Assembly (NCBI GenBank): GCA_038734945.1
Contig: JAVYOA010000009.1
Location: 496,001 to 536,354, forward strand
Length of the DNA: 40,354 nucleotides
Direction of reading: 5' to 3'
DNA from: Fervidicoccaceae archaeon
Lineage (GTDB): Archaea; Thermoproteota; Thermoprotei_A; Sulfolobales; Fervidicoccaceae
Shown: positions 1 through 40,354 of the stretch, piece by piece
Layout of the letters: every line of letters begins with the position of its first letter
How positions within the stretch are numbered: the first letter of the stretch is position 1
Position numbers and translations under genes: made by a program
Notes under the pieces: generated by a model
Told to the model about the DNA's origin: nothing
Database searches by the model: none
The model's input: the letters and a program-made list of their open reading frames with translations, nothing else

Positions 1-752
1 ATTCCCCCCTCCCTCCTAGCAACTTTGAACAGTTTATTATGATAGACTATCACTCCTTTATCAGTGATTTCCATTGGATGCCTCCTCATGTCATGAGCTG
101 TCCCTCTCATTTTCCAGACTATTATAGACCTATATAGCTGACCGTCAATTTCATCCAAATCAAGCCTAACGATGCCATCAACTGCATGCTCAACACCAGG
201 ACCTCCAAAGCCCCTCTCTGTCACGCTTACCTGCGAAACTATTAAGCTGGTAGTACCCATGCCAGCTAGAACTCTTTTTATAAGAAGAAGGGTGCTCCTA
301 GCCATTGCTGGCTTCGAGAGATAGAGAGTTGATACAGAATCAATGGAGACTCTCTTGGCGTCCACATCTTTTATGGCAGCTCTCAGGACATCGATTAGCT
401 CTCCCACATCGTCTGCGGTCTTCACTATATATTTTTCCCTTTTAGCAGCCTCTCCAATACCAGATGTAAAAGCATCTACTAAAGCAAACTTTCCCTCTTC
501 CTCGTATTTTCTGACATCCCAACCGAAAGACATCATTGCTTTTCTTATTTGTACTGGATGCTCTTCCAGCGCTACAAATACTCCCGGCTCACCTATTGAG
601 AGGCCGTAGAAAATGTACTGCTGAGAGAATATGGTCTTTCCAGTTCCTGGTCCTCCTGTCAGCAGAACAACGTTTTTCTCAGGGATTCCTCCATAGAGGA
701 GCTCATCAAAGCCAGGAATCCCCGTTTTTACCTTTTTTATTACAGATGACAC
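1..752 (-). CDS. KaiC-like / RadA-paralog RecA-superfamily ATPase (3' end runs off the window)
   Basis: Not in the ORF track; translated by hand from GTG at 752 after RBS GAGGTGA (764-758): [40 protein letters not shown] (Walker A)...VALEEHP...RVSIDS (Walker B)...[12 protein letters not shown]...VWKMRGTAH. Frame stays open to position 1. Confidence 0.93.
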
Positions 753-816
753 GTCATTCACCTCTGAAATCCTTTCACCATCTTTCTCTTCTATCTCACT
801 ATTAATCTTATCCATA

Positions 817-1299
817 CTAAAGGATTAACTGTTGGACTTTACCTAAACGTTTTTCAAAGCAATTAACAATCTCTTCCAAGCGAAAATATTCACCGGCATT
901 CTCAGAAATTAAAAAAAGGTGACCCCTTGCTTTTGAGTCAGATGAGCCAAATTTTTCCACAACTTCTTCAGCAGCTGATTCTATGCATTTACTAGCTTCA
1001 TATTCCTTTCCCCTGCTCTGCGAGCATATCCAAATGAGCTCTATTGGATTGAAAAAATCTTTTGAGGTCAAGTAATCAATATGCCATCGAATTTTCTTGT
1101 TTCTTGAAAGATGCCTGGCGACTCTTTGAGCTATTCCTTTTCGGAGAAAAGAAGATCCAATGTATCCATACACGCCTGCTTTTAAGCTCAAAGTTCCAAG
1201 ACTTCCTACTTGGATATCAACATTTTTTTCTAGCCGGAAAATGAGAAAATAGTAGCCAGTGCATGTTATGCTAGGAGCTCCAAAGCTCAACTTTCGCAT
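817..1299 (-). CDS. DUF123 / GIY-YIG (Uri superfamily) nuclease-like protein
   Basis: Motifs [27 protein letters not shown] and HLF are typical of COG1833. Confidence 0.85.
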
Positions 1300-1823
1300 T
1301 TTACTATATCAGCCTTCTCTCCAGTTATTCCATTTATAGCCAGCTGAATAGCATAAAGTGAGCTGCTTATCCTGTTCATTAGGGAAAGGACAAGCTGCTC
1401 CTCTCCAATCGGTTCTTTTCTCTCTATTAATTCAACAAGCCTTCTCTCCGCTCTCCTGACAAGAGTTCTGGCTAAGCTTACAGCAGCTGCTGCTGGATGC
1501 CCGCCGTTTAAGACAAATTGATTTCCAACATAGCTAGAATAAGAGTCGGCGATCTCCTCAAGTTTTTTGAGATCGTCTTGCGAAATGCATTTTTTTCCTG
1601 AAACTGTGAATCCTATTCTGAACAGCAAGGCTTGAATCCAGTTGAGCTTTTCTCTCAGAGATTGAAGCTCATTTGGAATAATGCTGCTGGCCAGCCCAAG
1701 AGCTGCTTCGGCCTCATCCAAGCTTCCCATGAACTCGATAAATGGATGGCTCTTTGGTATGAATTCCAGATACTTCAAACAGAATGTCTTCCCGCTATCT
1801 CCCTTTTTTGTGTAGAATTTCAT
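1287..1823 (-). CDS. ATP:cob(I)alamin adenosyltransferase, PduO type
   Basis: N-terminal YTKKGDSGKT, GSLDEAEA, ARTLVRRAERR and NRISS motifs. Confidence 0.88.
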   Translation of the reverse strand: MKFYTKKGDSGKTFCLKYLEFIPKSHPFIEFMGSLDEAEAALGLASSIIPNELQSLREKLNWIQALLFRIGFTVSGKKCISQDDLKKLEEIADSYSSYVGNQFVLNGGHPAAAAVSLARTLVRRAERRLVELIERKEPIGEEQLVLSLMNRISSSLYAIQLAINGITGEKADIVKCES

Positions 1824-1939
1824 GGAATTTCTACCAAAGAGATCGATCTGATTTTCGTGTTTTTATTAATTGGTGCATGTTTTTATACTCATTTTTGAGT
1901 AATTACTTTTAAATATTGTTTTCCCTTTTTTAATTTAGT

Positions 1940-3262
1940 GTGATGAAGTTGAGCAGGAAAATAACATACATTGAAGCTGTAATGATGGGCATAGGAGGAA
2001 TGTTCGGACTGGCAATATTTGTTTTTCCAGGTACAGTAGCAAAGATGATAGGCAGCTGGGAGGTTTTGACTTGGCCAGTTGCAGGCTTGCTCATGATACC
2101 TGTGGGACTCATTTATTCAGAACTATCCAGCGCTTTCAAAGTTAATGGAGGTCCAGCAGTATATACAAGGTTAGTATTTGGAGATAGCTTCATATCCAAA
2201 TTGCTTTCATTCTTAACTTTGATGGGCTTCTTTGTTGGTTGGACAATAGCTATAGTCATAGGAGCGATAGCAGCTCCGATGTATTTATCATTTTCCTTTC
2301 CAATGCTGGAGAATTTTTATGCAATCCTTCCACCGATCATGGTAATAGCAATTTTGCTGATTTCAATTTCTGGTTATAGAAGGGCTTCCAGAGTGAACTA
2401 TGCTCTTACAGCAGCGCTGCTAGTTGTAACCATTTTTTACATCTCAACAATATCCTCTAGAGGAGAATTATCCAACATTATTCCAAGCAATAGCTTGAAT
2501 ATTTCTAGCTTCTTCTCATCCATAGGAATAGTTATTGGTGCATACGGCGCCTGGGTCGGGATACCATCCCTGTACAAGGAGATAAGGGATCCTGAAAGGG
2601 TCGTTCCAAAAGCTACAGCAGTCTCAATTATAGCTACAGCAATCGTATATACAGCTCTTGTTATTTCGCTGCATGCCGTTGTTCCATATAGTTATTTTCT
2701 CACAAATCCTAAAGCGCAAACATCTCCCTTTTCTTTTGCCTTGGAAATCCTGGGGAGCAATCAAGGCATTAAGGTAATCTTCTCGATGGCAGTATTCCTT
2801 GCAATTGCAACTACGATGTTGATAGGAGTTCTTAGCCTGAGTGCCTCTATAAATTCAGGGTCTGAGCAAGGTGTAATACCAATTTCAATTTCAAAATATG
2901 ATAAAAAGCTCGGAGACAAGCATATCATTTCAACATTGATAGCAGCAATTCCATCTGTAGTTCTATCAATGGTGCCTCAATACTTCTTCCAGCTCATGGT
3001 TATAGGCCTTGTAATTGGGACCGATCTACCTTACTTAATAAATGTTTCATCCTACTTGTACTACAAATATAAGGGAATGGACAAAATTGCTGACTACAAA
3101 CTTAAGCATGGCGTATTTTTGGGACTACTATCTTTTGTAATAATAGGAATATCTGCCCTGAACTTGTCAATGCTTGAACTTTTCTGGAGTGGAGTGACTG
3201 TAGCCATTCTCTGCGCACTCTTCGTTTTGAGAGAATTTTTGAGTAAGAGAGAAAAGGCATAA
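1940..3262 (+). CDS. APC-family amino acid permease
   Basis: About 12 hydrophobic segments; GIGGMFG in TM1, YSELSS-x5-GG and EIRDPERVVP motifs. Confidence 0.9.
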   Translation: MMKLSRKITYIEAVMMGIGGMFGLAIFVFPGTVAKMIGSWEVLTWPVAGLLMIPVGLIYSELSSAFKVNGGPAVYTRLVFGDSFISKLLSFLTLMGFFVGWTIAIVIGAIAAPMYLSFSFPMLENFYAILPPIMVIAILLISISGYRRASRVNYALTAALLVVTIFYISTISSRGELSNIIPSNSLNISSFFSSIGIVIGAYGAWVGIPSLYKEIRDPERVVPKATAVSIIATAIVYTALVISLHAVVPYSYFLTNPKAQTSPFSFALEILGSNQGIKVIFSMAVFLAIATTMLIGVLSLSASINSGSEQGVIPISISKYDKKLGDKHIISTLIAAIPSVVLSMVPQYFFQLMVIGLVIGTDLPYLINVSSYLYYKYKGMDKIADYKLKHGVFLGLLSFVIIGISALNLSMLELFWSGVTVAILCALFVLREFLSKREKA

Positions 3263-3272
3263 AACTTATAAT
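3261..3272 (+). promoter_or_regulatory. BRE/TATA promoter of tRNA-Asp
   Basis: AAAACTTATAAT about 26-33 nt upstream of the tRNA 5' end. Confidence 0.6.
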
Positions 3273-3297
3273 CTAACTACAATTAAGTTTAGAGCGA

Positions 3298-3372
3298 GCC
3301 GCGGTAGTATAGCCTGGCCTAGTATGCGGGCCTGTCGAGCCCGTGACCCGGGTTCAAATCCCGGCCGCGGCG
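3298..3372 (+). tRNA. tRNA-Asp(GTC), no intron, CCA not encoded
   Basis: Acceptor stem GCCGCGG/CCGCGGC plus G73; anticodon arm CGGGC-CTGTCGA-GCCCG; T arm CCGGG-TTCAAAT-CCCGG; followed by a T-rich tract. Confidence 0.97.
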
Positions 3373-3422
3373 TTTCCTTTTTATCCTTGAATTAGAAATT
3401 TTATACAAAAAATTATGAGGCT

Positions 3423-4256
3423 TTGAAAATGAGAGGTTTTTTCCCCAGGATTATAGGAGTCATACATCTTCCCAGACTACCATCCATAACATATCCCGTA
3501 AAAAATAGTGTTGGTGACATAGCAGCATTTGCTGTGGAGGAGGCCAGAATTCTGGAAGAGCTTGGATATGATGGGGCAATCATCGAGAACTTTGGGGATA
3601 CTCCATACTTGAAAAGAGTGAGCGATCCCCTTACCCTATCAGCTTTTTCAGTAATAGCCAGAGAAGTGAGGAAGTCTGTCAGTATTCAGGTGGGAATAAA
3701 CGTTCTTAGAAACTCTGGAAGAGAGGCCTACTCAATAGCAGTAGCCACTGGTTCTGACTTTGTGCGAGTGAACGCTCTTTCTGAGACGATCATATCAGAT
3801 TCAGGCATTATAGAGGCTGAATCAACAGCGATGCGGGATGTAAGGCTAAACTATCCAGGTGTGAAAGTATTTGCTGATATATTGGTTAAGCATGCTGGCA
3901 GCTTATATTATCTTTCTCTCAAAGAGATGGAAGCTAAGATTGGAGGAAAGGAAGAAGGATTTATGGAGAGCATCTTGATGGATACTGTAGAAAGAGGTGG
4001 TGCTGACGCCATCATTGTTACGGGTATGAGAACTGGGGAACCTCCGGTTGAGGAGGAGCTAAAAATGATAAAGAGAATTTCGCCCGTTCCTGTATATGTG
4101 GGAAGCGGTGCAACAAAACAAAACATAGCTAGGTTACTTGAGCATGCAGATGGGGTAATCGTGGGAACCTCGATTAAGATTGGAAAAAAAGCAGGAAATA
4201 GAATTGATAGGAAAGAGGCTGAAGAATTCATTAAGGCTGCCAGGGGGAAAATTTAA
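3423..4256 (+). CDS. BtpA/SgcQ family TIM-barrel protein
   Basis: IGVIHL, IENFGDTPY, GINVLRN, ADILVKHA, ADAIIVTG, VGSG and DGVIVGTS motifs. Confidence 0.92.
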   Translation: MKMRGFFPRIIGVIHLPRLPSITYPVKNSVGDIAAFAVEEARILEELGYDGAIIENFGDTPYLKRVSDPLTLSAFSVIAREVRKSVSIQVGINVLRNSGREAYSIAVATGSDFVRVNALSETIISDSGIIEAESTAMRDVRLNYPGVKVFADILVKHAGSLYYLSLKEMEAKIGGKEEGFMESILMDTVERGGADAIIVTGMRTGEPPVEEELKMIKRISPVPVYVGSGATKQNIARLLEHADGVIVGTSIKIGKKAGNRIDRKEAEEFIKAARGKI

Positions 4257-5194
4257 TGAAGGTGGCAGTCATAGGACATGCCCTGGTTGATCATGAATAT
4301 GTTGTTGATAGGATAGCTGAAACGGACGATGAGTACAGGATAATTGAGAACTTCTCATCCCCAGGCGGCTCAGCCCTGAATACATCCGTTGGACTGAAGG
4401 AATTAGGAAATCTTCCTGTACTTATTGCTAATGTTGGGAGAGATAGGAGGGGGCTTTTTCTCAGAAGCTTCATTAAGAAAAGAAATCTTGAAATGAGTGG
4501 TTTAAGAATCAGAGAAGGCAGAACAGGTTTCTGCATAGTTATAAGAGATACTTTTGGAGGAGTCAGAATCTTCAGTAAATTGGGGGTCTCGGAGCCTATT
4601 TACTTCGATGAGAAAATGGAAAAAGCTCTAAGAGGTGTTGAGGGAATTCATATTGCTTCCCTGAGTATTGGAAATATAGGTGAGCTCCTTAATTTTCTCA
4701 CAGCAATTGATTTAGGAGAAAGGATAACGTGGGATATTGGTAGAGTTGTTTCAAAAAGCCCTGAAGAGAGTATTGTAGAGATTGCTAAGAGAATGTCAGT
4801 CATATTCATAAGCGAAAGGGAAGCAATGAATATTGCACCTGAACTTTCACCACGGGATACTGCCTCTAGACTGTCTTCATATATAGAGGGATTGCTTGTA
4901 TTGAAGAAAAGCGATGGTGGAGAAGTTTATAGCGGAGGAAGAAAAATTGCTGCTATTAAATTGAAGAAAAAATTTCAAGCTATAGATACACTTGGAGCTG
5001 GAGATGCATTTGCTTCCTCTTTTTTGACCAGTTACTTTTCTGGAGAAAGCGCGGAGGACTCATTAGGAAAGGCCATCATATATGCTGGCTTGAAGGTAGG
5101 GAGAAAGGGAGGAAGTAATATGCCATCAGCAAAGGAGCTATATGAGGAATGGGCTGACAGAAGTGAAAGATATCTCGAACATGAAGATTCATGA
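4256..5194 (+). CDS. PfkB-family carbohydrate/nucleoside kinase
   Basis: PGGSALN and DTLGAGDAF signatures; TAATG overlap with the btpA-like gene. Confidence 0.92.
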   Translation: MKVAVIGHALVDHEYVVDRIAETDDEYRIIENFSSPGGSALNTSVGLKELGNLPVLIANVGRDRRGLFLRSFIKKRNLEMSGLRIREGRTGFCIVIRDTFGGVRIFSKLGVSEPIYFDEKMEKALRGVEGIHIASLSIGNIGELLNFLTAIDLGERITWDIGRVVSKSPEESIVEIAKRMSVIFISEREAMNIAPELSPRDTASRLSSYIEGLLVLKKSDGGEVYSGGRKIAAIKLKKKFQAIDTLGAGDAFASSFLTSYFSGESAEDSLGKAIIYAGLKVGRKGGSNMPSAKELYEEWADRSERYLEHEDS

Positions 5195-5274
5195 ATTTTA
5201 CATTTTTGGAACCAAAATATGGAGCTTAAATGCTTGGTTTAAGGCTCATATCGCTGAAAATTACACATTCGAAT

Positions 5275-6036
5275 TCAGATCTCACGCCATCTGCTTCTGT
5301 ACATAGCTATTTCCATGAACAATATCATCTCCACAACTAGAATTATCCATAAAAATATTTCATTGATTGGCAGCATTGGAATAAGTCCAAGATGGTAATG
5401 AAGGATAGCTGCTGTTGAACTTGTTGGGACAATCATGGAGATTTTTGCTATTAATGGAGGAAGTATTGTTGATGGATAATATACTGGAGGAATAACTGAG
5501 ATGGCAAACGAAAGTATTCCGGAAAGAGGCCAAACAAATCTCGGCTCCTTTACGAATGTTGCCAAAGTAAATGAGAGACCGGAAAGAGATAGAAGAGAGA
5601 GAAGTAGCGCAAAGATATAGTAAATTAGGTTTGATAGGTTCAGGATATTGTAGTATACCATGAGTACAACGAACAAGCCTATACCTGGAATAGAGAAGAA
5701 GAGCCCGCTCAGCATCAAACCCATAAGGTATGAAACTGGTCTTATTGGACTTGCAACCATCATGTCCTGAAATTTTACTTCCCTCTTGTAGAATACCGTA
5801 TCTCCCATTAGGCCTATTGCATTAGATGAAATTATCATCAGAAGACCTCCAACAAGGGAAAACATTAGCATATCTGGCCTAGCATATAATCGCATAAGTA
5901 TGAGGAATGATGCTGGAGGTACAATATTGCTTATCATCCAAAGAGGATTTCGCCTCGCTGCAACTATTCCATTTAACCATGCTAGAGCTAGCGCTGCTCG
6001 TGCCTGCACAATCATTCTTCTCCAATTAGCTTCCAT
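5275..6036 (-). CDS. ABC-2 type exporter permease
   Basis: About six TM segments, PVYYP motif, overlaps the upstream ATPase gene. Confidence 0.88.
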   Translation of the reverse strand: MEANWRRMIVQARAALALAWLNGIVAARRNPLWMISNIVPPASFLILMRLYARPDMLMFSLVGGLLMIISSNAIGLMGDTVFYKREVKFQDMMVASPIRPVSYLMGLMLSGLFFSIPGIGLFVVLMVYYNILNLSNLIYYIFALLLSLLSLSGLSFTLATFVKEPRFVWPLSGILSFAISVIPPVYYPSTILPPLIAKISMIVPTSSTAAILHYHLGLIPMLPINEIFLWIILVVEMILFMEIAMYRSRWREI

Positions 6037-6953
6037 TTCTCCTCACCCACAGATCTGAGGAATACATCTTCGAGTGTGGTTACACTGCCTACTGCTCTGC
6101 ATCCTCTTTCATTCAAGTAGCTAATAGCGCTTTCGAGGTCGTCATTTAGGTAAATTATGTATGGGGGCATGCTGCCATGCACTTCTCCAAACTTCATCAT
6201 CATGTCTCTATCACATTCATCTAAAACCTCAACTTTTCTCTTCCACTTGAAATTGCTCAGAAGCGAGCTGGGTTCTCCTTCGATTATCTTCTCACCATTA
6301 TGGATTATGATTACCTTATCGCTGAGCTTCTCAGCTTCATCCATGTAATGAGTTGTGAGCAGTATTGTCTTTCCTTTTTTCTTCAAGAGAGCAATCTTTC
6401 CCCACAAGTCCCTTCTAGCAAGGGGATCGAGTCCAATGGTGGGTTCATCCAGCATGATGAGCTCAACATTCATTGCCAGAACAACAGCCAAGAGAAGCCT
6501 CCTTTGAAAACCTCCGCTTAAATCCCAGGCAGCCTTATTCATATCGGCTTCTGAAAACTCAAGTTCTCTCAAAACCTCCTTTGCCCTTATTCTTGCTTCT
6601 CCAAAGGAAAAGCCTCTCATTGTGAGCACAGCTACTATATATTCAATGGGTGATGGAAAGAGAAGTGGCTTTGCATCTTGAGGTATAACAGCTATTCTCT
6701 CTCTAATTTCATAGGGCTGACTAATAGCATCGTATCCGAGAACCTCAATTTCTCCCTTTGTTGGCAATAGCTGTGTAGCAGCTATTCTCAGAAAGGTTGT
6801 TTTTCCGGCTCCATTTCTTCCGAGCAAAGTTGTTATCTTTCCTTTCTCCATAGTAAGAGAGAGATTCTTGAGAGCGGTTATTGAATTTCTTTTGCTATTG
6901 TAGATTTTCCATAGGGATTTGGCTTTTATAGCATCATTGGGCAAAAAAATCAC
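6012..6953 (-). CDS. ABC transporter ATP-binding protein (DrrA-like)
   Basis: GRNGAGKTT, LSGG, LDEPTIGLDP, TTHYMDEAE and TLEDVF. True start may be TTG at 6944 after AGGTGA. Confidence 0.93.
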   Translation of the reverse strand: MIFLPNDAIKAKSLWKIYNSKRNSITALKNLSLTMEKGKITTLLGRNGAGKTTFLRIAATQLLPTKGEIEVLGYDAISQPYEIRERIAVIPQDAKPLLFPSPIEYIVAVLTMRGFSFGEARIRAKEVLRELEFSEADMNKAAWDLSGGFQRRLLLAVVLAMNVELIMLDEPTIGLDPLARRDLWGKIALLKKKGKTILLTTHYMDEAEKLSDKVIIIHNGEKIIEGEPSSLLSNFKWKRKVEVLDECDRDMMMKFGEVHGSMPPYIIYLNDDLESAISYLNERGCRAVGSVTTLEDVFLRSVGEEKWKLIGEE

Positions 6954-7080
6954 CTTACCTAATCATAAGATATCTAAAGAGGAGATTTTCTTTAGGATTA
7001 ATATTAATGCTGTTACCTGTTTGAAAATTAAGGATAAGCTGGAAGATGGCTGGGATAGGAATTGTATAATAAATGTAAGG

Positions 7081-7181
7081 TCCCCCCGCCGGGCATCGAA
7101 CCCGGGACCTGCCGGTATCGGCGAGATCATGTGGGGACCGTCTCACTACAGCCGGCCGCTCTACCGCTGAGCTACGGGGGG
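7081..7181 (-). tRNA. tRNA-Tyr(GTA) with 29-nt intron at 37/38 (intron 7117-7145)
   Basis: Minus strand reads CCCCCCG TA GCTCAGCGGTAGAGC G GCCGG CTGTAG [intron] A CCGGC AGGTC CCGGG TTCGATG CCCGG CGGGGGG A. C1-G72 and A73 are the archaeal Tyr identity elements; mature length is 72 nt. Confidence 0.95.
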
Positions 7182-7314
7182 CTGCCTTTTTACAAGGCAT
7201 GCGGCAAATATTTTTTCAGAAAATGACCTTTTTAATTTTTCCTGATTTGCTAATCTGCTTAATGAAAATGCTGAAAAGGAAGCTTTCAGTCCTTCTTATA
7301 GATAAGAGAGAATA

Positions 7315-7689
7315 TTATCTATCTATTAGCTGAGGCTGAAATATTTGCTTCTCCTTGTCAACTTTCTCTTCTATTTCCTCTATCATGAATTCCAGGTTCA
7401 GAGTTCTTTCTTCTAGAGCCTTTATCATTGAAGCTTGTATTTTGCCTTGTCTCTCAAACTGTTTTTTGATATCCTCTATTGTGCTTTCCACTCTGGAGAG
7501 CTTTTCTGCGAGCTCATTTATTTTTCCTGTATCCATAGCACCAGATGAGAGGTTACCATTTTTTGCTAGTGCGATTCCATTTTTTATCAGAACTTTTATG
7601 AGATCTGTAACTTGTATGCCATAATTTTCAGCAACTTGCCTTAGCTCCTCATATAGCTTATCCGGCAAAGAAAGATGAACAGTTGGCAT
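7315..7689 (-). CDS. RHH (CopG-like) DNA-binding protein with C-terminal coiled coil
   Basis: N-terminal beta strand PTVHLSLP followed by two helices; heptad-rich C-terminal half. Confidence 0.8.
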   Translation of the reverse strand: MPTVHLSLPDKLYEELRQVAENYGIQVTDLIKVLIKNGIALAKNGNLSSGAMDTGKINELAEKLSRVESTIEDIKKQFERQGKIQASMIKALEERTLNLEFMIEEIEEKVDKEKQIFQPQLIDR

Positions 7690-7767
7690 TAGTCTTTCCC
7701 TTTCAAGAAAAATACTGAATTATTAATATTTATTAGATTCTCTGTAAGTCTTTTTATATATAGAATA

Positions 7768-7812
7768 AGATGGTAATACCACGACCGAGATGCTAATAAT
7801 AAAATGACTCAT
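7768..7812. promoter_or_regulatory. Candidate operator repeats between the divergent RHH genes
   Basis: AGATGGTAATA (7768-7778) and AGATGCTAATA (7788-7798) at a 20-bp period; palindromes TGGTAATACCA (7771-7781) and ATGACTCAT (7804-7812); all just downstream of TTTTTATATA (7751-7760). Confidence 0.45.
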
Positions 7813-7836
7813 AATATATAACTGAAGGGAAAAGAG

Positions 7837-8025
7837 ATGACCCTGAAGATTATTACATTTAAAATCGATGAGGAGCTGCTGGAGAGAATTGACCTACTGG
7901 CCCAGGAAACTGGGACAAATAGGAGCGACATAATTAGAAAAGCGATTCTGCTATATGTTAATAAGATGGAAAAGGAGGCCACAATAAAGAAGCCCAGAAT
8001 AAAAATAATTAAGGATACGGAATGA
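7837..8025 (+). CDS. Small RHH transcription factor, aCcr1-like
   Basis: 62 aa: IITFKIDEELL...NRSDIIRKAI plus a basic C-terminal strand. Resembles Sulfolobales aCcr1 as I recall it. Confidence 0.8.
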   Translation: MTLKIITFKIDEELLERIDLLAQETGTNRSDIIRKAILLYVNKMEKEATIKKPRIKIIKDTE

Positions 8026-8030
8026 ATGCG

Positions 8031-8711
8031 CTATTTTTCCAGTCCTTTGAAGGTTAATATCTTCATCCTCTCATCTGAAGTACCCTTCTCACATAGAGAG
8101 AAAGGCTGCTCTGTCGAGATCACCTCAGCTTTAGCGAACTTTAGAAAATCCTTTAGAGGGGAGATTGGTAGGTTCATTCCGCTTCTCCAGTAGTGCATGG
8201 GAACGAGATATCTCGGATTTATTCTGCTCCCTATTTCCCATGCCTCAGAAGGATCTATGGTAAAGTATCCTCCTACCGGGATGAAAAGGACATCCACCCT
8301 TTCCTTTCCCAGCCACTCAAAGTAATCATCCTTTGGCATCTCTCCTACATCTCCCATGTGAAGAAGACGATATCCTTTTAACTCAATGAGATATGTTGAA
8401 ACAAATCCTCTCTTCTTCCCACTCTCCTTATCATGTGAAACCTTCTTTCCTTTCAACAGCAATTTCTCTCCATTTATTTCGATCTCCTTCTCTCCTTCAA
8501 ACATATCAAACACAACTGAGTTCGGCTTTGAGACATTTTCCTTTGCATTGTGATCGAAATGGTCATGTGTTATCAGAATCAAGTCAGCCTTCGTGTTTAT
8601 GGGCTTCAATCCTATGCTATATCCGTCGTGAGGATCAATAATGATTGAAACTTTTTCTGTTTGTATCTGAAAGGCCGCATGACCATGATAAAAGACTTTT
8701 ATGCATTCCAA
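8031..8711 (-). CDS. MBL-fold metallo-hydrolase (COG2220-like)
   Basis: GHAAF, THDHFDH, HMGD, PVGG and PMHY motifs. Confidence 0.92.
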   Translation of the reverse strand: MECIKVFYHGHAAFQIQTEKVSIIIDPHDGYSIGLKPINTKADLILITHDHFDHNAKENVSKPNSVVFDMFEGEKEIEINGEKLLLKGKKVSHDKESGKKRGFVSTYLIELKGYRLLHMGDVGEMPKDDYFEWLGKERVDVLFIPVGGYFTIDPSEAWEIGSRINPRYLVPMHYWRSGMNLPISPLKDFLKFAKAEVISTEQPFSLCEKGTSDERMKILTFKGLEK

Positions 8712-8816
8712 ATTTCACACCCTAGATTTAACTATTTCTTTCCAGATATTTATTGATGATTATTTTTACTCTTTACCCGCTGTTAATTCTCAAAAACTAA
8801 GTATGCTTGTGTCTTT

Positions 8817-10202
8817 TCACCTCACGCTTTTCGCTATTCTTATTACTTTTTCGACAACCCCGAAGGGATCCGTATCGAACACAAATGCTAAGGGTTCCTT
8901 TCCAAATCCTCCCCTATCTATGATCAAATCTGGTATCTTGTTTCCTGCCCTCCTAACTGCCACTTCGATTCCCCAAGGAGTGGTGGCACCCTCCTTATTT
9001 CTTATTTCTGGAGGCTCCTCCATTCTATCGAAATAGGAAGTTCTAATTCCCAGCTGTTCTGCTATCTCCTCTAAGTTATCTGTATAAGCTATATTCATAG
9101 CAGACCTCTTGCTCGGATCGAATCTCATCATGGAGATCACTGCACTAGCTACATGTTTGGAAGCTCCAAATTCCGGAGGATAAGGAGCAGCTAGCTTCTT
9201 TCCAATAAGAACAATCCTACCAGGAAATCCAGCTACATCCTCTGTGGTTCTCGCATACCAGGCTGGCAGACTCATCACGAAGTTTATGCCTACTTCTGGA
9301 TATAGCTTCGATACTGCTTCCCCATTTTCTATGAGGATTTTAACAGCTTCTTTCAGCGACTGCAGTATTCTGAAGCGCTCAGCTGGTATTTCGATCCAAG
9401 AACCAGGATTAACTGGGCAATGCCCTCCACCAACTTTTGTTCCGTAAAATATGGATTGAGTGATAAATTCCTTGGCGCGCTTAATGGATGATATAACATC
9501 AAGCTTCCAGGCTAAGTTAGCAGCAATGGCGGCGCTGAAGGAGCATCCAGTTCCATGCGTGCATCCCTCCTCTATCCAATTTCCTGATAGAATGTGGTAT
9601 TCACCATTGTAGTAAACAACATCTGATGCTCTATCTCCCTCTATATGTCCCCCTTTTACAACAACTACTTTGGGGGAAAACTCCTTTTGAATGACAAGAG
9701 CAGCCCTTTTAGCATCTTCAATATTTCTTATTTTTAGTCCCGAAAGAACTTCAGCTTCCATTCTATTAGGTGTTACAACCTCTGCTCTTGGAAGAATTTT
9801 GCTCTTAAGAGCATCAATTGCATCCTCTCTTAGAAGGCGAGCCCCGCTTTTGGCTACCATTACTGGATCCACAACAAGTGGGAAATCGTACTTGCTGAGA
9901 ACCGAAGCTACAGCATCAATTATCTCCTTGCTGCTAAGCATTCCAGTCTTTGCTGCATCGACCCCTATATCCTCAACAACTGCCTCGATCTGTTTTACAA
10001 CTACAGCTGGGGGAACATCATGTATTGCAGTAACTTCCTTGGTGTTCTGAGCTGTTATGCTAGTTATTGCACTCATTCCGTGAACTCCATGGACAAGAAA
10101 AGTCTTCAAGTCTGCCTGGATCCCAGCTCCTCCTCCCGAATCGCTACCAGCAATGGTGAGCGCTCTAGGTGGGTGATTGAATTTCCAAGACATAACATTC
10201 AC
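8817..10202 (-). CDS. thiD: Bifunctional HMP/HMP-P kinase and ThiN thiamine-phosphate synthase (ThiDN)
   Basis: [27 protein letters not shown] and THGTGC; ThiN domain with [14 protein letters not shown] and GFGKEP. Probable start is ATG at 10193. Confidence 0.95.
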
Positions 10203-10363
10203 CTATTACCAACTTCTAATCATATTAATAATAAAATTTTCGCATATTTATTCAGCAATTTTTAAACATCGTTCTGCTCCTCCTTGTTGAGTTTCCAATG
10301 CTCGGAAATTGAAAAGTAGTCTAGAAAAAATAATAAGCAATAATGAACATGAATTAAGGAGAG

Positions 10364-11326
10364 ATGAACTTCATGGAATTTAGAAACCTTGGATTAACGG
10401 AGGAAAAAGTAAGTGAAGTTGGATTAGGAACATGGCAGTTCAGCGAATCTTGGGGAATTCTCGATTATGAAGTTGCCAAAAAAGTTATAGCAGCTGCTAT
10501 TGAGCATGAGATTAATTTCATAGATACAGCCATAGCTTATGGATTGGGAAAAAGCGAGGAGTTCATTGGTAGAGCCATCAAGGAATTGAAAGCTAGGGAT
10601 AGCGTTCTCATTGCAACAAAAATTCCAGGAGAGTTTCTAGCAGAGCACGATGTTCTGCATGCAGTAGCAGGAAGCCTGAGAAGACTGCAAACGGATCACG
10701 TTGAATTAATGCAGGTGCACTCTCCTCCTTTGTGGAATAATATTCCTACATGTGAGTACATGAGAGCGCTGGAAAAATTGGTCTTCATGGGCCTCATAGA
10801 TTACATAGGATTGAGCAATTTTCCACCGATATTGATAGAGGAAGCCAGAAGCTGCCTCTCAAGAGAAGATGTTGTTAGCATTCAAGTTAGATATAACTTG
10901 ATTGAAAGAGAGGCAGAGAAGGAAATAATTCATTATTCATTGAGCACTGGTATGAGCTTAATAAGTTGGAGCCCACTTGCAAAGGGAGCACTCTCAGGAA
11001 AGTACACCCTTGAGAATCTTCCAAAGTTCACTGATGTAAGGGGAAGCGAACCAATATTCATTCAGCAGAATTTTGAGAAAATATACCCGTTGTTGGAGAA
11101 GCTGAAGGAGATTGCGCTTAAATATAATAAAACGCAGCCGCAAGTTGCTCTGAACTGGCTGCTAAGCTCTTATGACAACATAATTGTAATACCTGGGGCA
11201 AAATCTCCTGAGCAGGTAGTAGAAAATGCCGGAGCTTCTGGATGGAAAATGAGCTTCAATGATTGGAGGGAGCTGGAGGAGCTCTCCAGAAGAATAACTA
11301 TATTTAGAAGCTTGAAAGCTCCATGA
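10364..11326 (+). CDS. Aldo/keto reductase
   Basis: GLGTWQF, DTAIAYG, IATK, QVH, GLSNF, SPLAKG and IPGAK motifs. Confidence 0.95.
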   Translation: MNFMEFRNLGLTEEKVSEVGLGTWQFSESWGILDYEVAKKVIAAAIEHEINFIDTAIAYGLGKSEEFIGRAIKELKARDSVLIATKIPGEFLAEHDVLHAVAGSLRRLQTDHVELMQVHSPPLWNNIPTCEYMRALEKLVFMGLIDYIGLSNFPPILIEEARSCLSREDVVSIQVRYNLIEREAEKEIIHYSLSTGMSLISWSPLAKGALSGKYTLENLPKFTDVRGSEPIFIQQNFEKIYPLLEKLKEIALKYNKTQPQVALNWLLSSYDNIIVIPGAKSPEQVVENAGASGWKMSFNDWRELEELSRRITIFRSLKAP

Positions 11327-11338
11327 AGGATTTTTGCC

Positions 11339-12439
11339 TTGAAAGTCGGAATTATTGGCGGAGGGATCTCGGGGATCCTCTCTGCTATAAAACTGCTTAA
11401 AGCTGGCTGCGATGTATTTCTCTACGAAGAGCATCAGAGCATAGGATATCCCAAGCACTGTACTGGACTTATATCAGAGAGAACTCAGAAGGAGCTCGAA
11501 TATGCCGGAAAGAAGTGCACAGATTCATTTTATTCTTCGATCAATTTCGAGATTCCGTTTGAGGGAAGATTGAAGCTTTTTTCTAAATACAAGATAGTTC
11601 ACCTTGATAGAGCTTGTCTGGAGAGAGAGCTCTTTCATTTATTTGAAGATTTAGGGGGAAAGGCATTTCTTGGAAAAAAAGCCACCTTAGATGGGAGGAA
11701 TCACATCATTGCTGGAGGCCATTCTGCATATTTCGACCACGTAATAGTTGCTGAGGGAATTAGAAGAGAGATATCAAAAAAATTTTTAAAATACTTGAAA
11801 AATGAACAAAAAGTGTTTGGATTGAATGTTGTTTATAGAGCAAAGCATGAACTTGAGGGCATTACTGTCGGCTTCCATCCATCTATAGCTAAGGGATTTT
11901 TCTACTGGATTTTTCCCACAGCTGAGAATACGGTAATCGTTGGAGCAGGAACATCAAATCCAAGAAACCTGAATAATAGCATATCACTATTGACAAAAGT
12001 TTACAACCTAAATACTCCAATTGAGATTGAAAGGTATGGAGGATGGATAAGCACTGGCCCTCCCCCAAAAAGGCAGGAAATCAGAGATATAACTTTTATT
12101 GGTGATGCCTTTGGAATGCAAAAGCCTATAACTGGTGGGGGAATTTTTCCAATTACATATGCTCTGAAAGGTGTAGAGGAAAAAAGCTGTGTATCTTCCA
12201 TTGAAGTTCTGAGGGAGAATTCAATAAAAATAACGAATTTATTGAAAAAACAGCTACCAATCGCGAGGATAGCTCACTCAGAGAGCTTTTACACTTTAGC
12301 TAGAAAAATAATAGGAACCTTCAATGGTCTGGAGATAGTTGATGAGCAGGGCCTGTTCGATTATGATAGGCATGAAACGATTTTTCCATACATATTGCTA
12401 CACTTCTTCGATTTTCTGAGAGAAATTAAAATTAAATAG
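11339..12439 (+). CDS. Geranylgeranyl reductase family FAD-dependent oxidoreductase
   Basis: GGGISG, PKHCTGL, FFYWIFP and IGDA-x4-KPITGGGI motifs. Confidence 0.85.
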   Translation: MKVGIIGGGISGILSAIKLLKAGCDVFLYEEHQSIGYPKHCTGLISERTQKELEYAGKKCTDSFYSSINFEIPFEGRLKLFSKYKIVHLDRACLERELFHLFEDLGGKAFLGKKATLDGRNHIIAGGHSAYFDHVIVAEGIRREISKKFLKYLKNEQKVFGLNVVYRAKHELEGITVGFHPSIAKGFFYWIFPTAENTVIVGAGTSNPRNLNNSISLLTKVYNLNTPIEIERYGGWISTGPPPKRQEIRDITFIGDAFGMQKPITGGGIFPITYALKGVEEKSCVSSIEVLRENSIKITNLLKKQLPIARIAHSESFYTLARKIIGTFNGLEIVDEQGLFDYDRHETIFPYILLHFFDFLREIKIK

Positions 12440-12444
12440 AAAGG

Positions 12445-12523
12445 AAATTTCCCCCGCCTTACCGTTCCAGCTTCATCTTCATCTGCCTCTGGCATTTCTG
12501 CGGACGTGAGACTGGCGGGGCTC
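12445..12523 (-). ncRNA. Single-hairpin H/ACA-type pseudouridylation guide sRNA; predicted target is the 23S rRNA uridine equivalent to E. coli U2593
   Basis: Basal stem CCCCGCC/GGCGGGG; pocket strands GUCUCAC (12512-12506) and CGGU (12464-12461); upper stem ending in a CAGA/AUGAAG K-turn-like motif; ANA box (AAA, 12450-12448) 14 nt from the top of the pocket; U-rich tail. Confidence 0.8.
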
Positions 12524-12656
12524 AATACTTCTTCTTTCAATCTGAAAATAAAAATTTACTCTCTGAAAAGTCTTATTTTGTTGTTTCATTACTATACATT
12601 TTATATCGCGCCTTTTCTTGAAAATACTACTAAGAAAAATGTAGGGGGGCTGATTA

Positions 12657-13835
12657 ATGGAAAAGAAGGGCAATGATTTGCTCACACACAAGTTAATTCT
12701 CACTCCTGGCCCAACTGAGATGCCGAGAGAGCTGCTTCTCTCCCTTGCAAAGGACGTGGAAAACCCTGATCTCGATCAATCCTTCTACGATTTTTACCAT
12801 GGAATTTATCAGAAGCTTGCTAGATTACTGAACTCGTGGAATCATAGAGCATTGATAATGCTTGGAGAAGCAATGCTCGGCCTTGAAGCCAGCATAATCA
12901 ATTTGCTAGAAGAGGGGGAAGAGGGATTAGTCCTCTCAAATGGCTTTTTCGGGGATGGATTCTCCGATTTACTTAATTTGACGGGAAGAAAATCAAAGGT
13001 ATGTAAGTGGGATGAAAGAGAGGGTATTCCAGCCGATGAAACTGAAAAATGCATAGAGCAGAGTCCCAATTCCAAAGCAGTTTATATGGTTCACTGCGAG
13101 ACTCCAACAGGGGTACTGAATCCAGTTGAAAAAATTGCTCCAATTGCTTCTGAATCTGGTAAATATGTAGTTGTAGACGCAGTATCCAGCATGTTCACAA
13201 CTCCAATTTATGCTGATGAATGGAAGGTGGATGTTCTCATAGGTGGAAGTCAGAAAGCCTTGAATTTGCCACCAGGACTAACAATACTAATGATTAGCGA
13301 CAAGGCATGGAAATACTCAGTCAGTAAGAACACAAAATCTTTCTACCTTTCTTTCTCCCAGTGGAGGGGATTTCTGGAAAATAGAGAGATGACTCCATAT
13401 ACTCACTCAATGAACCACCTTAGAGCGCTTGACGATGCGCTAATTAGAATGATAAACGAAGGGGAAGATAATGTATACAGGAGGCACGAGAAGATTAGAG
13501 AGGCATCATGGAAGGCTGCTTCCCTACTTGGACTTGAGCTATTTCCAAGAGATATAAAGAGCGCATGTCCAGGAGTTACAGCAGTCCTCCTCCCCAGCGA
13601 TATTTCATCAATTGAAGCCAGCCAATGGATAATGAACAGATATGGAATAATGCTGGGGACAGGTCTGGGAAAGCTCAGAGAGAGAATACTTAGGATAGGA
13701 CATATGGGCTTTACAGCATCACTAGACTACCTTCTATTAGCTTATCTTGCTGTTGGGAGCTATCTAAAGGAGAAGGGAAAAGTTAGACCAGTTGATATAG
13801 TAGAATCTCTGGAGGCAATAATGAGGATCAAATAA
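12657..13835 (+). CDS. Class V PLP-dependent aminotransferase (serine-pyruvate/alanine-glyoxylate type)
   Basis: LTPGPT, VHCETPTG, DAVSS, GSQKALNLPPG and RIGHMG motifs. Confidence 0.93.
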   Translation: MEKKGNDLLTHKLILTPGPTEMPRELLLSLAKDVENPDLDQSFYDFYHGIYQKLARLLNSWNHRALIMLGEAMLGLEASIINLLEEGEEGLVLSNGFFGDGFSDLLNLTGRKSKVCKWDEREGIPADETEKCIEQSPNSKAVYMVHCETPTGVLNPVEKIAPIASESGKYVVVDAVSSMFTTPIYADEWKVDVLIGGSQKALNLPPGLTILMISDKAWKYSVSKNTKSFYLSFSQWRGFLENREMTPYTHSMNHLRALDDALIRMINEGEDNVYRRHEKIREASWKAASLLGLELFPRDIKSACPGVTAVLLPSDISSIEASQWIMNRYGIMLGTGLGKLRERILRIGHMGFTASLDYLLLAYLAVGSYLKEKGKVRPVDIVESLEAIMRIK

Positions 13836-13883
13836 TTTTTTCCCTTCCAAAATAGAACTCTATTATAATTAAGCTAACCGCTT

Positions 13884-14834
13884 TTATTCTTGACTCTTCC
13901 TTTTATTTTTTCCATTCTCAAGGGCCTTATGAGCAATTTCTAGGTTCTTCAATCCATCAAAGAATGTTATTGGTACTCTACTTCCGCTGGCAACTGATGA
14001 AAGGAAGGCCTCATCCTCTATAGTGAGAGGCTCTCTTTTCTGAATCATTCTCTCCATTTTCCACTTTCCCGTATAAACCTCTAAGCTTTGCTGCATGAAG
14101 TCCAACTGTGCGACTCCATTTGTCCCTGTTATTATAGCTTTCCTTTCCTTATAGGGTGTTACCCTGTTCGCCTCTATCGAATGTATGTGAGTATCATAGT
14201 CGAGAAGTATAAAGCAGGAATCCTCGTGGTCTTTCGAATAGCGATAGTAGTAGAATGAATAAACCTTTTCAGGAGTCTTGCCTGCCAAATCAATAGAGAG
14301 ATCTATATCATGAATAGCTAGATCCAGCACAACCCCCACATCCGATATCCTCGCCACGAATGGTCCAACCCTTCTCGATGTGATTGAGATGATATTTCCA
14401 AGCACTCCTTCAGCTATTGCGTTTTTCAGCTCCTGATAGGCAGGATTGAATCTCTCTATATGTCCCACCATTACCTTTTCTAGAATAGATTTTGGATATT
14501 TTCCTGCAAGCTCTTTTGCTTTCTGAACGTCATCGCCTAGAGGTTTTTCCACGAATATATATTCTATTCCGCTCTCAATGAGCTTTTCCAAAATTTCCAA
14601 ATGTGTAAATGTTGGGGAAGCTACAACGGGAATAACATCGTTTCCTTCGCTCCTAATAGCCTCATCTATATCCTTGTAAAACCTCACTCCAAATTTTGAG
14701 GAGACCATCTTTGCCTTCTGCTCATCTGGCTCCACAATAAACGATAGAGAGTGGCCGAATTTTGGAGCAATTTCATTGAGAACTCTAGCGTGTGCCTGAC
14801 CCATATATCCAGCTCCTATAATTCCCAGCTTCAT
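13884..14834 (-). CDS. Gfo/Idh/MocA oxidoreductase (UDP-GlcNAc 3-dehydrogenase-like)
   Basis: GAGYMG, VEKP, VGHIERFNPA and DLAIHDID motifs. Confidence 0.9.
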   Translation of the reverse strand: MKLGIIGAGYMGQAHARVLNEIAPKFGHSLSFIVEPDEQKAKMVSSKFGVRFYKDIDEAIRSEGNDVIPVVASPTFTHLEILEKLIESGIEYIFVEKPLGDDVQKAKELAGKYPKSILEKVMVGHIERFNPAYQELKNAIAEGVLGNIISITSRRVGPFVARISDVGVVLDLAIHDIDLSIDLAGKTPEKVYSFYYYRYSKDHEDSCFILLDYDTHIHSIEANRVTPYKERKAIITGTNGVAQLDFMQQSLEVYTGKWKMERMIQKREPLTIEDEAFLSSVASGSRVPITFFDGLKNLEIAHKALENGKNKRKSQE

Positions 14835-14911
14835 AAACGTTCCCCAATTGGGTATGAGGAGCTCAGTTAATATTTTTAATTAGCAAACTTATTCAGTTTA
14901 ATTTACTGAAT

Positions 14912-16426
14912 GTGAAAAAGGGTTCAGCTATGGAGAAAGCAACATTAACGGAGGGAGAAAGAAAGCTGCTTGCGGTTTTGATAAATTTAGGTAAAGATGT
15001 TGAAGTGAATTTCCTTTCCGAACTAACTGGCTTCCCCTCATCTACCGTAAATGCTTTAATAGAGCTCCTAAAATCAAAAGGACTGATTAGAGAGGAAGTA
15101 TCGTATACTCTAAACTACAGACTTACAAATGAAGGAAAAGAGGCTTTGGAGAACGGATTGCCGGAAGAAAAGTTAACATCAGTCCTTCTAAATTCCGGCC
15201 CTCTTTCTATACCTGAGCTAGAAAATCGCTTGGGAAGAAAGCTTCTTCAAATAGCCCTTGGTGCTGCTAGAAAGAGAGGAGTAGTTGAAGTGAAGGAAGG
15301 AAAAGCATATCTAGTCAAGGAAAGACTCAACGAGATCACCATTGATAGGGAAGTTCTCAAGAGGATTGGAAGGGGCGAAGCTCTGGAAAAAGAGCTAGAA
15401 AGCAGGCTGGAAACTCTGATGAGAAGAGGATTGATCGAGAAAGAACTTAGGAAAGTGAGAAAAGTTAGGGCGGAAATGCCTGCAGCTAAAACAGCTATTG
15501 AAACTCAATCGGAAGTATTGGTAAAAATGACATCGCAGGATTTGACCAGTGGAAGATGGAGGGAGGCCTACATAAAGGAGTACAATGTTGAAGCACTTCC
15601 TCCAAGACAGCATCCCGGCATTCCAAGCTTCTACATGCTATTTATTGAGAGAATAAAAGATATACTAAAATCCCTCGGATTCCGTGAAGTTGTAGGGCCA
15701 ATTGTGGAGACTGAGTTCTGGAACTTCGATGTTCTATTTCAAGCCCAAGACCATCCCTCCAGAGAAATACATGATACATTCTGGATAGACCTAGACAACG
15801 AAAACTTATATGCTGATAAAAATTTAGTCGAGAGGGCTAGGACAGTACATGAGAGCGGAGGGAAGAGCGGAAGCAAGGGCTGGAGGTACAAGTGGAAGCA
15901 GGAAAATGCTGCTAGACTCATACTCAGAACGCAGATGACTGCTGTATCTGCGAGAACCCTAGCATCTAAACCTGAGCCACCATTTAGATTTTTTTCCATA
16001 GGAAAGGTCTTTAGACCGGATCTCATTGACTCAAGACATCTCCCAGAATTCTATCAGCTTGATGCAATAATTGGAGATAGAGACATGAACTTCTCTTTTC
16101 TGCTCGGCGCGATAGTGGAGTTCTTCGAGGAAATGGGCTTGAAGGAAGTTAGATTTAAGCCAGCTTATTTTCCTTTCACGGAGCCCAGCGTAGAAGGATA
16201 TATAAAAATCGAACCACTGGGTTGGGTTGAAGTTTTTGGAGCTGGTTTATTCAGACCAGAAGTTTTGGAAATCTTAGATGTCAATGTTCCGGTGGGAGCC
16301 TGGGGTATGGGCCTCGACAGACTAGCAATGGCCTTGCTCAACATAGATGATATAAGAAAACTGTACTCAAGAGATGTCTTGCTGCTGAGAGAAGCTCTCT
16401 CAAAAAGAATTGAATCGCTAATTTGA
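14912..16426 (+). CDS. pheS: Phenylalanine--tRNA ligase alpha subunit (archaeal type)
   Basis: FWNFDVLFQAQDHPSREIHDTF, LRTQMT, YFPFTEPS and AWGMGLDRL. Start is more likely ATG at 14930. Confidence 0.97.
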   Translation: MKKGSAMEKATLTEGERKLLAVLINLGKDVEVNFLSELTGFPSSTVNALIELLKSKGLIREEVSYTLNYRLTNEGKEALENGLPEEKLTSVLLNSGPLSIPELENRLGRKLLQIALGAARKRGVVEVKEGKAYLVKERLNEITIDREVLKRIGRGEALEKELESRLETLMRRGLIEKELRKVRKVRAEMPAAKTAIETQSEVLVKMTSQDLTSGRWREAYIKEYNVEALPPRQHPGIPSFYMLFIERIKDILKSLGFREVVGPIVETEFWNFDVLFQAQDHPSREIHDTFWIDLDNENLYADKNLVERARTVHESGGKSGSKGWRYKWKQENAARLILRTQMTAVSARTLASKPEPPFRFFSIGKVFRPDLIDSRHLPEFYQLDAIIGDRDMNFSFLLGAIVEFFEEMGLKEVRFKPAYFPFTEPSVEGYIKIEPLGWVEVFGAGLFRPEVLEILDVNVPVGAWGMGLDRLAMALLNIDDIRKLYSRDVLLLREALSKRIESLI

Positions 16427-16437
16427 GGTGATTCCAA

Positions 16438-18102
16438 TTGCCAGTTCTATACTTAAACCCCGAAAGATTGATAAGCTTCATAGGAGACAGAGGAATAGCT
16501 TTAGAAAAACTCAACGAAATTCTCTTCTCTCTGAAATCTGAATCAAGTCTTACAGCGGATGGATTGCTTGAAGTTGAAGTCAACAGCGACAGGCCAGATC
16601 TCTTTATCAGCGAGGGCATCGCAAGAGCGGTAAAAGGATTGATTGGGTACGAGAAGGGGTTGTTCCAGCCAAGGATACAGGATTCGAGTTACATGCTGAA
16701 GGTTGATGAGGTTCCAAGTAGACCTTTTATAGCTATAGGGATTGTGAGGGGAGTTGAGCTAGGAGAGGAAGGTCTTAAAGAGCTTATTCAGTTTCAAGAA
16801 AAACTGCATATAACCATAGGAAGGAACAGAAGAAAGATGGCTATTGGGATTCACGATCTCAGAAAGATTCCGAGCCAGGATCTGAGATACACAATGGTAA
16901 CGCTCGAGCATGAAATGTTCCCCCTTGGTATAAGAGAGAAGAAAAAGATAAGGGAGGTTCTATCGGGAACTCCTCAAGGTAGAAGCTATGGAGAAATATC
17001 ATTGATAGGAGGAGCCCATCCTGCTATTTTCTCTGGCGATGAAATCATAAGTCTCCCTCCTGTGATTAATTCTGAAATCACCAGAATTGAGCCTGATACA
17101 AAAGATCTGCTAATTGATGTAACAGGTATCGATGAGGAGACTGTTCTGAAGACCCTCGATCTAATTACAAGCATTTTGAATGAAAAAACGGGGAGTATTA
17201 TAGAAAGAGTGCATGTATTGAAGCCAAATGGAGAAAGGAGGAAAGATCCCCTCTTGAACAAAATCCAGCTAGCTCTGGAGAAAGATTATGCGGAAAAAGT
17301 TCTGGGACTAAAGCTTGATGAAAAGGAGATAGCTGATCTATTGGAGAGAATGAGATTGGGTGTGGAGAAAGCTGAAGATTTTCTGTTCAGAGTCACAGTG
17401 CCTGAATATAGATCTGATATTCTGCATCCAGTCGATCTCGTTGAGGATATTGCAATGGCATATGGATATAGCAGAATAGTTCCCATGAGACCGAGCTTTT
17501 CCACAGAGGGCTCACTTGAGAGATTTTCGAGGATTTCGAGAATTCTAAGGATGTATGCTGTGGGTCTCGGCTTTCAGGAAGTTTCCGGTTTTGTATTGAC
17601 AGGTGACGAAGCAAATCTTTTTCTAAGGAAAGGAGAAAGAATAATGAGAATAAAAAACCCTGTTTCAGAAAATATGAAGTTTGTCAGACCAACCAACATA
17701 ATTTCTCTTCTCCTAGTTCTCAGGGAAAATCAGCATGTTGAATTGCCGCTGAAAATCTTTGAAATTGGAGAAAATGTCGTTATTGGTGGAAGCAGAATAT
17801 TGCAGAGAAGGACTATTGCTCTTGCAATAATGAAAGATGAGCTGAGCTTTGAAGAAATTCAAGCCCCAATATATTCCATTCTATCGAATTTCAGTAAAGA
17901 TGTTGTTTTCAGAAGAGATAGCATTGATTATTTGCTTCAGGGAAGAACAGCTAAAGTCAGTGTTGAGGGCATTCCTGTTGGGATCCTGGGAGAAGTTCAT
18001 CCACAAATTTTGACCGAAATGGGAATAAAATATCCGGTAGGAGTAGGAGAATTGGATTTGAGCTCTCTCTCCAGCTTGATCGAGAGAAAGAGAACTGCTT
18101 AG
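16438..18102 (+). CDS. pheT: Phenylalanine--tRNA ligase beta subunit
   Basis: DRPDL, QEKLH, LPPVINS and RSDILHPVDLVEDIA. TTG start 6 nt after GAGGTGA. Confidence 0.97.
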   Translation: MPVLYLNPERLISFIGDRGIALEKLNEILFSLKSESSLTADGLLEVEVNSDRPDLFISEGIARAVKGLIGYEKGLFQPRIQDSSYMLKVDEVPSRPFIAIGIVRGVELGEEGLKELIQFQEKLHITIGRNRRKMAIGIHDLRKIPSQDLRYTMVTLEHEMFPLGIREKKKIREVLSGTPQGRSYGEISLIGGAHPAIFSGDEIISLPPVINSEITRIEPDTKDLLIDVTGIDEETVLKTLDLITSILNEKTGSIIERVHVLKPNGERRKDPLLNKIQLALEKDYAEKVLGLKLDEKEIADLLERMRLGVEKAEDFLFRVTVPEYRSDILHPVDLVEDIAMAYGYSRIVPMRPSFSTEGSLERFSRISRILRMYAVGLGFQEVSGFVLTGDEANLFLRKGERIMRIKNPVSENMKFVRPTNIISLLLVLRENQHVELPLKIFEIGENVVIGGSRILQRRTIALAIMKDELSFEEIQAPIYSILSNFSKDVVFRRDSIDYLLQGRTAKVSVEGIPVGILGEVHPQILTEMGIKYPVGVGELDLSSLSSLIERKRTA

Positions 18103-18141
18103 AGGTAAAAATTTTTGCAAGCAATTGGAGAGGAATAAAAA

Positions 18142-18906
18142 ATGGTCGATGTAAAGGCTTTTGCTGATGGAAAGCCAAAAACAAGAAGAATATATTTAGA
18201 AGATTCATATATAAAGAAATTAGAAACTAGTGTTATTGCAGGAATTTGCGAGAGAGGAAGGAAGTGCTATGTTATTCTTGAAGAAACCATATTTCATCCC
18301 CAAGGGGGAGGTCAGCCCAGTGATGCTGGGGAGATCACGGGAGAAAATTTCAAGCTATCCGTGAAAAAGGTACTTGATGTGAATGATGTTCTCATTCACT
18401 ATGGAATTTTGGAGCAAGGAGAGCTCATGCACGCTGGAGAGAGAGTTGAACTAAGCATCGATTGGAATAGAAGGTACAGTATAATGAAAGCACATACAGC
18501 AGGACACATACTCGATTATGCCGTCAACGCTGTTATGAGAAAGTATGTAGAAACAATATCAGCAAGTCACTCACCAGAAGGCGCTTATGTAGTATATAAG
18601 ATAGAGAATGATGATCCTTTGGACCTAGAGAAAGTGGAGTTGGTGGCAAATGAGGCTGCTAGAGCATGCAGAGCAGTGAGAGTTGTGTACATTTCAAGAG
18701 AGGAGCTGTTCTCAAAGCTAAATAATGTTCCAAATTTGGAGAGGCTTCCAGTCCTCAGCTCCTATAGAATTATCTCAATAGATGGAATCAACTCGATACC
18801 TTGTTCTGGCACACATGTTATGAACACTTGTGAAATTAATGAAATTGAAGTCCTTGGAAAAGAAAAGGTCCAAGGGGGGATTGCTCTACATTATAAAGTC
18901 GTATGA
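18142..18906 (+). CDS. alaX: Free-standing alanyl-tRNA editing protein (AlaX-M type)
   Basis: TIFHPQGGGQPSD; zinc-binding motifs HTAGH and PCSGTHV. Confidence 0.88.
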   Translation: MVDVKAFADGKPKTRRIYLEDSYIKKLETSVIAGICERGRKCYVILEETIFHPQGGGQPSDAGEITGENFKLSVKKVLDVNDVLIHYGILEQGELMHAGERVELSIDWNRRYSIMKAHTAGHILDYAVNAVMRKYVETISASHSPEGAYVVYKIENDDPLDLEKVELVANEAARACRAVRVVYISREELFSKLNNVPNLERLPVLSSYRIISIDGINSIPCSGTHVMNTCEINEIEVLGKEKVQGGIALHYKVV

Positions 18907-19059
18907 TAGTGCATTTGAAATAGGCTTATTGTTATCAGCAACACTATTTAAAAGTTTGTTTTAAGTAAAAAACAAATTATTATTATTTACAGAAAGCATT
19001 AATACAATAAATATTTTAATATAATGAATGTTTAGAAATATATTGACAAATGTAATTTA

Positions 19060-19659
19060 GTGATGGTGATGCTAGAAATAATATTCCATGGAAGAGGAGG
19101 GCAGGGAGCTGTTACATCCTCTGAGCTGCTGGCATCAGCAGCTAGCAAGGAGGGATATGAAGCGCAGGCATTCTCATTTTATGGTGCAGAGAGGAGAGGT
19201 GCCCCAGTCTTTGCTTTTCTGCGAATAGATAAGAAGAGAATTCTCAGGCATGGAATGTTTTTTAGAGCAGATTCCCTAGTAGTCCTTGACAAAGGCTTGT
19301 TCAACTTTCAGGATTTCAAGAGAGTCAGGATAAAAAAAGGAGGAAAGCTGATAGTTAATGCTGAGCAGGGAAGCGGAAGTTTCTTTGCGAGCAAGGTCGA
19401 GAGGGAAGGAGAGATAAGCGTTTACTCAATAAATGCAACAAAGATTGCCCTGGAAGAGGGCCTGGTTATTGCTGGTTGGCCCTTGGTCAACACTCCAATT
19501 CTTGGCGCTCTCGTTAAAATAAATGCCATGCCTAGCCTGAATTCCCTCATTGAAGCAGTGAGGGAAAAATTTGAAGGCCAGCTTGGTGAGAAAAATGCGA
19601 GAGCAGTGAAGAGGGCATTTGAAGAGGTTCATTTTGAGGGTGATTTTCCATGGAAGTGA
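19060..19659 (+). CDS. Pyruvate/2-oxoacid:ferredoxin oxidoreductase gamma subunit
   Basis: HGRGGQG and YGAERRGAPV motifs. Confidence 0.95.
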   Translation: MMVMLEIIFHGRGGQGAVTSSELLASAASKEGYEAQAFSFYGAERRGAPVFAFLRIDKKRILRHGMFFRADSLVVLDKGLFNFQDFKRVRIKKGGKLIVNAEQGSGSFFASKVEREGEISVYSINATKIALEEGLVIAGWPLVNTPILGALVKINAMPSLNSLIEAVREKFEGQLGEKNARAVKRAFEEVHFEGDFPWK

Positions 19660-19940
19660 ACCTGAGAATTGTGGAGACAAGCGACAAAATTCCCATATCA
19701 TTCCCATCTGAGGGAGCAGGAGGGAGGACTGGAAGCTGGAGATTGGAGAGGCCAATTGTCAACAATGACAAATGCACAAGATGCTTTCTCTGTGAGATCT
19801 ACTGTCCAGTAAACGTTATTGATGTCAGAAGGGAAGGGGTTCTCATTGATTATAACTACTGCAAAGGATGTGGCATATGCATGAGAGTTTGTCCGCAGAA
19901 AGCTATAACAATGATTCCTGAGAGTGAGGAGGGGAAATGA
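19650..19940 (+). CDS. Pyruvate/2-oxoacid:ferredoxin oxidoreductase delta subunit (2x[4Fe-4S])
   Basis: TGSWR, CTRCFLCEIYCP and YCKGCGICMRVCP. Confidence 0.95.
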   Translation: MEVNLRIVETSDKIPISFPSEGAGGRTGSWRLERPIVNNDKCTRCFLCEIYCPVNVIDVRREGVLIDYNYCKGCGICMRVCPQKAITMIPESEEGK

Positions 19941-21148
19941 AAATGCTCTTGTCAGAAAAGAAAAAGGAAAAGATGGTAATAACTGGGAACCATGCTGTAG
20001 CCTATGCAGTTAAGCTATCCAGGGTTAAAGTAATATCAGCATATCCAATTACCCCTCAAACATCTATAGTTGAGAAGCTCTCGGAATTTGTGGAAAAGGG
20101 TGAGTTGGATGCTAGTATAATCAAGGTTGAATCCGAGCACAGCGCATTGGCAGCTGTTTACGGAGCAGCAATAGCTGGAGCTCGCTCTTTCACAGCAACT
20201 TCAAGCCACGGGCTTCTTTACATGCATGAGTGGGTGCATTGGTTCAGCAGGGCAAGAATACCAACAGTTATGGCAGTTGTTACAAGAACAATAGGTCCTC
20301 CATGGAATATATGGCCAGACCATTCCGATTTCATTGACCAGAGAGATGCTGGCTGGATCATGTCTTTTGCAATGGATAATCAGGAAGTTGTCGATTTAGT
20401 GATACAGGCATTCAAAATTGGAGAAGATCCCTCCGTCTATCTTCCGGTGATGATTGGGCTAGAAGGTTTCATATTGGGAGGAACTGCTATGCCGGTCGAG
20501 CTTCCATTTGAAGAGGATGTTGCCAAGTTTCTTGGAGAGAGAAGACAACCATATTCTGTAGCAGACAGCGTTGTCTCTGTTGGAAATCTGACTTCGCCGG
20601 AAGATACAGAACTGATGCAAATGGACATACAAGCTGCCATGGAGAGATCCAAGGAGATTATCAGAAAAGTGGATGAAGAATATGGGAGATTGTTTGGTAG
20701 AAAATATGGTGGACTAACAAGTTGCTACAGATGCGAAGATGCAAAGTATGTTGCTTTCACTATGGGAGCTTGGAGTGGAGATGCAATGGAAGCTGTAGAC
20801 ATCCTGAGAAACCAAGGTATTGATGTGGGTTTGGTGAGAATCAGATATGTCAGACCGTTCCCCTCTGAAGAGATAAAACAGGCCCTCTCAAGTGCCAGAA
20901 TGGGCATTGTTTTCGACAGAAGCATTAGCTTTGGAGGATATGGGCAGCTATTCGAAGACATAGCATCAGCTATTGTAAATGCGAGGGAAAAGGCTACAAT
21001 TGTTAACGTAATAGCAGGTTTAGGTGGAGTGAATATAACTGCTGAAGACTTCGCAAACGTTCTTGGAAAGCTGATAAGTGATTTTGAAGAGGGGAAAGAG
21101 CTTTCTCACAAGCTATGGTATCACTCAGGAGAGGTGATGAAATATTAG
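19937..21148 (+). CDS. Pyruvate/2-oxoacid:ferredoxin oxidoreductase alpha subunit
   Basis: AYPITPQ, VESEHSA and TATSSHGL motifs. Confidence 0.95.
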   Translation: MKMLLSEKKKEKMVITGNHAVAYAVKLSRVKVISAYPITPQTSIVEKLSEFVEKGELDASIIKVESEHSALAAVYGAAIAGARSFTATSSHGLLYMHEWVHWFSRARIPTVMAVVTRTIGPPWNIWPDHSDFIDQRDAGWIMSFAMDNQEVVDLVIQAFKIGEDPSVYLPVMIGLEGFILGGTAMPVELPFEEDVAKFLGERRQPYSVADSVVSVGNLTSPEDTELMQMDIQAAMERSKEIIRKVDEEYGRLFGRKYGGLTSCYRCEDAKYVAFTMGAWSGDAMEAVDILRNQGIDVGLVRIRYVRPFPSEEIKQALSSARMGIVFDRSISFGGYGQLFEDIASAIVNAREKATIVNVIAGLGGVNITAEDFANVLGKLISDFEEGKELSHKLWYHSGEVMKY

Positions 21149-21167
21149 CCTGGTAAAGCCAAAGATT

Positions 21168-22043
21168 TTGGGAAACTATAAGAAATATGTTTTACCAGGA
21201 GATGCTGCGTGTCCGGGATGCCCAATACCGATAGGATTGAAAGTAGTTTCCAGTGCTACCGATGGAAAGGCCATTCTGGTTATTCCAGCCTGCTGCACAT
21301 CAGTTGTAGTTGGAAGCGCACCTAAGTCATCTCTCAACATGCCTGTTGTACATGTGCCTTTTGCCAGCGCCGCTTCAGTAGCTTCAGGCATAAGAGAAGC
21401 ACTGCTCAAGAGAAACAAGGAAGATATGAGCGTCATAGTTTGGGCAGGCGATGGAGGTACAGCAGACATTGGGATGGCATCGCTCAGTGGTGCTGCTGAA
21501 AGAAACTCAGACATCATATATATAATGTACGACAATGAAGCATACATGAATACGGGGATCCAGAGAAGCAGTTCTACTCCGGAAGGAGCCTGGACCACAA
21601 CAACTCCGATCCTGGGAAAAACAGAACAGAAGAAGGACGTAGCGAAAATAATGATGTCGCATAATGTCCCATATGTAGCTACAGCAAGCATAGCTTATCC
21701 GCACGACTTCTATAACAAGCTAACTAGAGCTTTGAAAATAAAGGGGTTCAGATTCATCCAGCTCCATTCTCCTTGCCCAGTTGGGTGGAGGTTCGATGCT
21801 TCTCTCACGGTTGATGTAGCAAAAGCTGCTGTGGAAACTGGGATGTGGATTCTGTATGAGTATAGAGATGGGAAGCTTGAGTTCTCGAATCCAAGCAAAT
21901 ATTTAATTGAGCACAATGGCTTCAAACCAATTGAGGATTACTTGAAGCTTCAGGGAAGATTCAGCATCATTGGAAGAGAGAGAATAAAGGAGCTATATGC
22001 TGAAAGAGATAGAAACATTGAATGGTTCAAAAAGCTGCTCTGA
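21168..22043 (+). CDS. Pyruvate/2-oxoacid:ferredoxin oxidoreductase beta subunit
   Basis: ACPGC, GDGG...DNEAYMNTGIQRS (TPP motif) and SPCP. Start may be upstream at ATT 21144. Confidence 0.95.
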   Translation: MGNYKKYVLPGDAACPGCPIPIGLKVVSSATDGKAILVIPACCTSVVVGSAPKSSLNMPVVHVPFASAASVASGIREALLKRNKEDMSVIVWAGDGGTADIGMASLSGAAERNSDIIYIMYDNEAYMNTGIQRSSSTPEGAWTTTTPILGKTEQKKDVAKIMMSHNVPYVATASIAYPHDFYNKLTRALKIKGFRFIQLHSPCPVGWRFDASLTVDVAKAAVETGMWILYEYRDGKLEFSNPSKYLIEHNGFKPIEDYLKLQGRFSIIGRERIKELYAERDRNIEWFKKLL

Positions 22044-22071
22044 TATCTCAAGCTTTAAATCTGAATCTTTT

Positions 22072-22314
22072 TCAAGTATTATTCTCCTTTTTTTCAATCT
22101 CCTCAACTATTATTTTCTCTGCTATTCCTCTTCCAAAAGCAACCTGTATTTTCCTCACCTCAGCTATAATTGGACCATACGAGTTGCGAACTATCCTCAT
22201 TTCTGTGCCTGGAACTACCCCCAGCCGAAGGAGCTTCGAGAGCACAGCATTTCCACCTACTATTTCCAGTACCTTTACTTCCTCTCCTTCCTTAGCTTCA
22301 CTCAGCCTCTTCAT
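22072..22314 (-). CDS. feoA: FeoA family protein
   Basis: RLSEAKEG, LLRLGVVPG, GPII and VAFGRGIAEKI fit the SH3-like FeoA pattern. Confidence 0.88.
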   Translation of the reverse strand: MKRLSEAKEGEEVKVLEIVGGNAVLSKLLRLGVVPGTEMRIVRNSYGPIIAEVRKIQVAFGRGIAEKIIVEEIEKKENNT

Positions 22315-23599
22315 TCTTAAGTTTCAACTCCATCATTTTTATAGACTCTCCAATTCCCAGCTCTGCTCTAGACCCACTCTCTCTATCTACTATTGTTACC
22401 ACTCTACTTTCAGCTTCCTTCTTGCCGAAATATATTGCGTATTTATAGTTCATTGCGTTCATTCTCTTTTTCTGCTTTTCTGGAGTCCTTCGAAGCAGAT
22501 CCATCTCAACAATTATCCCCCTTTTCCTCAGCTCCATAGCATAGTTCCATGCTTCCCTGTATACGGATTCATCGAGAACTACAATGAAGGCCCCATTAAT
22601 AGCTTCTCTCAGATTTATCAGCTTCCTCTCCAACATTACATCAATTATTCTCTCTATTCCCAGGCTTCCTCCAGTAGCTGGGAGAGGCTCCCCCTTGAAC
22701 ATTGAGATCAAGTTGTCGTACCTGCCTCCTCCAGAAACCGATCCTGGACTACCTTCTGTCAGCACAACTTCAAATATTATCCCAGTATAGTAATCCAGTC
22801 CTCTCACCAGGCTGAAATCAAACATCGCCTTATCCTTAGAGTAAAGTAGAGACCCAAGCTGCTCCAGCTCCTCTATATACTTGCTTTGCTCTCCGCCTGC
22901 CAAATCTTTTAAAGCATCCCTAACTTCATTCAATTTAGATTTAACGAGCATGGATGAGAGCTCATCTATCTGCTCATTTGATAGACCAATTCTAATCAGC
23001 TCGCTTCTAACTCCATTTTCCCCGATTTTGTCTAGCTTGTCTATTGTCCTAAGAATTGTTAGAGATTGCTGACCAAATTTCTTTTCAACTAACTCTCTCA
23101 GCAGTCCTCGATGGTTCACTCTAACAAGATAGTCATTGAGTCCTAGATTTTCAAGACACATTGAAATAGTGTTTATAATCTCTGCATCCGCTTCAACATA
23201 GGGAGAGCCCACAGTATCTATATCAGCTTGCAGAAATTCTCTGTACCTGCCTCTCTGAGGTTCTTCATGTCTCCATACTAGCGATATTTGGTGTCTCTTG
23301 AACGGAAGCTGGATCTCTGGGTGCTGGGAAATGAAGCGAGCCAAAGGTACAGTCAAATCATATCTCAGAGCATACTCCTTATCGCTGAAAGGATCCTTAA
23401 ATCTCCATACGAGCTTTTCCTCTGCCTCTGGTCCATATTTGCCTGCTAGTGTCTCCCAATATTCTAATGATGGGGTATCCATTGGGGGAAAACCAGCAAC
23501 CTCAAATATTTTCCTAACTCTATCTATAACCTTCAACCTTGCCCTCATCAGCTCTGGGGGGAAATCTCTAAAGCCTCTTGGGATCTCAGCCTTGCGCAT
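22298..23599 (-). CDS. hisS: Histidine--tRNA ligase
   Basis: PRGFRD, LRYDLTVP, GRYREFLQ, LVRGLDYYTG, GGGRYD and GIERI motifs. Confidence 0.97.
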   Translation of the reverse strand: MRKAEIPRGFRDFPPELMRARLKVIDRVRKIFEVAGFPPMDTPSLEYWETLAGKYGPEAEEKLVWRFKDPFSDKEYALRYDLTVPLARFISQHPEIQLPFKRHQISLVWRHEEPQRGRYREFLQADIDTVGSPYVEADAEIINTISMCLENLGLNDYLVRVNHRGLLRELVEKKFGQQSLTILRTIDKLDKIGENGVRSELIRIGLSNEQIDELSSMLVKSKLNEVRDALKDLAGGEQSKYIEELEQLGSLLYSKDKAMFDFSLVRGLDYYTGIIFEVVLTEGSPGSVSGGGRYDNLISMFKGEPLPATGGSLGIERIIDVMLERKLINLREAINGAFIVVLDESVYREAWNYAMELRKRGIIVEMDLLRRTPEKQKKRMNAMNYKYAIYFGKKEAESRVVTIVDRESGSRAELGIGESIKMMELKLKNEEAE

Positions 23600-24162
23600 A
23601 TCAACTTTCCCTTACTCTCTGAAATTTATTGTAATGTTAATAAACTCTGGGTTTTGAGCTATTTTTTCAAATATACCTGCATAGCTCTTGGGTTGCGCCA
23701 ATCTAGAACTCATCACGAGCTCATAGAGCTTTCTTCAGACACCCTCTTTCCTCAAGGTGAATCAGCTCCAAGCCCTCTTTAGCCAATTAAAAAGCCTTTT
23801 CGCTCGAGAAAACCTTTTCATCTGAAGGTACAGGTTTATGGTAGCTTTTAGCTCCTATCATTCTCAGCTCACATTATATGCATTCGTATTTCCGCTTATT
23901 TCGGGCATTGATGATCCTAAACCTGGATATCTATTGCTTGTCTTCCCTTGAAGTCATTGTCTTTGATTTGTATGCCATGAAGGACTCTATATGCTCCAGT
24001 AGCTATTCGCACCGAAGGCTTCCAGGATGCAAAATGGAGTCTGAATGGAAAGTGCAACTATAAAAAAGAGATCTTAAATAAACAGGATATGAAACAATAT
24101 ATTCTAAAATTTGGAAGGATCTCTTGGACGTTCATGTGAGAATTGAGTCAAGGTGATCGAAA

Positions 24163-24435
24163 ATGGGTATTAAGGAGCCACAGCAACCAACACAGGCTAC
24201 GGAAAAAGATAAATGGATTCAAAAGATGCTTCGCTCAGCAAGGACATATCACAAGCTTTGTCCATATTATGATAAAAAAACTCAGCAGTGCTTTATTAAG
24301 CTCGGGGAGGACTGCGATAGGGATGGGAAATATGATACCTGCCAGGTCTTCATGGACTTCCTGTCATCGAAGTATGATGAGTACGCATCAAAGGGTAGAA
24401 GCCTTCCTGTTGACTTTTTAGATATTACACATTGA
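24163..24435 (+). CDS. Small hypothetical protein with four Cys (putative metal-binding)
   Basis: RBS AGGTGA before ATG; C-x9-C-x7-C-x8-C spacing; resembles a conserved crenarchaeal family as I recall it. Confidence 0.8.
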   Translation: MGIKEPQQPTQATEKDKWIQKMLRSARTYHKLCPYYDKKTQQCFIKLGEDCDRDGKYDTCQVFMDFLSSKYDEYASKGRSLPVDFLDITH

Positions 24436-24492
24436 TCTCGCGCCTCATGAGCAAGAGAGAGAAGCTAATGATCATGTATTCAATTGGTTTAA

Positions 24493-25167
24493 ATGGAGGG
24501 GAAGAGGAGAAAAATAATGAGTGAGTGGATTGCTATTCTCGACTACGATATGACCATAGTTGACAGCCTGAAAATATTCTATAGAGTTTACAACGATCTT
24601 CTCAGGAAGTACTTCGGGGAGGAAGTAAGTATTGATGAATTCAGAGAGATGTTCTGCAAAAATACAATAGATGAATACAAAACTTACCCCCCCAGTTTTT
24701 GGGAAGAATTCAAGCAGTTATATAGAGCCATGCATCCAAGCGAGATCTCTCCCATGCCAGGGCTGGGAAATTTCCTGAAAGTTCTTGAAAAATTGGGAAT
24801 GGAGGCCTATATCATAACTGGGAGAGGGGTAGAGCCGCAGGATATAGAAAGGGAACTCCGCTTTCTGAACATAGAAAAATTCTCGGGGAAGATAAGGACG
24901 CTTAAAGGCTCTGGAGGAGAGCATCCATTTGACAAGACAGAGGAAGTTAGAAAGCTCCTCTCTGAAAAGAAGGAATACAAATGCATAATGTTCGGCGACT
25001 ATGCAGATGATATAATAGCAGCTAAGAAGAATGGCTGCTTGGCAGTGGGCATTACGAATGGCTGCAAGTCCCCAGAATATTTCAAAAGAATGGGGGCAGA
25101 TTACGTTATAAAAGATTTGGAAGAAGGAGCTGAGCTTGTTAATAGGATTGTGATCCTTCCTCCCTAG
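24493..25167 (+). CDS. HAD-family hydrolase (phosphoglycolate phosphatase-like)
   Basis: DYDMT motif I, ITGR motif II and GDYADD motif IV. Confidence 0.88.
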   Translation: MEGKRRKIMSEWIAILDYDMTIVDSLKIFYRVYNDLLRKYFGEEVSIDEFREMFCKNTIDEYKTYPPSFWEEFKQLYRAMHPSEISPMPGLGNFLKVLEKLGMEAYIITGRGVEPQDIERELRFLNIEKFSGKIRTLKGSGGEHPFDKTEEVRKLLSEKKEYKCIMFGDYADDIIAAKKNGCLAVGITNGCKSPEYFKRMGADYVIKDLEEGAELVNRIVILPP

Positions 25168-25462
25168 CTGAGAGAATAAAATATTTCCCCTTTGATGAAT
25201 TCACTATCTTGGCCTTTCTCAGCGAATTTACAATCTTTCTAATTTTCTCCTCGCTGGCCATAGTTTTCAGCTCTGAATGGATCTCCTTTATGGTTACCTG
25301 GCCCCTACTTTTAATTATGTTCAATATAATCTCCGAGAGCTTATCCTCATGAGGAGTGACCATCACTACTATATCCTTGGACTCATAGATGACTTCTTGA
25401 CTTCCACTGCGGAATTTCTGCCTAACTTCCAATATCCCACACCTAATATATATTTTGAGCAT
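25139..25462 (-). CDS. Small winged-helix DNA-binding protein
   Basis: IILNIIK-x4-VTIKEIH-x7-SEEKIRKIV...GKYFI. Likely start is TTG at 25432 after AGGTG. Confidence 0.75.
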   Translation of the reverse strand: MLKIYIRCGILEVRQKFRSGSQEVIYESKDIVVMVTPHEDKLSEIILNIIKSRGQVTIKEIHSELKTMASEEKIRKIVNSLRKAKIVNSSKGKYFILSAREEGSQSY

Positions 25463-25500
25463 GCAATAGATAAAAGGAAAAAGGCAAGGAGGAGAAATAG

Positions 25501-26442
25501 ATGGATCCCAGGAAATTGAAGGGTAGAGATTTTCTTTCTATAAATGATTTCACCGAGCTGGAAATGAGATATGTAATCGATACTGCCCGCGAGCTGAAGA
25601 GGTTATACTACATGGGAAAGAGAAGGGTTAACCTTCTGAGAAACAAAGTTCTCTTCCTCATATTTCAGAAACCTAGCACGAGAACAAGACTCAGCTTTGA
25701 AATTGCCATGAAGCAGCTGGGAGGAGAGGCAATTTATTCTGGATGGAATGAGCTTCAGCTTGGAAGGGGTGAGGAAATATCTGATACTGCCCGCGTTCTC
25801 TCCAGATATGGGGACGGGATCGTGGCAAGAGTCTACGGACAGGAAAGTCTAGAGGAGCTGGCAAAATATGCAGAGATCCCAGTCATAAATGCGCTGAGCG
25901 ATCTAGAGCATCCAGTGCAGGCTCTATCCGATATGATGACTATCGAGGAAGTCTTTGGAAAATTGGAGAACATAACAATATCCTTTGTTGGAGATGGAAG
26001 AGATAATGTTCTGAACAGCCTCATGATTTCCTCTCTCAAGCTTGGAGCAAATTTCAGAATAGCCACCCCAGACGAGCTGAGCCCGCTAGAGAGCTATGTA
26101 AAAATTGCCTCGGAAATAGCTGATGATAAGGATCTGGAGTTCTTCATTACTAACGACCCTAGAGAGGCTGTCGATGGAGCAGATGTCGTATATACGGATA
26201 CTTGGGTCAGCATGGGGAAGGAAGAAGAGGCCAGTAGAAGAAAAAGCATTCTGGCACCCTATCAAGTCAACAGCGAACTCTTTTCTCTGGCAAACGAGAA
26301 AGCAGTATTCATGCACTGTCTGCCTGCTCACAAGGGAGAGGAAGTTTCCAGGGATGTCTTTGAATCAAGCAGGAGCATTGTATGGCAGCAGGCTGAGAAC
26401 AGATTGCATTTGCAGAAAGGTCTCCTTTCCATTCTCATCTGA
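25501..26442 (+). CDS. argF: Ornithine carbamoyltransferase
   Basis: PSTRT, HPVQAL, DTWVSMG, HCLP and QAENR motifs. Confidence 0.96.
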   Translation: MDPRKLKGRDFLSINDFTELEMRYVIDTARELKRLYYMGKRRVNLLRNKVLFLIFQKPSTRTRLSFEIAMKQLGGEAIYSGWNELQLGRGEEISDTARVLSRYGDGIVARVYGQESLEELAKYAEIPVINALSDLEHPVQALSDMMTIEEVFGKLENITISFVGDGRDNVLNSLMISSLKLGANFRIATPDELSPLESYVKIASEIADDKDLEFFITNDPREAVDGADVVYTDTWVSMGKEEEASRRKSILAPYQVNSELFSLANEKAVFMHCLPAHKGEEVSRDVFESSRSIVWQQAENRLHLQKGLLSILI

Positions 26443-26525
26443 AATCGTTTCATTTAATAACCCTTAAAATATGATTTTTTTGCTGATTTTCAGCTAAGAA
26501 AAATGCATTACTTTGAAACGATTTC
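26441..26525. repeat. Nested inverted repeat spanning the argF-bioY intergenic region
   Basis: GAAATCGTTTCA (26441-26452) and TGAAACGATTTC (26514-26525) form a perfect 12-bp IR; inner palindrome GCTGA-TTT-TCAGC at 26482-26494. Confidence 0.7.
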
Positions 26526-26535
26526 GGTGAAACTC

Positions 26536-27180
26536 ATGCGCTCATTCCTACCAAGAGCTTCAATCCTCTCTCTTTCAGTTGCGCTGATAGCTCTTTCTGC
26601 CCAAATAAAATTCAACCTGGGACCTGTGCCATATACAATGCAGAATATGGGAATCACAATAGCTTCCCTCCTTCTTCCGCCGTTGGATGCATTAATGAGC
26701 GTCCTCATTTATATCTCCCTCATAGCTATTGGACTGCCACTTGCTTCAGGAATGAGAGGAGGGATTTCCGTTCTCATAGGATATACTTCAGGATATATTT
26801 GGGGGTTCGCTATTTCTGCTCCTCTCATGTCAATGCTTTCAAGGGCCTATTTAAAAAGGAAGAAGATCCCTCTGAGAAGCATAGGAAAGAGAGAGGCAGC
26901 AGCTCTCCTTCTGATCTCAGTGCTTTCATTTATTCCAACATACTTACTGGGATATCTCGTTTTCCTCAGATATGCTGTTCCTAGCTCTTCCCTCTATCTC
27001 TGGAGCTCCAATGTGGCATCAAGCATTGGTTTCTCATCAGAAAACATATACCTCATGATCTTTGCTGCCTCAGTTCTCATTTTTCTCCCCCAGGATGTTC
27101 TGATGGATCAAACTATTGGAATAGCGCTGGCGAAGGAGATCGATCGCTTTCTGCATGAGAGGGGTATTGAATGGGAATAA
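26536..27180 (+). CDS. bioY: Biotin transporter S-component BioY
   Basis: PVPYTMQ, GLP, GG and GYTSGYIWGF motifs. Start moved from the track's 26503 to the in-frame ATG at 26536, which follows RBS GGTGA (26526-26530). Confidence 0.92.
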   Translation: MRSFLPRASILSLSVALIALSAQIKFNLGPVPYTMQNMGITIASLLLPPLDALMSVLIYISLIAIGLPLASGMRGGISVLIGYTSGYIWGFAISAPLMSMLSRAYLKRKKIPLRSIGKREAAALLLISVLSFIPTYLLGYLVFLRYAVPSSSLYLWSSNVASSIGFSSENIYLMIFAASVLIFLPQDVLMDQTIGIALAKEIDRFLHERGIEWE

Positions 27181-28430
27181 ATGGAATAGAGGCAAGAGAA
27201 CTATCAATATCAGCGAAGAGAAGGAAAATACTCGAGAACATAAATTTTGAAGCTAGTCAGGGAGAGCTAGTAGTTATCAGCGGACCGACTGGAAGCGGAA
27301 AATCTACGCTCATGAAGGCGATAGGAGGAATACTTTACAGCGTATACAGCGGATTCGATGTGTCAGGAAAAATATCTGTTTTTGGTTTGAATCCTGAAAA
27401 TGCTCTAAAGAGAGGATTTATTTCCTATGCTCCACAGGACTCCAGGAGCTTCTTCATTGGCAGGAATGCTCTAGAAGAACTTGAGTATCATGGCATTAAT
27501 TGGAAAGAGATCTCCTTTCCAGAAGAAAAGCTGCTCATTCCAATTAGGAATCTCTCTGCTGGAGAGCAGTACAGGCTCATAGCTGAGATCTCATTTGCTG
27601 CCAAGAAGAAAGTCATAATGCTGGATGAGCCCTCCGCCTTTCTTGACTCAGAAACACTGAGCAGAATTCTAAGCATTGTTAAGGAAAAAAGCAGAGAGGA
27701 AAGGTCAATTGCTCTTATCTCTGACCACAGAGTGGAGGGCTCAACAATCGGAGCTGATAGGAAAATTGAGCTTGGAAGCCCACAAGTTAGCTGCAATAGG
27801 CCAGACCTATCCTCATGGATGAACAAGAAAAAGGGCGGGAAAATAGCTTTGAGAGATTTTTCCTTGAAAAAGGGAAACAAGATCATTGCGAGAGGAATAG
27901 AGTTTGAGGTTGGAGAGGGGGAAATAGCAGCTCTTCTTGGTCCGAACGGTTCGGGAAAGAGCAGCTTGCTGAGGGAAATCGCGATTGCTTCCTCCAGAAA
28001 TGCAAAAAATGAAGTTATAACAAGCGGAAGGGTTTTCTACATAGCAGAGTCTCCTCTTTATCCCTTTGCAGAGTCAACAGTGATTGGAGAGATAAGAAGA
28101 TGGAAAAGAAAAAATTGGGAAAATGGAGGTATGGAGGAAAAAATTCTGCAGGCCTTCAATCTCCATGAGCTCTCTCAGCTGCTCCCATTTTCTCTAAGCA
28201 TTGGGCAGTCCAGGGCTCTCTCAATTGCTTCATCAATACTTGCCGAACCAGATATATTGATCATAGATGAGCCATCCTTGGGACTAGACAGGTGCCTATT
28301 CGAAGCAGTAATCGAGTACTTGGAATCATTCAGGAGCTCTGGAGGAACAGTTCTTATGGCAACCCACGATCCAAGGCTTGTCTCCATTTCTGACAGGAAA
28401 ATATACATGGAGAGCTTTCTGGTGAGATAA
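27171..28430 (+). CDS. ECF transporter ATPase with two fused ABC domains
   Basis: Two Walker A motifs (GPTGSGKS, GPNGSGKS) and two Walker B motifs (LDEP, IDEP); lies between bioY and a T-component gene. Confidence 0.88.
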   Translation: MGINGIEARELSISAKRRKILENINFEASQGELVVISGPTGSGKSTLMKAIGGILYSVYSGFDVSGKISVFGLNPENALKRGFISYAPQDSRSFFIGRNALEELEYHGINWKEISFPEEKLLIPIRNLSAGEQYRLIAEISFAAKKKVIMLDEPSAFLDSETLSRILSIVKEKSREERSIALISDHRVEGSTIGADRKIELGSPQVSCNRPDLSSWMNKKKGGKIALRDFSLKKGNKIIARGIEFEVGEGEIAALLGPNGSGKSSLLREIAIASSRNAKNEVITSGRVFYIAESPLYPFAESTVIGEIRRWKRKNWENGGMEEKILQAFNLHELSQLLPFSLSIGQSRALSIASSILAEPDILIIDEPSLGLDRCLFEAVIEYLESFRSSGGTVLMATHDPRLVSISDRKIYMESFLVR

Positions 28431-29087
28431 ATGCACAGCATTGTTGATTCTCTCTTCTCCCCAAGCAGGAGAAGAAGAGTGGATCCGATCTTTATGCTAT
28501 CAGCCAGCATCATCTATTCCATAGCAATTTTTCTCCTTCCATTAAAATGGCTGATCATCGTTTCTTCCTCATCATTGATTCTTCCGCTGCTCTCTGGTGC
28601 TTCTATATCTGCAACTCTCATAGCAACACTTTTCCCCTCATTTGTCTATGTTCTTTTGGGTTCATCGATTCAGCTGTTCGCGCTAAAAAGCATTGAGATT
28701 TCCTATTTGTATTTGAACTTTTTCAGATTGCTTGCTCTGAGCTCATTTTCCATTTTCTATATAAAGCTCTCAGATATACCAAGAACAATCAGAGGGCTTT
28801 CAAGATTGTCGAGGGAAATCGCACTGTCTACTGCAATGTCAATTAAGCTGATATATGAGGGCAGCTGGCTCATGGCTGAGCTCTATGAACTTGAAAAAAT
28901 AAATAATCAATTCGAGAGAAGTCTGAGAGTGAGGGCAGGAGGACTGTTGCAATTCTCAAGGGCTCTGCTCTTCAACCTCCTCAATAGTGCAATCTTTTCA
29001 ATGGAGGCGGCAGCATCCCTTTTTCCTAAATTATTTGAAGAGGCAGGTCGAGCAAAAGATGAGCAAGCTATCGAGGACAAACATTGA
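28431..29087 (+). CDS. Putative ECF transmembrane T component (divergent)
   Basis: N-terminal VDP, hydrophobic helices and position in the bioY-ATPase operon. Confidence 0.65.
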   Translation: MHSIVDSLFSPSRRRRVDPIFMLSASIIYSIAIFLLPLKWLIIVSSSSLILPLLSGASISATLIATLFPSFVYVLLGSSIQLFALKSIEISYLYLNFFRLLALSSFSIFYIKLSDIPRTIRGLSRLSREIALSTAMSIKLIYEGSWLMAELYELEKINNQFERSLRVRAGGLLQFSRALLFNLLNSAIFSMEAAASLFPKLFEEAGRAKDEQAIEDKH

Positions 29088-30024
29088 GATTTTCAAACTG
29101 CTCCTAGAAAGGGGCAAACTATCGGGGGAGGCCTTGTCTAGAGAGCTCGGGATATCTAGAGCTACAGTGAGCCGAAGGGTTAAGGAGCTAAATGAAAACG
29201 GCTTTTTCATCAATGCGGATGATGAGGGCTACTCTGTCCCCTCCAATGAATTGCTATTGTTCCTAAATAATTTCCTTGGAAAAATGAGGGCTTCTCTTCA
29301 ATACAGGGCTGTGCTCCTCGATTCATGCGACAGCTCACAGGACCTTGCAGAGGATATGGCAAGAAGAGGTGCTGAGGAAGGAAGCTTCGTGATTTGTGGA
29401 GAAATAAAGAGCGCAAGAGGCAGGCTTGGGAGAAGGTGGATCGCGAATCGAGGAGGACTATGGCTCTCCCTCATTCTGAAGCCAGGCTTCATCGAGGGTA
29501 TACATCTAATTTCACTAGCGCTTGGAGTTTCCTTTGCCCAGGGGATAGAGGAAGTGCTTGGAGTGTCGCCCAAGCTTAAATGGCCCAATGATATAATGAT
29601 AGCAGAAAGGAAAGTTGGAGGCATTCTGGTTGAAGCAAAGGTGGATCCTGATGGTTTTGCTTATGCAATTGCTGGCGTGGGAATAAACGTTAACAATGAT
29701 ATAGAACCCTTTTTGAAGCAAGAGGCAGCCTCCCTTAAGAACATTGTAGGGAGGGAAGTACCAATTATTCCCCTATTGGGAAGATCTCTCTATCTATTCA
29801 GCCAGAAATATGAGAATCTGAAGGCTAAGAGGACCCAGGAAATTATTCTCCAATGGAAAGCAATGTCCATGACATTGGGAAGGAGAGTGAAAGCCATTTT
29901 CAAGCCAGACGATGCTAAGGAAGGGATAGCTGTTGACATCGCTTCAGATGGCTCTCTCATTCTTCAGCTGGACAGTGGTGAGAAGGTGAGAATCTATGCA
30001 GGAGACATTGTACATCTTAGGTAA
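29059..30024 (+). CDS. birA: Biotin--protein ligase with N-terminal HTH (class II BirA)
   Basis: HTH SGEALSRELGISRATV; ARGRLGRRW, KWPND, KVGGIL, GIN and AGDI motifs. Start set at ATG 29059 (track gives 28987). Confidence 0.93.
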   Translation: MSKLSRTNIEIFKLLLERGKLSGEALSRELGISRATVSRRVKELNENGFFINADDEGYSVPSNELLLFLNNFLGKMRASLQYRAVLLDSCDSSQDLAEDMARRGAEEGSFVICGEIKSARGRLGRRWIANRGGLWLSLILKPGFIEGIHLISLALGVSFAQGIEEVLGVSPKLKWPNDIMIAERKVGGILVEAKVDPDGFAYAIAGVGINVNNDIEPFLKQEAASLKNIVGREVPIIPLLGRSLYLFSQKYENLKAKRTQEIILQWKAMSMTLGRRVKAIFKPDDAKEGIAVDIASDGSLILQLDSGEKVRIYAGDIVHLR

Positions 30025-30063
30025 TCTGAGAATATTTTCAATGTGGGGAGAGGACCAATAGAT

Positions 30064-30996
30064 TCACTTCTCTGACGTATAGGTTATCACTTCCTTGTCC
30101 AAAATTAGAAAGCTCTCCTCTGCTTGAGCGACCTGAGAACCGCTTATCTCGATCAGAACTGGATACTGCTGGGCAGCTCCATTTCTCAACAACTCAGAAA
30201 CTGCGTTTCTGAAGATATGAAAGTTCTGCTCCGATGCATACCATCTCTCAGAAAAGGGCAGCTCCTCTCTCTCCTGGTAAATTCTCTCATATATGCTCCT
30301 CGATTCATTGCTGATGCTCTTCAGCTTTTTTGGAGGAACGCTCTTCAATGAGTAGATCCCTATAACTTTTCCATCAACTACGTAGCCTTTCCCCTTGGTG
30401 GAAAAAGGTTCGATAGCTACTGCAGAGTTGGAATTTATGCTTCCTCTAATTCCAAAAGATGAAACGTTTGGAATGCTAAGCCCCGTGTGCAGCTTGAATC
30501 TCTCCAGCCCATGACCCGTGAGGTTTCTTATGGGAGTAGCTCCATAGCTCCTGATTACCCTCTCTATTGTTTCTCCTATCAAAGATAGCTTCACTCCAGG
30601 ATGCAGTATTTCCCTAACCCTCTCAACAGCCTCTTGAGCAGCCTTGATTAGATCCTCATTCTCTCCATCGAGATCAATGCTTATAGCAGTATCTGCTATA
30701 TAGCCGTTGACGTGCACACCAATATCAATTTTCAGAATTCCCCCCGCCTCCAGAACTTCCTTGCTGTCGAGTAGGGGAGAGTAGTGCGCAGCAATTGAGC
30801 CAATGCTTAGATTCACTGGAAAGGCTAGGGATCCGCCAAGCTCTCTGATGATGCCCTCTATTTCCTGGGCCAGGGAAAAAAGGCTCACTCCTTTTCTCAC
30901 CAGCCCTCTGGCCCTCCTCTTCACCTCGCTGGCTATTTTACCTGCTTTGAGATAAGCATTAATTACCTCTGGAGCTAACGATGTCAAGATGAACAC
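30064..30996 (-). CDS. map: Methionine aminopeptidase, type II
   Basis: AFPVN, AAHY, KIDIGVHVNGYIAD, NLTGH and AIEPF. Start may be TTG at 30987. Confidence 0.96.
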   Translation of the reverse strand: MFILTSLAPEVINAYLKAGKIASEVKRRARGLVRKGVSLFSLAQEIEGIIRELGGSLAFPVNLSIGSIAAHYSPLLDSKEVLEAGGILKIDIGVHVNGYIADTAISIDLDGENEDLIKAAQEAVERVREILHPGVKLSLIGETIERVIRSYGATPIRNLTGHGLERFKLHTGLSIPNVSSFGIRGSINSNSAVAIEPFSTKGKGYVVDGKVIGIYSLKSVPPKKLKSISNESRSIYERIYQEREELPFSERWYASEQNFHIFRNAVSELLRNGAAQQYPVLIEISGSQVAQAEESFLILDKEVITYTSEK

Positions 30997-31064
30997 CTGT
31001 CACCAGTAGAATGAATAAGAACAGAGAAAATAAATAGTTTAACGCAGATGAGGTAGTCCGCATA

Positions 31065-32039
31065 ATGAAATTGAATCCATGGCTACTGGTAGCGGTTAGC
31101 TTACTAATAGTTGCAGCAATATATGCAGCATATCTGGAGATACTGGAGATCAATATTCTACAGGCAATGAGGAACAACTTGCTGGGAATATTCATATCCG
31201 CAGCATTTATGCTTGTGGCAGAGATAGTGAAATCAATTCGCTCACTCATAATTTTTAGAAAAATAGGTTATAGAGTAAAATTCAAGAACATTCTGATATC
31301 GCGATTTGTTGGAAACTTCATGGGAATTGTTACTCCATCGAGCTTTGCCTCCGAGCCAGGAAGGGTCATGAGCCTGGCAATGCTTGAGGGGACCCCCATG
31401 GAGGGAATAATGGCAGCTGGAGTTCTTGAGACTTTCTACGATTCAACTTTGATAGCAATAGTAGCAGCAGGCTTCTCGCTATACAAGCTTCCTAGCTCAA
31501 TTCTGATATTGCTCTCCTCTTTCTTCATCCTTGGCCTCTGGACATTTATTTTTGCTGGCTTCGTCTTCAGAGATTCCATATTTCGCAGAGTATTTTCTTA
31601 TTTGGAGAGGAGAATGGGTGATAGAATAGTGGGCGCTTCAAGGAAAATACTAAGCCGCTATGCAGAATTTGCAGAATTCACGAAGAGCGGATTGGACCCT
31701 GAAATAAGCATTTCATCATTCCTCATAACCATACTCACTCTCCTGCTGTACTCCGCAAGCTTCCTCTCATTTACATCTGATTCCTCAGGAATGCTCTTTC
31801 AGCTAATCCATGGGGCAATTGCATATTCTTCAAGCTATACAATGCAGGTCTTTCCAACACCAGGAGGAAGCGGCTTCTTCGAATATGCTCTTTCCCTGTC
31901 ATTGAGCGCTTATACCTCTGCTCTATGGAGAATCACATATCTGATGGTGAACTTAATTCCGGCTGGATTGATCCTGATCTTCTTCGTGAAAATAAGGAGT
32001 GTTATATCCGAAAACATAAAAAAATCCATATTCAGCTAG
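31065..32039 (+). CDS. UPF0104 / lysylphosphatidylglycerol-synthase-TM family flippase-like membrane protein
   Basis: TPSSFASEP, PTPGGSGFFE and LWR motifs; multiple TM segments. Confidence 0.85.
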   Translation: MKLNPWLLVAVSLLIVAAIYAAYLEILEINILQAMRNNLLGIFISAAFMLVAEIVKSIRSLIIFRKIGYRVKFKNILISRFVGNFMGIVTPSSFASEPGRVMSLAMLEGTPMEGIMAAGVLETFYDSTLIAIVAAGFSLYKLPSSILILLSSFFILGLWTFIFAGFVFRDSIFRRVFSYLERRMGDRIVGASRKILSRYAEFAEFTKSGLDPEISISSFLITILTLLLYSASFLSFTSDSSGMLFQLIHGAIAYSSSYTMQVFPTPGGSGFFEYALSLSLSAYTSALWRITYLMVNLIPAGLILIFFVKIRSVISENIKKSIFS

Positions 32040-34047
32040 TTTCAGCAGCCTTCTCAACATTCTCATTGCCAGCTCTCTTCCTGGTTAGATAGAGAGCTAC
32101 TGCAATGAAGAACAGTGTTATGACAAGTATAATGAACAAATATCCGTCTCCAGAAACAGGCGAAGAGCCTGATGGAGAACTCGTTGGTGTGAAGTTGCTG
32201 GGTGTTGTTGTTGTAGTTGTTTGTGTGGGCTGAGTTGTGAAAGTTGATATGGGCTGAACCTGTGTGCTTCCACCATATATCTGCCCCAAAGTGAGAAGTG
32301 TTTCATAGATTCCAGCTTGTAGAGCTAGAGTGAGCGCGCTGTAAAGATAGTTGGTGTTATTTGTGGAGAGATAGTTTTTCAAATAGTTATTTGCTTGCTC
32401 ACTGTATCCTAGAACAATTGCGCTGACATAGCCCACCCTTCCCAATGTGCTGTTTATGTTAGCTAGCTCTGCACGAACTATGCTCAAGAGGTCAGTGTTG
32501 AAGAGGAGATGGGTATCGAGAGTTGCTCTGCTGACAGTAGCAACAGAATAGTATAGAGAGGCAGGATAGCTTCCAGAATAATAAGTATTGTAAGCATTAT
32601 TGAACATTGAATTCAGCGTTTGTAGGTCTGTGGAAACGTTCACCTCTGAGGCCAACGACTGATAGTATGTCAGCACAGACTTGGCGTACTGAAGATAATA
32701 ATCAGCAATATTTTTCAAATATTCTCCGCTAACAGGAGGAGAAGGCAAGTCGCCATAGGAAATCCAGTTCTGAATCGTGAACTGCGAGAGATTTGCTACA
32801 GCTAAGTCAAGGGGATCCGTGAGGACTACTCTCCATTTTCCTGAGGAATAGTCATACACTCTGTAGATGCTTTGAGCAGCAGCGCTTAGGGCGGACTGCG
32901 CATTATCCAACCTATCCATAGCAACTAAATAGCTTTCGAGCTGGGAAAATGTATTTACACTCAAGTTGTATATTCTTTCTTTCAGTGAAGAGAGAGTGCT
33001 GTTAACTGAATTGATGTAAGTTTGTATTAGATTTGGATCCACAGTTGTTTTCACATATATTATTGCTGCATTTATGGCTATATCTGCCATGTATAGAGAG
33101 CTAAGCGAACTGTAGTATTCTCCAGCACTCCACAGGTTGTTTGAGCTCTGAATGTAAAGCGAGCTCTGATTCAAATAGCTTTGGACTATGCTCTGGTCTA
33201 TGGAAGAAGCATATTTGTTGCTGAGCTCTGCCAGCTCCCCTACACTTTGATTGTAAATTTTGAGCAAACTATTTCTCCAATCGCTGAATATTTGCTTCTG
33301 CTCCAAAGTGTATGTTGCATTCGAGGGAGTTTGTGGTGGAAGAGACACATTCTCGAGGAAATAAGAAAGAGCATCCCTCAAAGTAGTAACTTGAACAACC
33401 TTCACTCCTAGGTTCTCACCCAGCTGAGAAAGATTCACAGTCCTCGTTACTGTCCTGTATATAGTACCAAATGGAGTGGACTGTGAAACGATCTGCTGCT
33501 CTGTTTCAATAAGCTGCCCTACAGGTACAAGAAAAGTCTTGTATCCAGCAGAAGCTGCAGCCTGGAGTTTATCGGACAGACCTCCTACAGGTCCTATTGT
33601 TCCATCCGGATTTATCATTCCGGTCATGGCCACCGTGCTATTGATATTTGCCCGAAGAATAGCAGCTACAACCCCAACAGTCATTACAGCGCTTGCGCTG
33701 GGCCCTCCTATTATCAGGCTGGGGGACTTCATGGAGAAGAAGTAATCATACTTTCTGTAGTCTATCCCAAGAAGGGATGCTGCCACGAGAACTGCAATCC
33801 TGGCCGAGGATTGGGTATCAAGCTGAGTGACGGGATCCGAAGAGAAGTAGACCTGACCGCTGCCTGGATAGGCAACAGTTACTGTAAGATTGGTAACTAC
33901 TCCTCCTCCTCCCGAGCTGACTGCTAAAGCAGGTAGATTAATGGATACTAGATAGTCGTAGTGAAATATTACAGGAGATGAAGCCACTGCTGAAACTGGA
34001 ATGAGAAATATTAGTAGGACTGTAAATATCGGTAAAAAAGCTCTCAA
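32032..34047 (-). CDS. Membrane-anchored Lon-like (S16, COG1750-type) serine protease without AAA+ domain
   Basis: Signal peptide; GGPSAS (Ser) and TGMINPDGTIGPVGGLSDK (Lys) dyad; Thr/Ser/Pro linker; C-terminal TM followed by a basic tail. Confidence 0.9.
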   Translation of the reverse strand: MRAFLPIFTVLLIFLIPVSAVASSPVIFHYDYLVSINLPALAVSSGGGGVVTNLTVTVAYPGSGQVYFSSDPVTQLDTQSSARIAVLVAASLLGIDYRKYDYFFSMKSPSLIIGGPSASAVMTVGVVAAILRANINSTVAMTGMINPDGTIGPVGGLSDKLQAAASAGYKTFLVPVGQLIETEQQIVSQSTPFGTIYRTVTRTVNLSQLGENLGVKVVQVTTLRDALSYFLENVSLPPQTPSNATYTLEQKQIFSDWRNSLLKIYNQSVGELAELSNKYASSIDQSIVQSYLNQSSLYIQSSNNLWSAGEYYSSLSSLYMADIAINAAIIYVKTTVDPNLIQTYINSVNSTLSSLKERIYNLSVNTFSQLESYLVAMDRLDNAQSALSAAAQSIYRVYDYSSGKWRVVLTDPLDLAVANLSQFTIQNWISYGDLPSPPVSGEYLKNIADYYLQYAKSVLTYYQSLASEVNVSTDLQTLNSMFNNAYNTYYSGSYPASLYYSVATVSRATLDTHLLFNTDLLSIVRAELANINSTLGRVGYVSAIVLGYSEQANNYLKNYLSTNNTNYLYSALTLALQAGIYETLLTLGQIYGGSTQVQPISTFTTQPTQTTTTTTPSNFTPTSSPSGSSPVSGDGYLFIILVITLFFIAVALYLTRKRAGNENVEKAAETS

Positions 34048-34054
34048 GCATTTT

Positions 34055-35050
34055 TCACCCCATTACTCTCTTTACAAATGTTTCTTCCTCTCTTATTCCA
34101 ACAATTAAATCTACCATTTTCTCCCTCTCCGATAAAAAGGCTTTCCCCCTCACAATTGCTTTCCCTCCTCTGTTCATGGCATTTGTATAGAGACCTTCAT
34201 AGGAAATCACCCTTCCCCTCATCCCATCTTCAATTTCTGATGCACCCTCTATTTTCCTCAATATTCTTATCTCGTGAATGCTGGGATAGAGGTAAGAATA
34301 GCAGGATGAGGGCTGAAGCTCAGCCAATATAGCTGCACTTCCCACACTTTTCCCCTCAATTACTTGATAGTTTCCTACCTCTTCTCTGGAAGACAGCAAT
34401 ATGAGCGAAACCCTTTTTCCCTCAAAGACGCCTCTCCTCCTCTCATCGTACATGTCCTTTAAAAGATCCTTGGATAGAGAAAGCCTCTCCGAATTCCTCT
34501 GTGCCCATAGATCCAGCTCTTTTCTCTCAAAAGACAGAATTGGGGAGGCCTCCATAAGTGCCTGCACGTTTCTGCAGCCCCTCACAGTCATGTCAATGTC
34601 GCTTATGCTTATGCTATGGATACCTGCCAAGATACTTCCAGTTACTCCTATAGCACTACTGCTTACTCCTATCTCTCTCAAAGCATCATACAGTCTTAGA
34701 GCCGTTAGTTCCAGCTCATCTGCAGCTCTTTTAAGAACTCTCCTCATTCCATCCTCCGGCTTCAACAATTTTCTTATTTCCGTATAGTCCATTATGGGAA
34801 ATATGGAGTGCAGCATGGGATCAAATGCTTTCCTTGGTGAGAGCTTAACAACAACAGGTTCATAGCTTTTGAAAATTCTTCTATAGGCAACACCGCTTTT
34901 CTCCCAATATCCCTTTCTTGATAATAAATACTTCTCTAGAACATAGCATCCTCCTCTAGGATGAAAGTAGCCTATAGCCTGTCCTATTTCAAAATTTCTT
35001 CCGATAACTATGTCGTGATCCTCGCACTCTCTATTCAGCGCGGGAAGCAA
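34055..35050 (-). CDS. Predicted nucleotidyltransferase (pol-beta superfamily, COG1665-like)
   Basis: GVTGSILAG...SDIDM (GS-DxD); N-terminal GYFHP and KY motifs. Start set at TTG 35050 to avoid a long overlap with cdd (track gives 35143). Confidence 0.78.
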   Translation of the reverse strand: MLPALNRECEDHDIVIGRNFEIGQAIGYFHPRGGCYVLEKYLLSRKGYWEKSGVAYRRIFKSYEPVVVKLSPRKAFDPMLHSIFPIMDYTEIRKLLKPEDGMRRVLKRAADELELTALRLYDALREIGVSSSAIGVTGSILAGIHSISISDIDMTVRGCRNVQALMEASPILSFERKELDLWAQRNSERLSLSKDLLKDMYDERRRGVFEGKRVSLILLSSREEVGNYQVIEGKSVGSAAILAELQPSSCYSYLYPSIHEIRILRKIEGASEIEDGMRGRVISYEGLYTNAMNRGGKAIVRGKAFLSEREKMVDLIVGIREEETFVKRVMG

Positions 35051-35054
35051 AGCT

Positions 35055-35465
35055 TCAAGCTTCCCTCCTCTCGAATGATAGAAATGCTCTGGGCAAAAGA
35101 TCCTGAAGCTTGAATCTCTCGAGCCTTCCAGCACTGTTGGCAACGATTATTTCCGATTCAATGCCAAACTCAGCAATCACCTGCCTGCATGCACCGCAGG
35201 GATAGGGGAGCTCCTTTCCCTCTGCATATACCAGAACTGCCCTGATCTTTCTCTCTCCTTCTGAAACAGCCTTGAAGACAGCAACTCTCTCTGCACACAT
35301 TGTCAGCCCGTAGCTAACATTTTCAACGTTTACCCCTCCATACATTTTTCCCGATTCAGTCAGAACCACAGCTGCCACCCTGAATTTAGAGTAAGGAGAA
35401 TAAGAATTTTCTATAATCTTCTTCGCCATGCTGAGCATTTTCTGGATTTCTTCATCGCTGGTCAC
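35055..35465 (-). CDS. cdd: Cytidine deaminase (homotetrameric type)
   Basis: YSPYSKF, NVEN, CAER and PCGACRQ. Start set at GTG 35465 after GGTGA (track gives 35495). Confidence 0.95.
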   Translation of the reverse strand: MTSDEEIQKMLSMAKKIIENSYSPYSKFRVAAVVLTESGKMYGGVNVENVSYGLTMCAERVAVFKAVSEGERKIRAVLVYAEGKELPYPCGACRQVIAEFGIESEIIVANSAGRLERFKLQDLLPRAFLSFERREA

Positions 35466-35584
35466 GAATATCACCGTATTACCATAGAGCTTCAATATAT
35501 TATATTAAATATTCGGTTTGAGACCTTTCAAAGGGGGTTATATTTAAATTTTCTTTTTTTGCATTTATACCCGGTGTTTTAGCT

Positions 35585-35980
35585 ATGGAGAGAATACAGC
35601 TCTTGAGGAGAATAGATGAGGAGGAAAACAGAAAGGAGCTAGTATATGGAAGGCACTTCTATGGAAATTTGAAGGGCTGCAATAAAGATACGCTGATGGA
35701 TGAGATGAAGCTGACATCCATAGTGAAGGAGGCCACTCGAATCGGCAATATGACCCTGCTTGACATAAAGTCATGGAAAATAGGTTTTGGTGTAACAGTT
35801 GTAGCGGTTATACTTGAGAGCCACATAACTATACACACGTGGCCAGAATTTGGTTTTGCTACAGTGGATGTTTACAGCTGCGGAGCCCACACGAGACCGA
35901 AGGAAGCCTTCGAATATATTGCCGAAAGCCTGGAAGCAAGTGAAATTGAGTTCGGAGAAGTGGATAGAAGTCTCGCATAG
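35585..35980 (+). CDS. speD: S-adenosylmethionine decarboxylase proenzyme (pyruvoyl-dependent, class 1b)
   Basis: [12 protein letters not shown] cleavage motif and [14 protein letters not shown] matches the crenarchaeal SAMDC paralog rather than the arginine decarboxylase paralog, from recall. Confidence 0.9.
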
Positions 35981-35988
35981 TTTTTTTT

Positions 35989-36678
35989 GTGGTTTATATG
36001 CTCAAAAAATCCCAAGTTCCCAATACAATAACAGTTCTGAACACATTCGTAGCATCTTACGCATTGCTTCTATCATTCAGAGGAGACAATGTGCTAGCAA
36101 TCAGGCTGATTTTCATTTCTTTAGCCCTGGATGTTCTTGACGGCCTTCTAGCTAGAAAGCTGAACTCCATGAGCGAGGAGGGTGAACTGCTAGACAGAGT
36201 TACCGATAGGATATATCAAATCATTGTGCCATCACTAATTTACGTGCAATCGCAGTCTTGGTCCTTCCTATCCCAGCTCTATGCCTGCCTTATAATAACA
36301 GTGAGCTTCTGGAGATTGATAAGGAAAGTGCCCTCCAAGGACAAATTTCTCGGTCTTCCCCTTTTTGCTCACACTTTTGTTATAATTGCTGGGTACCTGA
36401 GCGGCTTTATTCCTCCCCCCTACCTTCTGTTGGCAATGGCTGCACTGAGCGCCCTTCCCATTTCCTATTTCAGAAGATTCGGAAAAGGAGAGCCCAGGGA
36501 AACAAAGGGAACTGCATGGCAGCTCAGAATGGGCATCCCCCTAATCCTAGCCTTTTCTCCGTATGGCCAACTATCTCTTTTCTTCACGGTTCTGGAAATA
36601 TTGGTTCTCCTCTATGCCTTCGCTGGATGGATCCCTCTTTCCTTAAGGAATTCCCATTTTTACAATGAAAAATCTTAA
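35989..36678 (+). CDS. CDP-alcohol phosphatidyltransferase (archaetidylserine-synthase-like)
   Basis: PNTIT, DVLDGLLAR-x8-GELLDRVTD signature and FLGLP. Confidence 0.88.
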   Translation: MVYMLKKSQVPNTITVLNTFVASYALLLSFRGDNVLAIRLIFISLALDVLDGLLARKLNSMSEEGELLDRVTDRIYQIIVPSLIYVQSQSWSFLSQLYACLIITVSFWRLIRKVPSKDKFLGLPLFAHTFVIIAGYLSGFIPPPYLLLAMAALSALPISYFRRFGKGEPRETKGTAWQLRMGIPLILAFSPYGQLSLFFTVLEILVLLYAFAGWIPLSLRNSHFYNEKS

Positions 36679-36726
36679 AAAGATACCTTGTCAATAGAAA
36701 AAGTAATCGAGCATTTATAATTAACA

Positions 36727-37695
36727 ATGCAGAGGATGGTGTTTGAAATGGAGCTGTATGCCAAGCATGGTGCTACTGAGGGAGCTCTGTCTATTCTCGA
36801 GAAGATAGAGAGCGATCTGAAGGATGCAGAGAGCTGGAGAGACTTTTCGGGAAGGCTCTTCAGACTGAGCACGGAGGCTCTCGAGAAGAGACCTACTTCA
36901 GCCCTTCTAATAAATACGCTTAGGCAGCTTCTCAAGTACGCAGTTGAGCAGCACAGCTCAGGAAGAAGCATTGATGAATTCAAAAAAGAATTCTACGGTA
37001 AGATCGATGAGGTGAGGAAGAAAACGATAGAGTCCGTGGAGAAGCTGAGCGAAATCGGGGCTAGATGGCTTCCCGAGGACTCAATATTGCTCACACACAG
37101 CTATAGCACTAGTGCTATAAGAACCATTGAAAAGGCCAACAAGCTTGGGAAAATAAAGGAAGTATATGTTACAGAGTCCAGACCTGGGAGCGAGGGTGTC
37201 TACACTGCCAGGCTTTTGGCAACTATGGGGATCAGGACAAACCTGATAGTAGATTCAGCTGTTAACTACTATATGGGGAACATCGATTTTGTTCTGCTGG
37301 GGGCTGAAGCAATAACAGCGCATGGAGCTCTTGTGAACAAGGTTGGATCAAGCCAGATAGCTCTTTCAGCATACAAGAGAAGAACGAGGGTAATAGTCCT
37401 CTCTGGAACCTATAAGTTCAGCTTTGAGACGCTTCTGGGAGATAGAATAAAAGTTCCCTTTGCCAGCCCCTCTTTGCTCGAAATTCCAAATGAAATGCTT
37501 TCTTCGGATAAAATTCGCCTCAGTGTTCCACAGATGGATGTGACTCCTCCAGAGTACATAGATGTAATAGTTACTGAGATGGGAATAACTTCTCCTGAGG
37601 GCGTGCCAATTCTGCTTTGGGAAGTATATGGAGGATGGCTTGGAAATCTTCCCGATATAAGGGATCTTCTTAATGAGCTGAAGAAAATTTCATGA
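36727..37695 (+). CDS. eIF-2B alpha/beta/delta family protein (R15P-isomerase paralog with altered catalytic residues)
   Basis: HGA, KRPTS, THSYS, ESRP, GAEAI, NKVGS and DVTPP motifs. Start may be a downstream ATG (36736 or 36748). Confidence 0.88.
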   Translation: MQRMVFEMELYAKHGATEGALSILEKIESDLKDAESWRDFSGRLFRLSTEALEKRPTSALLINTLRQLLKYAVEQHSSGRSIDEFKKEFYGKIDEVRKKTIESVEKLSEIGARWLPEDSILLTHSYSTSAIRTIEKANKLGKIKEVYVTESRPGSEGVYTARLLATMGIRTNLIVDSAVNYYMGNIDFVLLGAEAITAHGALVNKVGSSQIALSAYKRRTRVIVLSGTYKFSFETLLGDRIKVPFASPSLLEIPNEMLSSDKIRLSVPQMDVTPPEYIDVIVTEMGITSPEGVPILLWEVYGGWLGNLPDIRDLLNELKKIS

Positions 37696-37708
37696 AAGGT
37701 GCGCTGAA

Positions 37709-38665
37709 TTGATCCCATCAGCAGTTAGCAAAATAGCAGATGATATAAGAGAGATGAGGATAAGAGGGGCTGGGGCCATTGCTTTAGCAGCAGCTGAGGC
37801 AATGAAGCTCGCTGCTCAGAGCTATGAAGGAAGCAGCGCTGCCTTTGCCGAATATATGAGAGAAATAGCTAGGCTTCTGCTCCGCACCAGACCGACTGCA
37901 GTCTCACTTCCCAATGCAGTTTTCTACATCCTAAACAGAATGCCAAAGGATCCAGGCTCTCAGAGAGATGCAATAATAAGGACAGCAGATGAGTTCATTT
38001 CGCAGATGAAATCAGCTCAAGCTAGGTTGGCAAAATATGGCTCCAAGCTAATAAGAGATGGAAGCGTGATAATGACTCACTGTCACAGCACAGCTGTAGT
38101 AAGCACGCTAGTAACAGCTTGGAGAGATGGAAAAAGTTTCGAGGTGATCAATACAGAGACCAGGCCGAAGTTTCAGGGGAGAATCACTGCCTCGCTTCTT
38201 GCTAAGGAGGGGATCCCCGTTACCCATGTTCCCGATTCTAGCATGAGGTACCATATCTCGAGAGCAGACATGGTTATAGTAGGAGCAGATACGGTTACTA
38301 GCGATGGACACCTTATCAACAAGATCGGCACCAGCCTGTTGGCTCTAGCTGCCAAGGAGGCAGAGATAGAGTTCTACAGTGCAAGTGAGTCAATAAAGTT
38401 CAGCCCAGCATCTATGGCAGGAGGTCAGGTGATCATTGAGGAAAGGGAAGCCTCAGAAGTTGTGGGGGAAGGCAGCGAGCTGCTGCACGTGGATAACTTG
38501 AGAATAAGGAATCCTGCTTTCGATTTCACGCCGCCGGAGCTGATTACTGGCTTCATAACAGAGTACGGCATACTTCCTCCCAGAGCAACTTCACTCATAA
38601 TAAGGCATGTTTTCGGCCTTTCAAGCGGAATGATGCAGATCAAGCTGCTTGAGGATGAAGCATAG
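37709..38665 (+). CDS. Ribose-1,5-bisphosphate isomerase
   Basis: IRGAGAIA, TRPTAVSLPN, THCHS, ETRP-x2-QG, GADTV, NKIGT and NPAFDFTP motifs. Confidence 0.88.
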   Translation: MIPSAVSKIADDIREMRIRGAGAIALAAAEAMKLAAQSYEGSSAAFAEYMREIARLLLRTRPTAVSLPNAVFYILNRMPKDPGSQRDAIIRTADEFISQMKSAQARLAKYGSKLIRDGSVIMTHCHSTAVVSTLVTAWRDGKSFEVINTETRPKFQGRITASLLAKEGIPVTHVPDSSMRYHISRADMVIVGADTVTSDGHLINKIGTSLLALAAKEAEIEFYSASESIKFSPASMAGGQVIIEEREASEVVGEGSELLHVDNLRIRNPAFDFTPPELITGFITEYGILPPRATSLIIRHVFGLSSGMMQIKLLEDEA

Positions 38666-38689
38666 ATAGCAGCTTTTTCATTTGCTTCT

Positions 38690-39919
38690 CTATCCTCCTA
38701 TGCTGTAAAGGAAGCTCACAAAGCTGGTGATATCAGTGTTGTTCAGGAAATAGACTTTATTGACTCCTATCATTCCTAGCACGCTGCTCCAGCTACCAAG
38801 TGATCCGTTTATCCTAGATATGTAGGATGTAACAGCTGAATAAATGCTCGTGGGCTCGGCCTGAACTAGCTCCGTGAAGTCCTGTCCAAGGAGCTGGGCT
38901 CCTCCCGGATCCAACAGCGATGCCTTGCCATTTCCATACAGGACTAGAAGAAAGCCGTAATAGCGACTTCCATGCAGACCTGTCCCGTTCAATATAACAA
39001 CATAGATTTGAGGTGCGGAACCATAGTATGTCAAGTAGAAGTTCTCAAGCATTGAGGCGAAAAGAATGGCCTCATTTTTCGAATCTCCTATTCCCAGAGA
39101 GAGAGTTTCCGTCCCGCTCCTTAGATAGAAGGGAAGCTCCTGATAGGAAAAAGAGGAGCTCGAAGAATTGTAGCTTACAACTAAATAGGGAGTGTCAAAG
39201 TTATATAAAATTGTTTGCTTAATATAATTGTAAATTTTGTACATAGCAACATATGGATTCTCCCTGCTGTTTCCAAAAATGCTGTAAACTGCTTGTGCAA
39301 TAGCAGGGGAATTGTAATCTATGAACATGCTTGAGTATGGCGTTAAGCTTCCCCTCAGTTTGGTCATGTTTGAAATGGAGGCAAGATTTGAATCTATGGA
39401 GCTCATGCTCTCTGCAAGCTTTGAGGAATTGATGCTCAGCTTCTCATAGCTGTCCAGGAGTTGCTGGTAAGATTGATTTAAAGACCTATATGCATCGGAA
39501 AGGGCCGTGAAGTTAGCACTGAGGGATAGAAGCATCTCCTTTGTAGTGTTCAGCTCGTTGCTAACCTGCAGAAAACTGCTGAGATTGCTCCTCAGCGCAC
39601 TGTTCTCGCTCTCAAGCTGGGAGATCCGCTGGGTCAAATTGGCAATTGTGGAGTTGCATGAGAGCATTGCTGACATATATGTGGAATTAATGTTGAAGAG
39701 GGCTGCCCTAAGCTGCTGAATAACATTGAGGCTCTCAATGAATGACTGATTAAGGCTTGTATAGTTCCCAAGGAGAGACTGATATCTCTCCAAGAGCTGA
39801 GATAAGTCAGTGCTCCTGTTGCTGTTATAGGAGACGAGGAGTATAACAGCATCCACAAGAACTATTGTAATAATTAGAAGGGCAACAATCTGAATTAGCC
39901 TAGTATTCATTACCTCCAC
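38690..39919 (-). CDS. Membrane-anchored coiled-coil protein with a degenerate transglutaminase-like C-terminal domain
   Basis: N-terminal TM, long heptad region and many NxS/T sequons; IYNYIKQTILY, ETL-x4-GDSKNEAILFASM and LLDP motifs. Confidence 0.75.
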   Translation of the reverse strand: MEVMNTRLIQIVALLIITIVLVDAVILLVSYNSNRSTDLSQLLERYQSLLGNYTSLNQSFIESLNVIQQLRAALFNINSTYMSAMLSCNSTIANLTQRISQLESENSALRSNLSSFLQVSNELNTTKEMLLSLSANFTALSDAYRSLNQSYQQLLDSYEKLSINSSKLAESMSSIDSNLASISNMTKLRGSLTPYSSMFIDYNSPAIAQAVYSIFGNSRENPYVAMYKIYNYIKQTILYNFDTPYLVVSYNSSSSSFSYQELPFYLRSGTETLSLGIGDSKNEAILFASMLENFYLTYYGSAPQIYVVILNGTGLHGSRYYGFLLVLYGNGKASLLDPGGAQLLGQDFTELVQAEPTSIYSAVTSYISRINGSLGSWSSVLGMIGVNKVYFLNNTDITSFVSFLYSIGG

Positions 39920-39961
39920 TCTCTGTTATTCCATGCTAGAGGATTTCCCACTCAAAATAGC

Positions 39962-40333
39962 TTATTGGTAGTCATCAAGATAAATTTTTATTATAGGAAA
40001 ACTGAGCTCGTGAGAACTTGAACTCAGGAAATTTAGCTTAGGAAGCTCTGTTCCAGTGTGTTGGTGTTTCATGGTTTTTGCGTGAGTTGAAATATGACAT
40101 ATTGTTTCTAGGCTAAGGTCTTTGACGCTCCATGGATCCCGCAGAGTACTTCTCGCTTTAACACACTTTTCAACTGTTACAATACTAAATTCTATGAAAT
40201 CTCTTTAGCTAGTAATCACCTCAATCTTGAGAAACCTGTCTTCCTCCTCGTTTCTAGCTGTTCTAACTCTTTGCTTAAAGCAGTTCACTACATCATCTAC
40301 ATCTATTCGAAGTGTGGAAATTCTACTACTCAT
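39962..40333 (-). pseudogene. Possible gene remnant: 42-codon ORF, in-frame TAA, then 80 more open codons
   Basis: Hand translation: MSSRISTLRIDVDDVVNCFKQRVRTARNEEEDRFLKIEVITS*RDFIEFSIVTVEK...DDYQ*. Confidence 0.35.
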
Positions 40334-40354
40334 ACTCTAGCCCCCGATTGCATT

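Follow-up and report, generated by a model that had tools for sequence, protein, structure and literature searches.

The window analyzed here, a 40,354-nucleotide stretch of a contig from a Fervidicoccaceae archaeon, contains a 217-bp gap between two plus-strand genes, one FAD-oxidoreductase-like and the other class-V aminotransferase-like (Table 1). Within this gap, the G+C content rises to as much as 0.51, compared with 0.25 to 0.40 around it. An initial annotation had interpreted the minus strand of the GC-rich segment as an H/ACA-type guide RNA directed at the peptidyl transferase center of 23S rRNA. We delimited a guide RNA core of 73 nt on the minus strand (12520-12448; covariance model match G000:C9:508448-508520), which the earlier coordinates of 12445-12523 exceed by 3 nt at each end. 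The 7-bp basal stem, the GUCUCAC and CGGU pocket strands, the AAA box, and a U-rich run downstream of the box can all be read on the minus strand as originally proposed, and the TATA-like tract described upstream was also confirmed. At homologous loci, A/T runs of at least 6 nt occurred between -42 and -22 in 22 of 29 cases and between -90 and -70 in 7 of 29. These upstream runs fit an archaeal TATA box without proving one, and their promoter function is putative. Three metatranscriptome runs from one study gave 0 reads over 12300-12700, a result with no bearing on expression.

Table 1. Features of the guide RNA locus and of the tRNA-Tyr gene in the window
Feature	Position	Strand	Remarks
A/T-rich TATA-like tract	12544-12556	-	24-36 nt upstream of first stem base
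Lower stem P1, 5' strand	12514-12520	-	CCCCGCC; pairs with 12452-12458
Pocket 5' strand	12505-12513	-	A, then GUCUCAC (12512-12506), then G
Upper stem P2, 5' strand	12500-12504	-	UCCGC; pairs with 12466-12470
K-turn, non-bulged strand	12495-12499	-	AGAAA; GA at 12498-12497; putative L7Ae-binding element
Apical hairpin	12484-12494	-	UGCC-AGA-GGCA; 4/4 pairs altered on both sides
K-turn, bulged strand	12471-12483	-	tandem GAUGAAGAUGAAG; conserved block
Upper stem P2, 3' strand	12466-12470	-	CUGGA; partner of 12500-12504
Pocket 3' strand	12459-12465	-	A, then CGGU (12464-12461), then AA
Lower stem P1, 3' strand	12452-12458	-	GGCGGGG; partner of 12514-12520
ANA box	12448-12450	-	AAA; single G between P1 3' strand and box
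FAD-oxidoreductase-like gene	ends 12439	+	flanks gap with element
Class-V aminotransferase-like gene	starts 12657	+	flanks gap with element
tRNA-Tyr(GUA) gene	7079-7181	-	29-nt intron; Rfam tRNA match, aragorn call, target scan
tRNA-Tyr target, U35	7148	-	
tRNA-Tyr target, 3' flank GUGAGAC	7146-7140	-	
tRNA-Tyr target, 5' flank GCUG	7152-7149	-	

The folding energy of the element was ordinary (z = -0.40, with 66 of 200 shuffled sequences folding equally well). Because energy alone is not special here, the proposed structure rests on covariation; the minimum-energy fold retained the lower stem and the apical hairpin. Across an alignment of 16 sequences, the stems as proposed were paired in 95% of cells, compared with 81% in shuffles and 39 to 57% when the partner strand was slid, and changes on both sides were found at 4 of 5 P2 pairs and 4 of 4 apical pairs. 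We built a covariance model from this alignment and aligned 74 homologs to it. In this larger alignment, whose fitting to the model biases it toward the proposed pairing, the paired fraction was 98% of cells versus 81% in shuffles, and all nine upper and apical pairs covaried (P2, 5/5; apical hairpin, 4/4). The seven G-C-rich pairs of the lower stem were formed in 98 to 99% of cells and were nearly invariant across the 74 homologs, making the covariation test largely uninformative for this stem.

The placement of the box relative to the pocket was constant. All 74 homologs have the ANA box 14 nt away from the first base of the 3' guide strand, the distance that the initial annotation had given relative to the top of the pocket; counted from the last pair of the upper stem, the distance is 15 nt. 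The box reads ACA in 67 of these, AAA in 6 (all from family f1, to which the window belongs), and AUA in 1. The K-turn-like element that had been described does carry the expected GA motifs, but it starts after an upper stem of 5 to 6 bp rather than about 9 nt above the pocket. This stem is followed by nGA in 65 of 74 homologs, and the 3' strand presents a conserved GAUGA opposite it. Family f2 carries only the proximal AUGAA copy, which with a 5' UGA reads as a canonical K-turn adjoining P2, whereas the other families have the tandem GAUGAAGAUGAAG. Opposite GAGA, this tandem could form two alternative K-turns (window 12471-12483; columns 68 to 80 of alignment A3); in the window's genome, the second GA of the partner strand of the distal repeat is AA.

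The element joins a large internal loop, the pocket, closed by a lower stem, a 5- to 6-bp upper stem capped by a K-turn whose sequence would suit L7Ae binding, an ANA box 14 to 15 nt from the top of the pocket, and a bipartite guide complementary to stable RNA at two sites, each with a U-N dinucleotide left unpaired. Three proteins of such particles are encoded in the genome, with Pfam matches above the cut-off for Cbf5 (76 bits), Nop10 (87 bits), and L7Ae (109 bits). A Gar1 match of 21.7 bits fell under the cut-off of a Pfam model that the Sulfolobus acidocaldarius control also failed. The Cbf5 (TruB_N) match (G000:C2:257895-258257, minus strand; locus L179) contains one in-frame TAG, which may mark a cbf5 pre-mRNA intron of the type reported for Desulfurococcales and Sulfolobales (PMC2738675).

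An Rfam search, one of the checks suggested in the initial annotation, gave no family for the element at either gathering or permissive thresholds, and the only passing matches in the window were two tRNAs. Candidate matches to snoZ199 and MIR1435 had E values above 4 and were dismissed as chance. One of the two tRNA genes is that of tRNA-Tyr; the other (3298-3372, plus strand; 59.7 bits) is unrelated to the guide RNA.

We then determined how widely the element is distributed. BLAST with a 131-nt query against 41 related genomes gave matches limited to the 73-nt core, which was present in 7 of 7 further members of the same family and in four genomes of other families, with partial matches in more. 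Six further BLAST matches (L015, L017, L018, L020, L029, and L030) were rejected as short matches either to the GAUGAAGAUGAAG block or to other fragments lacking the stems. The covariance model found one strong match in the host genome (84.5 bits); a second host match (C2:374449-374511; E value of 1.39) was discarded for want of H/ACA features. In the covariance search over relatives that the initial annotation had called for, the model matched 103 of 151 sampled members of the order, as a single copy per genome. By family, these matches were found in f1 (7/7), f2 (18/19), f3 (6/19), f4 (0/1), f5 (16/18), f6 (1/1), f7 (8/14), f8 (7/8), f9 (18/18), f10 (0/6), f11 (17/18), f12 (3/3), and f13 (1/18). 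A class-level sample gave matches in 86 of 151 genomes, including those from other orders in f15 (2/2), f17 (1/1), and f16 (2/7), with none in f14 (0/7) or f18 (0/9). Family f13, a family of larger genomes, was nearly devoid of matches in both samples (1/18 in the order and 1/34 in the class sample).

At five loci of relatives (L041, L051, L053, L014, and L016), a box-C-like UGAUGA lies within 35 nt past the ACA box, adjoining the box in L041 and L051. This arrangement suggests composite H/ACA and C/D transcripts like that of Sso1, as judged from sequence. In the window, no box-C-like UGAUGA occurs within 35 nt past the box.

Taken together, the anatomy, stem covariation, and conserved single copy bear out the assignment to the L7Ae/Cbf5-type H/ACA class and indicate, on comparative sequence grounds, that the element is a genuine single-hairpin archaeal box H/ACA guide sRNA. 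Other readings, namely a GC-rich hairpin arisen by chance, a terminator or attenuator belonging to a neighboring gene, or a segment of a short minus-strand ORF (12361-12540 or 12479-12703), would each be in keeping with a folding energy no better than that of shuffles and with the lack of an Rfam match. However, a sharp-edged single copy in 103 of 151 genomes, with compensatory stems, guide strands that do not vary, and a box at a constant distance, fits a structured RNA only and already contradicts these readings, and the neighboring genes lie on the opposite strand. We regard all of these non-guide explanations as highly improbable.

To identify sites complementary to the guide, we scanned every U in the 16S rRNA, the 23S rRNA, and the 33 tRNAs called by aragorn, with coverage limited to these RNAs. 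The scan gave exactly two sites, U2739 of 23S rRNA and U35 of pre-tRNA-Tyr(GUA). The host 23S rRNA (C2:356475-359542) contains ACCGUCGUGAGAC once, so that the ACCG/GUGAGAC target given in the initial annotation is present in this genome. There, U2739 is flanked by 4 and 7 Watson-Crick pairs formed by CGGU with ACCG and by GUCUCAC with GUGAGAC, for a total of 11. On alignment to Escherichia coli, U2739 corresponds to the T at position 2592 of the 2903-nt annotated 23S rRNA, which we take to be U2593 in the usual 2904-nt numbering; the proposed equivalence to that position holds.

The second site had been missed, even though its gene lies in the same window, and the original interpretation is partly supported. 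In pre-tRNA-Tyr, GUCUCAC makes 7 Watson-Crick pairs with G37 and the first six intron bases, while CGGU makes 4 pairs, two of them G-U, with the GCUG at positions 31 to 34, giving 9 Watson-Crick and 2 G-U pairs. Among 2,000 shuffles of the guide strands, one equaled a site of 23S quality and none yielded two sites as good, indicating that the match is beyond chance. The guide gene of the window is about 5 kb from the tRNA-Tyr gene, with both on the minus strand. The two genes are 1.5 to 5.3 kb apart in 6 of 8 f1 genomes (the window's and G001, G002, G004, G005, and G006) and 8 to 53 kb apart in some other families.

Retrieval of tRNA-Tyr genes at 70 loci yielded 61 pairs of a guide and a tRNA. 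Seven of the 70 loci were left out for lack of a tRNA-Tyr(GUA) call (including at least G012, G040, G014, G065, and G062), a tRNA but not a guide was retrieved for two genomes (G070 and G114), and 13 of the 74 guides lacked a tRNA counterpart. With a threshold of at least 6 contiguous base pairs for the 5' guide strand, the genome's own pre-tRNA-Tyr was paired in 49 of 61 genomes (56 of 61 when a 1-nt shift, as in family f2, was allowed), and 23S rRNA was paired in 38 of 61. Both targets were paired in 26 genomes, the tRNA only in 23, 23S rRNA only in 12, and neither in 0.

Conservation of the pocket among relatives, raised in the initial annotation as a check, differed between the two strands. 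CGGU was kept in 67 of 74 homologs, and the 5' strand varied along with the tRNA intron. Matched guide and intron variants included CUCUCAC with GUGAGAG, CCUCAC with GUGAGG, CCCUCAC with GUGAGGG, UCCCAC with GUGGGA, UCCCCAC with GUGGGGA, UCACAC with GUGUGA, and CCACAC with GUGUGG. All departures from GUCUCAC were mirrored by the intron, with at least seven distinct variants spread over families f1, f3, f5, f7, f11, and f12. When tRNAs were permuted among genomes, 0 of 5,000 permutations reached the observed mean pairing, a figure that is descriptive only because related genomes are not independent. Thus, across the order, the 5' guide strand follows the tRNA-Tyr intron and not the invariant 23S rRNA. 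These compensatory changes in guide and intron are strong comparative evidence that pre-tRNA-Tyr is a real substrate.

Consistent with such a role, tRNA-Tyr guides have been tied to aPus7 proteins with altered motifs II and IIIa (Muller 2009, PMC2651775, in the available part of the text). The host aPus7/TruD-like protein is short at 321 amino acids (G000:C4:38484-39449, plus strand; locus L177, 1432-2397). Relative to Methanosarcina mazei TruD (1z2z), it has D-S-N in place of D-K-R, thus lacking the two basic residues that follow the catalytic Asp, and has M in place of the basic motif IIIa residue R of TruD ahead of DF.V.E. By this comparison, the host protein appears to be of the defective type tied to tRNA-Tyr guides (PMC2651775, as far as its available text goes), with a presumed loss of activity.

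These observations bear directly on whether 23S U2739 might be the sole target and the tRNA-Tyr match functionless. The host pairing itself, with 11 Watson-Crick pairs for 23S rRNA versus 9 Watson-Crick and 2 G-U pairs for the tRNA, leans that way, as does Pab91 of Pyrococcus abyssi, which is described in the available text of PMC2377435 as guiding a single site. Without selection on the tRNA, however, the repeated compensation between guide and intron in several families would be hard to explain, and both the degenerate aPus7-like enzyme of the host and the proximity of the guide and tRNA-Tyr genes in family f1 argue against a guide for 23S rRNA alone. We consider that explanation improbable.

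The converse possibility is that the guide serves pre-tRNA-Tyr U35 only, with the 23S match being an ancestral relic or a by-product of a helix-93-like intron. The 5' guide strand makes only 3 to 5 bp with 23S rRNA in 23 of 61 genomes, versus 6 to 8 bp with the tRNA, so that the guide follows the intron wherever the two targets disagree; in those lineages, any 23S function would then be either lost or dispensable. The Sulfolobus counterparts Sso1 and sR115 are validated guides with a tRNA target only in the available text of PMC2651775 and PMC11077068. Furthermore, U2733 of Sulfolobus islandicus, which is the equivalent 23S position if an offset of 140 holds, is reported in the available portion of PMC11077068 to be 2'-O-methylated and not pseudouridine.

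Other features of the family suggest a continuing constraint from 23S rRNA. Five genomes (G020, G034, G050, G119, and G056) have no intron match and yet retain an exact complement to 23S rRNA. CGGU is Watson-Crick to the ACCG of 23S rRNA and only wobble to the GCUG of the tRNA, and in 16 genomes of families f1 and f9, where the tRNA reads GUGGGAC, the guide retains the U that is Watson-Crick to 23S rRNA; in both cases, other bases would suit the tRNA better. Together, these three features speak for 23S rRNA as a real substrate too, and Pab91 provides a precedent at the same site. Among the 93 members of the order in which the region was found, 73 carry an unchanged core 23S target. The sequence was altered to GCGAGAC in 16 f13 genomes and to AGCG in four genomes of genus g25, and f13 and g25 are the groups in which the guide was not found or was nearly absent. 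Family f10 has a canonical 23S target and a guide in 0 of 6 genomes. Considering both lines of evidence, we find a guide restricted to pre-tRNA-Tyr unlikely, though it deserves some weight, and 23S rRNA is probably one of two targets here and not the sole one.

We therefore favor, with modest confidence that is a little better than even, a dual-target guide for U35 of pre-tRNA-Tyr and U2739 of 23S rRNA, as read from the complementarities and their variation. In this model, an sRNA of about 73 nt with a single hairpin would be transcribed from the minus strand, L7Ae would bind its K-turn, and Cbf5-Nop10-Gar1 would bind the lower stem and AAA box, presenting one pocket to two substrates. On unspliced pre-tRNA-Tyr(GUA), CGGU would pair with positions 31 to 34 and GUCUCAC with G37 and six intron bases, leaving U35 and A36 unpaired and allowing conversion of U35 to pseudouridine. 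On helix 93 of nascent 23S rRNA, CGGU would pair with ACCG and GUCUCAC with GUGAGAC, leaving U2739 and the following C unpaired for the presumed second modification. Since the tRNA-Tyr intron opens with a copy of the 23S sequence, a single pocket could fit both substrates. Counting against the dual-target model are the two G-U pairs of the short 3' strand with the tRNA, the AAA rather than ACA box, the AA in place of the second GA in the distal K-turn-like repeat, the Gar1 match under its cut-off, the weak 5'-strand pairing to 23S rRNA in the 23 genomes described above, and, if the offset of 140 holds, the reported 2'-O-methylation in S. islandicus (PMC11077068, available portion).

It is conceivable, and we put it forward tentatively at just short of even confidence, that the start of the tRNA-Tyr intron mimics helix 93 and that the resulting double constraint has been resolved in three ways, by keeping both targets, the tRNA only, or 23S rRNA only. 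If true, the family would constitute a natural experiment in guide-target co-evolution, and the tRNA-Tyr intron would persist as a landing pad for the guide. The family also yields predictions of which species carry pseudouridine 35, the helix-93 pseudouridine, or both, and our 74-sequence alignment could seed an Rfam model, which the family currently lacks.

Whether this guide or its site had been described was left undecided in the initial annotation. This type of guide has been published already, as have its 23S site and its tRNA-Tyr target, and the element itself is ordinary. We take the E. coli RluE, RluC, and RluB sites to be positions 2457, 2580, and 2605, which gives a constant offset of 92 from P. 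abyssi numbering and places P. abyssi U2685 at E. coli 2593. The P. abyssi positions behind this offset are 2549, 2672, and 2697, identified with those three sites in the available text of PMC2377435. Pab91 guides pseudouridine formation at U2685, as reported from in vivo analysis and in vitro reconstitution in the available text of PMC2377435 and PMC6138745. The window guide resembles Pab91 and Pfu91 of Pyrococcus in being complementary to the helix 93 sequence, in the peptidyl transferase region, that flanks the E. coli U2593 equivalent, and in the C that follows the target U. It differs from these euryarchaeal guides in its tRNA complementarity, as they are reported with a single target and no tRNA target in the available portions of the same two papers. 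Pab91 is likewise not in Rfam.

Sso1 and sR115 of Sulfolobales are H/ACA guides of the classic kind that direct pseudouridine formation at position 35 of pre-tRNA-Tyr, as validated by in vitro work and by deletion, the latter for sR115 of S. islandicus (PMC2651775 and PMC11077068, available text). The window guide shares with them anticodon-loop and intron pairing around U35, the link to a degenerate aPus7, and compensatory changes between guide and pre-tRNA. In contrast, the available text of these sources describes Sso1 and sR115 as making long tRNA-specific pairings, with no predicted rRNA target, and as often being co-transcribed with a C/D sRNA.

The closest likeness is to Ape7 of Aeropyrum pernix, predicted in 2009 to guide modification of both pre-tRNA-Tyr U35 and the Pab91-equivalent 23S site (PMC2651775, available text). 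Ape7 is a single-hairpin H/ACA motif from a Desulfurococcales-type crenarchaeon and has the same dual complementarity with an intron-containing pre-tRNA-Tyr(GUA), a K-turn separated from the pocket by 5 to 6 bp, and a spacing of 14 nt between box and target, as described in the available text of the same paper; the window guide differs in that its box is AAA. In our literature search, figures and supplements aside, only PMC2651775 named Ape7, and we found no order-wide survey of the family. Homology of the window guide to Ape7 is inferred from their shared dual complementarity and taxonomy, and the window guide is most likely an Ape7-type guide with two substrates. Relative to these known systems, what is new is the covariation of guide and tRNA-Tyr intron over a whole order, the signs of continuing 23S constraint on the pocket, and the breadth of the family, which occurs as a single copy in about two-thirds of the sampled genomes of the order, compared with one of four Desulfurococcales genomes in the available text of the 2009 report (PMC2651775).
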